NCBI GenBank assembly: GCA_963703285.1
Contig: OY969807.1
Location: forward strand, 128,001 to 192,000
DNA from: an uncultured Nitrososphaerota archaeon
Lineage (GTDB): Archaea; Thermoproteota; Nitrososphaeria; Nitrososphaerales; Gagatemarchaeaceae
Length of the DNA stretch: 64,000 nt
Direction: 5' to 3'
The position numbers and the translations under genes are program-made. Shown here piece after piece: positions 1 through 64,000 of the stretch. The notes beneath the pieces are model-generated. The model was given only the letters and a program-made list of their open reading frames with translations, was not told the origin of the DNA and searched no databases. Each line of letters opens with the position of its first letter. The stretch's first letter is position 1.

Positions 1-612
1 TACTCTGCAAACACTTCGGTCTCATCCGCCTATCTGTGGATGGACGAGTTCAACGCTAACAACGGGCAAGTCGTCTTCACCAGCAACGCGACAGCTGTCA
101 CCACCTTCACCGCGAACCCCACGCAGCTCCAGCTGTTCTCGTACGAGAGCATCACCGAGTACAGCGATGCGTTCGAGTTCGTCACCGGCCCTCTCTCGGG
201 TTCGACTACGACCTCATCCTCGTCAACGACCTCGAGCTCCGTGACAACGTCCATCGAGACTGTGACGGTAGGCCCGACCCAGACTGTCACGACCACCGTT
301 CCAGTGACGGTCACCCAGACGGCAACGGCGACCGCGACGACCACAGTCACGCAGCCAGTGACTGCGACCGTGACCGTCATGCCCCCGACCGTCACTGTGA
401 CCACGACCTCCGTCCCTGCGCCGAGCGTCTCCACCACCACGCAGACCGCGACCCAGACAGTAACAGCGCCTGCTTCGACCGTCGTCCCGACTTGGGCCTA
501 CGCGCTAATGGGGGTCCTCCTGTTGGCCGGGATAACGGCGGGCTACCTGATCAGGAGGCCTGCGTCGAGCCCGCGCGAGGTCCAGCCGCCAGACAGCCCG
601 AGCGGCCTCTGA
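1..612 (+). CDS. C-terminal part of a cell-surface protein with Thr/Val-rich stalk and C-terminal membrane anchor (5' end outside window)
   Basis: Frame open from position 1; TVT-rich low-complexity stalk, then hydrophobic WAYALMGVLLLAGITAGYL and basic IRR. Confidence 0.75.
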   Translation, partial: YSANTSVSSAYLWMDEFNANNGQVVFTSNATAVTTFTANPTQLQLFSYESITEYSDAFEFVTGPLSGSTTTSSSSTTSSSVTTSIETVTVGPTQTVTTTVPVTVTQTATATATTTVTQPVTATVTVMPPTVTVTTTSVPAPSVSTTTQTATQTVTAPASTVVPTWAYALMGVLLLAGITAGYLIRRPASSPREVQPPDSPSGL

Positions 613-624
613 TTCGGCTGGAGG

Positions 625-1488
625 TCAGCCTTTGGGAGGTTGCTCCGAGCCGGCGGAGCTCGAGTACGCCTCGCCTATCCTCTTCTCCAGCCTCGCCCCG
701 AACGACCGGACCCGCGCCGCGACGGTCGGGGTCAGGTCGAGAGACAGCGGTGATATGGAGATCGCGTTCTCCTTGTGCACGGCATAGACGTCGGAGTTCT
801 TCTTGAAAGTCGGAAGCCTTGAGCCCCAGACCCAGTAGTAGGGCCTTCCCCTTGGGTCCTTCCTCTGCAGTACGTAGTCCCTGTACTTCCTCACTTCGAT
901 CGACGTCAGCTTCACCTTGGTCCCCACGACCGTCTTCCATGGAAAGTTCACGTTCAGTATGTTCACCCCTTGGGGCAGCCCGTTGGTGAGCACCTCCCGC
1001 GCTATCTCAGCCGCGACCTTCGCGGGCAGGTCGAACCGGCTGTCCTTCTGCCCGTGGCTGAACAGCCGGTTTCCCGGCACCTCCATGGAGAACGCGACGG
1101 CGGGGATTCCGAGGAGCGACGCTTCCATGGCGGCCGCCACCGTCCCCGACGCCAGTATGTCCTGAATCGTGAGGTTTTCCCCTATGTTTATGCCGGAGAC
1201 GACCATGTCGGGCCTCCGAGGCAGCATCTTGTTAACGCCAACCATCACGGAATCGGCGGGGCTGCCCGAGACAGCGTAGCAGGGCCTCCCGTGAACGAGC
1301 ACCTTCTCGACGCGCAGGGGCCTGTGGAACGTGAGGCTCATGCCGGCCGCGCTCTGCTGGCCCTCTGGGGCGATGACGGAGACGTGGGCGAACTGCGCGA
1401 TAGCGTCCGTGAGCGCAACTATCCCGGGGCTGAAGACTCCGTCGTCGTTGGTGACCATCACCAGGTGCGAGCTTCTCCTCGTGCTCAT
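625..1488 (-). CDS. surE: 5'/3'-nucleotidase SurE
   Basis: VTNDDG, SGSPADSV, VVSGINIGEN, SGTVAAA motifs. Confidence 0.95.
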   Translation of the reverse strand: MSTRRSSHLVMVTNDDGVFSPGIVALTDAIAQFAHVSVIAPEGQQSAAGMSLTFHRPLRVEKVLVHGRPCYAVSGSPADSVMVGVNKMLPRRPDMVVSGINIGENLTIQDILASGTVAAAMEASLLGIPAVAFSMEVPGNRLFSHGQKDSRFDLPAKVAAEIAREVLTNGLPQGVNILNVNFPWKTVVGTKVKLTSIEVRKYRDYVLQRKDPRGRPYYWVWGSRLPTFKKNSDVYAVHKENAISISPLSLDLTPTVAARVRSFGARLEKRIGEAYSSSAGSEQPPKG

Positions 1489-2087
1489 CCCTCCTTCAGC
1501 CGCATTGCCACCCCGTTAATAGCCTCGTCCGGGTTACGACAACCGTAGTGCTCCCTCAGAATCCTTCTCACCTTCTCGGGCCTGTCGTCTCCGAATGAAA
1601 GGTACGTTATCTGCTTCTCTTCAGTGGTGATGTCCAGCCCCTCGATAATCCGGGATATCCTCGACTCGTCCTCGGTGACCTCCTCTGTCGTCCTCCTCAT
1701 CCTCTCAGCGAGCTCTTCGGCCCTCCGTCTCATCAGGATTACGTCCTGGGCCAGCCTATCGAGCTCGGCGCTTGGGTCGTCGACTCTCGCTGGTTCTGTC
1801 GCAATCTCCCTCCCGAGGACCGCGACCGTCATGTCGCCCTCGGAGTAGTCTGCCACCCTCCGAGAGTCGATGTAGTAGAGCTTCCTCGACCTGAGGTACC
1901 TCCCTGAGGAGAGGTTCTTCGTCCTGAGTATGCCCAACCTCGAAAGTATCTTGAGGTGCTTGAGGACTCCCTGGACCGACATCCCGGTCGTCTCTGCAAG
2001 CTCCCCGAGGGTTCTCGGCCTCGACGAAAGCAGACTAGCTATGGTCAATCTCGCCCTCGAGCTGACAATCTCTTCTATCGCCGTCAT
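1485..2087 (-). CDS. Winged-helix (ArsR-like) regulator with coiled-coil C-terminus; probable heat-shock repressor (HSR1/Phr-like)
   Basis: N-terminal HTH (TLGELAETTGMSVQGVLKHL); divergent from hsp20-cdc48. Confidence 0.75.
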   Translation of the reverse strand: MTAIEEIVSSRARLTIASLLSSRPRTLGELAETTGMSVQGVLKHLKILSRLGILRTKNLSSGRYLRSRKLYYIDSRRVADYSEGDMTVAVLGREIATEPARVDDPSAELDRLAQDVILMRRRAEELAERMRRTTEEVTEDESRISRIIEGLDITTEEKQITYLSFGDDRPEKVRRILREHYGCRNPDEAINGVAMRLKEG

Positions 2088-2112
2088 TGTGCTTGGTGCT
2101 GCGGCAGAAATA

Positions 2113-2153
2113 TTTAAAAGGATTTAACCATAGGCTAATTAACCAGTGGTTAA
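2113..2153 (+). promoter_or_regulatory. TATA box (TTTAAAA) followed by two tandem TTAAC-N5-G(T/C)TAA operator palindromes
   Basis: TTAAC catag GCTAA at 2124-2138 and TTAAC cagtg GTTAA at 2139-2153; resembles the Archaeoglobus HSR1 site CTAAC-N5-GTTAG. Confidence 0.7.
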
Positions 2154-2154
2154 T

Positions 2155-2664
2155 TTGTCAGAGGAGAAGAGAACCAACCTTCGGGACATGTTGGACGAGA
2201 TAGACCATTACTTTGAAGAGTTCGAGAGGTCCGTTGAAGACGCGGTGAAATCGAGCGTCAACATGGGCCAGAAGGCCTTCTCGAAGCCGGTCGTGACTGG
2301 GATGGCGATGGGCTTCGGGCCCGAGGGTAAGCCCAGGATTCAGTTCTTCGGTGACAACCTCGTGGGCCCCGACGGCTACAGGGCGCCGATATACGAGCAG
2401 GTCCTCGACCAGGCGGAGGGAAATCTGCGACTGCTTGTGGAACTGCCGGGTGTCGAGAAGGAGGACGTCCAGCTCTCCGCAATCGAGGACAAGGTGACGG
2501 TCGAGGCGGCCAGGGGAGACCGGAAGTACAGGACCGAGGTGGCGCTGCAGCGGGACATCGATCCCGAGTCGGGCACTGCGTCCTACAAGAACGGTCTGCT
2601 CGAAGTGGCCTTCAAATTGAGGGACAACACTAATAAGGGATACAGGAGAGTCAACGTTGTCTGA
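2155..2664 (+). CDS. hsp20: Small heat shock protein Hsp20
   Basis: [10 protein letters not shown] and [10 protein letters not shown] alpha-crystallin motifs; TTG start at 2155 preferred. Confidence 0.92.
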
Positions 2665-4847
2665 AAGTGACAAAGGCGTGAGCCAACAACAGGTCCAGCT
2701 AAAGGTACTCGAGGCCTACACCCGAGACGTGGGACGGGGCGTGGCTAGGATCGATTACGATGCGATGGACGCCCTCGACGCTTCCACCGGTGACGTCATA
2801 GAGATTCGCGGCAAGAGGAGGACCGTCGCCAAGTGCCTTCCCCTCTACCCCTCCGACGAGGGCCGGGGCATAGTCCGCATAGACGGGCTCATCAGGAACA
2901 ACGCCGGGGTCGCGATTGGCGACATGGTAACCGTGAAGAAGGTGAAGGCTCCGCCCGCCGAGAAGGTGGTCGTGGCGCCCCTGGAGGCGGTCCCGCCAAT
3001 CGATGAGAGGTACCTCGCAGACGCTCTGGAGAGCGTGCCGGTCACCAAGGGCGACAACGTCATGATTCCATACTTCGGCGGCAGGCTGACGTTCCAGGTC
3101 GTAGGACTGAGCCCGGCGGCAGAGGCAGCGCTCATCACGCAGAGGACCGTCTTCGTGATATCGGAGAAGGGTGAGGCTCTGAGGGGAGTTCCCCAGGTCA
3201 CCTACGAGGACATCGGCGGCCTGAAGGACGAGATACAGAAGGTCAGGGAGATGATCGAACTCCCCCTGAGGCACCCGGAGATCTTCGAGAAGCTCGGTGT
3301 CGAGGCGCCCAAGGGAGTCCTTCTGTACGGGCCCCCGGGAACGGGGAAGACCCTCCTGGCCAAGGCCGTCGCGACAGAGTCAAACGCGCACTTCATCCCG
3401 ATCTCGGGACCCGAGATCATGAGCAAGTTCTACGGAGAGTCGGAGGCGAGGCTCAGGGAGATCTTCAAGGAGGCGAAGGAGAAGGCCCCCACCATCATAT
3501 TCATCGACGAGATCGACTCGATAGCGCCCAAGAGGGAAGAGGTGACCGGAGAGGTCGAGCGAAGGGTCGTGAGCCAGCTCCTGTCCCTGATGGACGGGCT
3601 GGAGGCTAGAGGGAAGGTAATCGTCATCGCGGCCACGAACCGGCCCAACGCCATCGACCCGGCCCTCAGGAGGCCCGGAAGGTTCGACAGGGAGATAGAG
3701 ATCAAGGTGCCAGACAAGAAGGGCCGCTACGAGATACTCCAGATACACACCCGCCACATGCCCCTTACCCAGGACGTGGACCTGGAGAGGCTCGCGGCCG
3801 TCACCCACGGCTTCGTCGGAGCTGATGCGGAGTACCTGTGCAAGGAGGCCGCCATGAAGACGCTGAGGAGGATGCTCCCCGTGCTCAAGCTCGGAGAAGA
3901 GAGGCTGAGCCCGGAGGTCCTTGACAAGCTCATCGTCACAATGAACGACTTCGAGGAGGCGCTGAAGGACGTCATGCCCTCCGCCATGCGCGAGGTCTAT
4001 CTGGAGACGCCGGACGTCAAGTGGTCCGAGATAGGAGGACTGGAAGACGTGAAGAAGGAGCTCCAGGAGGCCGTGGAGTGGCCGCTGAAGTTCCAGGACC
4101 TCTACAAGGTCATCGGGTACAACATGCCCAAGGGAGTCCTGCTGCACGGTCCGTCCGGTACGGGCAAGACGATGCTCGCCAAGGCGGTCGCGACCGAGAG
4201 CGAGGCGAACTTCATCAGCATACGCGGCCCCGAACTACTCAGCAAGTGGGTCGGCGAGTCCGAGCGCGGAGTCCGTGAGGTCTTCCGCAGGGCGCGCCAG
4301 GCGTCTCCTTGCGTCATCTTCTTTGACGAGATCGACGCGCTCAGCGCCGACCAGGGGGCTGGGCGGCGACAGCATGGTCACCGAGAGGGTCGTGAGCCAG
4401 CTCCTGACCGAGCTCGACGGCATCCAAGCTCTCAACGGCGTCGTCGTGCTGGCTGCCACAAACAGGATAGACATGGTGGACCCCGCGCTCGTGCGGCCGG
4501 GAAGGTTCGACAAGATCATCTCGATCCCGCTACCCAACAAGGAGGCGAGGCTCCAGATACTCAGCCTGGCCCTTGAAGGCAAGCAGAAGGACAGGGACGT
4601 CGACGCCGACACGCTCGTCGAGATGACCGAGGGCTTCAGCGGAGCCGACCTGGCATCCCTGGTCAACACGGCCGTCTCGATGGTCCTGCAGGAGTACGTC
4701 GCGAAGTATCCGAAGATAGAGGACGCCAAGGCGCACATCAAGGAGGCAATCGTCACGATGGACCACTTCAAGGCGTCCGCGAAGAAGGTCCGCATGTCCA
4801 GAGAGTCAAAGCCGATGGAGAAGGTCGCGGTGCCCTACTACCGCTGA
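2657..4847 (+). CDS. cdc48: Cdc48/VCP AAA+ ATPase, split by a +1 frameshift at ~4343
   Basis: Two AAA modules ([20 protein letters not shown]); ORFs 2657-4576 and 4275-4847 join as [16 protein letters not shown] if one base is removed. Confidence 0.93.
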
Positions 4848-4896
4848 AGAGGGCGCCCGAACCCCTTTAATCGGCCGCGAAGCCACCCGATTACGC

Positions 4897-6552
4897 TTGT
4901 CTCAGCAGTTCAAGGTAATCGGCAGAGGCACGTGGCTCGACCGCGTAGCCAACGAGACCATAGAGCGAGACAAGCGTCTGGGCAGGGACCTTTCGCTCAT
5001 CAGGGTGGAGAGCGGCCTTGGCGCGTCCGGTCTCCCGCACATAGGGAGCGTCGGCGACGCGATAAGGTCCTATGGAGTGAAGATGGCCCTCGAGGGCCTA
5101 GGCTACAGGTCCGAGCTCATCGCCTTCTCTGACGACCTCGACGGTTTCCGCAAGGTCCCGGCGGGGTTCCCGGAATGGCTCAACGACTACATCGCCCATC
5201 CAGTGACCAGGGTTCCCGACCCCTTCGGGTGCCACAAGTCGTTCGGAGAACACGTGGGTTCCCTGCTCAAAGCCTCACTCGACGAGCTGGGGATCAGCTA
5301 CACCTTCATGAGCGGTGCGGAGGCCTACAAGAGCGGGCTTCTCAACGACCAGATCAGGACGATACTGGAGAACGCTGAGGTCATCGGGGAGAAGATCAAG
5401 GAGCTCACCGGCCAGGACAAGTATCAGTCAGTCTTCCCATACACGCCCATCTGCAAGAACTGCGGGAGGCTCTACACCACGAAGGTGACCAGCTACGACC
5501 CCGAGAGGGGGACCATCCACTACAGGTGCGAGAGCGCCAAGATCAGGGACAAGGTAGTCGTGGGATGCGGCTACGAGGGGGACAGAGCGATATCTGAGGG
5601 CGAGGGCAAGCTCGCATGGAAGAGCGAATTCGCGGCCCGATGGGTCGCGCTCGACATAAGGTTCGAGGCCTACGGGAAAGACATAGCAGACTCGGTCAAG
5701 GTGAACGACTGGATCTGCGAGAACATCCTCAAGCACCCCCCGCCCTACCACGTAGCCTACGAGCTCTTCCAGGACAAGTCCGGGCGGAAGATTGCCAAGT
5801 CGGTGGGCAACGTGCTGACGCCACAGGACTGGCTCCAATACGCCTCCGCCGCCAGCCTGAGGCTCCTCATGTTCAAACGGATAGTCGGCGCCAGGAACAT
5901 CTCGATAGCGGACATACCGACCTACATGGACGAGTTCGACGACCTCGAGGCGTTCTACTTCGCAAATAAGAGGGACCCCAACGCGATGAAGGACGCAAAG
6001 CAGCGCGGGCTATACGAGTACACCGTCCTCACGAAGGTACCCGAGAGGCCCGACGTCCACGTGCCATACAGACAGGTGGCTGAGCTCGCTGCCGTGGCAC
6101 CCGACACGGCGGTCGTTGAGTTCGTGGCAAAGCGCCTGATAGCGAACGGTGCTGTGAAGGAGCGGTCGCCTGGACTCGCGACCAGGATAGGGTGGGCTGC
6201 GAGGTGGGCGAGGGCCATGCAGCTCGCGACGATAGGACCCCAGGTCGATTCTGCCGAGGCTTCCCCCTTCAAGCGCACGTCGGCGGCTGGAGGGCTGCAG
6301 ATTGACCCTCAGACGCAGGCTGCACTCAAGAGCTTCGCCGACGCCCTTGACAGCTGCACTACCCCAGACGAAGTGCAAGCCGCGGCCTTCGAGGCTGTGA
6401 GGAAGGCCGACGGAACCACCGCCAATTTCTTCTCTGCGGTTTATCGCATCCTGATCGGCTCAGAGAAGGGTCCCAGGCTGGGCCCCTACGTCGTCGACGC
6501 GGGTGTCAAGGCCGTCCAGGAAAGGATCAAGGCCGCGCTGGGATCCGCCTAA
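4897..6552 (+). CDS. lysS: Class I lysyl-tRNA synthetase
   Basis: SGLPHIGS, FEAYGKD, KIAKSVGN, GPRLG motifs. Confidence 0.95.
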   Translation: MSQQFKVIGRGTWLDRVANETIERDKRLGRDLSLIRVESGLGASGLPHIGSVGDAIRSYGVKMALEGLGYRSELIAFSDDLDGFRKVPAGFPEWLNDYIAHPVTRVPDPFGCHKSFGEHVGSLLKASLDELGISYTFMSGAEAYKSGLLNDQIRTILENAEVIGEKIKELTGQDKYQSVFPYTPICKNCGRLYTTKVTSYDPERGTIHYRCESAKIRDKVVVGCGYEGDRAISEGEGKLAWKSEFAARWVALDIRFEAYGKDIADSVKVNDWICENILKHPPPYHVAYELFQDKSGRKIAKSVGNVLTPQDWLQYASAASLRLLMFKRIVGARNISIADIPTYMDEFDDLEAFYFANKRDPNAMKDAKQRGLYEYTVLTKVPERPDVHVPYRQVAELAAVAPDTAVVEFVAKRLIANGAVKERSPGLATRIGWAARWARAMQLATIGPQVDSAEASPFKRTSAAGGLQIDPQTQAALKSFADALDSCTTPDEVQAAAFEAVRKADGTTANFFSAVYRILIGSEKGPRLGPYVVDAGVKAVQERIKAALGSA

Positions 6553-6586
6553 GGGTTAATAGCCGAAGGGTCTTGGCGCGGTGCGA

Positions 6587-6677
6587 GGGCCCGTAGCCTA
6601 GTACGGATCAGGGCATCAGCCTGCGACTTCAAGAGGTAGAAAGCTGAGGGTCGAGGGTTCAAATCCCTCCGGGCCCG
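6587..6677 (+). tRNA. tRNA-Arg(GCG) with 15-nt canonical intron (6627-6641)
   Basis: Acceptor GGGCCCG/CGGGCCC, anticodon stem TCAGC/GCTGA, loop CT-GCG-A, BHB helix CTGC/GTAG, T-loop TTCAAAT. Confidence 0.93.
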
Positions 6678-6714
6678 CTCATTCATCAACCTAGTCTGGT
6701 CAGACCCCGTGTCT

Positions 6715-7068
6715 TCATCCGAACAGGTAATCTTGGGAAGCTGAATCTACTTCCCGCTTGCTCTCGAGGGGGGAGCCACTCCCAACGTTGAACACGTTCG
6801 CTCCCGCCTGTCCACCATGGAGCCCTATGACATCCTCGATTCTCTCCCAGACGCCTTCCTTCCTCCACTCCTTCAACCTCCTGTTTGCGGTAGAATCGTC
6901 TCCGTACTCCTTGGGGAGGTAGTTCCAGGGTATCCTGGCCTCCAGCACAAACAGAATGGCGTTGATCGTACGCCTGTCGTCAGCTCTTGGTCTGCCATCC
7001 TTGGAGGTGCCGGGAAGGAGGTTCCTGACCTTCTTCCACTGGTCGTCGGTTAGGTCCGAGAAGGCCAT
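6715..7068 (-). CDS. Stand-alone IS5-family transposase N-terminal (DUF4096-like) domain with no DDE part
   Basis: LTDDQW..LLP..GRPR.DDRRTINAILFVL..W..LP.EYG..ST..RRLKEW..GVW signature; no orfB before the tRNA. Confidence 0.8.
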   Translation of the reverse strand: MAFSDLTDDQWKKVRNLLPGTSKDGRPRADDRRTINAILFVLEARIPWNYLPKEYGDDSTANRRLKEWRKEGVWERIEDVIGLHGGQAGANVFNVGSGSPLESKREVDSASQDYLFG

Positions 7069-7311
7069 GAACAGCAGATGAGGTGGCTCGTCTCAAAGAT
7101 GAGAAAGTGAAAAGAAATTGATAAGATGATGGAGTTTTGAGATAAAATTCAATTTCTTTATATGTCCTCCCGAATCTGCCTTTTCCGGTTGTCGGTCTTT
7201 GAGAAACACCACTGCGGGTGACCCGGGGAAGGGGAGGACCAACAAAGCGGCGAACCTATTCGGGTGTTTTCTTATAACTCAGAAAAAACCAAATCCATAG
7301 GCGAAGAAATT

Positions 7312-7827
7312 ATGGGAAAGATGATAAAATTACCCCTAATGAATAGGAGCATAAGGCTGGTCTATTTGATTCTATTCTCGCTGATACTCGTCGGGTCCGT
7401 GGGCGCCTACGCCGCCTCCGTGACTATTAACACGACCAACAACGCTGGCTATCAGGGCAACTACGTCGTCGACAACGGGTACTTCCTCGCGTCGGCGGTA
7501 ACCTATGACGTGGTTCAGGGAGCTCAGAGCGCCTCGACGGCGCCGTTGAGCTGGACCGCAAGCGGCCAGACTGCCTACGTGAACGCCCTCGTGGCTGGCG
7601 ACTGGGAGATTCAATGGACGATGACGCTCCAGACCGGGGCAACGGCCTCCCACACTTACACGATAACCTTCGCGACGACCGCTGCGACTGGGGTGGCCAG
7701 CACCCTGTACACCTTCGAGTTCACGACTCCCGCGACGATCACCAACGGCTGGACCATGACGATACTCTACGATACGGGCCAGGTCACTTGGACGGCTCCT
7801 TCTGCGACCCAGGTCTCAATCGTATAG
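7312..7827 (+). CDS. Secreted beta-rich protein, putative fibre/pilin subunit 1
   Basis: Class I signal peptide ending VGAYA|ASVTIN; paralogue of next gene; in operon with a signal peptidase. Confidence 0.7.
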   Translation: MGKMIKLPLMNRSIRLVYLILFSLILVGSVGAYAASVTINTTNNAGYQGNYVVDNGYFLASAVTYDVVQGAQSASTAPLSWTASGQTAYVNALVAGDWEIQWTMTLQTGATASHTYTITFATTAATGVASTLYTFEFTTPATITNGWTMTILYDTGQVTWTAPSATQVSIV

Positions 7828-7846
7828 GGATGGATTGGTGGGAAGA

Positions 7847-8359
7847 ATGAGCGATCACTTCGTCAGGTTGCCGCTGGTCAACCGGAGCATAAGGCTGGTC
7901 TACCTGCTCCTCTTCTCGATAATACTCATCGGTTCCGTCGGCGCTTACGCCGCATCCGTCACAATAAACCCAAGCATCAACGCAGGGTACCAAGGTGAGT
8001 ACGTCGTCGATAACGGATACTACCTCGCCTCCGCCATAAGCTACAACGTCGTCGAGGCTGCGCAAGCAGCGTCGGCCTCCGGGTTGGCTTGGTCAAACGG
8101 TGGCACTATGTATGTGAATGCCCTCGTGGCTGGCGACTGGGAAGTAGCCTGGACGATAACCATCGAGGGCGGCTTAACCAGCCACGCGTACACAATCACT
8201 GTGACAAGCACCTCCGCTGCTGGCACGACGAGCACAGTGTACACTTTCATCTTCACGAGCCCGGCCACCATAACCACCGGGCAGACGATGACCGTCCTCT
8301 GGGACACGAGCGCGATTACGTGGACGGCCCCCGCGGCCATTCAAGTCACGGTCGCTTAG
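7847..8359 (+). CDS. Secreted beta-rich protein, putative fibre/pilin subunit 2
   Basis: Colinear paralogue of 7312-7827 (shared NRSIRLVYL, GSVGAYAASVTIN, YVVDNGY, YVNALVAGDWE, WTAP). Confidence 0.7.
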   Translation: MSDHFVRLPLVNRSIRLVYLLLFSIILIGSVGAYAASVTINPSINAGYQGEYVVDNGYYLASAISYNVVEAAQAASASGLAWSNGGTMYVNALVAGDWEVAWTITIEGGLTSHAYTITVTSTSAAGTTSTVYTFIFTSPATITTGQTMTVLWDTSAITWTAPAAIQVTVA

Positions 8360-8379
8360 CGGGTGGGCTGAAGAGGAAC

Positions 8380-10266
8380 TTGGGGCGACTGCGAGTCAGG
8401 CACCTGCTCCCTCTCGGGATTGTTGCGGCCCTCATAGTCACGCTGAGCGCCACCAACGTGACGATTCTGAAGACGAGCGCGGCCGATGACGGAGGCGTCT
8501 TCCTCAGGCCGTACTACGAAAACCTCAACGCACCCGTGACCGGCTGTGCATCACCGTGCCTGGCAGTGGACACTCAGGGCACCGAGCCAGCAGCGGCAGG
8601 CGGCACACTCTCCCTAGATAGCCACGGGATTGGCGGCAACAACCCATCTCCCTCCACCGTAAGCGTCTCGACTACTGACACCAACGACGTAATCGTGGTC
8701 ATGGTGATGTGCAACCCGGGGGTTACAGCCATGTCAATAAGCGGCGGCGGTTTGGTCTGGAACACCCGTCTCGGGGTGAAGACTATCGGTTCGAGAACTG
8801 GTGCAGAGTTTTGGGCATTCTCTGCTGCCGCGATCTCGACTCCTGTCACGGTCTCGATAACCTACACAAGCGGCAGCGCTTGCAATCCAGCATACTTGGC
8901 TATCAATGGAGCCAACACGAACAGCCCCTTCGATTCCAACGGCGCCCTGCCCGCGGTGGCCAACGCCAACACTCCAGCAACGTGTACGGTGAGCACCTCG
9001 AACGCGGACGATATGCTCTTCGGATACATGATGCAGGGAGGCGCTCCCACGTCATACGGAGTACCGACGGGGTGGATAGGACCCTTGAACACATTTCCTG
9101 ACGCCGCGCACTGGGATGCCTACGACATCGCCAGTTCGACGGTCTCGTCTCAATCCGAGACCTGGACCGCCCCAAACACCAGCTCTCCCAACATCTCCGG
9201 CTTCTGCGACGCAGTCCGGGGCGAGAACTCGTTCACGCTCGCCGCTGGGTCGAGCATGTACCTCTGGTCGCCGCAGTTCTCATCTGCGACCTCAATCCCA
9301 GCAGGAAGCCTCTCCTTGCAGGTCTTCGCCGACGCTCCTGCACCGGCTCTCGACGGCAGCGCGACGGGGACCTGGACGTCTGGCTCGACCTTCACCATCC
9401 CGTCCTTGACCACGACGAAGACAAACGACGTGGTTGTCCTCTCCATCGACACTTACTCCTCGGGCTCGTCGGTGACCGTCTCGTCGATCACCGACTCCCT
9501 GGGGAAGATAGCGTGGCAGGGGTCGGCCCGCAGCTCCTTCATCGCCTGCTCCGGGGTCAACGAGATAACCGTCGCCGAATGGTACGGGATTGCCGCAACC
9601 GCGGTCTCTTCGGATACGGTGTCTGTCCACCTCGCCTCAGCCCCCACCGGGGCATCGGGGATAGCGTTTGGTGTCTCAGGAGCCGACACGACCACGCCAT
9701 TCGACTCGTCTTCGGGCCTACCCAAGACGGCGACCGCGTGCTCAGGCACCGCGGCCGACCCGACTGTCTCCGCAGTGTCGACTTTGGCAGACAACGACTT
9801 CGTCTTCTCGCTCTTCGGAGGCTACACCTCGACGACGGAGACGGCCGGGAGCATTGGTGTGTGGGCGGCCTCCTCCGGGAGCCCTGTGACTGGGACGGGG
9901 TACTCCAACGCAGTGCAATACGCTAAGGTGCCCAACTCTCAGGCCTCGGACTCGTGCACTTTCGGGACGGCCACGACCTACTGGGGCGTCCTCTGCGACG
10001 CTCTCGTGCCGGCGAGGCAGTCGATAGGCGTCTCGTACTACACGACCAACTCGGCGGGCGCGGTCCAATCCACGATGGCTAGCGACTCGGCAGCAACCCT
10101 CACCTCGCTCTACCAGCCGGCATCGATCTCCTCCTCCGCGGGAGCCGTACCTGCGTCCGGATACGTCGAGGTCGTGATCACCGCACCATCGACGGCCGCG
10201 TTGACCATCATCTGGGGAGCCCCCAAGCCAACCCTGTTCGAGGTAAGCTACACCTACAGAGCGTGA
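8380..10266 (+). CDS. Large secreted Ser/Thr-rich protein with two repeated domains; putative minor pilin/adhesin
   Basis: TTG at 8380 after GAGGA; signal peptide; two homologous domains (TNDVIVV/TNDVVVL, GANTNSPFDS/GADTTTPFDS). Confidence 0.7.
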   Translation: MGRLRVRHLLPLGIVAALIVTLSATNVTILKTSAADDGGVFLRPYYENLNAPVTGCASPCLAVDTQGTEPAAAGGTLSLDSHGIGGNNPSPSTVSVSTTDTNDVIVVMVMCNPGVTAMSISGGGLVWNTRLGVKTIGSRTGAEFWAFSAAAISTPVTVSITYTSGSACNPAYLAINGANTNSPFDSNGALPAVANANTPATCTVSTSNADDMLFGYMMQGGAPTSYGVPTGWIGPLNTFPDAAHWDAYDIASSTVSSQSETWTAPNTSSPNISGFCDAVRGENSFTLAAGSSMYLWSPQFSSATSIPAGSLSLQVFADAPAPALDGSATGTWTSGSTFTIPSLTTTKTNDVVVLSIDTYSSGSSVTVSSITDSLGKIAWQGSARSSFIACSGVNEITVAEWYGIAATAVSSDTVSVHLASAPTGASGIAFGVSGADTTTPFDSSSGLPKTATACSGTAADPTVSAVSTLADNDFVFSLFGGYTSTTETAGSIGVWAASSGSPVTGTGYSNAVQYAKVPNSQASDSCTFGTATTYWGVLCDALVPARQSIGVSYYTTNSAGAVQSTMASDSAATLTSLYQPASISSSAGAVPASGYVEVVITAPSTAALTIIWGAPKPTLFEVSYTYRA

Positions 10267-10270
10267 GAAG

Positions 10271-11116
10271 ATGTCCACAACCAGAAACCGGTTCAAGCTC
10301 TCCACGGGGCGCATCGGGCTCATCGTTGGCTTCTCGGTCCTGGTCTTCTTGCTGAGCCTCCCCCTCGTCGCGGGGACCAAGACGTACCCTGTGGCCGTCG
10401 TCCAGGGGAACAGCATGTATCCCAAGCTCCAGAACGGCGAGCTCGTCTTCTTCGAAGCCCAGCACGGACCCATCCAGAATGGCACGATTATAGTCTTCGT
10501 CCAGAGCGGCACCGGCGTCCCCGGCCTCGACGCCTTCCTCAAGCCCATCGTGATTCACAGGGTCGTATCGGTGGGCCAGGAGCCGAACGGTATGGCCGAT
10601 TATCAGACGAAGGGAGACAACAACCTAGCAAACGACCCGTTTGTCACCGATGCCAACCAGGTCCTAGGCGTGCCTGCCATCGAGATCCCCTACCTCGGTC
10701 TCCCTATACTCTTCCTCCAGACGCCCTACGGGCTCGTCGCGGCCACGGCACTCCTCTGCCTGTTCTTCCTCTCAGGAGTTGACACAAGACTGGACAAGGA
10801 GGAGGAGAGGAAACGCCTCGTGGCGGTCTTCGCAAGATACTCGCTCAACGGAAGGATCTCGCCGTCCCAGTTCGAGAGGCTGAAACTGGCCGTGGAGTAT
10901 TACGAGGACATCCCCGTCGACCTTCTGAGCGATCCCACGATGCTATCGGTGGTCGACTGGCTGAAGGAGAGGGGGCTCGAGACCGGATGGAAGGAGGAGC
11001 AAGTGCCTTGCCCCACGTGCGGCGCTTCGGCGTTCAGGATTGTCAGCGGGTCCAAGTTCTTCCTCATCTGTCCGTCGTGCAGCGAATGGAGACCGCCACC
11101 CAGACAGAACGCGTGA
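10271..11116 (+). CDS. Signal peptidase I, Sec11/SipW type, with C-terminal Zn-ribbon extension
   Basis: VVQGNSMYP (Ser), IVIHRVV (His), TKGDNN; CPTC...CPSC at C-terminus. Confidence 0.88.
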   Translation: MSTTRNRFKLSTGRIGLIVGFSVLVFLLSLPLVAGTKTYPVAVVQGNSMYPKLQNGELVFFEAQHGPIQNGTIIVFVQSGTGVPGLDAFLKPIVIHRVVSVGQEPNGMADYQTKGDNNLANDPFVTDANQVLGVPAIEIPYLGLPILFLQTPYGLVAATALLCLFFLSGVDTRLDKEEERKRLVAVFARYSLNGRISPSQFERLKLAVEYYEDIPVDLLSDPTMLSVVDWLKERGLETGWKEEQVPCPTCGASAFRIVSGSKFFLICPSCSEWRPPPRQNA

Positions 11117-11151
11117 CGAGTTTTGCACCCATCACGATTGCGGCCGCCGGC

Positions 11152-11535
11152 CTACTTCCTGAAGAGCTCTATCCAGTTGCCGTCCGGGTCCTCCAGGTAG
11201 GCTTGCCACCCTTCAGTGCTCTCAGGGGTGACTTCGGTCCCTTTTGCTCCCTTTGACAAGAGCTCCGAGTAGGCCGTTGAGACGTCCTCGACCAGGAATC
11301 CGATGTGGTCGAGCCCCTCGCCCGGTGAGTAGGGTGTGGCGAACCTAGAGCCCACATGGTACCAGTTCAGCTCGAGCTGTTGTCCGCTCGCAGGGTCCCG
11401 CAGCACGATCCAGCGGCCCCTTCCGTGCTCCGTCATGTCCCCCCTCATGACCTCCTGCAGCCCGAGTGCGGTGGTGTAGAACTTGAGCGAGGCCTCGAGG
11501 TCGGTCACTCTTATCCCGAAGTACTCCATCTTCAT
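11152..11535 (-). CDS. VOC/glyoxalase I family protein
   Basis: IRVTDLEASLKFY, LDHIGFLVED, DPDGNWIEL. Confidence 0.9.
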   Translation of the reverse strand: MKMEYFGIRVTDLEASLKFYTTALGLQEVMRGDMTEHGRGRWIVLRDPASGQQLELNWYHVGSRFATPYSPGEGLDHIGFLVEDVSTAYSELLSKGAKGTEVTPESTEGWQAYLEDPDGNWIELFRK

Positions 11536-11565
11536 GCTCGGGATCTCTGCGGCCTTTGAGATAAG

Positions 11566-11928
11566 CTATGCCACGCCCCGGGTCCGCCTCAGGTAAAGAG
11601 GAACCAACACCACCAGGCAGACCTGCATCGCAGACCCCGCCGCGAATATGAAGAACGCGCCGACCTGACCGCTTTCAGCGAACGCGTAGTGCTCAGGCTG
11701 GGGCAGGGAGACGGCGAGGACGATGAGCGCTAGCGTGGCGACGGCGAAGTATCCGCTTCTGTGCCCGAGCACGACGGCTAGGGCAGCCGCAGCGTAGGCG
11801 ACCTCTCCGACCGCTATGCCTGCGAGCAGCCACGAAGGGACGAGCGCGCTCGCGGCATAGACGAACAGAAGCCCCAGCGCCACCGACGCGTAGACCAGCG
11901 AGTCTATCGCCCTCTTCAGACCGCCCAT
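11566..11928 (-). CDS. Hypothetical 4-TM membrane protein
   Basis: Four hydrophobic segments; ATG at 11928. Confidence 0.6.
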   Translation of the reverse strand: MGGLKRAIDSLVYASVALGLLFVYAASALVPSWLLAGIAVGEVAYAAAALAVVLGHRSGYFAVATLALIVLAVSLPQPEHYAFAESGQVGAFFIFAAGSAMQVCLVVLVPLYLRRTRGVA

Positions 11929-12006
11929 CCCGTCCCCGAGCCTATGGCCGGGATTAGCATGATAAATACCAGGCATCGATTTCTAAGCTTCGGAGACGGT
12001 CGGCGC

Positions 12007-12291
12007 ATGAGCTCGGGTCGCAAAACCATCAAGATCGTCGTGAAGGGTCGGGTCCAGGGCGTGTCTTTCAGGGCCTCTCTCCACGAGAGGGCGGTGCGTC
12101 TTAGGGTGGACGGCTGGGTCCGCAACAGACCAGACGGGTCCGTAGAAGCCCTCCTCCAGGGTGATGTTGAGAGCGTCAGGAGGGTGGTCGAGTGGGCCAG
12201 GGTAGGTCCCCCGATGGCGGAGGTCTCCGCTGTCGCCGAGGAGGCGCTCGAGCAATACCCGCACCAGATCGGTTTTCGGGTCATTGCTTAA
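12007..12291 (+). CDS. acyP: Acylphosphatase
   Basis: GRVQGVSFR and GWVRNRPDGSVE. Confidence 0.93.
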   Translation: MSSGRKTIKIVVKGRVQGVSFRASLHERAVRLRVDGWVRNRPDGSVEALLQGDVESVRRVVEWARVGPPMAEVSAVAEEALEQYPHQIGFRVIA

Positions 12292-12332
12292 CCCTGAAAG
12301 GATAAAATCTGCTGTCGCGAGGCCACCCGAAC

Positions 12333-13343
12333 GTGAAGAAGGTCGCTCTGATCGAGGGTGACGGCACTGGGCCCGAACTCGTCGAGGCGATGATGATCGT
12401 CCTGAAAGCAAGCGGCGCCGACGCGGAGTTCATTCGCTGCGAGGCGGGCGCGGAGTGGTGGGGGAGGAACAAGGGGCCGAGCTTCGTCCCCGACGAAACC
12501 TGGAAGGTCCTGGAGGAGGCCGACTGCTGCTTCAAGGGGCCGACGACCACGCTCTCCATCCCGGGCACGCCGAGGTCTGTTGCGATCAGCATCCGCCAGA
12601 GGTTCAATCTCTACGCGAACGTCAGGCCGATCAAGACGTTCCCGGGGCACCCCGGCCCCCTCGGCCCGGTCGACTTCGTCTGCGTCCGAGAAGGGACGGA
12701 GGGACTCTACTCCGGTATCGAATACAAGCTGAACGAGGACGTGGCGGCCGCGGTCAGGGTCATCAGCCGCGACAAGTCGACGAAGGTCGCTCGCTTCGCG
12801 TTCGAGGAGTCGAGGAGGAGGGGCTGGACGAAGCTCGCCGCCATAAACAAGGCAAACATCCTGAAGGTCACCGATGGCCTCTTCCTGGAATCGGTGCACG
12901 AGGTCGGCAAGGCCTACCCGGAGGTCGCGATTGAAGACCTCTTCATCGACAACTTCTCCCAGCAGCTCATCAAGAACCCGCAGAGGTTCGATCAGACAGT
13001 CGTCGTGGGCACGAACCTCTTCATGGACATAGTCTCCGAGGAGGCCGCCGGCCTAGTGGGGTCCATCGCGCTGATCTACTCGGCGAACATAGGAGACCAC
13101 TACGCGATGTTCGAGCCCGCACACGGGAGCGCCCCGAAGTACAAGGGGCTCAACAAAGTCAACCCATCGGCGACGATTCTCTCGGCCGCCTGGATGCTCG
13201 AATACCTGGGGCAGGGCAGCGCGGGGAAGGCGATTGTGGAGGCGACTACCAAGGTCCTCGCTGAACGGGAGCACGTCACCTATGACCTCGGGGGGACCGC
13301 GGGGACGAGGGAGATGGCGCAGGCGATTGCCGCGCACCTTTGA
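12333..13343 (+). CDS. Isocitrate/isopropylmalate dehydrogenase family protein
   Basis: GDGTGPE, LYANVRP, NKANIL, FEPAHGSAP. Confidence 0.92.
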   Translation: MKKVALIEGDGTGPELVEAMMIVLKASGADAEFIRCEAGAEWWGRNKGPSFVPDETWKVLEEADCCFKGPTTTLSIPGTPRSVAISIRQRFNLYANVRPIKTFPGHPGPLGPVDFVCVREGTEGLYSGIEYKLNEDVAAAVRVISRDKSTKVARFAFEESRRRGWTKLAAINKANILKVTDGLFLESVHEVGKAYPEVAIEDLFIDNFSQQLIKNPQRFDQTVVVGTNLFMDIVSEEAAGLVGSIALIYSANIGDHYAMFEPAHGSAPKYKGLNKVNPSATILSAAWMLEYLGQGSAGKAIVEATTKVLAEREHVTYDLGGTAGTREMAQAIAAHL

Positions 13344-13347
13344 GCTG

Positions 13348-13676
13348 GGTTCTGTTAAGTTGATGGGCCGTCCTTCGGACTCTGGGCGCTGTAAACCTTC
13401 GGGCCACGACTGGTGTTCTGAATGACGATTAGGTCTGTGGGTGAATGGAATTCTGCGTGTGGCTAGCAAGGCGCCTACGCCCAAGCCGACGGGTATCAGC
13501 CATATCGCATTCATCCACGCTACTTGTCCGCACGCTGTGCTACATATTCCCTGACACGGTGGAAGTGGTGTCAATGTGCCGCAGTAGACCTGTATCCCAG
13601 CCACTGCCAGGATTAGTTCTATTGCAGCAAATGGTGCAAATCCGACCAGAAAGTTCTGAACGGTGACGTGGTTCAT
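13348..13676 (-). CDS. Cargo small membrane protein with Cys-rich loop; ORF reads out through the TIR (track ORF 13053-13676)
   Basis: Two TM segments around YCGTLTPLPPCQGICSTACG; lower GC; TATA-like TATAT upstream. Confidence 0.45.
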
Positions 13677-13848
13677 CTTGCTTCAGTGTCCTGAGTTGAC
13701 TGGAAGGATATAGACGTGCTGTCACGAACGCGTCTTGAAGAATCAGCCTCATGGCCCGTCAACTTAACAAAGCCCATGAAAGCGACTTATGGCCCGACCC
13801 TTAACAGGCCCAAAATCCTCAGGTGTGGCCCATCAAGTTAACAGAGCC
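13348..13848. mobile_element. 501-bp non-autonomous TIR element (IS6-like ends) with cargo ORF
   Basis: TIRs GGTTCTGTTAAGTTGATGGGCC and revcomp GGCTCTGTTAACTTGATGGGCC (20/22); flanking direct repeat TGAGCTG at 13341-13347 and 13849-13855. Confidence 0.85.
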
Positions 13849-13891
13849 TGAGCTGGGAACGCTTATCTAACTGGAGACGACCGGTGACTTC

Positions 13892-14524
13892 ATGTCTCTT
13901 CTGGTCAAGATAGACGCCGAGATCGAGAAACAGAGCCTGCTCAAGCACCCGTTCTACAGGATGTGGTCCGAGGGCAAACTGACTCGGGAGAGCCTCGCCG
14001 GCTACTCCATGGAGTACTTCCAGCTGGTCAAGGTCGTCCCGAGGCTCGTCTCGAACGTGGCCTCCCTGGCCGGACCGTCCCGCGCCGGCCCCATGATGGA
14101 GAACATGGAGGAAGAGCTCACGCACATCGAACCGTGGGTGAGGTTCGCAGGTTCACTGGGAGTGACCAGGCGCAGGCTCGACGGGTATCGCGGCGCTCCC
14201 GCGACCCTCAGATCTGTCCGGGCGCTGGAAGGGTTGACCTCCTCGGCATTCGAGGAAGGGGCCGCAGCGATGTACGCCTACGAGAAGCAGCTCCCCGAGA
14301 TAAGCCGCTCCAAGATAGAAGGGCTGAGGAAGTTCTACGGAATGGAGGGTGGTGACGCGACGAGATACTTCGAGCTCCACGAAGAGGCCGACGTAAGGCA
14401 CGCCGCGGTCTGGAGAGCGTTCATAGCGAGGCCAAAGTCCGAGGACAGGGTCATGAAGGCTGTGGATGATTCCCTGGGTGCGCAGAACGCGCTCCTAGAC
14501 TCTGTCATGGCAAACCACTGCTGA
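13892..14524 (+). CDS. CADD/PqqC/TenA-like dimetal oxygenase, probable pABA synthase
   Basis: HPFY, EEELTH, YEKQ, SKIEGL, HEEADVRH; directly upstream of folB-folK. Confidence 0.8.
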   Translation: MSLLVKIDAEIEKQSLLKHPFYRMWSEGKLTRESLAGYSMEYFQLVKVVPRLVSNVASLAGPSRAGPMMENMEEELTHIEPWVRFAGSLGVTRRRLDGYRGAPATLRSVRALEGLTSSAFEEGAAAMYAYEKQLPEISRSKIEGLRKFYGMEGGDATRYFELHEEADVRHAAVWRAFIARPKSEDRVMKAVDDSLGAQNALLDSVMANHC

Positions 14525-14593
14525 ATTCTTGGCTTGCCGACATCCAGGAGCCAACCTTAAGGCTGAGTCGTCCGGAGCTCGTCCGCGTCCTCG

Positions 14594-14962
14594 ATGACCG
14601 ACAGGATCTTCGTAGACAACGTCCGTGTCAGTTGCCAGGTGGGCATTACTCCCGAGGAGAGACGCCAGTCGCAGGACGTCATCGTCGACGTGAGCCTGTT
14701 CCTGAGCCTCGCACGCGCGGGAGGGAGCGACGACGTGGACGACACGGTAAACTACAAGGATGTCATGGATCGCGTCACCTCGGTCGTCTCTGGAGGGGAG
14801 TTCACCCTGCTCGAGACCGTCGCCGACGGCGTGGCCCGGGCGGTCTTGGAGGCGTTTCCAGTCGAGAGGGTCGTAGTCAGGGTCCGCAAGGCGAAGTACT
14901 CCCTCGAGCCATCCATCGGCGTCGAGATCGACCGGAGCAGAGAGACGTGGTCGAGTCGATAG
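14594..14962 (+). CDS. folB: Dihydroneopterin aldolase
   Basis: DRIFV, GITPEER, SDDVDDTVNY, LLETVA. Confidence 0.92.
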   Translation: MTDRIFVDNVRVSCQVGITPEERRQSQDVIVDVSLFLSLARAGGSDDVDDTVNYKDVMDRVTSVVSGGEFTLLETVADGVARAVLEAFPVERVVVRVRKAKYSLEPSIGVEIDRSRETWSSR

Positions 14963-15468
14963 TGGCGCTCGGCTCGAACCTGGGGGACAGGGTGGGCAAC
15001 CTCAGGCGCGCCATCGAAGCGGTCGGCAAACTCGGGGAGGTCACTAGCGTCTCCCCGGTGTACGAGACGGAGCCGATGTATCGAGAGGACCAGGGCTGGT
15101 TCCTGAACTGCGTCATCTCGGTCGAGACGGCCCTCGGCCCCAGGGCTCTGCTGGACGCCCTCGAGGCCATAGAAGCGGAGATGGGGAGAAAGCGCGACTC
15201 GAGGTACGGCCCGCGCGTCGTGGACCTGGATATCCTCTTCTACGACGGCGCGGTTGTCTCTGAGCCTGGGCTGGAGATACCTCATCCGAAGATCTCTGAG
15301 AGACCGTTCGTCCTGGCCCCTCTGAAGGAGATACGTCCCGGATTCACCGACCCGGTCACTGGGAAGACCGTATCGCAGATGGCCGACTCTCTGAAGAGTG
15401 GAAAGAAGGTGGTCAGGAGGCCGGACCTGCTCTCGGACCTTGTCTCGTCAGCGCCTCGGCGACCCTGA
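14947..15468 (+). CDS. folK: 6-hydroxymethyl-7,8-dihydropterin pyrophosphokinase
   Basis: ALGSNLGDR, YETEP, FLNCV, GPRVVDLDIL, IPHP; GTG start at 14947. Confidence 0.93.
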   Translation: MVESIVALGSNLGDRVGNLRRAIEAVGKLGEVTSVSPVYETEPMYREDQGWFLNCVISVETALGPRALLDALEAIEAEMGRKRDSRYGPRVVDLDILFYDGAVVSEPGLEIPHPKISERPFVLAPLKEIRPGFTDPVTGKTVSQMADSLKSGKKVVRRPDLLSDLVSSAPRRP

Positions 15469-16303
15469 CCGCCTGAGCCGTCTCCTTCACGTCGTGTGTC
15501 CTTATCATGTCGGCCCCGTTCGCGACAGCGATCGCCGTGGCCGCGATCGACCCGGTGAGCCTCTCTCCCGGGTCGTCGAGCTTCAGGATTCTTCCGAGGA
15601 ACGACTTCCGGGAGAGACCGACGCACAGCGGCCTCCCCAGCGACCTCAGCTCCTGCAGGTCCGCGAGGACGGCAGCGTCCCACCGGTGCCAGGGCATCAG
15701 CGCCTGAGGCGAGTACGCCCTCCCGGCGCCCTCCTCCCTGAAGAACCCTATACCCGGGTCCAGGACTATCCTTTCTTCCTGGATGCCGGCCCCCTCGGCG
15801 ATTGCGAGCGTCCTCTGCAACGCCTCGCGAACCTGGACGATGGGTCGAGCCCGCGAGCTCTGCGAGGAGTGGGCCATCGCAAGGAGCGAGGCTCCGTGGT
15901 CCTTCACTACCGTCGCCATCTCTCCGTCGTTCTTGAGCCCCGAGACGTCGTTGACGGCGCACGCGCCTGCCTTGAGCGCCAGCTCGGCCACCGATGCGCG
16001 CAGGGTGTCGACCGAGATGACCACGTCAAGGCCCTCGAGAGCGCGCAGCGCCGCCGCTATCCTCTCCTTCTCCACCTCCTCGCTCACCTCGCTCTTGAGG
16101 TAGGGGGCGGTGGACATCGCACCGACGTCAATAATGTCCGCGCCGCTCTCGACGGCTCTCCTCACGGTCGCCACCATCGCCCGGGAGGTCGTGACGACAG
16201 AGCCCTTGTAGAACGACTCGGGGCTGACGTTCACGGCCGCCATGATCCGGACCGGAAAGCCGGGCCCGACCTGCAGGGGACCGAGTCTGGCGGTCTTCCT
16301 CAA
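15413..16303 (-). CDS. folP: Dihydropteroate synthase
   Basis: VNVSPESF, IDVGAMST, LDPGIGF, GLSRKSF, IRTHDV. Confidence 0.93.
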   Translation of the reverse strand: MRKTARLGPLQVGPGFPVRIMAAVNVSPESFYKGSVVTTSRAMVATVRRAVESGADIIDVGAMSTAPYLKSEVSEEVEKERIAAALRALEGLDVVISVDTLRASVAELALKAGACAVNDVSGLKNDGEMATVVKDHGASLLAMAHSSQSSRARPIVQVREALQRTLAIAEGAGIQEERIVLDPGIGFFREEGAGRAYSPQALMPWHRWDAAVLADLQELRSLGRPLCVGLSRKSFLGRILKLDDPGERLTGSIAATAIAVANGADMIRTHDVKETAQAVRVAEALTRQGPRAGPAS

Positions 16304-16389
16304 GGAATTCGGCTCTTGCTTCAGCCGGTGTAAATCTATCGGTCACCGGCCCGACTCGTTATCCTTTTTAGCGCCCCCCGGGTCTCCAA

Positions 16390-16950
16390 ATGGCGATGGC
16401 GACCAGCGAGGAACAGCTGAAGAAGGCTGCCGACCTGAAGCTCTGGATAGAGTCGAGGATATCCGAACTCCAGGAGGAGGTCGAGAGGCTGAGGGAGGCG
16501 CAGACTATGGTCGATTCGGTCCTGAGGGCGTCGAGCTTCCGGCCCGCGTCCGAGGTCCTCGCGCGGCCGAAGGAGGAGACGGGTCAGATACCCGAGATGC
16601 GGGAGCTGCGCAGGGACAAGGGCGGCGAGACGATAGCGGTCGCCAAGATCACGAAGGAGAGGCTTGTCGTCGAACCTGTGGCGGAGGTCTCCCTGAAGTC
16701 GGAGACGCCTCCCTTCAAGTCGTTCCTCCTGGGGAAGATTCTCGCGGGGATGAAGGCGAAGGACGAAGCTCTAGTCTCGAGCGGGAAGCTCGAGAAGGGA
16801 AGGGAGATGAGGTTCAGCGTCGCCGAGAGGTCCGGCAAAATAGGCGTGCTGACCATCGAGAACTATAGGGAAGGCGAGCGGCTGAACGAGATTCTGAACA
16901 CGGTGTCCTGGACCTTCTCTAGAATGCTCGAGAAGGTCCCTACTTCATGA
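16390..16950 (+). CDS. Hypothetical protein with N-terminal coiled coil
   Basis: Host-like codon usage; fills gap between folP and the ACT gene. Confidence 0.7.
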   Translation: MAMATSEEQLKKAADLKLWIESRISELQEEVERLREAQTMVDSVLRASSFRPASEVLARPKEETGQIPEMRELRRDKGGETIAVAKITKERLVVEPVAEVSLKSETPPFKSFLLGKILAGMKAKDEALVSSGKLEKGREMRFSVAERSGKIGVLTIENYREGERLNEILNTVSWTFSRMLEKVPTS

Positions 16951-17446
16951 CGGTGACGCTTCTCACTTCGCTAAGCTTGTTGAGCTCGTCCAGTACGTCG
17001 CCCGGCACCTGGCCCTCCACCACCAGCGTGAGCTTGGCGCCGGGGACCATGTCGGGGTCCTCCGCGAGCGCCTGGCGGACGATGACCCCATGCCTTGCCA
17101 GGGCCGCGGCGGCGGCAGCGAGGACGCCCGCAGCCCTGGGATCTGCGTCGATGACGATTGCCGAGTAGCCCAGCCTGGAGGCGACCGGGACGAGGCTGGA
17201 GCCGACGGGCGCTATCCTGGAGAACACCGAATACAGGAACTCGTCCCCCCTTATCTGCTCCGCAGTCTGCTTGACGACGCGCCTGTCCGCCCCCAGGTCC
17301 CTCGCGAGCGCCGAGTAGTCGACCTCCAGGCCGCCGACGAAGAGCCGGCTGTCGTCGGAGACCCTGACGCCGTACTCGAGCATCTTCCGCGCCACGCCGA
17401 GCCTGACCTTCTGACCCTCGAACTGCTCCCTTACCCTTGACCACAA
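16940..17446 (-). CDS. ACT-domain regulator of amino acid metabolism (COG2150-like)
   Basis: MW...VARKMLEYG, DRRVV, C-terminal ACT-like VRQALAEDP. Confidence 0.8.
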   Translation of the reverse strand: MWSRVREQFEGQKVRLGVARKMLEYGVRVSDDSRLFVGGLEVDYSALARDLGADRRVVKQTAEQIRGDEFLYSVFSRIAPVGSSLVPVASRLGYSAIVIDADPRAAGVLAAAAAALARHGVIVRQALAEDPDMVPGAKLTLVVEGQVPGDVLDELNKLSEVRSVTVMK

Positions 17447-17471
17447 GGTCGCTTCCTCTCTCCGCGCTGAG

Positions 17472-18812
17472 TCAGGGCGCCGAGCCGTAGGCCCTCGTTA
17501 TCTTGACCCCGTCGACGAGTATCCAGGGGCAGAGGGTCGGCGTGTCGACCTCCCACCACTCTATCCACTCCCTCTCCTTGGAGAGCAGCTTGACGGACGA
17601 GAAGATTCTCTCGAGCGTGTCGCTCATCCTGAGCCCGCTCAGCGGCTTGGTCACCCTGCCATTCTCGACGAGGTAGGTGCCGTCCCTCGGCACGGTGGAG
17701 AACTCCCCCGTCCTGTAGTTGGTGAACCTGGTGTACCAGTTGCTCGTAAGGATCACTCCCCTCTTCATCTCCTTCACCATCTCGTCATAGCGCGAGTCCC
17801 CCGCGCCCACCTCGAGGTTCCAGGGGTTCGGCTCAATCCAGCCTGCGTTTCCTGTGCTCTCCGTCTTGAAGGTCTTCGCGGTGGTGAGGTTGTGCAGGTA
17901 GCTCGCGAGAACTCCCCGCTCGATTATCTTGGTGGTCTGGGTGGGCGTCCCCTCGTCGTCGAAGTTCCTGCCCCCTAGGCCCCCCTTGACCCTCCCGTGG
18001 TCGGTCAGGTCGAAGTTCCCGGTGGCGACCTTCTTCCCCATCTTGCCGACGAGGTAGGACGTCCCCGCCTCGACTGCGAAAGCTGACGCGAAGCCGCCCA
18101 TGAGCGATATCAGGTTCGCGGCGACCGTCGGACTCATGAGCACCTGGTAGGTCCCCTCTTCGGGCTTCTTCGAGTTGAGCATGCGTCTTGCGTCGCTACC
18201 GGCCCTCCTTCCCGCCTCGGCCGGCTTGAACCCCTTGAGGTCGGAGGAGCAGGACAGCCCGTGGCCGCTGGCGTTCCTCTCAGTGAAGGCCCTGACGTTC
18301 AGTAGGATGCTGGAGGTGGTGTCGTGTCCCTCGGTCCCGTTCGAAGACAGAATGTGCGTGCTGACCAGCGACGCCTCGAGCGCTCCCGCGCTCCTGCGCC
18401 CGCCCGCCTCGTGGACGGACGCGATCGCCTCCCGGGCGTAGTCGGAGACCTCCTTCTCGGCCTCCCCGAGCCTCCTGTCGAACGTGCCAGGCCGCGTGAA
18501 CTTCGAGGGCGAGCCGGGAAGAGGAGCGTAGACGGCCCCTCGGGAGAGGTTCATCATCGTCTTGTAGAGGCGCTCGACGAACGCCCCGAGGCTCGCGCCT
18601 TCGGTGTTCGAGGACCCCCCGACTATCCTCCTTCCTCCCTTTGCGAGGTACACGGACACCTCGCTCTCCTCGGCCCTCTTCGCCACCGAGAGGGAGTCGT
18701 TCGCGAACCTCACCATCTGCACCCTTCCGACCGAAGAGAGGAGGACGGCCTCGTCGACTCCGAGGTTCCTCGCAGCCTTCAGGCCGAGTTCGTTTAGCTC
18801 GCCGGGCTTCAA
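17472..18812 (-). CDS. TldE/PmbA family protein
   Basis: VRFAN, FDDEGTP, STGNAG, WYTRF; lacks HExxxH. Confidence 0.88.
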   Translation of the reverse strand: MKPGELNELGLKAARNLGVDEAVLLSSVGRVQMVRFANDSLSVAKRAEESEVSVYLAKGGRRIVGGSSNTEGASLGAFVERLYKTMMNLSRGAVYAPLPGSPSKFTRPGTFDRRLGEAEKEVSDYAREAIASVHEAGGRRSAGALEASLVSTHILSSNGTEGHDTTSSILLNVRAFTERNASGHGLSCSSDLKGFKPAEAGRRAGSDARRMLNSKKPEEGTYQVLMSPTVAANLISLMGGFASAFAVEAGTSYLVGKMGKKVATGNFDLTDHGRVKGGLGGRNFDDEGTPTQTTKIIERGVLASYLHNLTTAKTFKTESTGNAGWIEPNPWNLEVGAGDSRYDEMVKEMKRGVILTSNWYTRFTNYRTGEFSTVPRDGTYLVENGRVTKPLSGLRMSDTLERIFSSVKLLSKEREWIEWWEVDTPTLCPWILVDGVKITRAYGSAP

Positions 18813-18816
18813 CTTC

Positions 18817-20254
18817 TCACCTCACCCCGATCCTCACGCCGCCCAGCAGTGTGTCCGGGCCGCCGGTCCAGACGGGCGCTCCCTGCATCGGGTCACCCTT
18901 CCCGCAGACGGCCGCCTCGAACTCGAGCTTCCTCCCCCTCGCCTTGACGCTCCCCCAGAGGGCGGGTGTCGTTATCTCGAGGACCGGCGCCTTCACCATC
19001 TCCCCGAGGACCCCGTTCCGGATTCGGTAGGCCTCCAGGCCGACGTACCTCTGGTTGAGCCTCTTGTCGTCGATGTTCCACTCGGTGAACGATTTGAAGT
19101 AGATTCCGTTCTTCACCATCCGGACGAGCTCCTCCGTCGTGTGGTCCCCGGGCTCGACGAAGGTGTTCGACATCCTGATGATGGGCTCCCTGTTGAACCC
19201 CACGGCCCTCGCGGCTCCGTTGTTCCTCTCGCCCAGCTCAGCGGATGTGCTCCTGTTCTGCAGGAACTCGCCGATCTTCCCGTCCACGATCAGCCGCCTC
19301 TTGGTCGCCTTCACCCCCTCGTCGTCCACCGGGCAGTACCCGTTGGAGTGGAGCAGGGTCGGGTCGTCGCTGACGTTTGCCTCCTTGCTCCCAATCCTGT
19401 AGCCTAAGCTGCTCTTCTTCAGGTAGGACTCTCCCGCTTGGGCGCCCTCCCTCCCAAGGATACGGTCCGCCTCCTGCGGGTGCCCCACCGATTCGTGGGC
19501 CGCAATCCCCGAGAGCTCCGGGCTGAGTATCACGTCCATCTTTCCGGGCTCCATCTTCGTCGCCTTGGCGATCACCTCCCTCAGTATCTTGGCCTCCTCC
19601 TCGACCCTCGAGACGAGGTCGAGCCTCTTCACCACCTCGAGCCCTCCAGTCTCTCCCTGCTGGAAGAGCCTCTGTGCCACGTCACCGCCGGAGATGGCCG
19701 TGAGGATTCCGAAGAAGTAGAATCCTTGGGACCCTGCTCTCGGTCTCTGCCCCGTCGCTGTTGACGTAGTACTTCTCGTCAACCTCGGAGCCCGCCACCA
19801 GCATCCTGTTTGGAATCTTCGCTCCCTTCCCTCCTTCGACCCTCTTGTCTATCTCGATGAGGATGGACTTTAGCCAGGCCGCGTCGGCCCCTTCTATGCT
19901 CTCCTTCTCGGGCGCGCTGAACCTTCCCCTTACAGGCTTCGAGTCGTCGAGCTTGACCTTCTTCTTCACCAGCACTTGCGAGGCCTTGGCCATCTTCACG
20001 GTCTTGGCAGTCAGCGACCTCACCGACGACTTCTCCATGATGTTGGTGGAGCTGAAGGCGAGCGCGCCGCGGCAGAGCACACGGATGCCCATCCCGTAGC
20101 CGTCGCCCATCATGGAGGGCTGGGGCTCTCCGTTCTTCAGCATGAAACCCAATCCCACGGAGCTCTGAACCCGGGCCTCCGCGTAGTCTGCGCCCAGCCT
20201 CTGCGCCTCGCTGAGGGAGAGACGGGCAAGTTCACTGGCGTTCTCCTTGTTCAT
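18817..20254 (-). CDS. tldD: TldD family metalloprotease, split by a +1 frameshift at ~19721
   Basis: HESVGHPQEADR, PIIRMSNT, CGKGDPMQ; ORFs 19682-20254 and 18817-19782 join as VPRI/YFFG. Confidence 0.88.
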
Positions 20255-20403
20255 TCTGCCCTTCTTTCTGGAGGGAAGTTATTTCTGTCTTTGTCTTGGG
20301 GCCTTCGTGTTCGACGGGATGAGAAGAGGCCGGAGATTCGAAGCTATTCGGCCACGGTCCCCGTCTCTTCCGCCTTCGATGCTATCCAGATGATGTCGGG
20401 AGT

Positions 20404-20937
20404 TCAGACATCGTGGCACTGCAGCGTGTCGATTATCTCTTGCATAGTCTGCTTCTGGATTGCGGCGTTCGCGTCGGTGGCGGTCGCGTAGATGACGAAG
20501 AACCTGTTGGTCCTTTCGCAGTGGAGGTGGACCGAAGTCACGTCCTGCATCTGGCCCTTGCCGAACAGGCCCCTGCGGGGGACCTCGATCTTGACGTGGT
20601 TGTAGAGCGCATCGTGCCCGTCCACGGTGATGTCCTTGCTCTCGACCGTAGTCATCTTGCCCTGCACGCTCTTCTTCACCTTGTCGAGGCTGAACTTCGC
20701 GTGGTCCTGTATGGTGGGCGCCTTCTTGACAACCTTCTCCAGGTCGCCCCAGGAGACGAAGACGTTCGCCTTCTCGGGAGACTTGACCGCGACGTCCCCG
20801 TCCGCTCTCTTGAACTTGGGATTGAACTCGAGCCTTGCGGTCTTCGGAAATTTGAAGGAGAAGCCATAGATTGTCAGCGTATCCTCCTCCACGGGCGCCT
20901 GACCCAGCGGGAGGTCCGAATTCTCCGAGCTTTCCAT
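20404..20937 (-). CDS. Hypothetical protein (possibly PsbP/DcrB-like fold)
   Basis: GFSFKFP, ITVDGHDA and C-terminal helix pattern; fold is a guess. Confidence 0.6.
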   Translation of the reverse strand: MESSENSDLPLGQAPVEEDTLTIYGFSFKFPKTARLEFNPKFKRADGDVAVKSPEKANVFVSWGDLEKVVKKAPTIQDHAKFSLDKVKKSVQGKMTTVESKDITVDGHDALYNHVKIEVPRRGLFGKGQMQDVTSVHLHCERTNRFFVIYATATDANAAIQKQTMQEIIDTLQCHDV

Positions 20938-21019
20938 TGCCACTCCCAGGAAGGAGCGAGATAAAAGAGTGCGTGGTCGGGACCTTGGGAAACGCTTAAG
21001 TCGGTCCGGGAAGGCGACG

Positions 21020-21148
21020 ATGCTAGCGATGTCTCCTCTGCCTCTCGATATGGGTTCCGGAACCCTTCAGGCGCTCGCCATACTGGCCGTCGCGCTCGGC
21101 ATCGCCGGCATAGCGATCCTGTTACTCTTCGCCAAAGACAAGATCTAG
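21020..21148 (+). CDS. 42-aa single-TM microprotein (below ORF-track cutoff)
   Basis: MLAMSPLPLDMGSGTLQALAILAVALGIAGIAILLLFAKDKI*; TATA-like CTTAAG upstream; followed by GGTGAGG RBS of next gene. Confidence 0.6.
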   Translation: MLAMSPLPLDMGSGTLQALAILAVALGIAGIAILLLFAKDKI

Positions 21149-21159
21149 GTGAGGCGCGG

Positions 21160-21828
21160 TTGGTTAGGGGCCTGATCTTCGACGTCGATGGAACGCTGGT
21201 CACCCTCACGGTCGACAGGGAGAAGCTCCTGTCCGCGACGACCGTCACCCTCCAGAGGATGGGTTTCGACACCTCTTTCGTCGAGGGGGACAATCTCACG
21301 ACGCAGGATATCATCGAGACAGCCAGGCAGCAGGTCGAGGAGGGGAAGGTGAAGACCACCTTCGAGTCGTTTAGGACCTCGCTCAATGCCACGCTCGATT
21401 CCGTCGAGATGGACTGGAACGCGCGCGCCGTCCCGATAGCGGGTACGGCCGACGTCTTGAAGAGGCTGAAGGCTGCGAACGTGAAGCTGGCGACGTTGAC
21501 GAACAGCGGGAGGGTGCCGTCGGACTGGCTCCTGAGGAAGCACGACCTCCACGGGCTCTTCGATTTCACGCTCACGAGGGACGACGTCCCGGCGTTGAAG
21601 CCCAGGCCGGACGGGATAGTCAAGGCGATGGCGATGATGGGGCTCCCGAGGGAGGAGGTGATCTATGTTGGTGACAGCATCATAGACGTCCGCGCCGCAA
21701 GGGCGGCTGGAATAAAGGTGGCTTCCGTCACGACGGGAAGGTACACCTACGAGAAGCTTCGGGGTGAGGGGACGGACTACATCATGGGCTCCCTCTCGGA
21801 GCTCCTCGACATGGTCGGGTCGGGCTAG
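21160..21828 (+). CDS. HAD-family phosphatase (phosphoglycolate phosphatase-like)
   Basis: FDVDGTL, LTN, KPRPDG, YVGDS..D. Confidence 0.9.
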   Translation: MVRGLIFDVDGTLVTLTVDREKLLSATTVTLQRMGFDTSFVEGDNLTTQDIIETARQQVEEGKVKTTFESFRTSLNATLDSVEMDWNARAVPIAGTADVLKRLKAANVKLATLTNSGRVPSDWLLRKHDLHGLFDFTLTRDDVPALKPRPDGIVKAMAMMGLPREEVIYVGDSIIDVRAARAAGIKVASVTTGRYTYEKLRGEGTDYIMGSLSELLDMVGSG

Positions 21829-24329
21829 ACGCGCTCTGTCCTCGAGATGGCGCTCCTCAGCTCCCTCGCCTCGGCCCTCAGCTTCTCGACATCCTCCCTC
21901 AGGCCTTCCAGCGCCCTCCTGCCTTCGCCCGAGGCAAGTTCTTCGAGGACCTCGACCGCCCTCCTCCGGTTGCGGTTGTCGACGTCCTCATCGGCCACGC
22001 GCCTCAGAGTCTCCGTGAACCTACCGTCCGACAGGTCCGCCACGACCTCGAGGACCTGGTTCCTGGCGACGAAGCTCTTGTCCTTGAGCGCGATCTCCTT
22101 GAGGAGGTCGACGTCCTCCGGTTCCAGCGAACCCAGCCTTCCGAATCCCTTCAGGGACCCTATCCTCACGCGTTCGGGGTTGCCGTAGGCGACGTGCCCC
22201 CTGATTATCTCTCTCGCTTCCCGGCTCTTGACGTATCCGAGGGCCTCGAGCGAGGCCTCGGCCAGCCCGTCCTCGGGCGACTCCAGCTTCATCGCCTCCA
22301 CTAGGTTCCCCACCGCGTCCCCTCCGCCCAGCTTGCCTATCGATAGGGCGGCCTCGGACTGGTTGTACGGGCTCTCGTCCCCCAGGAGCGCCACCTTCAG
22401 CCTCTGGCCGACCCGCTCGTCTCCCCTAAACTCCGCCATGGCTGCCAAGGCTGCCCGCCTCACCTTCCTGTGCTTCACGCCTGCGAGGTCCAACACCGCC
22501 TCTAGAGCCTCGGGGCCGCCGATCTTCCCGATTGACCTTATGGCCTCGGCCCTCACGGACCAGAACTGCTCGGATGAAGCAGCGGCCTTGAGCAACGCCA
22601 CCGTCTCCGCGCTCCTGAACGTGGCTAGCTCCTCGGCGGCGCTCCTCCTGCTCAGCGCGTCGGCGCTCGAAGAGAGCTGCTCCCGCAGAAGCGCGAAGCT
22701 CTTGACGAACTTCACCTTCTTGAGGAGCCATCCTTCCGGATCGAACTCCACGATCCCGGGTGGGGAGTCTAGCTCGAACTGGAAGCTCTCGCTCTGGGAC
22801 CTCAGCTTAACCCTCTTCGAGAGCCTCCCCTTGGCCGTGTAGAATACCAGGTCCACCGGAAGCTCGAAGACGGGCGTGAGTTCGTCCGTCTGCTGGACCT
22901 GCTTCACAGTGACCAGCGCGATCCTCCTGGCGTCGTCCCATGAGTAATCGACCTCGAACTCTGGGTAGCCTCCCCTGTAGAACGACTGCTCGAAGTAGCG
23001 GGAGAGCGAGACCCCGCTGAACTCCTCCATCACCCTGCGGTAGTCGTCTGTCTCGGCGTTCCCCAGCGCGTACCTCCTGAGGTACTCCTGTGTGCCCCCG
23101 AAGAACAGCTCATCGCCGAGGATTCCCCTGAGCTGGTGCAGCATCCAGGCCCCCTTCTCGTAGGTGCAGGAGTCGAAGAGGTCGTCAGCGTACAGGTAGT
23201 CGTCCTCGACGATCCGCCTCCTGTACCTGCGCTCGTCTTCTTCGAAGAACGTCTGGGCCTTGTAGAGCATGTCCTGGCCGAACGCCTCTCGCCCCCTGCT
23301 CCTCTCGCAGTACAGGGCATCCATGTAGCTCGCGAATCCCTCGTTGAGCCAGGCGTGGGGCCAGTGCCTCATCGTGACGAGGTCGCCGAACCACATATGC
23401 GCCAACTCGTGGGCGACGAGGCCGACGTGGTCCCTGTCGGGCCTCGAGTACCTCGTGGCGTAGTCCTCCTCGGACCTCTCGTCGGGGAACCTGCTGTCGG
23501 TGAGGGTGGTGGCGGTGATGTTCTCCATCCCTCCGTATATGAAATCGTGGACGGCGACCTGGGCGTACTTCTCGTAGGGGTAGTCGATCCCGGTGATCTC
23601 TTCGAAGTCCTTCACCATCTTGGGGGTCTGGCCGAAGTACCTCAAAGCGTCCTTCTTCTTCCCTTCCGGGACGTAGTACTGGATGGGTACGCGGGCTCCC
23701 GTGTCGTCGATCCTGACGAACTTCCCCACGACGAAGGAGTTGAGATAGGTAGAGTGTGGAGCGCTCTCGTGCCAGTGGTAGGTGGTCCATCCCTGGTCAG
23801 TCTCCTCTGAGATCAGTCTCCCATTCGAGATGACCTCGAAGCCTTCCGGAACGGTGATGACCATCTCCGACTGGGACCTGTCGTTGGGATGGTTGTAGCA
23901 AGGGTACCAGTATCTGGCGGCCTCGGACTCGCTCTGCGTCCAGACCTGCACCGGCTTGTCCGGATACTTCTCGTCCGGGTGGATGAAGTACACCCCGCGT
24001 CTCGGAGCGGCAGAATACTCGACGACTACTAGGTGGGAGATGACGTTCAGGGGCCCGCTGGCCCTCACCGCCAGCCTCCGGCCGTCGTAGTCAAAGCTCG
24101 TCGCCAGCCCGTCCAACTGGACGCCCGAGACCTGCATCTCCGACGCGTCAAGATTGAGGACCGCCAGGTCTCTTCTCAACGGAGTAACCATGAGAGTGCA
24201 TCGGCCCCGGATCGTCCTCTTCTCGGGATCGACTGTGAGTTCGACCTTGATGTGGTCCGTCCGGTACTCCCGATCTGGAAGGAAGTGCCTGTGCGAGCCC
24301 GGAACGTGGAAGGATTTCCTGGCGTTCAT
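21825..24329 (-). CDS. M1 aminopeptidase with C-terminal HEAT repeats
   Basis: GGMEN, HELAH-X18-E, YEKGA; HEAT-like repeats. Confidence 0.93.
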   Translation of the reverse strand: MNARKSFHVPGSHRHFLPDREYRTDHIKVELTVDPEKRTIRGRCTLMVTPLRRDLAVLNLDASEMQVSGVQLDGLATSFDYDGRRLAVRASGPLNVISHLVVVEYSAAPRRGVYFIHPDEKYPDKPVQVWTQSESEAARYWYPCYNHPNDRSQSEMVITVPEGFEVISNGRLISEETDQGWTTYHWHESAPHSTYLNSFVVGKFVRIDDTGARVPIQYYVPEGKKKDALRYFGQTPKMVKDFEEITGIDYPYEKYAQVAVHDFIYGGMENITATTLTDSRFPDERSEEDYATRYSRPDRDHVGLVAHELAHMWFGDLVTMRHWPHAWLNEGFASYMDALYCERSRGREAFGQDMLYKAQTFFEEDERRYRRRIVEDDYLYADDLFDSCTYEKGAWMLHQLRGILGDELFFGGTQEYLRRYALGNAETDDYRRVMEEFSGVSLSRYFEQSFYRGGYPEFEVDYSWDDARRIALVTVKQVQQTDELTPVFELPVDLVFYTAKGRLSKRVKLRSQSESFQFELDSPPGIVEFDPEGWLLKKVKFVKSFALLREQLSSSADALSRRSAAEELATFRSAETVALLKAAASSEQFWSVRAEAIRSIGKIGGPEALEAVLDLAGVKHRKVRRAALAAMAEFRGDERVGQRLKVALLGDESPYNQSEAALSIGKLGGGDAVGNLVEAMKLESPEDGLAEASLEALGYVKSREAREIIRGHVAYGNPERVRIGSLKGFGRLGSLEPEDVDLLKEIALKDKSFVARNQVLEVVADLSDGRFTETLRRVADEDVDNRNRRRAVEVLEELASGEGRRALEGLREDVEKLRAEARELRSAISRTERV

Positions 24330-24369
24330 GTCCCTGGCCAGATTCTCCCCCCTGAAAACAATTTTCCTT

Positions 24370-25428
24370 CTATCTCCAGCCGTCCCTCACGCCCTTGGAG
24401 TAGACCTTCCAGTACGGGTCGAGCTTCGGCGGGACGTAGCTCTGATTCCGACCCCGCCAAGCGACCCGAAGCCTCGGGCCACTCCCGCCGACCACCCCTA
24501 CGCCGAACGACTCTATCCCGCTGCCGGCCAGCGCCTTCATCAACTCGGGCGAGCGATCGGGCCTGCAGGCGACGAGGAGAGTCCCCTCGCTTATCGTCGT
24601 GAGCGGGTCGATCCCGAAAGCCTCGCAGACCGACCGACTCTCGCGCGTCACGTGGATCCTATCGCGCTCGATCTGCAGCGTCCTGCCGCTCGAGGACGCG
24701 AGCTCATAGAGGCCCCCCAGGACGCCCCCCTCGGTAGCGTCGTGCATCGCGGTCACCCCCGACCCCCTAATGCCGACCGAGGACGCCGTCAGGGAGTCCT
24801 CCAGCGTGGAACACCTGCGGATGTACCCTGCGGCCCTCCTGGCGGCCTTGGTCCCCACACGGGTCTCTGTCGTCTCCGGGAAGGCGAGCGCCAGTACCGC
24901 CGTGGCTTCGATGGCGGCTCCCTTGGTCATGACCACCACATCGCCCTCCTGAATCATCCGGGGAGTGACGTACTCGTCCTCCCCGGCTGTCGCCATCATC
25001 ATGCCTCCCCCGACGACCGTGTAGTCCGAACCCGGATACCTGCCCGAGTGGCCACCGATGATGGCTATTCCCAACCTCCTGCACTCGCTGCCGACCGCCT
25101 CCACATACCTCTCGAGGTCGTCGGCCGCCAACGAGGGAGGCAGGTTGTAGTCCAGGACCGCGAACTGCGGACCGACCGCGCTCGTCGCTAGGTCAGAGGC
25201 GAGGGCGTGGACCGATAACCAGGCAGAATCCTCCATCCCTATGGCCGGGATCATCGAGAGCGGGTCAGATGTGACGACCATAACCCTCCGCGACCCCAGG
25301 GATAGGACCGCGTTGTCGAGCCCCATACCCGGGCCGACCAGGACAGCCGGGTTCTTCGCCCCCGTGTTCTTGAGAATGACCCGCCTCAGGAAATCCCGGT
25401 CCACCTTCCCAAGGCCTCCCTTCGCCAA
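24370..25428 (-). CDS. AIR synthase/HypE-like family protein
   Basis: GPGMGLD, TSDP, GGHS, AMHDATEGGV, SEGTLL. Confidence 0.88.
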   Translation of the reverse strand: MAKGGLGKVDRDFLRRVILKNTGAKNPAVLVGPGMGLDNAVLSLGSRRVMVVTSDPLSMIPAIGMEDSAWLSVHALASDLATSAVGPQFAVLDYNLPPSLAADDLERYVEAVGSECRRLGIAIIGGHSGRYPGSDYTVVGGGMMMATAGEDEYVTPRMIQEGDVVVMTKGAAIEATAVLALAFPETTETRVGTKAARRAAGYIRRCSTLEDSLTASSVGIRGSGVTAMHDATEGGVLGGLYELASSSGRTLQIERDRIHVTRESRSVCEAFGIDPLTTISEGTLLVACRPDRSPELMKALAGSGIESFGVGVVGGSGPRLRVAWRGRNQSYVPPKLDPYWKVYSKGVRDGWR

Positions 25429-25454
25429 GGCGTATCGGTGCCCGCATTCTCTTC

Positions 25455-26810
25455 GGTTCTGTTAAGTCTTCGGGTAATGCCCGAGGCTGTTAAACATCGG
25501 GCGATGACCGCCACTCAACTTGCTGGCATCGACTCTGAGGATTACCGTCCGCGTCGGGTTCCCCCTCATTGTTTCACTTGCCAGCCCTTTCTCCCTGGCC
25601 ACAAAATCAGCTTGTTGCGAGCGGCCTTGTGGCTTTGGACGGGAACTCGCGAACCTCGCAAGTCCCCTCTTGGATAGATTGAGGGCCGCGTTAACGTCCC
25701 TGTCCATCCATGTCTTACAGGTCTGACAACACAGCATCCTCTGATGCGCGACATCACCCTTCACAGGGCTGTGAGTCCTCTCCCCACACGCCGAGCACTC
25801 CGAGGAGGAGCCGTAGGTATCAGACTTGGTAAGCGGAATCTTGGTCAATCCTTTCCATGCGGCCTTGTATTCGAGCATCTGCTTGACCTTCCAGTGCGGC
25901 CACGAGTCAATCGGAATCGATAGTCCTCGCCCTGACCATTCCTTCTCCGATACATCTTCCTGATGCCGGTGAGGTCTTCGAGAGCGAGCGCCGCGCCATT
26001 TCTTGAGGCTGTATCAACGATGAAGTTCGTAGTCGCGTGGAGCATCTGATCTGTCCTGTTGTAACATCGCTTCCAGTATTTCCGAGAAAGTTGCCTCCTG
26101 ATTCTAACATCGTTCCTCTTGAACGACCCGACGATCTCTCTCGTCGTCTGCCGAATCTTCACGGCCTTCGTCATGTCCACCTGAATCACGCTATCCTTGT
26201 CTCCAAATGTGAGGTTCTTCTCATTCCTATCCACGCCATACACCGTCTTGACCGGCGCGGGTTCGACCTCCTCTGAGTAGCAGAACGAGAGATTGTCTGG
26301 TGTTATCGTGAGACTCCTCGTCTTTTTCCCTTCGAGAGTTTCAATCACGTGAGGATTGAGTTGGACATCGAAGTATCTGTCTCGCGCCAGAGGTAAGAAC
26401 AGCCTGCCCTTCATTGTAACAAAGAACCCTGAGATTATGCAAACTTTCTCCTTCAAAGGCTTCAGATGCTTCGTCTCAGCCTCCCGCTTCTCAGATTTTT
26501 TCCTGCTCGCCACGACCTCACATGCTCGTCCTATCGCCGCTGTCTTGTAGCACGAAGGCAGCTTCACATCCTTGAGTGTCCGATAGAACTCTTTCATCCC
26601 CTTCCTGTTATCTATCCCGTGCTCCTGAGCGTAGTTGACAGCGTTGTAGGTCAGAGTCAGGCACTCGCCGAGGAGGCCTCGTAGTTCTTCCCCATCAATT
26701 GACAGAGAGACAGACTTTGTAGCTCGCAATGACTAATCATACGACTATGGGATATAACCGCCACCCGGGGGGTTAACAGGCGAACTCATCACCAAGGACT
26801 TAACTGAAGC
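25455..26810 (-). mobile_element. 1356-bp TIR-bounded element carrying only tnpB, with 8-bp target-site duplication
   Basis: Ends GGTTCTGTTAAGTCTTCGGG and revcomp GCTTCAGTTAAGTCCTTGGT (15/20); TTCTCTTC at 25447-25454 and 26811-26818. Confidence 0.82.
25462..26729 (-). CDS. tnpB: TnpB RNA-guided endonuclease (one-base deletion at ~25907)
   Basis: RuvC-I GVDRNE, RuvC-II ALEDLTGIR, Zn finger CSACG/CQTC, RuvC-III DRDVNAALN; ORFs join as RL(N)SWPHWK. Confidence 0.9.
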
Positions 26811-26856
26811 TTCTCTTCTTGAGCTTTTATACCTGCACCCGACCCCGCGTGCAGTT

Positions 26857-28092
26857 TTGCCTACGAGGATCGTAGTCCATTACGGCGAGATAGGGACCAA
26901 GGGGGCGAACAGACAGGTCTTCGAGGCAAGCCTTCGCAGAAACATCATCTCCGCCTTGCGCCCCGTCTCGCAGCCGAAGGTGAGGCTCGTCGAGAACCGC
27001 TTCTTCGTCGAGGTGGAGGAGGACGAGGCACCCGAGGCCAAGAGATTGCTCGCCAGAATCTTCGGCGTCGCCTGGTTCGCCCAGGTGCAGAGCGCCCCGC
27101 TGGAATACGCCGCAATAAGGGAGACCGCCGTCCGGGCTCTGTCCGGGAGCCAGAGCGGGACCACCTTCAGAGTCAGCGTCAGGAGGCCGAACAAGTCCTT
27201 CGAGATGAAGTCTCAGGAGCTGGCCGGGAAGCTCGGGGAGGACTTGATCGAGAAGCTCGGGATGAAGGTCGACCTCTCATTTCCCGACACGACGGTCTTC
27301 GTGGACGTAATCTCAAGGGAGGCGCTCGTGTACCGCGAGCGCCTCAAGGGACCAGGAGGGTTGCCGGTCGGCGTCAGCGGCTCGGTCATGCACCTCCTCT
27401 CCGGGGGGATTGACTCCCCGGTCGCGGCCTGGCTGATGATGAAGCGAGGATGCGCCCCCGTCTACCTGCACTTCTACGTGGCACCGAGTGTGGAACCCAT
27501 CCTAGAGAGCAAGATAGGGCGACTCGTCCGCATCCTCTCCCAGTACGGGGGCGGCTCACAACTCATCCTCATACCCTTCGCCCCCTACCAGCTCGCCACC
27601 ACCGAACTCCCTCCCGAGTTCGAGCCCACGGTCTTCCGGCGGTTCATGAGGATGGTTGCGGAGACCCTTGCCAGGAGCCTCGACCTCCCCGCCCTCTCCA
27701 CGGGCGACAACCTGGCGCAGGTAGCGTCCCAGACGCTTCAGAACATCGCTTGCATAGACAGTGGCAGCTCCATGCCCACCTTCAGGCCACTACTGGGATA
27801 CGACAAGGACGAGATAGTCAGGCTGGCGAGACAGATTGGCACCTACGAGGTCTCCATCGAGGACTACAGGGACTGCTGCTCAATCGTCTCGAGGCACCCC
27901 AAGACGAGGATGAAGATTGCAGACGTCGACGAAGCGTCAAGACGGCTGGACTTCCAAGGGCTCGCTGACCGCTCCGTCGCCATGGGTCACATAGCCTCGT
28001 TCCCGGAGGGCGCAGTTGACCTTAGGCCCCTTGGCGAGGTACTTGCGAAGACCCGACGAGAGGGCGAGCTCGGTCTCCAGCGTGCCCACTAG
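26857..28092 (+). CDS. thiI: tRNA 4-thiouridine sulfurtransferase ThiI
   Basis: YGEIGTKG, THUMP domain, GPGGLPVG, LLSGGIDSPVA, TGDNLAQVASQT, DCC. Confidence 0.93.
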   Translation: MPTRIVVHYGEIGTKGANRQVFEASLRRNIISALRPVSQPKVRLVENRFFVEVEEDEAPEAKRLLARIFGVAWFAQVQSAPLEYAAIRETAVRALSGSQSGTTFRVSVRRPNKSFEMKSQELAGKLGEDLIEKLGMKVDLSFPDTTVFVDVISREALVYRERLKGPGGLPVGVSGSVMHLLSGGIDSPVAAWLMMKRGCAPVYLHFYVAPSVEPILESKIGRLVRILSQYGGGSQLILIPFAPYQLATTELPPEFEPTVFRRFMRMVAETLARSLDLPALSTGDNLAQVASQTLQNIACIDSGSSMPTFRPLLGYDKDEIVRLARQIGTYEVSIEDYRDCCSIVSRHPKTRMKIADVDEASRRLDFQGLADRSVAMGHIASFPEGAVDLRPLGEVLAKTRREGELGLQRAH

Positions 28093-29294
28093 GTGGGGCT
28101 GCTGACCTGGAATTCCGTGACCCTCACCACCCAGAAGTTCGTCGAGGGGAAGGTCTGGGATATCCTCACGCCCTCGCTGGTGCCCGTCACCGGGGCGGTC
28201 ATGTACGTCTTGCCGTCGATCGCTACCGTGACCTGACTGCCGGAGACGGTTATCTGGAAGAGGTGCCAGACGAACGGGGACAGGCCGGTGCTCACCTCGT
28301 TCAGCCGACCCTCCTTCGTCCCGTTGGCGTAGCGCGCAAGCTCCAGCGTCCCGTCGGTGTGAAGCAGGACGTAGTAGAAGTTCTTCGAGTTCTGGTAGTC
28401 GAATATGATCCACTGGACCTCGTATGGGTGTGACCCTGCTACGATGGTCTGCATCCCGACGGTCAGCGTGTAGTCCGGCTGGCTGACGCTCTGGGCCAGG
28501 TCCACCCTCGTGACAGCCGGGATTCCGATTATGATCAGGACAACGAGGGCTATCGCCACGACCTCCCGCCTCCTCACGGAGAGGGGGGCGTGGAAGCTCT
28601 TGACCAGGGAAACGGGCCACATTATGAAGAGCCCAAGTACGACTCCGATGATCAGGGGTATGGGGATGGCCAGACCCGCGACGATCAGCGGGAAGTCGAC
28701 CTCCTGAGAGAAGAGCAGAGAGCCGAGCACTATCAGGAGGAACGAGAGGATGTTCACGACTCTCACCGTGCCGGCCGTCCCCAGCTTGGATGCAGTGGTC
28801 CTCCACGCGCCCTGGTTCCTGAGGCCGACCAAGAGCTCCCCCGAGACGCCGAACAGGAAGACCACGACTAGGCCGGCCCCGCTCGCCAGGCTGAACGCGC
28901 CCATGTATCCGAGCCAGAAGAGTAACGCGTACCTGGAACCGTGGAAGATTATGTCGAGGGGGGACTTCTCCCGCGCCTTCAGGAGCCTGGGGTAGTTGAC
29001 ATAGAGGAGCATCACGATTACCCCAAGCAGAATCTCGGCGGGCGGCAGCAGGAGGAGGATGACCAGCGAGAGGACCGCTAGAGGAACCGCGGCCCACCGC
29101 AGATGAGTAAAGAACCTCTCGTTCTCGCCCGCGAAGAGAGCGAACGCCTTGGAGCTGATGGCGAAAGAGACTACGAGGAGAGCGGGGAACCTGGTTGGCT
29201 GGAGCAGCACCCCGAAGAGGACCGCTATGACTACGTGTGCGAAGGACGTCAGCACGAAGTAGACGTCCTCCCTCGCGTCCGGCCTTTGCAACAA
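28089..29294 (-). CDS. UbiA-like polytopic membrane protein fused to a C-terminal beta-sandwich (lectin/DUF1080-like) domain
   Basis: YVNYPRLLK and RTTASKLG UbiA-like segments; IFDYQNSKNFYYV and WHLFQITVSGSQVTVAIDG. Confidence 0.55.
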   Translation of the reverse strand: MLQRPDAREDVYFVLTSFAHVVIAVLFGVLLQPTRFPALLVVSFAISSKAFALFAGENERFFTHLRWAAVPLAVLSLVILLLLPPAEILLGVIVMLLYVNYPRLLKAREKSPLDIIFHGSRYALLFWLGYMGAFSLASGAGLVVVFLFGVSGELLVGLRNQGAWRTTASKLGTAGTVRVVNILSFLLIVLGSLLFSQEVDFPLIVAGLAIPIPLIIGVVLGLFIMWPVSLVKSFHAPLSVRRREVVAIALVVLIIIGIPAVTRVDLAQSVSQPDYTLTVGMQTIVAGSHPYEVQWIIFDYQNSKNFYYVLLHTDGTLELARYANGTKEGRLNEVSTGLSPFVWHLFQITVSGSQVTVAIDGKTYMTAPVTGTSEGVRISQTFPSTNFWVVRVTEFQVSSPT

Positions 29295-29317
29295 TCAGGG
29301 GCCGCTGGAGAGGCCGA

Positions 29318-29513
29318 TTAAAGTTTCCAGTATCCCGTTCCGCACGCGACCTCGAGGACGTCCATGCCCGCAAGGTTCTCCTGTAGGGCGCTCGAGATCC
29401 TGTCCAGCTCGGCCCTTCGCCGGGGTTCGTCCCATAAGTAGACCTCCTCGTGCTCGAAGGCCTTCTTTGTAGTAGTCTTCCACGAAGGGGAAGATGAACC
29501 GGCCTGACTTCAA
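29318..29513 (-). pseudogene. Truncated, frameshifted class I SAM methyltransferase remnant
   Basis: VEDYYK / AFEHEEVY...DVLEVACGTGYWKL*; ends right after motif I. Confidence 0.7.
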
Positions 29514-29745
29514 GCCTGCAAGGCGCCAGTCTTCTCAGGCCCCTGGAGCCTCTGCCGTCTCCGTTCGGGTTCGAGTCCCTCGTCCCCCTCGAGGGCTCAT
29601 TGAACAATTGAGCCACATACCACCAAAGACCGAGTGCTAACAAGACTACAGCCATTCGGTTATCGATTGACACCCATTCAGGGGGTCAGGAATTGGAGCC
29701 GCAGATTCATGAATGAGAGCCGCACGAACTCGTCGCGCGCGCCTG

Positions 29746-30960
29746 CTACGGAAGTCCCTCTGCTTCTTCGATGACCTTTACCCGCCGGAAGAAGATCCAG
29801 AACATGAAGATCGACACCGAATAGAAGATGGACGCTATGTAGAACGGAAGGCCGAGCATCCCGGCGTTCATCATCGCGCTGCCGACCACCGTGCTGAGCG
29901 AATTGGGGAGCCTCGACAGCGCAGCACTGATTCCTGCGGCGGCCCCCCTCTCGTCCCTGTCCACGAGCCCCATGATCAGCGATGTCCCCAGGGGGCTTGA
30001 CACGTTCATCATGAACGTCCTGAGTATGTAGATCCCTCCGGCGATCTCGAAGGTCGGGGAGAGCGGAACGGCGAGCATGAACACCATCGAGAGGCCCTGG
30101 GTGAGCACAATGGACTTCACGAGCCCGAACCTGCGGGCCAGGTTGGGCGCGCCAAGGGCGAAGGCAGCTAGGAGGAACCCAGAGATGCCGAGGACGGGCC
30201 CGCTGTAGGTATCGGGCACGCTGTAACGAAGGGTGAACCACTGCGTCATGAGCGGGACGAAGAGGCCGGCGCCGGTGGCGATGAGGACCGAGGTGACCAG
30301 GTACTTCACGAGGACACCCCGCGACCTTCTGGGCATGAACTCCCTGATGCCCTTCGACTTCGCCGAGGTCCTGGACTCGCTGATTCTGAACAGGAGCGGA
30401 GTGATGGCGACACTGAGCCCCGCTAGGATGAGATACAGCACCACGTGGGCCTGGGCAATGTCTAGCCCGAAAAGCTCGAAGACCAGCACCAATGGGATAG
30501 CGAATCCACTGAGCCCCCAGGCGATGTTCGAGAGAAAGAACGAAAGTGAAAACGCTGTCGTCCTGTTGGACTCCCCGGCCTTCTCTGCCAGCAATGCTGT
30601 CCCTGCCGCGGCGAAGGCCGCCTCGGTGCTGCCTTCAACCGCCGCGGCGAGAATCAGGACGATGGTGTTCGACGTCAGGGCGAACGCCGCCAGCATAACG
30701 CCGGCGAGCAGGTTGCCGACCACGATGAACTTCCTCCTTCCGTATCTGTCCGCCAGTATGCCGAATGGAAGGCTCGCGGCGACCATGCTGACCCCCATGA
30801 CCGTGATCACCGTTCCGGTGAAGACGATCGACAGCCCCTTCACAGTCGTAAGGAAGTAGGAAAGGTCGGTGTAGAGGAAGCCAAGTGCGAATCCTGGGAC
30901 GAAGCTCAGCACAATCAGTAGCTTGGCCTCCCGGGGGATCGACCTGTACTGCCTGAACAT
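29746..30960 (-). CDS. MFS transporter
   Basis: GILADRYGRRK motif A; about 12 TM segments. Confidence 0.9.
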   Translation of the reverse strand: MFRQYRSIPREAKLLIVLSFVPGFALGFLYTDLSYFLTTVKGLSIVFTGTVITVMGVSMVAASLPFGILADRYGRRKFIVVGNLLAGVMLAAFALTSNTIVLILAAAVEGSTEAAFAAAGTALLAEKAGESNRTTAFSLSFFLSNIAWGLSGFAIPLVLVFELFGLDIAQAHVVLYLILAGLSVAITPLLFRISESRTSAKSKGIREFMPRRSRGVLVKYLVTSVLIATGAGLFVPLMTQWFTLRYSVPDTYSGPVLGISGFLLAAFALGAPNLARRFGLVKSIVLTQGLSMVFMLAVPLSPTFEIAGGIYILRTFMMNVSSPLGTSLIMGLVDRDERGAAAGISAALSRLPNSLSTVVGSAMMNAGMLGLPFYIASIFYSVSIFMFWIFFRRVKVIEEAEGLP

Positions 30961-31425
30961 GGGGTCTGCGGGGCGAGGGCCTCGACACCTCGTATAAACG
31001 AGAAACGCGAAGAGGTAGTGATGCCTCTTCTCAGGCGCTGGATGCCTACAGTAGTCCTTCCTTTCTCAGCGCGCGCTCCGGTTTTGTGAGCCTATCTGGT
31101 CTGATTGACATTCACTCCAGCGTCGTCGCGACAAATTCCTCAGTCATTGTCGAGTACCAGTCCGTCGCCAATGATTCAAAGGAAGGGCGAGCCTAGGAAA
31201 AGACCATGAACAGCCGTCGTGTGCCGCAGGTCGGCTTGGTGGCCGGGAAGAGATGAATGAAGTTCAGCGGGGACTATTGGATGAGCTGACAGCGGCGGCG
31301 GAAGCATCTGTCAGACTGAGACTACTGATGGTCTTCCAATAATCCTGCTGTCAGAATGCGCACAAGTGTCTTGTCGCGCGCACAAGCGGACATGTATAAA
31401 TAGGGTCATAAGCCCCGTGCGGCCG

Positions 31426-32784
31426 ATGAAGGTCAAGGTAACGCTCGATCCCGAGGAGCTGCCGAAGAGCTGGTATAACATCCAGCACGACCTGCCGGAA
31501 CCTCTGCCCCCGCCGCTCGACCCCGGGACGTTGAAGCCCATGTCGCCGGAGCCGCTCCTGCGCCTGTTCGCCAAGGAGTGCATCATGCAGGAGGTCTCCA
31601 CCGACGAGTACATCCCCATACCCGAGGGCGTCAGGGAAGCCTACATCCGCCTCGGGCGTCCCACTCCCCTCTATCGTGCCACCCGGCTCGAGGCAGCACT
31701 GAAGACACCCGCCAAGATCTTCTACAAGAGGGAGGACCTCAACCCTGCGGGCAGTCACAAGCCGAACACCGCCCTGGCGCAGGCATACTACCACTCGAAG
31801 GAGGGCACCGAGCGCCTGACCACCGAGACCGGCGCCGGGCAGTGGGGCAGCGCCCTGGCGATGGCGTGCGCACTCTTCGATATCCAGTGCACCGTCTACA
31901 TGACCAGAAGCGCCTTCGTCCAGAAGCCCTACCGCAAGACCCTCATGGAGGTGTACGGGGCGAACGTCTTCGCCTCGCCGAGCAACGCCACCAAGGTGGG
32001 GCAGAAGTTCCTCGCGCAGGACCCGAACCATCCCGGAAGCCTCGGGATCGCGATAAGCGAGGCTATCGAGGACTGCGTGACTCACGACAACACGAAGTAC
32101 GCGATCGGCAGCGTCGTGAACCACGTCCTCCTCCACCAGTCAGTAATCGGCGAGGAGGCGGTCGAGCAGATGAAGATGTTCGAGGCAGAGCCGGACTACA
32201 TAGTGGGGTGCATAGGCGGTGGGAGCAACTACGCCGGGCTGGCTTATCCGTTCATGAGGGAGAAGCTCCGGGGAAGGAGCCAGGCGGACTTCGTGGCCGT
32301 CGAACCGAAGGCCGTCCCCTCCACCACCAGGGGAGAGTACCGCTACGACTTCGGGGACACGGGCGAGATGACCCCGCTCTTCAAGATGTACACCGTGGGC
32401 CACACCTTCCAGTGCCCGCCCATCCACGGGGGAGGGCTGCGCTATCACGGGAAGGCGCCGTCGATGTCGATGCTGATAGACAAGGGTCTGATGAGGAGCG
32501 TCGCCTACTCGCAGAACGAGGCAATGGATGCGGCGATCACGTTCGCAAGGACCGAGGGAATCGTCGTCGCCCCCGAGACGAGCCACGCCGTGAGGGCGGC
32601 GATAGACATCGCGCTCCAGTGCAAGGAGAAGAACGAGGAGAAGACAATCCTCTTCAACCTAAGCGGCCACGGCCTCCTCGACCTCAAGGCGTACGAGGAC
32701 AAGCTCGCTGGGACGCTGGTGGACTACTCTCCCGACGACGCCACAATTAGCAGGGCCCTCGAATCCCTGCCCAGGGTCGCCTAG
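31426..32784 (+). CDS. trpB2: Tryptophan synthase beta-2 (TrpB2)
   Basis: GSHKPN, TETGAGQWG, GGGSN, GGLRYHG, NLSGHG; long N-terminus. Confidence 0.93.
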   Translation: MKVKVTLDPEELPKSWYNIQHDLPEPLPPPLDPGTLKPMSPEPLLRLFAKECIMQEVSTDEYIPIPEGVREAYIRLGRPTPLYRATRLEAALKTPAKIFYKREDLNPAGSHKPNTALAQAYYHSKEGTERLTTETGAGQWGSALAMACALFDIQCTVYMTRSAFVQKPYRKTLMEVYGANVFASPSNATKVGQKFLAQDPNHPGSLGIAISEAIEDCVTHDNTKYAIGSVVNHVLLHQSVIGEEAVEQMKMFEAEPDYIVGCIGGGSNYAGLAYPFMREKLRGRSQADFVAVEPKAVPSTTRGEYRYDFGDTGEMTPLFKMYTVGHTFQCPPIHGGGLRYHGKAPSMSMLIDKGLMRSVAYSQNEAMDAAITFARTEGIVVAPETSHAVRAAIDIALQCKEKNEEKTILFNLSGHGLLDLKAYEDKLAGTLVDYSPDDATISRALESLPRVA

Positions 32785-32833
32785 GCAGGGGAGCGGGCCT
32801 TCCGCGGCGCGTCTCTCAAATACGCGGCTTGAC

Positions 32834-33778
32834 GTGGCGGGACGCAGGATGAGAAACCTGCTCTCGATGGCGGACCTCTCGGGCGAGGACCTCGGATCTC
32901 TGCTCAAGAGAGCCGCAGTCCTGAAGAGGAAGATCAAGTCCCGCCAGGAGATAGGGTCCCTGAACGGCAGGGTGGTGGGCCTCCTCTTCGAGAAACCCTC
33001 CACGCGGACCAGGACGAGTTTCGAGGTCGCGACCGTCAGGCTGGGGGGCCACTCCCTCTATCTCGCTTCGAACGAGCTCCAGCTCAGCCGGGGAGAGCCG
33101 GTAGAGGACACGGCCCGGATACTGGGAAGCTACCTTGACGCCATAGTGGCGAGAGTGTACTCGCAGGAGCTGGTGATCAAGCTGGCCGAGTTCTCGGGGG
33201 TCGCGACGATAAATGCCCTAAGCGACCTGGAGCACCCGACGCAGATTGTGGCGGATCTCTTTACCATAGCTGAGGTTAAGGGGGCCCTCAAGGGGCTCAA
33301 GGTCGCATACATCGGTGACGGCGATAACGTCTGCAACTCTCTCCTGCTCGGAGCGGCCACCATGGGGATGGACATCTCGGTGGCGTGCCCGGAGAACTAC
33401 CGACCAAACGAGACCATCCTGAAGAAGGCGATTAAGATTGGGGACTCGACCGGGAGCGAGGTGCAGGTCTTCACCGACCCGGCGAGAGCCGCATCGGCTG
33501 CAGATGTGATCTACACGGATGTGTGGGTCAGCATGGGAGAGGAAGGCGAGAAGGATAGGAGGCTGAGGGCGTTCCGAGGCTATCAGATAAACTCAAAGCT
33601 CCTTGCGCTCGCGAAGAAGGACGTTAGCGTGATGCACTGCCTCCCGGCTCACAGGGGCCTTGAGATAACGGAGGACATCATCGAGGGACCTCACTCCATA
33701 GTCTGGCAGCAGGGAGAGAACAAGCTCTACGGCGCGGCCGCGGTCCTCGACTGGCTGGTCGGGAGCCGAAGCCGTTAG
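32834..33778 (+). CDS. argF: Ornithine carbamoyltransferase
   Basis: STRTR, HPTQ, DVWVSMG, HCLP. Confidence 0.95.
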   Translation: MAGRRMRNLLSMADLSGEDLGSLLKRAAVLKRKIKSRQEIGSLNGRVVGLLFEKPSTRTRTSFEVATVRLGGHSLYLASNELQLSRGEPVEDTARILGSYLDAIVARVYSQELVIKLAEFSGVATINALSDLEHPTQIVADLFTIAEVKGALKGLKVAYIGDGDNVCNSLLLGAATMGMDISVACPENYRPNETILKKAIKIGDSTGSEVQVFTDPARAASAADVIYTDVWVSMGEEGEKDRRLRAFRGYQINSKLLALAKKDVSVMHCLPAHRGLEITEDIIEGPHSIVWQQGENKLYGAAAVLDWLVGSRSR

Positions 33779-33869
33779 CACATTGCGACCGCTGTCGTTG
33801 CCAGACCTGTATCATTGACTTACCCTTGTCCTGAGGCGCTAGGCTAGGCCCACCCTAGTCGGGCGAGAG

Positions 33870-34742
33870 CTAGTACCCCTTTCTTCGGAAGAACTCCGTC
33901 GCCGCCCTCCGTTCAGCCCCCTCGAAGCCCGCGAAATCACCCTGCATCATAGAATCCATATGCTCCCTTAGGAGGCGCGTGGAGACCTTGTGGTAGAACT
34001 CCTTGCAGACCTCGATCCCGCGCGTGACCTCTTCGTCGCTCTCGTAGAGCCCCCTCTCCTCGATGGAGTATCCGAGAGCCCTGAGCGCGCCGAGGAACCT
34101 GCCGAAGTTGCTCCCTCTGTCCCTGATCGCCTGGACCATCGCCTCCGAGATCGTGATGGTCTCTGGTTTGGAGGCCTGGACGAAGTCGATCACGGTTTTC
34201 GCTGACTGGAGCACGCCAGGTGCCGCTTTCCTGATCTGCGTGTAGCACTCATCCTGCATCTCCTCCATATAATCCACATCTATGTCCAGTAACCATCGGC
34301 CTGACTGGTTCAGGCGCGGCACAAGGGCGGAGAGGCGCCGCGGCGGACTCGGATACACGTCGATGTTCAGCGAGGCTCTGAGAAACGAGACCACGGACGA
34401 GACGGACTCCCGTTCGGGGAGCCTCACGGCGGGGGGGAGTCTCAGCTCAATCTCCTCGGCGTGCTTAGTCAGCATGCGCTCCGGTATCGCTACTATCAAC
34501 CCGGGGCGGGTCGTCGACCTACGCCCTGCTCCGGAATCGTTGGCGCCTCCCAAGATCTCGCTGATGACTGAATGTACGCTCGTGCGTTGCGCCACGAGGC
34601 GGAGGTCCTCCGGATAGACCCCGTAGTCGCCTCCGAGGGAGACGTCGAGGTGGGAGTCGAGGCTCAGCACGGCGAAGTCTCCGCCGAGAGCCTCGATGGT
34701 CGGGGGGACCTGGGAGTGAATGCTGTGGACTATCGCTCTCAT
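33870..34742 (-). CDS. Arginase/deacetylase-fold (UPF0489-like) putative metallohydrolase
   Basis: LSLDSHLD (DxHxD) and LLDIDVDY (DxDxD). Confidence 0.55.
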   Translation of the reverse strand: MRAIVHSIHSQVPPTIEALGGDFAVLSLDSHLDVSLGGDYGVYPEDLRLVAQRTSVHSVISEILGGANDSGAGRRSTTRPGLIVAIPERMLTKHAEEIELRLPPAVRLPERESVSSVVSFLRASLNIDVYPSPPRRLSALVPRLNQSGRWLLDIDVDYMEEMQDECYTQIRKAAPGVLQSAKTVIDFVQASKPETITISEAMVQAIRDRGSNFGRFLGALRALGYSIEERGLYESDEEVTRGIEVCKEFYHKVSTRLLREHMDSMMQGDFAGFEGAERRAATEFFRRKGY

Positions 34743-34757
34743 TTAGTGTCGCCCGAG

Positions 34758-35228
34758 TCAGACCTCGTAGAGGTAGATCGGGTGGGGCTTACTCCATCCC
34801 TTGGGCGTCACTTCAATCTCCTTCGCCGGCTTCCAATCGAGGATCGGATAGTCGAAGTTGACGACCCTCGCTCCTGTGTGGAGCTCCTTGGAGAGCTTCG
34901 GCGTCAAGAGGTTCAGCGTGTAGCTGGAAAGGTAGACGGCCAGGACATCCGCCTTCCCTAGGCCCACGTGCTTGAAGTTGCGACGGATGATGGTCACTCT
35001 CTTGGAGAGGCCCAGTTCTTTGACTCTCTGGCGGCTCTGCGTTACGAGGCGCGCCCTGAGTTCGACGCCCACGGCCCTTGCTCCGAAGTCTCTTGCGGCG
35101 GCGATCACGAGCCTGCCGTCCCCGGAACCGAGGTCGTAGACCACCTCGTCGGGCCGCACCGAAGCCAGACTCAGCATGATCGGGATCACATCTTCCGGGG
35201 TCGGGATGTGGGGCTCGGTGTAGTTCAA
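34758..35228 (-). CDS. Class I SAM-dependent methyltransferase
   Basis: PHIPTP, YDLGSGDGRL, GARVV. Confidence 0.88.
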   Translation of the reverse strand: MNYTEPHIPTPEDVIPIMLSLASVRPDEVVYDLGSGDGRLVIAAARDFGARAVGVELRARLVTQSRQRVKELGLSKRVTIIRRNFKHVGLGKADVLAVYLSSYTLNLLTPKLSKELHTGARVVNFDYPILDWKPAKEIEVTPKGWSKPHPIYLYEV

Positions 35229-35337
35229 CGGTCGATCGAGCGCTCTTTGACTAGATAAACACCCAGCCGCCGTTCGGCGTCCGCCGCTCCGACGGTAGGG
35301 CCGGGACCGTGGCCATCGTACTTTGCCTGTCTGGCGC

Positions 35338-35562
35338 CTATCCTAGCTTCAGCAGGTACTCTGCCAAGTCGTCGGGATCCATGACGTCCAGCTCTTCGAC
35401 CGTGTCTTCAAGCTCCTCGATTGGCATCTCGATTTCCCTCATCACCAGCTTGCCCCCATCCTTGTAGGTCAGACGGGAACGCTTGTTCCCAGCATCGGTC
35501 AGGGACACGAACTCGAGACCCTTGGCCCTGAACGAATCCCTCACATCTGAAATCAGAGGCAT
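35338..35562 (-). CDS. Hypothetical 74-aa protein
   Basis: Host-like codon usage; no competing gene. Confidence 0.6.
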   Translation of the reverse strand: MPLISDVRDSFRAKGLEFVSLTDAGNKRSRLTYKDGGKLVMREIEMPIEELEDTVEELDVMDPDDLAEYLLKLG

Positions 35563-35786
35563 GGGCTTGGCCCGGAGGGGAGCGCCTATTCACACTATCG
35601 GTGACCGTCACATATCGGTTCGCAAGGAGGCTCCGATACCTCCTTGAAGATGGGAGGGGATCCTATCGATGGCCCTTCGAGGCCGAGGGAATCCGAGAAG
35701 TGCTCAGGCCCCAAATTGGCGCGCATGCGTCGCGGGCATCTTGCATCTAATCGAGGATGGTAAATCACCGATGGTTGATAGGTCTC

Positions 35787-35876
35787 CTAGACATAGATCA
35801 GAATCCCAACCACCGCCGACAGCACCAGAAGAAGCAGTACGAGTATGCTCAACGCTCTAATCCAGCGCTTGCTCAA
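35787..35876 (-). CDS. 29-aa single-TM microprotein
   Basis: TTG start, (M)SKRWIRALSILVLLLLVLSAVVGILIYV*; TTAAT about 30 nt upstream. Confidence 0.45.
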   Translation of the reverse strand: MSKRWIRALSILVLLLLVLSAVVGILIYV

Positions 35877-36030
35877 GTTGGCTTTGTTATCCCTCTTGGG
35901 GAGTGAATTAAGCTTCTAGAGTTCGGCAATCATCCTGCAGAGTGCCTCCGACCCCATGACTTGCGCAGATGCGCCACACGGACATTAGGATGGAAAGGGT
36001 AAAAGCGCAAGGCTGGCGCCGACGAGGACC

Positions 36031-37731
36031 ATGGAGATGAGCGCGTCAAGGTCCCTTGAGCAGCTCTCTGAAAGGTATTGGCAAGAGAGGTTGGCAAACG
36101 ACCCGCTGATGGCGACGGCTCTCGGCGACAGGAGATTCGACGGCGAGCTCCCGGATGTCTCACCCGCAGGGCGCGCCAGGTCCAGAAACCAGTACGAGGA
36201 CGTCGTCCAAGCCTGCGGCGCGATTGAAGAGGCTGCCCTTCGTCCGCAGGAACGCCTGACGAGGACCTCCCTCCTGATCGATGCGCGTTCGCAGGTGGAA
36301 TACGCCCTCTGCAATCTCGAAGAATGGACTGTTGACCCCCTCCACGGGCCCCAGGTCGAGATGATGAACGTGCAGTCCTACCAACCCGTGAAGACCCCCG
36401 AGGAGGGTAGAGCTTTGGCCAGACGGTGGCGGGGCATCGGGCCGTACATGGATCAGCACATCGCGAACCTCAGCATTGGCGCGGCGTCAGGGAGGTTTGC
36501 GACGAGGAAGGGCGTCGAGAAGGTCATAGACGAGCTCCAGGACCTGCTTGCCAAGCCCGATGCCGAGTGGGCGCTCCTGAAACCACTGGAGGTGGACCAC
36601 TCCGGATGGTCTGACGAGGACAATCGGGAGTTCAGGACGGGGCTCATCGGCGCTGTCAGGGAGACTGCTCGGCCTGGCTTCGCCAGGTACCTGCAGTTCT
36701 TGGAGTCTGAGGTCCTTCCGAGGTCGAAGCCACAGGACCGTCCAGGGATATCCCACATCCCCGGCGGCGGGGAGGACTACGCCAGGTTGATCCGGGTGCA
36801 CACATCTCTCGACCTGACGGCCAAGGTGCTGCACCAGACCGGCCTGGCGGAAGTATCCCGGATCAACGAGGAGATGAGGGCGCTGGGGAAGAAGGTGTTC
36901 GGGACGGAGGACAGGCAGGCGATTATGGCCCGCCTGAGGACCGACCCCTCGCTCTACTTCTCCGATGGCGACGAAGTAGAGGCAAAGGCGAGAGCCGCGC
37001 TGGCAAGGGCGAATGCCGCCATCGGAAAGTGGTTCGGCCGCCTGCCCCGGACGCCCTGCGAAGTGGTGAGGATGGAAAAGCACGAGGAGAAGCACTCCAC
37101 GATAGCGTACTACCTTCCGCCCGCCGCGGACGGGTCCAGGCCCGGGAGATACTACATCAACACCTCTGCCCCGGAGACTCGACCGAGGTACGAGGCAGAA
37201 GCGCTGGCGTACCATGAGTCGGTTCCGGGGCATCACCTGCAGATCGCGATAGCCCAAGAGCTAGTGTCGTTGCCTCAATTCAGGAGGAACAGCGGAGTCA
37301 CCGCCTTCATCGAGGGGTGGGGCCTCTACTCGGAGCGCCTAGCCGACGAGATGGGCCTGTACTCCTCCGACCTCGACAGAATGGGGATGCTCTCCTTCGA
37401 TGCATGGAGGGCATGCAGGCTCGTGGTCGACACGGGGATGCACTCCCTCGGATGGACGAGGGCCCAGGCCATAGAGTACATGATGCAGAACACAGCCTTG
37501 GCGTCCAACAACATCGTCAACGAGGTTGACAGGTACATCACCTGGCCCGGCCAGGCTCTCGCCTACAAGACCGGACAGCTGGAGATGTTGGCGCTCAGGC
37601 GCAAGGCTGGGGACGCGCTGGCCGACAAGTTCGACATCCGTGAGTTCCACGACGCCCTGTTGGGAAGCGGTGCGGTCCCGCTCGAGGCCCTTAGAGAATT
37701 GATTGCAGACTACACGCATTCAAGAGAATAG
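36031..37731 (+). CDS. DUF885 family putative metallopeptidase
   Basis: YHESVPGHHLQ, FIEGWGLYSE, RLVVDTGMH, PGQALAY, FHD. Confidence 0.92.
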   Translation: MEMSASRSLEQLSERYWQERLANDPLMATALGDRRFDGELPDVSPAGRARSRNQYEDVVQACGAIEEAALRPQERLTRTSLLIDARSQVEYALCNLEEWTVDPLHGPQVEMMNVQSYQPVKTPEEGRALARRWRGIGPYMDQHIANLSIGAASGRFATRKGVEKVIDELQDLLAKPDAEWALLKPLEVDHSGWSDEDNREFRTGLIGAVRETARPGFARYLQFLESEVLPRSKPQDRPGISHIPGGGEDYARLIRVHTSLDLTAKVLHQTGLAEVSRINEEMRALGKKVFGTEDRQAIMARLRTDPSLYFSDGDEVEAKARAALARANAAIGKWFGRLPRTPCEVVRMEKHEEKHSTIAYYLPPAADGSRPGRYYINTSAPETRPRYEAEALAYHESVPGHHLQIAIAQELVSLPQFRRNSGVTAFIEGWGLYSERLADEMGLYSSDLDRMGMLSFDAWRACRLVVDTGMHSLGWTRAQAIEYMMQNTALASNNIVNEVDRYITWPGQALAYKTGQLEMLALRRKAGDALADKFDIREFHDALLGSGAVPLEALRELIADYTHSRE

Positions 37732-37846
37732 TAGAAGATTCCGCATGCCGAGGTTCAGAATGCCCGAGGGGCGGTGCGGATCCTTCGGCTTTGGACCACT
37801 TTTCGGCGCGAGTTGGGCGCGCCTCTTATATCCTAGTATAACATAC

Positions 37847-38266
37847 TTGATAACTCGGTTGTCCGGACCGTACACGCTGGAAGCCGTCCTGATTCTCGCA
37901 GTTTACTTCATAGGCGCCGCGGGAGACCATTTCACCACAGGCTACATCGTCACGGCACCCGGGGGCGGTCAGGAACTCAGTCCCCTGTACAACCTGCTGA
38001 AGAATCGCATCACGATTCAAGCGTTCGTGAACCTATCTTTCGTCATAAAGGCGGTCGGCGGGCTTCTCTTCTTCATGATTGCGCCTTCCCTGATGATTCT
38101 TCCGGCCCTGGTTGTCTGCGCCGCTCCGACGTTCAACATGTTCTGGCTCTGGAATGCTCAGAGAGCGACCGCGGGCGCTGCGCTTGCCGGAAAGATCGGG
38201 GTTTCCCCCCCGGATATGACTCCGCTCTCGGAGGCCGCAGAGACGGCAATTGCGGACGCCGACTAG
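37847..38266 (+). CDS. Hypothetical membrane protein
   Basis: Three to four TM segments; GDHFTT..ELSP motif. Confidence 0.55.
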   Translation: MITRLSGPYTLEAVLILAVYFIGAAGDHFTTGYIVTAPGGGQELSPLYNLLKNRITIQAFVNLSFVIKAVGGLLFFMIAPSLMILPALVVCAAPTFNMFWLWNAQRATAGAALAGKIGVSPPDMTPLSEAAETAIADAD

Positions 38267-38321
38267 GGAAAAGTGAATTCGCTGGCGCGGCACAAAGCGC
38301 TCACAGGGTCGAGTCGCACTG

Positions 38322-38340
38322 GTAGCCCGACTAGGATTCG
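38322..38340 (-). repeat. Distal att site (copy of tRNA-Gln 3' end)
   Basis: Exact match to 49691-49709. Confidence 0.9.
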
Positions 38341-38589
38341 CTACTAGGATGGGGTTGGAACCACCAGCTCCCTGATGACCTTCTTCGGGTTCCTCGTGGT
38401 CGGGCTCTACTTCTTGGGAAAGATTTCGAGAAGGAAGAAACAATCGGATTAGGAGTTAGGGGCTCGCTGCTGTGTCTGACCGTAAGAATAGGTGGGGATG
38501 GAGCAAGTCGCAAATCCCATCGTTCGGACGGTTCTGATAACTCGTCGGGGTATTGAAATATCCGGATTACCGATGCGGCATGCCCGCAA

Positions 38590-39093
38590 TTGAAACTATG
38601 GATAATCGGGCTCGCCTGCGCGATCGGGCTATCCCTTGGGTCGTACTTCTTGGGCGCCGGACTCTTCGACCTCTGCTACACCATCGGGCCTATCCGGCCC
38701 GGGGCATGCGAGTCAGGTGGCTTTGTGGTAGAGCAGGATTCTTCTCTGGTAGCGATAGGAATCTTGTTAGCGCTGCTTTCCATGATCACCTTAGCTTATG
38801 CTGTGAAGAGGAGGAGAAGCCTCGAATCGACCGCCTGGGTACTCTGGTTCGCCAGGTCGGTCTTCGTAGTCGGAATAGCCACCGGAATCCTGATCTTCTT
38901 CGGCTCCTCTGATATCTGCGACCCGTTTGGGCCTTTTGGAACGACGGGAACGTTCTGCACTTCCTTCAATCCGTATGAAGCAATCGGTCCTATACTCACA
39001 CTAATCTCTCTCGTCGGTTTAGTCTATTCATTGAAGACAACGAACCAACAAAGAAACGGAACAAAACCAAACCGTTCGGCCAAAAGCATTTAG
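38590..39093 (+). CDS. Hypothetical 4-TM protein with Cys-paired loops
   Basis: Loops CYTIGPIRPGAC and CDPFGPFGTTGTFC. Confidence 0.65.
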   Translation: MKLWIIGLACAIGLSLGSYFLGAGLFDLCYTIGPIRPGACESGGFVVEQDSSLVAIGILLALLSMITLAYAVKRRRSLESTAWVLWFARSVFVVGIATGILIFFGSSDICDPFGPFGTTGTFCTSFNPYEAIGPILTLISLVGLVYSLKTTNQQRNGTKPNRSAKSI

Positions 39094-39129
39094 GATTAGA
39101 AGATTCGCATTATTACGAAGGTCGGAACG

Positions 39130-39531
39130 ATGAACTTCTCCCGGCTGAGCCTGATACTTGTAGCGTTCGGAGCGCTCTCGTTCGTCCTATGGGAAGAAGA
39201 CATCGCCATTCCGCTGAACCTGGCCCTGGTCTATTTCGGGGGGCTGGGAGTTTTTGGAGGTGGTCTCTTTGCCTGTCTTGGTGCTCTTCAGAGGTGGAGG
39301 ACTCCAAACGCGCGCTCCAACCTCTTCATGGATGCCGTATGGACGATGGTGTCGATTGCACTGATAGTATCCATTGGGTCGTTCCTGGTCCTGACCCAGA
39401 CCCAGTGCTTCAGCCCGTTCCTGAGGGCCGAGACTTGCAATCTGGCTGGCTATCACGCACCCATCTATGCAGGGCTCGCGGTAGCGGCGGCCGGTCTAGG
39501 CATCGTCGTCTACGGGAGAGTTTCAAGATGA
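39130..39531 (+). CDS. Hypothetical 4-TM protein
   Basis: Four hydrophobic segments; loop CFSPFLRAETC. Confidence 0.65.
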   Translation: MNFSRLSLILVAFGALSFVLWEEDIAIPLNLALVYFGGLGVFGGGLFACLGALQRWRTPNARSNLFMDAVWTMVSIALIVSIGSFLVLTQTQCFSPFLRAETCNLAGYHAPIYAGLAVAAAGLGIVVYGRVSR

Positions 39532-39552
39532 TAGCCTCTTTACAAAACAAAT

Positions 39553-39729
39553 TCAGGCAGTGACTTCCTTCGGCTTCGTCGTGAAGAGTCTCCTCTCCTC
39601 GTCGCTGAGGAAGTTATAGAAAGGTATCCGACCTTCCTGAGTCACCAGTATCCCCTGTCCTATCTTGGTCTTGACGATGAACTTCTCCTCGCCGTCGCTG
39701 AGGTTGAACGCCTCCTTGAAGATCCCACT
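39553..39729 (-). pseudogene. C-terminal remnant of a VirB4/TraE-like ATPase
   Basis: FKEAFNLSDGEEKFIVKTKIGQGILVTQEGRIPFYNFLSDEERRLFTTKP; no start or P-loop. Confidence 0.6.
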
Positions 39730-39834
39730 TGGGCTCGTCCTGCCTGTAGATGGGAGGCGCTAGCTGTCAGCAAATGGAATAGCTCGCTTCTGCCTCTAAA
39801 CGCCTAACAGAGCGAATTATGCGCTTATTTTAGA

Positions 39835-39850
39835 TAGCCCGACTAAGATT
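39835..39850 (-). repeat. Degenerate internal att copy
   Basis: TAGCCCGACTAAGATT, 15/16 to the tRNA-Gln 3' end. Confidence 0.65.
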
Positions 39851-40074
39851 ATATAAAAAAGCTTGGTATCTCATGCCTTGCGCAGGTTCTGCTTCCTTGT
39901 CGAGTGATTCCTGATTGCGCTACACTTCGGGTGATGGATTCTCGGGCGGGAAGATAGGCACGATCTGAAAATCATCGTCTGTTCGTTATTGTAACGAGAG
40001 AACAGACGATTAGTGCCTTTGATCGCTGTTAATATGCATCTTGCAAGAACGGTTCGGGAAGGATAAGTCGTTGG

Positions 40075-40638
40075 TTATTGAGGTCCAAATGCTTGAATGG
40101 CTCCTCCTCTCGATGAAGCTCCTCCTCCTCCTGATGAAGCTTCTGTTGGCTTAGGAATTGAACCCGGAATGGCGTGAACCTGGCCTTCTTTGTCAATTCT
40201 AAACGCACGTTGCCCTGTGTTTACGATGTACATTGGGTCTCCATCTTGAGCGAAGAAACTTGTTCTGTGGACCTCCATTACAATAGTCTGTGTGAAGATG
40301 GTAGTGCCGTCTGCTAGTTCGTATTGGTTCCACGGCGCGAACTCCTGTTCGAACTTCATGGGAATCAGTTCTTCCTTTGGTATCTTGTTCGCATCCGGGA
40401 TTGGTTCGGTCGGCTTTCCTCGGAGTTCCTTCGGGCAGATAGTGGTGAGGATTAGGCTGGTAGAACTGTAATACTTTCCTCTTGTCTCAGGCGTTTCTTT
40501 GATTATTGAATAGAACTTCGCCACCATCATTTTGGCCAGCACGATCGAACCGTCTTCGAGCCGATACCTGGAGAAGCCCTCGTGGGCGATTGAGAAGTCA
40601 ATCGGCTCCTGTTCCCAAAGTTCTATGCTGCCCGTCAT
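40075..40638 (-). CDS. Hypothetical protein with internally duplicated domain
   Basis: RYRLEDGSIV / QYELADGTTI repeat; ATG overlaps the upstream TAA. Confidence 0.7.
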   Translation of the reverse strand: MTGSIELWEQEPIDFSIAHEGFSRYRLEDGSIVLAKMMVAKFYSIIKETPETRGKYYSSTSLILTTICPKELRGKPTEPIPDANKIPKEELIPMKFEQEFAPWNQYELADGTTIFTQTIVMEVHRTSFFAQDGDPMYIVNTGQRAFRIDKEGQVHAIPGSIPKPTEASSGGGGASSRGGAIQAFGPQ

Positions 40639-41057
40639 TAGTAGTTCAAGATGACCTGTAGCGGTTGAAAATGTTCCTTGTCCGTTCGACCGGCGCCCAG
40701 TGAAGGAATTCTGATTTGAGCCCCAACCGTGGTCGGAACAAGTGAACGCATCATTGCTTGCAAAAGTGACCACCCGAAAGGAGAGAGCGTGTAGAAAGAA
40801 CTGCCCCTTTCGAACCTCTCTCTGGAGAACTGCCGAATCACGCCGGTTCGATGCAAGAGATCGAGGTGGTAGTTGAGCTGGCCATTCGCCAGACCTATTT
40901 TGTTTTGAATTTCGCTGTATGACATTTCTCTGTTTGAAAGAAGAACTTCAACTATCTTCCATCTGGTCGGGTGATCAAGTCCCTCGACCCCCTCTTTCAG
41001 CTCTTGAGGAACTGAATCTGAAGGCATGATGATCTTTTCCATGTCCATGGTCTTCAA
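40638..41057 (-). CDS. ArsR-family winged-helix regulator
   Basis: LDHPTRWKIV, LNYHLDLL, YTLSPFG. Confidence 0.8.
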   Translation of the reverse strand: MKTMDMEKIIMPSDSVPQELKEGVEGLDHPTRWKIVEVLLSNREMSYSEIQNKIGLANGQLNYHLDLLHRTGVIRQFSRERFERGSSFYTLSPFGWSLLQAMMRSLVPTTVGAQIRIPSLGAGRTDKEHFQPLQVILNY

Positions 41058-41116
41058 AGTTGAGACAAATATATTTGTCTCAAGCCTATAAGTCTAGTGG
41101 ATTCGTACTCCATCGG

Positions 41117-41635
41117 TTGAGTCTTCCCTTCGGAGAGGAAATCTCCGAATTCCAAGGTAGAAAAAGGGAATTGACGGTGACTTTGTACGGTTCTTACGAA
41201 AGTGGTTTAGTTCGGAGTCTTGACCGTTTAAAGGAACTCAAGAGCTGCCTGATTGGTCGCGGATACCTTAAAACGAGCTTGGTTTCTGATTATCCCTTTA
41301 GGAAAAGGGAGGAATCCGAATCAGAAGACGCATACTGGGCTGCGAAAAGTTTCTATTGGATTGCGAGAAGTGACGTCAATGTCTTCGCGTTTCTTTGCGG
41401 AATGAGGGCTGGAAGTCCGGCTGTGGAGTTGGCAAGCATGAAGGACGAGGCCAGCCTTATCGCAAAGACAATCGTACTCTTTGAGGAGAGATGTTACAAC
41501 CAAATCGAAACCTTGATTCGGGGGTTTGTGAAGTTGCAGGGGGTAGACTGGGCGACCTTCAAAAATGAGGCTGAACTTTGTTCTCTAAGTGCTTCAAAAT
41601 GCCACAGCGAACTGTTCAAGCCGAGTGGATCATGA
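41117..41635 (+). CDS. Nucleoside deoxyribosyltransferase/TIR-like fold protein
   Basis: LYGSY, SDVNVFAF, GSPAVEL pattern; fold inferred. Confidence 0.5.
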   Translation: MSLPFGEEISEFQGRKRELTVTLYGSYESGLVRSLDRLKELKSCLIGRGYLKTSLVSDYPFRKREESESEDAYWAAKSFYWIARSDVNVFAFLCGMRAGSPAVELASMKDEASLIAKTIVLFEERCYNQIETLIRGFVKLQGVDWATFKNEAELCSLSASKCHSELFKPSGS

Positions 41636-41832
41636 GTCTATTGCCAAGCGCGGCTTGATTGCTTTCGCTAAGGATCTTGCATCTTCTCAAGAAACATGAG
41701 CGGCCCTGCCGTCTCCCTGCCTCGTCGTGATCTTCGAGCAGTACTCCTTCTCGTAGAGAGGCAAAGCCATCGTCCTCCGGGGCTCTAGGATTTGCGAGAA
41801 AAATCTGCCGTCTTTGACATCCCGATCCTGCC

Positions 41833-41884
41833 AAGTCGCATAGCAGCCCTCGCAGGATTCGCTACTAGGATGGGGTTGGAACCA
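41833..41884. repeat. ~50-bp imperfect copy of the distal att region (38312-38363)
   Basis: AGGATTCGCTACTAGGATGGGGTTGGAACCA exact in both; AGTCGCA and AGCCC also shared. Confidence 0.85.
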
Positions 41885-42122
41885 AAACCCAGGATGTCTG
41901 CCAGTTCCAGGCCCATGGGCGTCGCTGTCATGATGACTAAATCATGCTTTCCGGTTTAGAAGGTGGCTCACGACTCTTCACTAACGGAGAGATCTGACGT
42001 CTCATCGTTTATATTTCAAGCCCATTTCCGCCATGTGAATGAAAGGAGAAGGAGGGCAGACGCCCGTTCAGAGACAGACTTGTCCCATATGCTTATCAAA
42101 AACAGTTCCACTTCGATGACGC

Positions 42123-42599
42123 ATGGCAGAGGTCCACAAGTGCCCCGTGTGTGGAAAGGGAACTCCTACGAGTCCACCTGCGCCCGGCTTTTTTGTCGCT
42201 TATTCCTGCGGCCATACCGCACTGGAGCCTCCTTCGCCTCAAGAAGTGGCACTCCACGTCCAACCGATGCGTTCCCCGACTCTTGGGGAGAAACTCGAAT
42301 TCAACTTGAACCAGCCTCTTTACTTGTCCACGGATCCCACAGCCACTAAGCTGGAGAATCTCGCCAGTTATGCAACAACCGTGTCGGCGGCTGTTGGACA
42401 GATTCAAGGTAACGGCTCGGCGGCTGTCAGCGTTGAACATCTCACGGCAATCAAGACATCCCTTGACACGCTGACGTCTGGCATGAGGGAAGTCGAACGC
42501 GAAGTAAAGAAGGGGAACGCATGGGGCAGAGTGTTGCTCCTACTCGTTGTGGGTGGGGCAATAGGTGCGGCCATCACTTTCATCGTTCAGCACCTCTGA
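42123..42599 (+). CDS. Hypothetical protein: Zn ribbon, coiled coil, C-terminal TM
   Basis: CPVC...CGH; hydrophobic C-terminus. Confidence 0.6.
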   Translation: MAEVHKCPVCGKGTPTSPPAPGFFVAYSCGHTALEPPSPQEVALHVQPMRSPTLGEKLEFNLNQPLYLSTDPTATKLENLASYATTVSAAVGQIQGNGSAAVSVEHLTAIKTSLDTLTSGMREVEREVKKGNAWGRVLLLLVVGGAIGAAITFIVQHL

Positions 42600-43043
42600 G
42601 CCGTGCTGCGTCCATTCAGGATTTTCTGGATTTCATCGAGGATTGCCTCCCTTTCGTGGTCGACCTTCACGGCCAGTTCAATGAGCTTCTCTTTGACCTC
42701 ATCGTCTGCAATCTCCGAGTCTACCTGTTCCAGGAATCTCCCTATTCTACGCGCGCATTGCTCACCTCCGCCGATGACTTCGCCGGCGAGAAAGATGGCT
42801 ACCCCCCCCGTCGGCGTATACGATCAGCTTGTCCCACGGGACTAGCGTGTGGTCATCCTCGGTCATGAGTGCGAGAGGATGGTCTAGAATCCTATCGATA
42901 CACTCGGTCAGCTTAGCTCGGTCTACGAAGTTAGAATAGTCATCCTCGAATTCTAGGTCTAGCATCATCTCCTTGCTATGGATGGCATATCGTAGCGACT
43001 CCCTCAGACCACTCGGCTTCTTCAGCCTCGGCCCAACCTTCAT
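42587..43043 (-). CDS. Hypothetical protein frameshifted in a G8 tract (42802-42809)
   Basis: Removing one G joins ..IVYADGG to VAIFLAGEV..EKLIELAVK..QRC*. Confidence 0.5.
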
Positions 43044-43082
43044 TATTCTGTCTACGATATCCTTGTTCCCAACCGTCAGGTC

Positions 43083-43508
43083 ATGATGAAAGTCTTCCAG
43101 GGCGATGCGCTTTTTCGGAGAGCACTTAGGGACAATGGGTTCATCCCAAGGGGGTCGGATGATCGGCCAAGGGATTGGAACTGCTGGATTACGAACTTAG
43201 TAAAATGCCCCTGTAGGACCCATTTCTGGCGGCATGAACTTGAGAAGAACAGGAAAGAAGACACGCTGCAAAAAAGTGCGGACTTTCTAAATGATGAGGT
43301 AGGAGCAATCTCTCCAAGGATGGTCGTCATGATGGGTAGGGAAGTGGAATCATGCTTTGAGACCTATGCCTCCCGACTAGAGGACCTACCCAAGCAGCGC
43401 CGATGGGTCTACCACTATGCGCACAAGTTCGGCGAAGCAAAGGAGACCGAGTACGAGAAGAGATTACACGAAGTAGCTGAAGAGTGTTGGAAGGTGGCGA
43501 AGAAATGA
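43083..43508 (+). CDS. Uracil-DNA glycosylase superfamily protein, probably N-truncated
   Basis: WITNLVKC, L.DEV.AISP.MVVMMGR, YHY. Confidence 0.65.
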   Translation: MMKVFQGDALFRRALRDNGFIPRGSDDRPRDWNCWITNLVKCPCRTHFWRHELEKNRKEDTLQKSADFLNDEVGAISPRMVVMMGREVESCFETYASRLEDLPKQRRWVYHYAHKFGEAKETEYEKRLHEVAEECWKVAKK

Positions 43509-43532
43509 AGGAACGCCTCGACCACCCTGCCT

Positions 43533-43817
43533 ATGAAGCAGAACCGAAGGGGACTGCCTATGGTCAACATATTCCTTAGCCTGTTCTGGTCATTCATGGC
43601 AATAGCATTCCTGATTCTTTCCATTCACACTCAGAGGTTGCGCAAGAACATCCACGGGAAATTGCAATCTATCAAGGTCATAACTGAAACCGGCCAGCTT
43701 GCTTTTCCGAACCTCGCACCCTTAGAAGAGATAGTTAGGGACATCCTGATAGCTGAAATCGTGGTCTTCTTGTTATCGATTGCAGCGGCGATTGTAGGAC
43801 TTCTTGGCGCCGTATAA
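43533..43817 (+). CDS. Hypothetical 2-TM protein
   Basis: Two hydrophobic segments. Confidence 0.5.
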   Translation: MKQNRRGLPMVNIFLSLFWSFMAIAFLILSIHTQRLRKNIHGKLQSIKVITETGQLAFPNLAPLEEIVRDILIAEIVVFLLSIAAAIVGLLGAV

Positions 43818-44042
43818 TCAGACGGAACAGCTGAATGAGGCTGCTCAGAGATGCTCATTAGTCGGGTGGTAAGGCTCTCAAGGCGGAGAGGAACCTGGAT
43901 CACCTATCCCCTTCGCCCGAATTCGACATCAATCAACTGCCGAACCTCGTCAGCTACTTTGACTTCCCTCTTCGTCCATGAGGTTGGTGTTGCATCAACA
44001 AGCAAGAGGCAGGAATTGCTTAAGAGGCAAGCTGCGACTTGA

Positions 44043-44888
44043 TTGAGTGGTCTTTCGTTGAAATTTGAGCTAAAAGGCAATTGGGGTACCACGATAGTGG
44101 TGTTGTTCTGGGCTCTGATCATATTGGGCGCTGTATCGATTGGCTATGGTTTCTATTATCTGCACTCGCCACATCCCCAAACAAACCCGAAAACTATTCA
44201 CGAGGGAGTGACACTGTTCATCCCCGGCTCCCTGTACGTTTCAGAAGTCAATATCACAGCCTCGACCACAGATGTTTTTGCTTCATTCAACACATTCAAT
44301 CTTACGATGCACATCCAGTTCAGCAATGCTCAAAGTATATCGAAAGCGTACTTCCTAATCATCCCGACTTCGTTCAATTCATCTGTGCTCAGTACTACTG
44401 ATTCGATTCAAAAATACGTGACCACCTCACTGGCAGAAGGAAATGGATTCAACCTTACGAATACAATCAAGAATTACTCCGCCAGCTCAGTGAATGAGTT
44501 TCCCGTAAGGGCTACTGCCGACTTCAGCATTTCTGACGATGGTGAGTACACTATCATGTCAGTAATCCTTCCCAATGACGGTACATTCGAGATTGGTCAT
44601 GTCGACCAAACTTTGCTGAACGTACTGCCCTACTCTAGCTACTTGGAAGCGGAAAGCGTGAGAGAGGTGGCTCAATCGACAGTAATTCAACTTTGGCTAT
44701 CATACATCGTGCTCGGTTTCACATCAGTGGTCTCTTCCTTCACACTGTCGCAAGTTGTTGATGTAAAGCAGAAACCCGAAAGGAAGACCACAATGATTTG
44801 GTTACTGGTCTTGCTAGTAGTCTTGACGACTCTCTGGTTCATCTTCTTCAGCCGAGTCGAGTTCGGTGTAACGTATGTCTTTCTCTAG
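44043..44888 (+). CDS. Hypothetical membrane protein with extracellular beta domain
   Basis: N-terminal TM, several N-x-S/T sequons, two C-terminal TMs. Confidence 0.65.
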   Translation: MSGLSLKFELKGNWGTTIVVLFWALIILGAVSIGYGFYYLHSPHPQTNPKTIHEGVTLFIPGSLYVSEVNITASTTDVFASFNTFNLTMHIQFSNAQSISKAYFLIIPTSFNSSVLSTTDSIQKYVTTSLAEGNGFNLTNTIKNYSASSVNEFPVRATADFSISDDGEYTIMSVILPNDGTFEIGHVDQTLLNVLPYSSYLEAESVREVAQSTVIQLWLSYIVLGFTSVVSSFTLSQVVDVKQKPERKTTMIWLLVLLVVLTTLWFIFFSRVEFGVTYVFL

Positions 44889-45085
44889 GGTCTTACTGTC
44901 CTAAACGGTGAAATGGCTCTGCATCAGATGGTCGAGGAAACGCATCACCATTGGATAGAAGACAAGAAGATTTGGAATGATATTCTGGGCTGAGCAGATT
45001 CAAAAGGGAATCCAGCTTTGGGCTGTTTGGTACGTGGGCCATTAAATAAGTGGCCCCAAGGGAGGGAAATGCATGGTGTCTATGA

Positions 45086-45805
45086 ATGGCTGAATCCGAA
45101 ACTGCCGGACCAGTCCGTTCGTTCTTCGACAAGAGATACACGTTTCCCGGTTACACTTTCCTGCTAGTAGTAACACTGGCGCTGGCGAATAGGGTTGTTG
45201 GCTTCGTCGGGAATTCAGGAGGCCAGACCGCCACACTCATTCTGGGAGTGGTATTGCTGTTGGACGGAGCGCCGCTGGGTTTCCTAATCTCACAGCCTTG
45301 GTTTGTAATCCTGAACCACTATGTTAAACCCAACTCCCTCTGGGTGAACAACATCAAGAGCGCGGATTCCAGTTTGAAGGAGGACACAAGCATGGCCCTT
45401 GTGGCCGGAGACCTCCTGGTCTTTTCTGAACAAAAGCAGACCGAGATGAAGGAATACTTGAGGAGGAGGATTGACCTGGTTAACCTGATGGGTTCAATCA
45501 TGTTAGCCATTCCGTTCGCAACTGTCGCTTCCTTCGTATTGGATAGATTGTGGAAATCCACACCGCCCAACCCATCCTTCAACCACGCAGTCTACCTGAT
45601 GTACTTCCTTCTAGTTTTGTTAGAAGCCACGATTTACCTCGCATATCGGTCCACTAGGCGGGAATGGGATCTAGCGTCGTGGGCAATGATGAGGGAAGCC
45701 ATAGACAAAGACACCCCAGCATTCAAGAGCCTTGTGCAAAGGTTAGCAGAGGACGCCAGGAAGCAAACAGAACCGAACAAATTGGCTCAACCTACCAAGA
45801 GCTGA
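45086..45805 (+). CDS. Hypothetical 4-TM protein
   Basis: FPGYTFLL N-terminal pattern; two TM hairpins around a soluble loop. Confidence 0.65.
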   Translation: MAESETAGPVRSFFDKRYTFPGYTFLLVVTLALANRVVGFVGNSGGQTATLILGVVLLLDGAPLGFLISQPWFVILNHYVKPNSLWVNNIKSADSSLKEDTSMALVAGDLLVFSEQKQTEMKEYLRRRIDLVNLMGSIMLAIPFATVASFVLDRLWKSTPPNPSFNHAVYLMYFLLVLLEATIYLAYRSTRREWDLASWAMMREAIDKDTPAFKSLVQRLAEDARKQTEPNKLAQPTKS

Positions 45806-46016
45806 CTTGAGGGTGCGTGAAGAGCACCACAAACAATGCTCGAACTTCATTAAGACTTCTTTCTATACTTGCTTTGATACTAACACCGTGATCTTCAAAA
45901 ATGAGAAGCGTTGGGAACCCACACGGGGGCTAGCCCCATCGGACCTAGCTCTGAAGGAAGAGTTTTTGGCAGGACTCGCAGCGAACCTTACCTATTGGAG
46001 CCCCTAAATATACGTG

Positions 46017-46904
46017 TTAGCTACTTGGCGCGATAGCAACCCGTCCAACGTCTCGCCAGTCAATGGATTCGATGAACCCATCTAATCGTCTGAGTATCAG
46101 ACGGCTCGCGATATGACCGACTACGCCCCGGATTGGCTCTCGCGTTTGATTCTTTCCTTTTAGCGCAACTTCGATTGTTAAACCAGTATCAGCGAAGTAT
46201 CTAAGAAAGAAAAGATCTTGGAAGTGGAAAACAAGGCGATCAGTGAACCGATGAAACACGAACAAGAGAATTGCGAATGACGGTACAAAAACTGCTACGG
46301 AAAAGAGAAAGCTAGATGATTCCAGCGCCGCATACGTCGCCGCACGATTCGCCCCGACGTCAAATGCGAACGTCCTGAAGACGAGCGCAAGAAAGAAGAG
46401 TAGTACAAGAGTCGAGTACAGAAAAGTGGATTTGACGCATGAGTAAAGGAGCAGTAATCCGTTAGAAGGCGAGCGTATACTCGGCTCTTTCAGCACACGA
46501 TTAATAGCGAAAGTCGATAAAAAGGCCATGGTCACCATTAACACAAGCAGTACTAGTACAGCGTAGCTAACCACCGAGTAAGTGACCACAGGACCATAGA
46601 CTAGTGCTAGGTCTACTAGAATCAGCCCGGTGATGAAGACGAGAAAATTGGTCTCTTGCAGAAGAATGGTCCTGAGCTTGGTCTTGCCCTTTACGAATCT
46701 GGCAGGAGTTCGAACCAACCAGTAGAAATTGGAGAAACCTCCGTTGCACTCCGCCAGAAGCGATAGTATCTTGTTTCTCGCCGATGTTGTGTTCTCTGGT
46801 GAGAGGAATTGTCCCTGTCCCGCTCGCTCGACCAAGACTACGAGAATCGAGACTACGGATACCCCGAGGTATATCAGGTAAAGTGCGTCAGTGAGTGTTA
46901 CCAT
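46017..46904 (-). CDS. Hypothetical multi-TM protein with small C-terminal Sm-like domain
   Basis: Five TMs; IRGVVGHI..LIL..IDWRDVGRVAI tail. Confidence 0.6.
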   Translation of the reverse strand: MVTLTDALYLIYLGVSVVSILVVLVERAGQGQFLSPENTTSARNKILSLLAECNGGFSNFYWLVRTPARFVKGKTKLRTILLQETNFLVFITGLILVDLALVYGPVVTYSVVSYAVLVLLVLMVTMAFLSTFAINRVLKEPSIRSPSNGLLLLYSCVKSTFLYSTLVLLFFLALVFRTFAFDVGANRAATYAALESSSFLFSVAVFVPSFAILLFVFHRFTDRLVFHFQDLFFLRYFADTGLTIEVALKGKNQTREPIRGVVGHIASRLILRRLDGFIESIDWRDVGRVAIAPSS

Positions 46905-47139
46905 TCAGAGAACACAGGCGATCCCTACAAGATGATGACAGAGCTTGATAAGCTTGCCACGGAACATCGTTCCCCGAAAGTGCAATGCGTAGAAGGCAAG
47001 AAGTCAAGTTGGAAAGCATGAGTACGCTCCCAAGCCATCGAATCCTGTGCGAGAGCGTCGGCCGATTCTTCGGAGGTCTCGCAGTTTGGGAGAATTGGCG
47101 ACGCGACCTACGAAAAGCACGAAGCCAAGAACCCAATTC

Positions 47140-48138
47140 CTAGCGTGACGAGACCCGTAGGAGATAGTCGCAGACTGTTTCGGTGGTTTGGAGAACGAGC
47201 TTTCCCTCGCCAGGATTGGCTTTGAATCGATCGTGAACGTCCTCGCTGATGTAAGAATAGAAACTTGAAATGAATGTCTCAGTCCATTTGTCTATCTTTT
47301 TGTTGGCCCTCAGCTTCGTGAGGTCATTTCCGAACTTGTCAGTTTTCCCAACTGTGTGTTCCATCGTGTACTCCATCACCTGTTCCAATACAGACCGACA
47401 ATTCTTGACAGCGTCCTCGGGATTGCCCTGAATCAGTTTGGTATCAGCTTGCGAAAGCAACTCGCTGACGGAGTTTAATCCTCGCTGTGCTAGCTTGCTT
47501 CTTAGTTCCGTAATTCTCACAAGAGGTCGAACTGCGGCCGGTTCTATCTCCGTACCTCCGAGAACAGCGACCATAATCTTCTTGATTAATTCCGTTGCTT
47601 CAATCTGAGCATCACTAATGTGCTGACCGAGCTGGTCTATGCCGCCCTGCTGTGCGATTATGAAGTACATCACGGGCTTCACTAGAATCTCGGCTTCCAT
47701 GCGACCTCCTTGCTCGTGGTCGAAGATTATGCTGACTTCATTGGGTAACCCGGGACGCGCATTGCTGAGTTGTTTGAAATAGTCGTCCGACCTATCGAAG
47801 AACCGGTTCCTCGGAGCAGGAAGCTTCCTAACAAGAATGATTGACTGACCCACCGACGCACCGCCCCATAACTCGACCTGACCGCCGTAATTGAGCGATT
47901 TTACAACCTTCTCAAGAATCTCATCGACCGCCATGTAAGGCATCCCATATCTAGCTCTAACTACAAGCTGCTCTAACTCGGGCCGCCTGTAAGCATCCTT
48001 GGGGAATCTCTTCGACAGCTCGCGCTGCTTCCCAAACATGTACGCGATTACCGCGACCAGAATTAGCAGGATAACCCATGTTAAAGTGAGAGATGAAGAT
48101 TCGGTCTGAAGAACGAACGAGGTGGGTCCTACAGACAT
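47140..48138 (-). CDS. TM-anchored protein with C-terminal HEPN/Abi_C-like domain
   Basis: GNPEDAVKNCRSVLE ... SYISEDVH ... helical pattern. Confidence 0.55.
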   Translation of the reverse strand: MSVGPTSFVLQTESSSLTLTWVILLILVAVIAYMFGKQRELSKRFPKDAYRRPELEQLVVRARYGMPYMAVDEILEKVVKSLNYGGQVELWGGASVGQSIILVRKLPAPRNRFFDRSDDYFKQLSNARPGLPNEVSIIFDHEQGGRMEAEILVKPVMYFIIAQQGGIDQLGQHISDAQIEATELIKKIMVAVLGGTEIEPAAVRPLVRITELRSKLAQRGLNSVSELLSQADTKLIQGNPEDAVKNCRSVLEQVMEYTMEHTVGKTDKFGNDLTKLRANKKIDKWTETFISSFYSYISEDVHDRFKANPGEGKLVLQTTETVCDYLLRVSSR

Positions 48139-48284
48139 TTGTCGCTCGCCAAGCGGCTAAGAAAAGACGGCTAATGAACCTAATCGGGGTGTAATCCAAT
48201 CGGGCCCGCTACCATGCAGGTCCGCCTATGCTAGAGGCTATGGACATCAGGGCAGCGATGAGCATCAAAGCCGATTGATTCTCG

Positions 48285-49637
48285 TCATTTCTTAGCGGAA
48301 GCGGCCTTCCTCTGGAGAGCCTCTCGAACAGACCTCTTGAACTCCGGGTTTTGAAATAGTTTGTTCATTATCTCATCAGACTTCCTTTGCTTCTCACTGA
48401 CCTCGGCTTGTCTTGACTCCGTTTTTCCAAGGCGATCAGCAAGAATCTTTACCTGTTCTTGAAGCTCATTATTCTGCTTTGTCAAGGAAGCAACCAAGCC
48501 CTTCGTTGAACCTTCACGCTCTCTAGCATTCACTTCTGATTCGTAGACAAGCTTCCATTCGTCAGTAACGGTAAGTTCGGGAACAGCCCTCAGATAATCG
48601 TTGAGCATATCATCCTCTGTCGGCCGGTTATAGCTCTCCTTAAGCCCGGTGTCGTGGTCTTCAAGCATCTCGACATGAAGACTCTTCATGCTTCTCTCAC
48701 AGGTCGTGTCGAAGAATTTCCTGAAACCGTGAGTTGCCTTGAACGGATGCCTCCGGATGCCGGCAGGCAACTTCTCCCTCAGGCCCGCGCTAACGATAGC
48801 GGCGGTAACGAACTTCTTAACGACCCTAGAGTTCATCGGGAGAGGTCTCGTCGGCCCACCAGACCCGCCTTTGTCGTTGTACAGAAGGTCTCTAATCACG
48901 GGGGAGGCTGGAGTAATCTTTTCACCTTGAGTTCCGCGATACTGCATGTACTCCGCAACTGCCGCATAAGCTTCCGGCGTCACAAAGGTATTGTACCATC
49001 TCTTCGACTTCGTGTTGTAAGCTCTCAACTTTGCCGCCACGAGTTTGTCGTTCCTTTCGACCTTCTCAAAGTTGCCCCATTGCATGAAGTCCCAGCTTCC
49101 GACCCTGATGCCGGAAGACAGCATAACCAGAACGACAGGCTTGATTCGTCTGTCAGGATACTGAAGAATTTTCCTGACCTCCTCAAGGGAAGGCGGACGG
49201 TCGTCGGCAGCGTGCCTGCCCTTGGGCATTTTCTTTGAGAGCTTGGCCCAGTTGATTGGTACATCATTCATTGTGCAGAACAACTTCAACGGCTTCATGT
49301 ATATGCTGACGGTGCTGGCGGCAATCTCACCGGCCTCAACACGGTCCTTGACTTCTCTAAGAAAGGAGTCAACAGTGCTTGTCGCCCACTCTGGCTCCTT
49401 CTTCGACCTGCTTACGAACTTGCTGGCAAGCCCACGTGTTGCCTCCTGAATCTCGCGCTCGGCCTTCTGGTCAATTTGCATGCCTTGGCGACCGGTTGGC
49501 AGAAACCCGTTTTCGGCACCATAGACCCACGAAAGGAACTGCCTCAACCTAAGCTCATACTTGCGCCTAGTGGTTGGACTCCCGATGGCATCATAGAACT
49601 CGGTCATGGGATCAAGCGCCTCTTTCTCCGTCAGCAT
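48285..49637 (-). CDS. Tyrosine recombinase/integrase
   Basis: SSGIRVG (R), TKSK, HGFRKFF (HxxR), EDHDTG, ESY; adjacent to tRNA 3' end. Confidence 0.92.
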   Translation of the reverse strand: MLTEKEALDPMTEFYDAIGSPTTRRKYELRLRQFLSWVYGAENGFLPTGRQGMQIDQKAEREIQEATRGLASKFVSRSKKEPEWATSTVDSFLREVKDRVEAGEIAASTVSIYMKPLKLFCTMNDVPINWAKLSKKMPKGRHAADDRPPSLEEVRKILQYPDRRIKPVVLVMLSSGIRVGSWDFMQWGNFEKVERNDKLVAAKLRAYNTKSKRWYNTFVTPEAYAAVAEYMQYRGTQGEKITPASPVIRDLLYNDKGGSGGPTRPLPMNSRVVKKFVTAAIVSAGLREKLPAGIRRHPFKATHGFRKFFDTTCERSMKSLHVEMLEDHDTGLKESYNRPTEDDMLNDYLRAVPELTVTDEWKLVYESEVNAREREGSTKGLVASLTKQNNELQEQVKILADRLGKTESRQAEVSEKQRKSDEIMNKLFQNPEFKRSVREALQRKAASAKK

Positions 49638-49691
49638 GAGCTATCGCATCAACGCAATATAAAGAGGATAATAAAAGCACCAAGATAGGAG

Positions 49692-49764
49692 TAGCCCGAC
49701 TAGGATTCGAACCTAGGTCAAGGGCTCCAGAGGCCCCTATCCTTGGCCACTAGACGATCGGGCT
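49692..49764 (-). tRNA. tRNA-Gln(CTG)
   Basis: AGCCCGA/TCGGGCT acceptor, loop CT-CTG-GA, CTAGG-TTCGAAT-CCTAG T-arm. Confidence 0.95.
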
Positions 49765-49822
49765 AGTTGCCAGCAGGCCAGACTGGCTTCCTTTTTATCT
49801 TCTCCCCGACAATCTGTCAGCC

Positions 49823-50413
49823 GTGGAATACGAGAGTGTGGTCAAGAGGAGGCGCATGGTCAGGAACTTCCGGAGGGACGCGGGCGTCTCCGACGAAGAC
49901 GTCCGCCGCATGATGGACCTCGCCCAGCATTACCCGAGCGCCGGCTTCAGCCAGGGCGTGGCCTTCGTCGTCGTCAGGGACCCGGAGACCAAGAAGAAGC
50001 TCGGGGGAGAAGAGGAGCTCCAGCCGAACGGCAACCTGAACTTCGTCTCCTACGCGCCCGTGGTGATCGTCGTCTGCGTCAGCGAGGCAATCTACCACAG
50101 AAGGTACCAGGAGCCGGACAAGCTGCAGCCGGACGGGAAGGAGATAGAATGGCCAACGCCCTACTGGTTCTTCGATGCGGGAGCGGCCTCTATGATAATA
50201 CTCCACGCGGCCGTCAATCTGGGCTACGCTGCGGTCTTCGTGGGGGCTCCGGGCGAGGAGATTCAAGTCCTGAGGCAGACCCTGGGAATCCCGGACGAGT
50301 TCCATCCCGTGGGAATCATCTCGATCGGCAGAGCCGCGCCAGACGTCAAGTCGCCCTCGCTCAAGAGGGGGAGACGACCGTATCTCGATGTGGTTCACTT
50401 CGAGCGCTGGTAG
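49823..50413 (+). CDS. Nitroreductase family protein
   Basis: RRMVRNF, PSAGFSQ, DAGAA..I.HAAVNLG. Confidence 0.9.
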   Translation: MEYESVVKRRRMVRNFRRDAGVSDEDVRRMMDLAQHYPSAGFSQGVAFVVVRDPETKKKLGGEEELQPNGNLNFVSYAPVVIVVCVSEAIYHRRYQEPDKLQPDGKEIEWPTPYWFFDAGAASMIILHAAVNLGYAAVFVGAPGEEIQVLRQTLGIPDEFHPVGIISIGRAAPDVKSPSLKRGRRPYLDVVHFERW

Positions 50414-50439
50414 GAGGCTGACCTTCCCGATTGTGCTGA

Positions 50440-52425
50440 CTAGATTCTCTCGACCGTCTCGATTCCGCAGAGCCCGAGGACGTCCTTCAGCTCCGCCGCG
50501 AACCCTTCCACCAGCGCCAGCCTCGCCGCCTTTATGCTCGGGTCGGGCTCCCTGTTGACCTGAACCGTCTCGTAGAACTCGTTGAACACTGAGCAAATCC
50601 TGTGCGCATACCTAGCTACCTCCTTGGGGTTCAGATAATCCCCCGCTTCGATGACCGACTTGTCGTACATCGAAAGGAGCTTTACGAGCTCGACCTCCTT
50701 CGGGCTGTTCAGGTGCGCGGCGCTCTCCTCGTCTATAGATGGAGCCATCCCCGCCTTCGAGAGGATGCGCCTCGCCCTCGCGTAGCTGTACAACAGGTAG
50801 GGCCCTGTCTCGCCCTGAAGTTCGAGGGCCGAGTCCATGTCGAAGACGATCATCTTGTCCGGGTCCTGCTTCAGCAGCTCGAACCTGAACGCGGCGATCG
50901 CCAGGCACTCGGCTACCTCCTCGACCCAGGCCTCCGAGTCCTCGGGGTTCCGCTTCCTAGTCTCCGCCGCGGCCTTTTTCCGCAGGGCTTCCAGCACGAC
51001 GTCGACGTTGATGTAGACGCCCTTACGTCCCTGCATGTGGATGAACTCTTTCTCGGTCTGGACGCCTAGGGACTCCGCCGACTTCTTGGAGAGTGCGACG
51101 ACCTCGTACCCACGGTGAAGGTACCTGCCACGCTTGCTGGGATCCATCATCTCGAGGACCCTCCCGACAATCTTCTGGAGCCTGCTCTGTCTCGTATCTA
51201 TGACAGAGATTGCCGAGTCGGCCCCCCAGAACCTTGGATGCTCGGGCCTGCTGGGCCCGGTCGTCGTGGTCCAGAGGTCCCCCGAACCGGGCTGACTACT
51301 GTAGACCTCGTACCCGAAAGGGTCGTCGATGAGGCCCACCTTCCACGCCGCGTAGGGTATGTCCTTCGAGACGTAGACCGCGGTGCCGTCGGACCTCACG
51401 AGGACCTTCTCGTCCCCGGCCTCGGCGTCCTTGATCACCCAGCAGCCCGCGTTCTCCCCTTCGGTCTCGAATACAGCTATCCCTTCCTCCTTTAGCTTGC
51501 CGAAGAGCGTTTCCCACATGCCCGTCTTCAGGATGTGGGATTCCCAGTTGAGGAGATCGTACCGCGCCCCGAGCCTCCAGCAAGTCTTGAGTTGGTCGGC
51601 CAGGATTCTGAGCACCACCCCGTGGGCGAAGTCGCTTATCTCCCCACTTCCCCGCTCGATCTCCTTGAGGACGAGCCTCTGCTTTTCCTTGAGAGACGGG
51701 TCCTCCTCGTACATCCTGTTCACGCCCGTGTAGACGGTATCGCCGGCGTAGGTATCGAACTTCACGCCAGCTGGCGCCTTGTCACTGAAGCCCAGAAACC
51801 TCATCCCCACGATCACGTCAGCGACCTGCGCGCCAGAGTCGTCGATGTAGTTCAGCACCTGGACGGAGTTGCCCAGCTTCCTCATTATCCTCGCAAGCGA
51901 GTCCCCGAGCACTAGGTTCCTCGCGTGTCCGATGTGGAGAGACTTGTTTGGGTTCACGTTCGTGTGCTCGATCAGGACGCGCTTGCTTTCGAGTCCGAAG
52001 GGGCCGATGCCGCCGAGCGCCTGGGAGAGGGCACCGAACGCGAACCTTTGCCAGTTCAGCGTGAAGTTCAGATAACCAGAGCTATGAGCCTTGACCGAGG
52101 CGGTCAGGCGGAGGTTTCCGGCCGCGTTGATGGACCTCTCGAGTTCCTCGGCGATGGAAGCGGGCGGTCTCTTGGCTTGCCTCGCCAACTGCAGGGCGAC
52201 TGCGCACGACAGGTCGCCGAGGCCCTCCTTGTTCGGGACGAGAAGCTCGATCCGAGAATCGGGATAGCCCATCTCCCGCAGGGCACCCTCTATCGCCGCC
52301 CGGACTTCTTCCTCGAACTCCCTGAAGATCAAACTCTCTTTCCCGTCTCTTCGCCTGACGGCTGATAAGGTCTTCGCGACTGACGTGGGTTCAAACGTGG
52401 TTGCTGTAATTTCGGGCTCAACCAC
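50440..52425 (-). CDS. argS: Arginyl-tRNA synthetase (true start may be TTG 52332)
   Basis: EHTNVNPNKSLHIGH, MQGRKG, GPYLLYSYAR, FNEFYE. Confidence 0.95.
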   Translation of the reverse strand: MVEPEITATTFEPTSVAKTLSAVRRRDGKESLIFREFEEEVRAAIEGALREMGYPDSRIELLVPNKEGLGDLSCAVALQLARQAKRPPASIAEELERSINAAGNLRLTASVKAHSSGYLNFTLNWQRFAFGALSQALGGIGPFGLESKRVLIEHTNVNPNKSLHIGHARNLVLGDSLARIMRKLGNSVQVLNYIDDSGAQVADVIVGMRFLGFSDKAPAGVKFDTYAGDTVYTGVNRMYEEDPSLKEKQRLVLKEIERGSGEISDFAHGVVLRILADQLKTCWRLGARYDLLNWESHILKTGMWETLFGKLKEEGIAVFETEGENAGCWVIKDAEAGDEKVLVRSDGTAVYVSKDIPYAAWKVGLIDDPFGYEVYSSQPGSGDLWTTTTGPSRPEHPRFWGADSAISVIDTRQSRLQKIVGRVLEMMDPSKRGRYLHRGYEVVALSKKSAESLGVQTEKEFIHMQGRKGVYINVDVVLEALRKKAAAETRKRNPEDSEAWVEEVAECLAIAAFRFELLKQDPDKMIVFDMDSALELQGETGPYLLYSYARARRILSKAGMAPSIDEESAAHLNSPKEVELVKLLSMYDKSVIEAGDYLNPKEVARYAHRICSVFNEFYETVQVNREPDPSIKAARLALVEGFAAELKDVLGLCGIETVERI

Positions 52426-52471
52426 TGCGCGTGGTCAAGGATTAATAGACCGCGACCGTGAGGCGCCAAGC

Positions 52472-52613
52472 GGGCCCGTAGCCTAGACCATTCGTTTGAG
52501 GGGAAGCATGCGCGCGCAAAGCATGCTACTCACAAATACGGATTAGGGCGTCAGCCTCCGAAGCTGAAGAGCGTTCTCAGAGACCGTGGGTTCAAATCCC
52601 ATCGGGCCCGCCA
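52472..52613 (+). tRNA. tRNA-Arg(CCG) with an ~50-nt D-loop insertion and a 13-nt intron at 45/46; CCA encoded
   Basis: Exons nearly identical to tRNA-Arg(GCG); loop CT-CCG-AA; BHB CTGA-AGA/TCAG-AGA defines intron 52570-52582. Confidence 0.88.
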
Positions 52614-52726
52614 TTTTCCCCACCAGTTGCTCGACCAGTTGTAATCTCCGGAGAACCTCATGGCTGTAACTCACGCCTCCCCTTGAGGGTTCCGCACCTA
52701 TGCGGCTGGCGTAGGTACGTCCTTCC

Positions 52727-53182
52727 TTAGCCGCAGCTGACGACGACCATGGCGCTGTTCGGCTGCGTCAGAACCGTAGAGTTGGCCGGCGCACCCTGGA
52801 TCGCTATGCTCCCCCCGGGTGCGGTCAGGTGATAGGCGATGGCTGTCGAGGAACCAGGATACGGGGGGACCGTGGTCACCGGGGTGATGGTAAGACAGGA
52901 CAGACTAGCAGGCACCGTCGCGGTCGTGCCTCCCTCGGGGCAGCCGATGTAGTACTCGGACGATAGGTGGTGGATTATGCCCGTGGTAGAGACGTCAACA
53001 TCACTCCCGCTCTTCGTAGCTGTGATGCAGGCGTAGTGCAAACCGCCCGAAGACGGGATGGCGCCCGCCGCCGCGACTGTCACGCCAACAGCGAGGATGA
53101 CGATGAACAGTATGAGATAGCCGCTCGACCACAGCGATTTCCCCTTTCTGGGCGGTGCAGTCTCCTGAGCCTCGACGTTCAT
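52727..53182 (-). CDS. Hypothetical membrane-anchored secreted protein with four Cys
   Basis: N-terminal TM followed by a Ser/Thr-rich beta domain. Confidence 0.6.
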   Translation of the reverse strand: MNVEAQETAPPRKGKSLWSSGYLILFIVILAVGVTVAAAGAIPSSGGLHYACITATKSGSDVDVSTTGIIHHLSSEYYIGCPEGGTTATVPASLSCLTITPVTTVPPYPGSSTAIAYHLTAPGGSIAIQGAPANSTVLTQPNSAMVVVSCG

Positions 53183-53312
53183 GCTGCGGGTTGCCCGTCA
53201 ACCTGTGAACCCGTATAAGCGTGCCGGACGCCGCGTTCTTTAGCGGGTTCCTCCCTGAACAAAGGTAGTCATTGATGACTTAAATATTCACCATCACCGC
53301 CCAGAGAATGAC

Positions 53313-53582
53313 ATGTGGTTCATCACCCTAGTCAAACTGCGGAAAGCTCCGACCATGCAAGAGTCCGAGGCCATGAACAAGATGATGATGGAGGCTGCCG
53401 AGAAGATGGGCATCAAGATTCATCAAGGTTTCATGACCCTCGGAAGGTACGACTCGGTATGGATCTCGGAGGCTCCCGACATCAGCGGGCCTATGAAGAT
53501 GTCGATGATGGGAGCAGACTCCGCAGCATCCGAAACCCTCGTCGCGGTCTCATACGAAGACGCGATGAAGTGGATGAAGTAG
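53313..53582 (+). CDS. GYD-domain protein
   Basis: TLGRYD, SEAPD, SETLVA. Confidence 0.85.
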   Translation: MWFITLVKLRKAPTMQESEAMNKMMMEAAEKMGIKIHQGFMTLGRYDSVWISEAPDISGPMKMSMMGADSAASETLVAVSYEDAMKWMK

Positions 53583-53719
53583 AACGCGACAGCGTTCTAC
53601 CTCCCTTTATTTTCGCACAGCCTGCCGAATCGCAGGACGCCCCCTAGCTCGATTGTAAGCCCGGGTTCGCAACCCCCTGAGAGGTTACCCTGACAGAAGC
53701 TGACCAGCCTTGGCGGCCG

Positions 53720-54230
53720 AGGCCGCGGATCGAGTCTCTATCCGACATGATTTTCGGTCTCGCGCTCTCGGTCGGGGCCATCACGCTCGTGAGTAGCCCT
53801 CCGACCACCGCCTCCGCCACCTACGGCGACCTGGCGACGTTCGGCTTCATCGAGCCCTTCCTCTTCAACATCGTGCGGAGGGTCCCCCCTGGCGTCATCA
53901 ACACTGGCGGCTGAGAACGCCACCTCGACGCTCTATTCGCTCGACCTCGCTGCGATGATGATAAGCTTCGGTTTCTTCACATTCTGCGTTGCCGCTGAGG
54001 AGAAGCGGCTGATCCCGAAGGAGCTCGTGAGGGAGTTCCAGCGCGAGACGACCACCCGGTTCATATCGGGTAGCACCTTCCTCGTGACGGCGCTACCGTT
54101 CTTCTTCAACCACTAGGTCGGCGGGCTCCCGCTGAGGTACGCTCTCTGGTTCGCCCCGATGCTATTCATCGGGGGTACCCGCTGGTACCAGCGGATATCC
54201 GCAGGATTCGAAGCGGTGAATCCCGCCGAG
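53720..54230 (+). pseudogene. TMEM175-like K+ channel pseudogene
   Basis: RIESLSDMIFGLALS; apparent internal deletion before IEPFLFN, frameshift near 53910, in-frame TAG at 54114. Confidence 0.7.
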
Positions 54231-54269
54231 CGGGGGCCGCACAAGCAGATCGGAAGACCGAATAGCTGC

Positions 54270-55214
54270 TTAGGTACCTTCTCTCGGGCGCCTGCGGGCC
54301 TGCCTTATTCCTTGGGGCCTGAAGATGGGCGTCCCCTCCTCCGGCCGTGAGACGATCTCCCTGAACTCGTCGTAGAGCTCCCTCGTGATCGGACCCACCC
54401 TCCCGGTCCCTATCTTCCTTCCGCTTACCGTTCCCACTGCTGCGAGTCCGAGGAGCGTACCCGTGAAGAACGCCTCTTCTGCGGTGTAGAGGTCGAACGG
54501 GGTGACATCGCGCTCCGACAGCTGGTACTTCAGATCCCGGCAGAGCTTCATGACCCGGGCCCTCGTAATCCCGTGGAGTATCCCCGCCGACGACGGGGGC
54601 GTGAAGATGGCCCCTTCCTTGACGAGGAAGATGTTCATCGTGGACCCCTCCGATACGAACCCCCTGTGGTCAAGCAGTATCGGGTAGTCCACCCCCGCCC
54701 GATTCGACTCGAGGACCGCCATGACGCTGTTGAGGTAGTTCAGCGACTTTATCTCGTGCGAGGTGGAGTCGACAGGGTCTCTCCTGACCGACGTGATGAT
54801 GGTGGAGACGACCCTGGGGTCCTTCGAGAACGTCGAAGTCGAGACCTGCTCCGCTATGACGAACACGCCGCTCTCCTTGCACGACCTCGGGTTGACGCTC
54901 ATGTCGCCTACCCCTCTTGTGACCACGAGCCTGATGTAGGCGTTCTGGAAGTTGTTCCTCCTAAGCGTCTCGGTCACCGTCTCGACCATCTGCTCCCTCT
55001 CCATCGGGATCGTCAGCTCGATGCAGCCGGCAGACTGGAAGAGCCTGTCCACGTGCTCCTTCAGCTTGAAGACGTAGCCGTCGAACGCCCTTATGCCCTC
55101 GAAGACGCCGTCGCCGTACAGAAGACCGTGGTCGAAGACCGAGACCTTGGCCTCGGAACTGGGAACGAACGCTCCGTTCAGGTAGACTAGGGGCTCCTTT
55201 TGCACGGGGTACAT
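54270..55214 (-). CDS. ilvE: Branched-chain amino acid aminotransferase (class IV)
   Basis: DHGLLYGDGVFEG, IKSLNY, EG..MNIF, LHGITR. Confidence 0.93.
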   Translation of the reverse strand: MYPVQKEPLVYLNGAFVPSSEAKVSVFDHGLLYGDGVFEGIRAFDGYVFKLKEHVDRLFQSAGCIELTIPMEREQMVETVTETLRRNNFQNAYIRLVVTRGVGDMSVNPRSCKESGVFVIAEQVSTSTFSKDPRVVSTIITSVRRDPVDSTSHEIKSLNYLNSVMAVLESNRAGVDYPILLDHRGFVSEGSTMNIFLVKEGAIFTPPSSAGILHGITRARVMKLCRDLKYQLSERDVTPFDLYTAEEAFFTGTLLGLAAVGTVSGRKIGTGRVGPITRELYDEFREIVSRPEEGTPIFRPQGIRQARRRPREGT

Positions 55215-55319
55215 CCCCGGGCCCGATAGAAATGCGTTGCTCTCCGTCGGATCCCGCGAGCCACCCTCTTCCTCCCCTAGAAATTAATACGGCTCGGCTG
55301 GTCGGATGCCCGCCCCGAT

Positions 55320-56282
55320 ATGGACGGCCATACAATAGGCATCTTCGGAAGCAATCCGGGTCAGAAGATCCGGCTGATGTCGGCCATCGGAAAGAAGAGC
55401 GAGGTCGAAGGGATCATTGTCTATCACAAGAACGAGGCGGGGAAGAGGTACTCTCTGCTTGACGACTCCCAGTACCCCGAGAGGATCCAGGGCTGCTCGA
55501 GGATTGCATCGATCTGCGATTATGCCTATTATCTCATGCCTCCGGGCGGCAGGCTCACACCGCCCGACGGCGAGATCGCCGTGCTCCTAGATACCTACGG
55601 ACTCCCGGGGACTGTCGTGATAATCGACGGCGCCGCGCCTCCGGACGCCGCCAGGTCCGCCTTCAAGGGATTGAAGCTGGCGGACTATCCCATAGATCAG
55701 AGGGCGGGTGACTCGTCGATCATCGACCTCTCCAAGATCGGTCCTTCTCCCAACTCGCCCCCCTCTGGGACGCTCATCTACATCGACCGGGCGTTCAGCG
55801 TGAAAGGGGTCGGGACGGTCGTCCTCGGTTTCGTACTCGGCGGCAAGGTCTCCGTACACGACAGGCTGCGGGCGGTACCCACGTCGCCTGAGAAGACCGT
55901 CGAAGTCAAGGGGATACAGGTGAACGACGAGGACTACGAGAGCGCAGGAGAGGGCATAAGGGTGGGTCTTTCCCTCAAGGGTGTGGATGCCAAGGAACTC
56001 GACAAGGCCGCCTGGCTGGACGACGGTTCGTTCAGGCTCACGGACAGCCCCCGCTTCCGGTTCTCTCGAACGCCCTACTACAGGCAGGAAATCGGAGGGC
56101 GCGACCTACACGTCCAGCTTCCCGGAGAGATGATGCCTGCGAGCATCAAGCCTGCCCAACCCGACGCCTTCACCGCGGCGCTCCTCAGCCCGGTCCCCGT
56201 CTGGGACGGGATGCGGATGGCGATCGTCGACCTGAACGGGAAGAACCTCAGAATTGCCGGCGGCGGAACGGTCGGCGCCTAA
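55320..56282 (+). CDS. Archaeal SelB-like protein (aSelBL)
   Basis: IDRAFSVKGVGTVVLG, VKGIQVND, RVGLSLKG; degenerate G domain. Confidence 0.8.
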   Translation: MDGHTIGIFGSNPGQKIRLMSAIGKKSEVEGIIVYHKNEAGKRYSLLDDSQYPERIQGCSRIASICDYAYYLMPPGGRLTPPDGEIAVLLDTYGLPGTVVIIDGAAPPDAARSAFKGLKLADYPIDQRAGDSSIIDLSKIGPSPNSPPSGTLIYIDRAFSVKGVGTVVLGFVLGGKVSVHDRLRAVPTSPEKTVEVKGIQVNDEDYESAGEGIRVGLSLKGVDAKELDKAAWLDDGSFRLTDSPRFRFSRTPYYRQEIGGRDLHVQLPGEMMPASIKPAQPDAFTAALLSPVPVWDGMRMAIVDLNGKNLRIAGGGTVGA

Positions 56283-56289
56283 CGCGTCG

Positions 56290-56598
56290 TCAGGCCTGTC
56301 TCAGCGTCTCTTCGAGCTTCTTGAAACTGATCTCGAGGGTGTTCATGCGCTTGTCCATCGAGTCCATGCGTATGGAGACCCCTGACTTCATGGAGTTGAT
56401 GTCCGACCTCATGGCGCTCAGCTCCGTCTTCAGGTTGGCGAACTTGGCCCCCTGGTCCTCCAGCATCGAGTCCGACTTGGAGTTGGCCTCCGCCCGCGTG
56501 CTTCTGATAAGCTCTTCGACCCGCTTCACCTGAGCCTGCGTCTCCGCGATCTGCGCATCCAGCTTCTCCAGCGCGGACTGAATCCTCGGGAGCGACAT
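56290..56598 (-). CDS. Hypothetical coiled-coil protein
   Basis: Continuous heptad pattern; TATA (TTATATA) upstream. Confidence 0.7.
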   Translation of the reverse strand: MSLPRIQSALEKLDAQIAETQAQVKRVEELIRSTRAEANSKSDSMLEDQGAKFANLKTELSAMRSDINSMKSGVSIRMDSMDKRMNTLEISFKKLEETLRQA

Positions 56599-56735
56599 CT
56601 CCCTAGTACCTGACGATTTTCTCTATATAAGGTTCTGTTGGCAGGTCGCCCCGGTCGGGCGAAGCTCGGGACTTCGGCATCCGGCGGTCCTCCCCCTTCC
56701 CCGCCTCCAAGCTCCACAGCAGCCGCTTCGTCACT

Positions 56736-57122
56736 TCACTCCTCGAAGACCTCGATCTCTGTGCTCTTCCTGACGAAGTTGGAGAACTTCCCCTTGAAGG
56801 TCGTCGCCTTGACGTGGGCGTCGTCTATGAAGTGGTACTCAACGTAGGGCGGGAGCTTGCGGGGCTTGTTCAGGATCAGCTGATGGTACCTCACGCCGTG
56901 CCTCTTGAGCCAGTCCCTTGTTGCCTCCTCGTGCTCGTCGGTGCGCGCCGTGAAGAAGCAGATGTAGTTTCCCTCGTCGTAGAGCTTGTTTATCGCGCTT
57001 ATCGAGTCGTTGAACGGCCTCGCGTGCCTCATCTTCTCGGCGCCGAGTTCGTTGGGGACGTTCTCGCATATCGTCCCGTCGATGTCTATGATGAATATCT
57101 TCAACCGCGCTGGCCCCGCCAA
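56736..57122 (-). CDS. Small capless HAD-family phosphatase
   Basis: IDIDGTI, FTAR, KP, FIDD. Confidence 0.82.
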   Translation of the reverse strand: MAGPARLKIFIIDIDGTICENVPNELGAEKMRHARPFNDSISAINKLYDEGNYICFFTARTDEHEEATRDWLKRHGVRYHQLILNKPRKLPPYVEYHFIDDAHVKATTFKGKFSNFVRKSTEIEVFEE

Positions 57123-57911
57123 CTATGCGGACGGCTTCACGGAGGCGATCTGGAGGTTCTCGAAGAGCACCTTCCTCATCAGCTCCGCCATCTTCAACGG
57201 GTCTTGGTGCTGCCAGACGTTCCTGCCCACCGCGATGCCCGTCGCGCCAGCGTCGGCTGCTCCCCTCACCTGGGCGAGGAACGCGTCATCCGTTGCGGCC
57301 TTCGGCCCCCCGGACATGAAGACCTTGACCTTGCCCGCCGACCTCACAGCCCATGCGAACGACTGGCTGTCTCCCGTGTACTTTATCTTCGCGGCGTCCG
57401 CGCCCAGCTCCAGAGCCGTCCTGGCTGCGTAGGAGACGACCTCCCTCGACGTGTCGTTCTGCACCGCGGCGCCCCTCGGGTAGACCCACGCAATCGCGGC
57501 GAGCCCACTCTCGTGTGCTTCCTCCTGGATCGCGCCGAACTCCTTGAACATGTCCGCCTCGAAGGCACTCCCCAGGTAGATGGTGTAGCCGATGGCCCTC
57601 GCGCCCAGCGAGACCGCGTACTCCACCGAACAGTTCTGCTTGGCGTTCGGCTCCCCCTTCGAGAGGCTCGACTTGCCGTTCACCTTCACGATGAGGGGGA
57701 CCTTGCCGTCGTAGTAACGCTCGGCGACGCCCTTCTGGAGCGCGAGCCCGTTGAACCCGCCCTTCGACGCTATCTCGACTATGAAGGACGGGTCGACGTT
57801 CCTGTTGTCAAAGTCCACCGACGGCCCATGCTCAAGGCCTTGGTCGTATGCTAGGATGAGGCTCTTCCCTTCCTTTAGGAAGACGCCCATGAGGTCGTTC
57901 TTGCCCGTCAA
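57123..57911 (-). CDS. Class I (DhnA-type) fructose-bisphosphate aldolase
   Basis: LAYDQGLEHGP, WVYPRG, ELGADAAKIKY, SGGPK, AVGRNVWQ. Confidence 0.9.
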   Translation of the reverse strand: MTGKNDLMGVFLKEGKSLILAYDQGLEHGPSVDFDNRNVDPSFIVEIASKGGFNGLALQKGVAERYYDGKVPLIVKVNGKSSLSKGEPNAKQNCSVEYAVSLGARAIGYTIYLGSAFEADMFKEFGAIQEEAHESGLAAIAWVYPRGAAVQNDTSREVVSYAARTALELGADAAKIKYTGDSQSFAWAVRSAGKVKVFMSGGPKAATDDAFLAQVRGAADAGATGIAVGRNVWQHQDPLKMAELMRKVLFENLQIASVKPSA

Positions 57912-57969
57912 GCATCGTCACGCAACAGCTTTATCCCCTGCACGGGATATTTAAGAGTGCAGCGACAAT

Positions 57970-58866
57970 TTGACGAATCTGGATGATTACCTCAGAGATT
58001 ATACGCCGTCGGACCTAGCGAGGCTGCTGTCCAACGTCGCGGCCACGAGCGTCCAGGTCAGGCGCGCGTTCCCTTTCACCACCAAGCTGACGAGGGAGGT
58101 GAATCCGTCTGGCGAGAGGCAGACCGAGATAGACGTCTACGCGAACGAGCTGTTCGCGTCATCCCTCCTCGCGACGGGACTCGTAGCAGAGGTGGCATCC
58201 GAGGAGATGGCCGAGCCGAGGAGAGGACCGGGAAGGGTACACGTCGCGATGGACCCGCTCGATGGCTCTTCGAACATCGCGACGAACAACCCGCTCGGGA
58301 GCATTTTCGGATTCTACTCCTCCGCCCTCCCCTGCTCAGGCGAGCGACTGGTCGGGTCGGCGTTCGTCACCTATGGGCCGATGCTGACACTCACCTTCAC
58401 CATGGGCTCGGGGGTCAAGACCTTCGTCGCGACGGAGGGCGGAGAGGGCAACCCGTTTGTTCTCATGGAAGACGACGCCAGGATTCCGGCCGAGCCGGAG
58501 GTCTACGGCCTGGGGGGAGAGAGGCAGGACTGGATAGCGCCCGTCGAGCAGTTCGTCACGTCTTTGGAGCGCCGCGGCCTCAAGCTGCGCTACGGAGGGA
58601 CGTTCGTGGGGGACTTCAACCAGGTGCTGAGGCGTGGCGGCATCTTCGCCTATCCGGCGCTCAAGCACAAGCCCCGCGGCAAGCTCCGCGTCCTGTACGA
58701 AGCCGCTCCCATGGCCTTGATTACCAGGGACGCTGGGGGTCGGGCCTCGGACGGCCGCCGTGACGTCCTCTCCATCACACCGGCGGCCCTCGCCGAGACG
58801 ACGCCCCTCTACCTAGGCTCTCCGGGGCTGGTGAACGAGGTCGAGTCCTTGATCGCTCGGTCCTAG
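57970..58866 (+). CDS. fbp: Class I fructose-1,6-bisphosphatase
   Basis: NPSGE, ASEE, DPLDGSSN, RYGG, GGIFAYP, GKLRVLYE. Confidence 0.92.
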   Translation: MTNLDDYLRDYTPSDLARLLSNVAATSVQVRRAFPFTTKLTREVNPSGERQTEIDVYANELFASSLLATGLVAEVASEEMAEPRRGPGRVHVAMDPLDGSSNIATNNPLGSIFGFYSSALPCSGERLVGSAFVTYGPMLTLTFTMGSGVKTFVATEGGEGNPFVLMEDDARIPAEPEVYGLGGERQDWIAPVEQFVTSLERRGLKLRYGGTFVGDFNQVLRRGGIFAYPALKHKPRGKLRVLYEAAPMALITRDAGGRASDGRRDVLSITPAALAETTPLYLGSPGLVNEVESLIARS

Positions 58867-60116
58867 GGCCAGAGCCCCAGCGTCTTGACAGCTTCGGCGA
58901 CCCTGCCCACGCCGACGATGAGTGCTCCGGTCCTCATGGAAACCCCGTGCTTCTTCGCCTCTTGGTGGACCCCCTTGAAGGCTGAGGTAATCTTTGCTTC
59001 CAGGTTCGAGTTCACCTCTTCCTCGGTCCAGTACAGCCTCTCCAGGTTCTGAACCCACTCTAGGTAGCTCACGATGACCCCGCCCGAGTTGGCCAGGATG
59101 TCCGGGATTAGGAAGACGCCGTTCGAGTCCAGGACCCTGTCGGCCTCCGGCGTCGTGGGACCGTTGGCGCACTCCGCGATGATTTTGGCCTTCACGCCCT
59201 TGGCGATGTCCTTGGTGATCGCGTTCTCGAGTGCGGCCGGGCACAGTATGTCGCACTCGCTCTCGAGGAGCTCTTCGTTGCTTATCGGCTCGGCTCCCGC
59301 GAAGCCGACGACGGAACCTCCCTTCTCCTTGTGCGCCAGGACCTTCTTCGCGTCGAGGCCCCTCTTGTTGTAGATGCCTCCCTGGGAGTCGCTTGCGGCG
59401 ACGACCTTCGCTCCCATCTGCTCCACTATCAGGGCGTAGTTCGCTCCCGCGTTGCCGAAGCCCTGGACCGCTACGGTGGCCCCCTTGAGCGGGACCTTGG
59501 TGACCTTCGCGGCGTCCCTCGTGCAGAACGCGGCGCCCCTCCCGGTCGCAGTGTCCCTCCCGAGCGACCCCCCGAGGGCGACCGGCTTCCCCGTGACCAC
59601 CCCGGGGACGGAGTGCCCCTTCATGAGGCTGTACGTGTCAAGTATCCAAGCCATCACCTGCGAGTTCGTGTAGACGTCGGGCGCAGGGATGTCCTGGTCC
59701 GGCCCTATGATGCCGGATATGGCGACAGTGTACCTGCGAGTAAGCCTCTCTATCTCATCCTGCGACATATGCTTCGGGTCGCAGATCACGCCCCCCTTGG
59801 CGCCTCCGAACGGTATGTCGGCGACGCTGCACTTCCAGGTCATCCAGGCCGAGAGCGCCTTGACCTCGTCCAGCGTCACCCCCGGATGGTACCTGATTCC
59901 GCCCTTGAACGGACCCCTCGCGTCGTTGTACTGGACCCTGTAGCCCGTGAAGACGCGAGTGTTCCCGTCGTCCATCTTCACCGGCAGCGAGACCGTGAGG
60001 ATCCGCTTGGGTTGTCGGAGGAAGTCCCTTACGCCCGGCTCGAGCTTCAGATACTCTCCTGCGATGTCGAGCTGTTCCAGGACGTTGTCAAAGGGATTCG
60101 GATTAGACTTGCTCAT
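58863..60116 (-). CDS. gdhA: Glutamate dehydrogenase
   Basis: GPFKGGIRYHP, GGAKGG, PAPD, QGFGNAG, ANSGGV.VSY.EW. Confidence 0.95.
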   Translation of the reverse strand: MSKSNPNPFDNVLEQLDIAGEYLKLEPGVRDFLRQPKRILTVSLPVKMDDGNTRVFTGYRVQYNDARGPFKGGIRYHPGVTLDEVKALSAWMTWKCSVADIPFGGAKGGVICDPKHMSQDEIERLTRRYTVAISGIIGPDQDIPAPDVYTNSQVMAWILDTYSLMKGHSVPGVVTGKPVALGGSLGRDTATGRGAAFCTRDAAKVTKVPLKGATVAVQGFGNAGANYALIVEQMGAKVVAASDSQGGIYNKRGLDAKKVLAHKEKGGSVVGFAGAEPISNEELLESECDILCPAALENAITKDIAKGVKAKIIAECANGPTTPEADRVLDSNGVFLIPDILANSGGVIVSYLEWVQNLERLYWTEEEVNSNLEAKITSAFKGVHQEAKKHGVSMRTGALIVGVGRVAEAVKTLGLWP

Positions 60117-60190
60117 GCGGCGGGCGCGCTGCGTATTTTATTTAGGGGTTTCGAACATTCGTCCATTTCTTCCACGATTGTGGAATTTAT

Positions 60191-60862
60191 TCACAGGAGG
60201 GCGGCTGCGAGTTCGCTAATCTTCGACCGCCAGTCGTTCGACTTCACGACGCTGCTGGCCACGAGCACGCCGTCCATGCCCAGACCCATCGCGGCTCTAA
60301 CGTCGTTACCCGTCACTATTCCCGCCCCGCAGAGGAGTCTCCCTCGGAAGCCGGCGGCCCTCGCCGACCTCGCGGTCTCGAGCAGCAGCCCGGGTCTCGC
60401 CTGCGAGACGGCGACGCCGCCCCCTATCAGCTCCGGGGGCTCGACGGCGAGGAGGTCGGGGGCGAACCCAGCCATGACCACCACCTCTCTCGCGTCCTGG
60501 CCGCAGACGCACGAGGACAGGCCGAGCTTCCTCATTCTGGGGACCAGGTTCTGGACCATCTCAGCGGGTACCCTGGATTCGCTGTGGTTGATTATCGAGC
60601 CCGCGCAACCCGCGGCCTTGAGCGCCTCCGGTATTATGGCGCCCGTGCTCTTCCCCTCCTGCCGGTCTACAGCCGACTGGCTGTAGACTGGGACCTTGAC
60701 GCTGGCCGCGACGGCACTGAGCCTCGGGATGGGGGGTGCGACGATGAGGTCGAGGTCAAGTCCACGGCAGACGGCCTCTGCGGTCGCAGCCAGCACGAAG
60801 GCCCCATCGCCGAGAACCTCTTCGTAGTTTTTGAAATTGATAAGCAGCACGGGACGACTCAT
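60191..60862 (-). CDS. tpiA: Triosephosphate isomerase (archaeal type)
   Basis: INFKNY, NHSE, AVEPPELIG, CGAGI, GVLVAS. Confidence 0.95.
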   Translation of the reverse strand: MSRPVLLINFKNYEEVLGDGAFVLAATAEAVCRGLDLDLIVAPPIPRLSAVAASVKVPVYSQSAVDRQEGKSTGAIIPEALKAAGCAGSIINHSESRVPAEMVQNLVPRMRKLGLSSCVCGQDAREVVVMAGFAPDLLAVEPPELIGGGVAVSQARPGLLLETARSARAAGFRGRLLCGAGIVTGNDVRAAMGLGMDGVLVASSVVKSNDWRSKISELAAALL

Positions 60863-60935
60863 ATGGCTCGCTCCGGCCGGGTCATGGCTCTCTCGCCTCT
60901 AAAAGAGCGTGCTTCTGCGAAGGCCTTGCGGTTCC

Positions 60936-61028
60936 CTAGAACTCGTCCTCGTCCGAGTCCTCTTCCCATCCGTCTTCGTCGAGGTCTTCATCAAACTCTT
61001 CGTCGGATTCGTCGTCTTCGACTGACAT
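60936..61028 (-). CDS. 30-aa hyperacidic microprotein
   Basis: MSVEDDESDEEFDEDLDEDGWEEDSDEDEF*; TTTAATA about 30 nt upstream. Confidence 0.65.
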   Translation of the reverse strand: MSVEDDESDEEFDEDLDEDGWEEDSDEDEF

Positions 61029-61090
61029 GCGAACCGGCCGAGCGGGTTTTGGTTAGGCTATTAAAGCATTGTCGGTTGTCCGATGCCGCC

Positions 61091-61711
61091 TTGAAGGCTC
61101 TGTTGTTGGGGTCCGACGGGCGTTCGATCTCCGAGGCCGCGAAGCTCGTCCGACGCGGAGGGGTTGTCGCCTTCCCGACCGACACCGTCTACGGCCTGGG
61201 CTGCGACCCGTTCAGCGAGGTGGCCGTCCGACGCCTCCTAGAGGTGAAGGAGAGGGACCAGAAACCCATCCCCGTCCTCTGCGCAAGCCACAAGGCTGCC
61301 GCAAGGCTGGTTCGCCTCAGCCCCAGGGCCCTCGAGCTCGCGCGGGCGCACTGGCCGGGCGCGCTCACCATCGTGGCCCCCCTCAAGGTCGACGTCCCCT
61401 CGCAGCTCGACCGGGGATCGGGGTGGCTGGGGGTCCGGGTCCCGGCCGACGAGACGGCGCTCGCCCTCGCTGCGAAGTGCGGTGGCGTGATTACGGGGAC
61501 AAGCGCCAACGTCTCGGGAAGCCCATCTTCCCGCTCCTCGGGCCAAGTCGCCGCCTCCCTGGGGGATCGGATAGACGCCATCCTGGACGGAGGGGTGCGG
61601 AGGGGAGCCGAGTCGACCGTGGTTAAGGTCGAAGGAGGGGCTGTCGAGGTTTTAAGGAGGGGCGCGGTCTCCTTGGTGTCGGCAAGCACCAGAGCGAGAA
61701 TTGACAGATGA
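61091..61711 (+). CDS. tsaC: L-threonylcarbamoyladenylate synthase (YrdC/TsaC type)
   Basis: FPTDTVYGLGC, WPGALT, GVRVP, TSANVSG, STVV; TTG start at 61091. Confidence 0.92.
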   Translation: MKALLLGSDGRSISEAAKLVRRGGVVAFPTDTVYGLGCDPFSEVAVRRLLEVKERDQKPIPVLCASHKAAARLVRLSPRALELARAHWPGALTIVAPLKVDVPSQLDRGSGWLGVRVPADETALALAAKCGGVITGTSANVSGSPSSRSSGQVAASLGDRIDAILDGGVRRGAESTVVKVEGGAVEVLRRGAVSLVSASTRARIDR

Positions 61712-62220
61712 ACCTGATTCTAACTTCCCAGAAGGGCAACGAGGCTAAGGCATCGGCCGAGTTCAAGGAGATTGCCCTCCAGCACGGGCTGAGGAAACTT
61801 CACATTGAGAAGTCCGACTTCGACGGCGTCCTCGAGGTCGACGTCGAGGACCCAAGACCGTTCGTCGCCTTCCTCAGGGAGTACGTCCGCTCAGAGCCGT
61901 TCAGGATTCACTTCGTGCAGAGGGTCATCCCCGTGGACATGGTCGTGGACACCGATCTGGAGCAGATCAAGCAGGGAGCCGGCCAGCTGGGGTCTCAGAT
62001 AGCAAAGGACGAGTCGTTCAAGATCGACATCGACGAGCGCGACTCTCCCTATTCGAGGAGAGAGCTGATTGACGCAATAGCGGACGTCGTGGATAGGAAG
62101 GTCGACCTAGACTCTCCTGACATCGTTATTCAGGTCGAGGTGCTCGGGGAGTATACAGCCCTCTCGCTGGCGCGCCCGGACGAGATAATCAGCATAACGA
62201 AGCTCAAGCGCTCCGCCTAG
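61708..62220 (+). CDS. THUMP-domain protein (Tan1-like)
   Basis: RVIPVD, ESFKI, KVDLDSPD.VIQVEV. Confidence 0.88.
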   Translation: MNLILTSQKGNEAKASAEFKEIALQHGLRKLHIEKSDFDGVLEVDVEDPRPFVAFLREYVRSEPFRIHFVQRVIPVDMVVDTDLEQIKQGAGQLGSQIAKDESFKIDIDERDSPYSRRELIDAIADVVDRKVDLDSPDIVIQVEVLGEYTALSLARPDEIISITKLKRSA

Positions 62221-62673
62221 GTCCTGGTTCCGAGCAGGGCTGCCGCCTCGACCAATGCGAATCCGTCCTCGTCCATCTCCACTTCAGGGAGCATCGTGTA
62301 CCTGGGGTCGCTAGAGATCTCTTCCTCCAGCAGGTGCAGACTCCTAGACGACCCTGCGGCCACCAGGACCATCGTGCCCCCGGATCTGTATCCGGTCTTC
62401 TCGATGGCGACTGAGATTCTGGGTCGTCCCTGCGAGCCTGAGAAGGAGGTCGACTTCGGGCTTCTCGGCCAGGAGCGCGCCCGTCCTGGCCGCCCGCAGG
62501 GTCTGTTCGCCGATCATGGCGACCGCCTGCTCTGCCGGAAGGCGATTCATGGCCACCATCTGTATGATCAAGCGTGGATGTCGCTTCCTGAGGCCCAGGA
62601 GAACGTCGCCGGCGGTTCCCGCCGGGACAGACGCCCTCGCCGAGATGACCCTTCTCACTGGTCTAGCCACCAT
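62217..62673 (-). CDS. cgi121: KEOPS subunit Cgi121, +1 frameshift at ~62417
   Basis: LLAEKPEVDLLLRLAGTTQ joins ISVAIEKTG after removing one A. Confidence 0.82.
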
Positions 62674-62923
62674 GGGAGAATGGGAGGAGGACGACCTCGT
62701 CACCGTCGTGGAGGACCCTGTCCCGGGTGGCCCCCGTGAACGCGTCGCCGCTGTTCACGACCACCAACGTGTTGAACTTGGTGAATCCCGGGGTGGGATT
62801 GCTTCGGCTCAACTCCCTCACCATCTCTATCAGCTCACTGGTCTTTATTCCATCCCCGGGAATCTCAATGGTCTCCCTCCCGACGCTCGTCCTGATGTGA
62901 CCCATGCACGTGACCCTGATCAA
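62663..62923 (-). CDS. MoaD/ThiS ubiquitin-like protein (SAMP)
   Basis: LHDGDEVVLLPFSHGG C-terminal di-glycine. Confidence 0.9.
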   Translation of the reverse strand: MIRVTCMGHIRTSVGRETIEIPGDGIKTSELIEMVRELSRSNPTPGFTKFNTLVVVNSGDAFTGATRDRVLHDGDEVVLLPFSHGG

Positions 62924-62924
62924 G

Positions 62925-63719
62925 CTACTCGAACACCACTATCGCTTCCCGATAACCTCTCCCTCCGAAGGTGGAGGGAGACTCGATGAACCTGGGTCTC
63001 TTGGAGCCCAGGAGGCTCTCGATTATGTCCTTCCCTGCGCGGAGTTCTTTCAGTGGATAGTTTACGCCGAGGGGACGGAACGGGAAGACGTGCAGGGTCG
63101 ACTTCGGGGGGAGCAGCCTCCCCACCGATCCCGCCCTCAGGACGTCAGCCTTCGAGATTCTCGGAGGGATCAGGAACAGGTCGTTCCTGTGGGGGGAGAC
63201 GCTGGTAGCGGCCTCCTCGTCCACGAATTCAAGAGGAAGCCTTCTCGCAGTGACCGCCCTGTCGAAATCCCTCATTGTCTGCAGCTCCTCCTCGAGGCCG
63301 GCGTGGCTCCGACCGAAGGCCTGACCCCGCCAGATGATGCGCAGCTCGCTCCCTCTCGCCTCCGAGTTGGCAGTTCCGACTCTGTCCAGTCGCAACTCCT
63401 TCACGATTCCTTCGGCCGACTCCTCGGATGGGCTCGTCACCAATCTGTGCCATCTGAAGAGCCGCACCTCGGGGTCCTCGTAGTCCAGGACCCACGCAAG
63501 CGCCGACTTCGCCGAAGCCCTGGTCAGAGCCTCGACCCTGTGAGAACCATCGAGGACGGTCCTGGTGCCGGCATCGACCGCGATAGGGTCCCTCTGAAAG
63601 CCATCCCTGAGCAGCGCCCTCAGGACGCCATCGGCCATGCTGGCCACAGTCTCTTCGTGGGGCCTGAGCGCTGAGATCTGAATTATCTCAAGCTTGATCT
63701 TGTGCGCGGGGATTGCCAC
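62925..63719 (-). CDS. ParB/Srx-like N-terminal domain protein
   Basis: LRPHEE, PIAVD, VLDGSHR, LLPPKST.H. Confidence 0.8.
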   Translation of the reverse strand: MAIPAHKIKLEIIQISALRPHEETVASMADGVLRALLRDGFQRDPIAVDAGTRTVLDGSHRVEALTRASAKSALAWVLDYEDPEVRLFRWHRLVTSPSEESAEGIVKELRLDRVGTANSEARGSELRIIWRGQAFGRSHAGLEEELQTMRDFDRAVTARRLPLEFVDEEAATSVSPHRNDLFLIPPRISKADVLRAGSVGRLLPPKSTLHVFPFRPLGVNYPLKELRAGKDIIESLLGSKRPRFIESPSTFGGRGYREAIVVFE

Positions 63720-63722
63720 GGC

Positions 63723-63944
63723 TCACTCAGCAGGCTGCTCGACCGCGCTTTCTTCCTCCTTTTGGGCGGCCTTGCCATTCATCTTGGTGATATAGCCCGC
63801 AATCTTGTTCCTCAGCATCTTCGAATGCACTACCGCGATCTTATCGAGTTCCACCTTGTTTGCGTCATAATCCACGCCAAAAACTCCAGGATACTTCTGG
63901 ACTATCTCTTCGGAAATCCTCCGAACTCTATCCAATATTGGCAA
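63723..63944 (-). CDS. rps17e: 30S ribosomal protein S17e
   Basis: DYDANK, SKMLRNKIAGYIT. Confidence 0.95.
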   Translation of the reverse strand: MPILDRVRRISEEIVQKYPGVFGVDYDANKVELDKIAVVHSKMLRNKIAGYITKMNGKAAQKEEESAVEQPAE

Positions 63945-64000
63945 GCGCCTCTGGAGAGGTTAGATTAACCTTTCCACGCCCAGAAAACGCCTGGAATTCG

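Follow-up and report, generated by a model that had tools for sequence, protein, structure and literature searches.

The biology of TnpB has been worked out for IS605 and IS607 elements, in which the motif targeted by the transposase also serves as the TAM and homing has its point because excision is scarless. Elements of the IS200/IS605 type (IS1341 group) are described as having neither inverted ends nor a target duplication and as depending on a Y1 transposase (PMC13565253). A 2023 study in PNAS by Altae-Tran et al. revealed six DDE-associated TnpB branches (DDE-1 to DDE-6) with inverted terminal repeats, together with solo TnpBs that had the same ends as transposase-carrying elements and were read as mobilised in trans (PMC10691335). 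According to its supplement, association was assigned only when a DDE gene lay at most 1 kb from tnpB, and in DDE-5 systems the predicted end is preceded, 8 bp upstream, by a TA motif; the main text identifies branch DDE-6 as IS630, and a 2026 review credits the work with ISL2, IS630 and IS1031 (PMC13565253). In eukaryotes, the TnpB homologues known as Fanzors are found in DNA transposons with TIRs and TSDs (PMC3627910, PMC13565253). The initial annotation of the present locus held that canonical prokaryotic TnpB hosts use HUH-Y1 or serine transposases and have no TIR or TSD, a statement that is now dated, since DDE-associated branches have been published.

The IS6/IS26 family, in turn, is characterized by an 8-bp duplication and by short terminal repeats that have GG at their tips and contain cTGTt and 'caaa' motifs; its classic members are about 0.8 kb long and contain one gene, long members with an N-terminal zinc finger exist, and a review of the family mentions a single member that carries a passenger gene, as well as two miniature elements (PMC7986276). 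In a literature search, no paper on an association between TnpB and IS6 was found by title or abstract, and nothing relevant on TnpB in Thaumarchaeota, Nitrososphaerota or Bathyarchaeota was present among the matches listed.

The locus analysed here lies in a stretch of 64,000 nucleotides (the window) from an uncultured Nitrososphaerota archaeon. It was proposed in the initial annotation to be a tnpB within an IS6-like, DDE-type TIR/TSD element, distinct from IS200/IS605 and IS607, and this assignment was upheld by the finding of a transposase element with near-identical ends in the same genome, in which, single-contig and 96% complete, no Y1 transposase (PF01797) was found. With a probability of roughly 0.8, the window element belongs, as a non-autonomous member with a TnpB/omegaRNA module as its only cargo, to an archaeal family of IS6-like DDE transposons; it would be mobilised in trans and would rely on the guide and homing steps set out below.

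Anatomy of the element and its relatives

The coordinates of the features are given in Table 1. The only gene of the window element is tnpB, on the minus strand, enclosed by imperfect 20-bp repeats in which 'RE' and the reverse complement of 'LE' agree at 15/20 positions, and its TAA stop codon (25462-25464) falls within the terminal repeat. The lone gene, the imperfect repeats, the stop codon within the repeat and the exact 8-bp duplication had been noted in the initial annotation and were all reproduced. The tip of 'RE', GGTTCTGT, is common to the window element and the IS6-like transposase element. A TTATAT box upstream of tnpB is likely the promoter of the element itself, and comparable boxes were read in the same place in two other family-A copies. 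On the other side of the duplication, the TATA-like box of thiI begins 6 nt further on, so the element sits just upstream of the thiI promoter. In three genomes of the same family, thiI had a neighbour other than the AIR-synthase-like gene, and this synteny comparison showed no unoccupied site.

Table 1. Features of the window element and of related elements (window positions, except where contig C1 is named)
Feature	Coordinates	Strand	Details
tnpB-bearing element	25455-26810		tnpB on - strand
Target-site duplication TTCTCTTC, tnpB 3' side	25447-25454		equals 26811-26818, 8/8
Target-site duplication TTCTCTTC, tnpB 5' side	26811-26818		identical to 25447-25454
Terminal inverted repeat GGTTCTGTTAAGTCTTCGGG, tnpB 3' end ('RE')	25455-25474
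Terminal inverted repeat, tnpB 5' end ('LE')	26791-26810		reverse complement GCTTCAGTTAAGTCCTTGGT
tnpB, N-terminal part, 294 aa	25845-26729	-	RuvC-I GVDRNEKN, RuvC-II ALEDL
tnpB, C-terminal part, 138 aa	25462-25878	-	zinc ribbon, RuvC-III DRDVN, PF07282 9.4e-15
1-nt deletion splitting tnpB	25906-25907		T where relatives have TT
omegaRNA-like scaffold in tnpB 3' coding region	25455-25590	-	ends at transposon tip
Scaffold long-range stem	25579-25586 with 25522-25528	-
Scaffold inner hairpin	25541-25560	-
Predicted guide template	25435-25454	-	duplication plus next ~12 nt of flank
TATA-like box TTATAT	26752-26757	-	22 nt upstream of tnpB start
TATA-like box of neighbouring thiI	26825-26831	+	25 nt before TTG start 26857
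tnpB-free cassette, 501 bp	13348-13848		same ends, duplication TGAGCTG(G)
Transposase-carrying element, 4626 bp	C1:1251536-1256161		ends 23/24, duplication CGACAGCG 8/8

Relatives from archaea of soil and peat are built in the same way. Of 80 related loci, 58 have the tip ACAGAACC, with at most one mismatch, immediately 3' of tnpB, and 14 passed strict criteria (TIR of at least 11/20 and a duplication with no more than one mismatch), versus 0/80 in four shifted controls. Among 33 loci with a TIR of at least 13/20, the duplication matched at 7-8 of 8 positions in 13 and at 5 or fewer in 17, and a second sample of 23 new elements contained 13 with 7-8/8 duplications; the variable 8-bp TSDs that the initial annotation had proposed to look for in homologous loci were thus recovered. 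A ~94% identical copy in peat contigs was found in another context with its own duplication, ATGATTCT.

In the genome itself, six tnpB elements of this type were identified, belonging to three sub-families with 31-38% identity between them. All six have tips of the GGTTC(T/C)GT type; four are flanked by 8/8 duplications and a fifth by one of 7/8, while the duplication of the sixth has decayed. Two 0.3-kb derivatives consisting of the omegaRNA only are flanked by duplications of 8/8 and 7/8. The second, tnpB-free cassette that had been reported at 13348 proved to be real, its ends matching at 20/22 positions by reading. Inside this cassette, motifs resembling the ends are repeated in subterminal position, and its minus strand contains a small hydrophobic ORF. 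The only resolvase-domain gene of the genome (C1:685876-686262) adjoins a distant tnpB, and the ends of its one IS607-type tnpB differ from those of the window type. In this way, inverted ends of the GG...CTGT type with an 8-bp duplication are found in the window element, in the other tnpB copies of the genome, in many relatives and in the transposase-carrying elements.

The match between the ends of the window element is modest (15/20), which leaves some room for the idea, named in the initial annotation as the refuting case, that the 8-bp match and the inverted ends are a coincidence of pyrimidine-rich flanks around an IS1341-type element. However, independent copies display different exact 8-bp duplications at the same boundaries, and the shifted controls yielded none, so that this explanation can be practically dismissed. 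The 13-mer end, moreover, occurs 6 times at up to 2 mismatches versus 0.55 expected, and this excess, together with the other copies that have their own duplications at identical ends, excludes chance.

The tnpB gene, its RNA scaffold and a predicted guide

The three RuvC acidic residues and the zinc finger attributed to this tnpB are present across its two ORF pieces as D, E, D and CxxC...CxxC, and D167, E251 and D345 are invariant in alignment A2. Membership in TnpB was evaluated by PF07282, which matched at 3.9e-14 to 9.8e-24, and by NF040570, for which family B scored 116.9 bits, over the cut-off, and family A 79.4 bits, under it. The profile also matches solved TnpB/Cas12f chains in the PDB, with ISDra2 TnpB at 2.1e-11. 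Thus, the acidic residues of RuvC-I, -II and -III and the zinc-ribbon (TNB) domain by which TnpB/OMEGA systems are recognised were all found.

Because a 1-nt frameshift splits it, the window copy has probably either lost its function or been mis-assembled. In ~94% identical copies on contigs of three peat/permafrost runs (X2, X7 and X9), one more T follows 25906, whereas the likely source run, X1, has no contig cover over 25801-26164. The frameshift at 25906/25907 lies at the place flagged in the initial annotation and may reflect genuine decay into a pseudogene or else a mistake in the assembly. An intact copy, encoding 422 aa, is found at C1:630381-631646.

The 3' coding region of tnpB harbors an omegaRNA-like scaffold. 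In the alignment of its 13 pairs, 94.9% of the cells are paired versus 71.3% when shuffled and about 45% when slid, and 10 of the 13 pairs present compensatory changes in which both sides changed. The covariation score was 0.546, compared with 0.148 for shuffled alignments, and none of 500 shuffles scored as high. A structured omegaRNA that overlaps the 3' end of tnpB and reaches the end of the element, as expected of a TnpB/OMEGA system, is therefore present. In an Rfam search with the tnpB 3' regions of five copies, no family was matched, and the sole hit was an unrelated tRNA.

This overlap bears on a further possibility, an accidental composite in which an ordinary IS200/IS605-type (IS1341-like) tnpB element is nested within a miniature element of the IS6 type, TnpB and the inverted ends being functionally unrelated. 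Such nesting may well be how the lineage began, and miniature elements with these ends and other contents do exist, as at window positions 13348-13848. Nevertheless, the element leaves no DNA unaccounted for, the terminal repeat itself holds both the stop codon of tnpB and the end of the conserved RNA, this layout is kept across sub-families down to about 35% protein identity, and the Y1 transposase on which an IS1341-like element would depend was not found in the genome; as an account of the present elements, the accidental composite is decidedly improbable.

On the favoured reading of a TnpB/omegaRNA module as integral cargo, the placement of the guide is predicted from the RNA structure running to the tip and from the guide placement published for TnpB (PMC10691335). 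The omegaRNA would read through the tip, so that the guide would consist of the 8-bp duplication and the adjoining flank, the duplication copy at 25447-25454 providing the first 8 nt of the template. TnpB would then cut unoccupied copies of the site that bear a short T-purine motif just before the 8 bases, and repair from the occupied copy would restore or spread the element. The occupied site would be safe, because on the tnpB 3' side the position of the motif is taken by the invariant ...CC tip and the match to the guide on the 5' side is limited to 8 nt. A point against this reading is that the IS6/IS26 elements studied make cointegrates without excision (PMC7986276), so that the usual rationale for TnpB homing would be lacking.

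An IS6-like transposase with near-identical ends

The 4626-bp element elsewhere in the genome encodes, at C1:1254934-1256154, a 406-aa IS6-like DDE transposase that matches PF13610 at 4.7e-15 (56.4 bits versus a cut-off of 27). Its best NCBIfam match is IS6 (NF033587), over positions 1-200 of 202, with a score of 102.5 bits, which is below the NCBIfam cut-off of 125. The ends of this element are near-identical to those of the tnpB elements, the first 16-17 of 18 bases being in agreement. The two other IS6-like genes of the genome (about 30% identical) have no recognisable ends of the window type. In all, 34 transposase-carrying elements with 8/8 duplications were collected. By reading, about 10 of 68 flanks of such elements were seen to meet the end of a further element at a distance of exactly 8 bp, which is no more than a hint of transposition through cointegrates.

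A transposase within the same element as tnpB was found at 0 of 80 tnpB loci, and a tnpB within the transposase element at 0 of 66 transposase loci. At one of the 80 tnpB loci (L037) a transposase adjoins tnpB, and it was rejected as a cis partner, being a separate IS with other ends. The search for copies with a DDE gene, as suggested in the initial annotation, hence yielded transposase elements with the same ends but never a tnpB in cis. For the same reason, the claim of a TnpB lineage captured by a DDE transposon family is borne out as to the family, while cargo of a non-autonomous derivative is a more exact description than capture.

The shared ends suggest that the IS6-like transposase probably mobilises the tnpB cassettes in trans. 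The transposase is present in 29 of 40 tnpB-positive genomes versus 102 of 260 others (odds ratio about 4), although the related genomes are not independent and the statistical support is overstated. It could be argued that a different DDE transposase, IS1595-like or still unrecognised, moves the cassettes and that the likeness of the ends reflects only their common ancestry: no match to the IS6-like transposase was obtained in 11 of the 40 genomes with tnpB, many of which are fragmented assemblies, and the N-terminus of the 406-aa protein weakly resembles a zinc-binding domain of the IS1/IS1595 type (23 bits, against a cut-off of 28). This is an unlikely explanation, given the agreement of the ends with those of the IS6-like element of the same genome, the enriched co-occurrence, and the absence of any IS1595 family match at E <= 0.001.

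A one-sided flank motif and the comparison with known systems

On the tnpB 5' side, 39 of 60 elements (24/37 in the first sample and 15/23 in the second) had a T-purine dinucleotide immediately preceding the duplication, versus 11 of 60 (5/37 and 6/23) on the tnpB 3' side. In the flanks of the transposase-carrying relatives it was found in 12 of 68 cases. The window copy has no T-purine, its flank reading AA. The motif is read here as a candidate TAM.

The flank motif could also be partly promoter sequence. An AT-rich patch at -13 to -7 is found beside both kinds of element, with 4.9 of 7 positions A/T versus 2.8 further out for the tnpB elements, and 5.5-5.7 versus 4.2-4.4 for the transposase-carrying ones; in addition, the distance to the TATA-like box of the neighbouring gene is 6 nt for the window copy (thiI) and 5 nt for copy B1 (a superoxide dismutase gene). 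Accordingly, an alternative reading holds that the motif is not a TAM but the core promoter (BRE/TATA side) of the neighbouring host gene on the other strand, that the transposase, or selection for harmless sites, puts the elements just upstream of promoters, and that TnpB is irrelevant to where copies persist. This is a real possibility, but we lean against it: T-purine is rare beside the transposase-carrying elements despite flanks that are equally AT-rich (0.69 versus 0.67 in the second tnpB sample), the patch is weak in the second tnpB sample while the T-purine signal is still there, and the signal is one-sided relative to tnpB.

The reading of the motif as a TAM leads to a tentative account, to which we assign somewhat less than even odds, in which an archaeal TnpB/omegaRNA clade fused the end of its RNA scaffold to the tip that the transposase of an IS6-like DDE transposon binds, used the 8-bp duplication as guide seed and persisted preferentially where random insertion fell behind a T-purine TAM. 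If this is true, RNA-guided homing is worthwhile even to a transposon that duplicates its target and possibly does not excise, and it is selection among inserted copies, not the target choice of the transposase, that imposes the TAM. The TnpB module resides here in a target-duplicating transposon whose transposase shows no such motif, and the one-sided T-purine offers a testable case of how a guide-RNA nuclease fits with an unrelated transposition chemistry. The clade is also a source of compact archaeal TnpBs, 390-425 aa long, whose scaffold end is defined and whose candidate TAM is simple.

When compared with the known systems, the present elements resemble IS200/IS605 (IS1341) in carrying tnpB alone, with the RuvC D-E-D residues and zinc ribbon, and in a structured RNA that overlaps the gene's 3' end and extends right up to the end of the element, but they differ from it in their inverted ends, their 8-bp duplications and the Y1 transposase not found in the genome. 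They likewise differ from IS607, in which a serine recombinase stands next to tnpB and inverted ends and duplications are lacking.

With the DDE-TnpB branches, as far as these are described, they share a tnpB within inverted terminal repeats, its 3' end near the transposon end, and solo tnpB genes with the same ends as transposase-bearing elements. By description, the TA motif of DDE-5 bears a striking resemblance to the T-purine motif, which in the present elements likewise stands 8 bp from the end. Unlike in those branches, where the DDE gene lies within 1 kb of tnpB, no transposase in the same element was found at the 80 loci, and surveys requiring a transposase at that distance file such elements as ordinary IS1341. 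None of ISL2, IS630 and IS1031 is known to make 8-bp duplications. A further difference is that IS6 is not named as a partner in the text portions of PMC10691335 and PMC13565253 considered. The new system proposed in the initial annotation therefore shrinks to a new partner family, as TnpB in DDE/TIR transposons was published in 2023 and an IS6-like partner for TnpB was not found in the literature covered.

With IS6/IS26 the elements share the 8-bp target duplication, the GG tips with cTGTt (GGTTCTGTT... at the present ends) and, in the transposase-carrying elements, a transposase that matches PF13610, with IS6 as the best of the NCBIfam models, yet below its cut-off. They differ in that 'caaa' is absent, being replaced by TAAC, CAAC or TAAG, in that the transposase-carrying elements measure 2-4.6 kb with varied passengers, and in that the derivatives carry tnpB. 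As in Fanzors, so far as these have been described, a TnpB-type nuclease is a passenger of duplication-making DDE transposons; unlike them, the present case is prokaryotic and involves typical small TnpB proteins, and these elements would thus represent the prokaryotic counterpart of the Fanzor situation.

The tnpB cassette and its copies in the genome

The initial annotation described tnpB as the only gene between imperfect 20-bp inverted ends, with its stop codon inside one of them and an exact 8-bp duplication outside, all of which was recovered (Table). It also suspected damage to the gene at 25907. Alignment with two intact paralogues placed the break after ...DYRFRL, and a ~94% identical copy in contigs of three peat/permafrost runs carried one additional T behind 25906, indicating a 1-nt deletion in the window gene at the flagged site. 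Since the run most likely behind the assembly presented no contig across the frameshift position, an assembly artefact instead of a true lesion is possible.

The genome, a single contig of 2.25 Mb (60.6% G+C), harbored six tnpB genes of the window type in three sub-families (A, B and C), sharing 31-38% identity between sub-families. The copies displayed different 8-mers at identical boundaries, which a chance match would not give and which indicates target duplication; coincidence as the source of the window 8-bp match was thus ruled out.

The tnpB-free cassette noticed at 13348 was also confirmed. Its right end (13740-13848) contained three spaced end-like motif copies (13762-13774, 13799-13811 and 13836-13848), which may be repeated transposase binding sites. 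Moreover, GGTTCTGATAACTCGTCGGGG at 38530-38550 resembles an element end for which no partner was found, and may be a solo end or a remnant. Two 0.3-kb derivatives without tnpB retained the ends, a TATA-like box and the RNA-coding, omegaRNA-like 3′ part; they are candidate stand-alone guide-RNA elements. No full-length tnpB of their sub-family was found in the genome.

Table. Positions of the elements and RNA features (plain numbers, window; C1, the whole genome; L004, L005 and L009, loci from this genome or relatives)
Feature	Position	Strand	Remarks
Target duplication TTCTCTTC	25447-25454 and 26811-26818		identical, 8/8
Terminal inverted repeats GGTTCTGTTAAGTCTTCGGG; GCTTCAGTTAAGTCCTTGGT	25455-25474; 26791-26810 (inverted)		15/20 match, directly inside duplication
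tnpB, sole gene between repeats	ORF of 294 aa, 25845-26729; ORF of 138 aa, 25462-25878	minus	split by frameshift
tnpB stop TAA	25462-25464	minus	within end repeat
Long-range stem, 7 pairs	25579-25586 with 25522-25528	minus	63-copy alignment
Inner hairpin	25541-25560	minus	63-copy alignment
3-pair helix	between long-range stem and inner hairpin	minus	63-copy alignment
tnpB-free cassette	13348-13848		ends match 20/22 (by reading), flanks TGAGCTG(G)
Family A, window copy	C1 153455-154810		duplication TTCTCTTC, 8/8
Family A, second copy	C1 630371-631727		duplication AGGTGCTG, 8/8
Family A, third copy	C1 981581-982943		duplication 7/8
Family B copy	C1 340637-341872		duplication AAAGTAGC, 8/8
Family B, other copy	end at C1 2134474		duplication decayed
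Family C copy	near C1 1775000-1776280		duplication GAAAAAGT, 8/8; 5′ end decayed
0.3-kb derivative without tnpB	C1:1229977-1230287 (L004 1272-1582)		duplication TAGACCGA, 8/8
0.3-kb derivative without tnpB	L005 about 1262-1583		duplication 7/8
Transposase-carrying element, 4626 bp	C1:1251536-1256161 (L009 1001-5626), outside window		duplication CGACAGCG, 8/8

An IS6-like transposase element with near-identical ends

A Pfam search of the genome revealed three genes with an IS6-type DDE domain. The ends of the 4626-bp transposase-carrying element, GGTTCTGTTAACTCT(C/T)CGTCATCG, matched each other at 23/24 positions and agreed with the tnpB element ends over the first 16-17 of 18 bases. Its 406-aa transposase matched PF13610 at 56.4 bits (cut-off 27), and its N-terminus weakly matched SWIM and IS1/IS1595-type zinc-binding models; the best NCBIfam match was IS6 (200/202 positions), whose 102.5 bits fell below the cut-off of 125, and the protein is therefore called IS6-like. 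Together with the 8/8 duplication, these features bear out the IS6-like DDE reading of the tnpB carrier: the cassette does reside in an IS6-like, inverted-end, duplication-making element, and the earlier structural interpretation was correct.

The 4626-bp element has two passengers, a 103-aa ORF and an 804-aa N6-methylase/specificity fusion of defence type (HSDR_N-like N-terminus, N6 DNA methylase, specificity-subunit-like C-terminus; best NCBIfam match MADS2, 221 bits, under cut-off). No Y1 (HUH) transposase was found in this genome, and its sole resolvase-domain gene adjoins a distant tnpB, forming an IS607-type pair (C1:684737-686262) with ends unlike the IS6-like ones. A second, near-identical copy of that tnpB (C1:634609-635499) has lost all but the tail of its recombinase gene, and its ends are likewise not IS6-like.

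Scanning one genome per species yielded 275 tnpB relatives, and the analysis covered the best 80; the closest came from soil and peat genomes labelled Nitrososphaerota (Thaumarchaeota) in their record titles. The tip ACAGAACC (at most 1 mismatch) was located just 3′ of tnpB in 58/80, and the remaining 22 mostly showed variants of it (by reading). The initial annotation had proposed checking homologues for the same ends and variable duplications: an inverted partner of at least 11/20 plus an 8-bp duplication with at most 1 mismatch occurred in 14/80 loci, vs 0/80 in four flank-shifted controls. Among 33 loci with ends of at least 13/20, the duplication was 8/8 in 7, 7/8 in 6, 6/8 in 3 and at most 5/8 in 17. 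A second sample from a class-wide genome search (40 loci fetched, 4 without the tip) provided 23 new elements with ends of at least 13/20, whose duplication was 8/8 in 11 and 7/8 in 2. In peat contigs, a near-identical element had inserted independently, with ATGATTCT on both flanks.

Transposase homologues (E <= 1e-20) were detected in 132/301 genomes of the class, a count including three unpublished genomes (G132, G231 and G283) that enter only this tally, the tally of 41/301 and the first co-occurrence test, all locus analyses being based on published genomes. The 66 published transposase loci included 33 elements of 2.0-4.5 kb with GGTTCTGT-type ends (at least 14/24) and 8/8 duplications. 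In those inspected, the passenger genes were unrelated; in L112 (281-3347) the transposase was flanked by ORFs of 326 and 227 aa, and in L115 (591-3475) by ORFs of 172 and 107 aa. The suggested search for tnpB copies sharing an element with a DDE gene came out negative: none of the 66 loci had a tnpB, and an IS6-like transposase lay near tnpB in only 1 of the best 80 relatives, as a separate IS with other ends. The transposase was present in 29/40 tnpB-positive genomes vs 102/260 others (odds ratio 4.1; 26/37 tnpB-positive genomes without the unpublished ones), which is supportive at most, since related genomes are not independent.

Members of this IS6-like family, characterized by inverted ends and 8-bp duplications, carry a transposase with passengers, tnpB with its RNA, RNA alone, or a small ORF. 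The IS6-like transposase would act in trans on the common ends of the tnpB cassettes. In ~10/68 flanks of transposase-carrying elements (L103, L106, L118, L122, L129, L139, L142, L148, L159 and others), another element's tip (..ACAGAACC) was placed exactly 8 bp away, indicating head-to-tail elements with one common 8-mer, perhaps left behind by cointegrate-type or end-targeted insertion.

The RNA scaffold and the T-purine flank motif

The last 180 nt ahead of the tip were aligned across 63 copies. In the resulting structure, 94.9% of the cells were paired vs 71.3% when shuffled; sliding the partner 1-3 columns toward the 5′ end or 1 toward the 3′ end left ~45%, and 2-3 toward the 3′ end 24-25%. 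Changes on both sides were observed in 10/13 pairs, and the covariation score (0.546 vs 0.148 shuffled) was reached by 0/500 shuffles. Paired codons changed jointly, e.g., CCG...CGG to GGG...CCC, which fits an RNA embedded in the coding region. No Rfam family matched the tnpB 3′ regions. The alignment points to the anatomy of a TnpB omegaRNA, with a putative transcript whose sequence conservation runs to the tip ...GTT(A/G)ACAGAACC. The same tip forms the terminal repeat; unlike in known TnpB omegaRNAs, the 3′ scaffold end here doubles as the transposase's end sequence.

Such an omegaRNA would read through the tip, and its guide would comprise the 8 duplicated bases, then the flank. Since in an empty site the guide-matching bases are preceded by DNA from the other side of the insertion, the flanks were compared. 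A T-purine pair stood directly before the duplication on the tnpB 5′ side in 24/37 elements of the first set (T alone at -2 in 29/37) and 15/23 of the second, vs 5/37 and 6/23 on the other side read inward and 12/68 for both flanks of transposase-carrying elements. With related genomes treated as independent, the combined 39/60 differed from 11/60 on the other side (Fisher 3e-7) and from the 12/68 (4e-8). The motif is one-sided and linked to tnpB, not to the transposase, as a TAM selected after insertion would be.

It is conceivable, if somewhat doubtful, that a neighbour's promoter alone explains the motif. An AT-rich, TATA-like patch at -13..-7 is common to tnpB and transposase-carrying elements, and coincides with the promoter of a divergent neighbour, namely thiI in the window (TATA-like 26825-26831, 25 nt ahead of the start codon) and, at B1, a family B copy, a gene for superoxide dismutase. 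The counts favor a promoter origin for the patch, but not for the T-purine pair. However, the T-purine pair is scarce in transposase-carrying flanks despite similar AT content (0.69 vs 0.67 in the second tnpB set), and its signal is one-sided relative to tnpB.

Under TAM selection, copies landed behind the motif would cut empty alleles and then be copied back, while the element's own 3′ junction would be spared, as the invariant ...CC tip fills the motif position there. With AA at this position and a frameshift, the window copy is probably a dead element.

IS6/IS26 elements as studied are described, in the portion of the source available, as making cointegrates with no excision (PMC7986276); homing would accordingly serve, speculatively, spread between genome copies instead of repair of an excised donor. 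The replicated, one-sided motif opens the role of TnpB in a transposon that duplicates its target to direct testing.

Relation to published TnpB systems

In the available parts of the sources, prokaryotic TnpBs that share inverted terminal repeats with a DDE transposase form six branches, and mobilisation in trans is considered probable for solo TnpBs bounded by the same ends (PMC13565253; PMC10691335, Altae-Tran et al. 2023). IS630 is named for the DDE-6 branch (PMC10691335), and a 2026 review credits the 2023 study with ISL2, IS630 and IS1031 (PMC13565253); in the supplement portion available, IS6 profiles figure only within the list of transposase models (PMC10691335). In the accessible account of the IS6 family, one member is listed as carrying a passenger gene, two miniature elements are mentioned, and no element has tnpB (PMC7986276). 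A whole-word full-text search, judged by title and abstract, found no paper on a TnpB and IS6 association.

The proposal of a new system therefore holds in part: the structural pairing is real, but it is a variant of the DDE-associated TnpBs described in 2023, as far as that source was available (PMC10691335), and not a new kind. For DDE-5 systems, the same supplement places a TA motif 8 bp upstream of the predicted end, which resembles the T-purine motif so closely that DDE-5 and the present family may be one system or sister systems. What the present elements add is a partner transposase identified in the same genome, an arrangement conserved clade-wide, an RNA scaffold end fused with the terminal repeat, and a replicated, one-sided T-purine motif.
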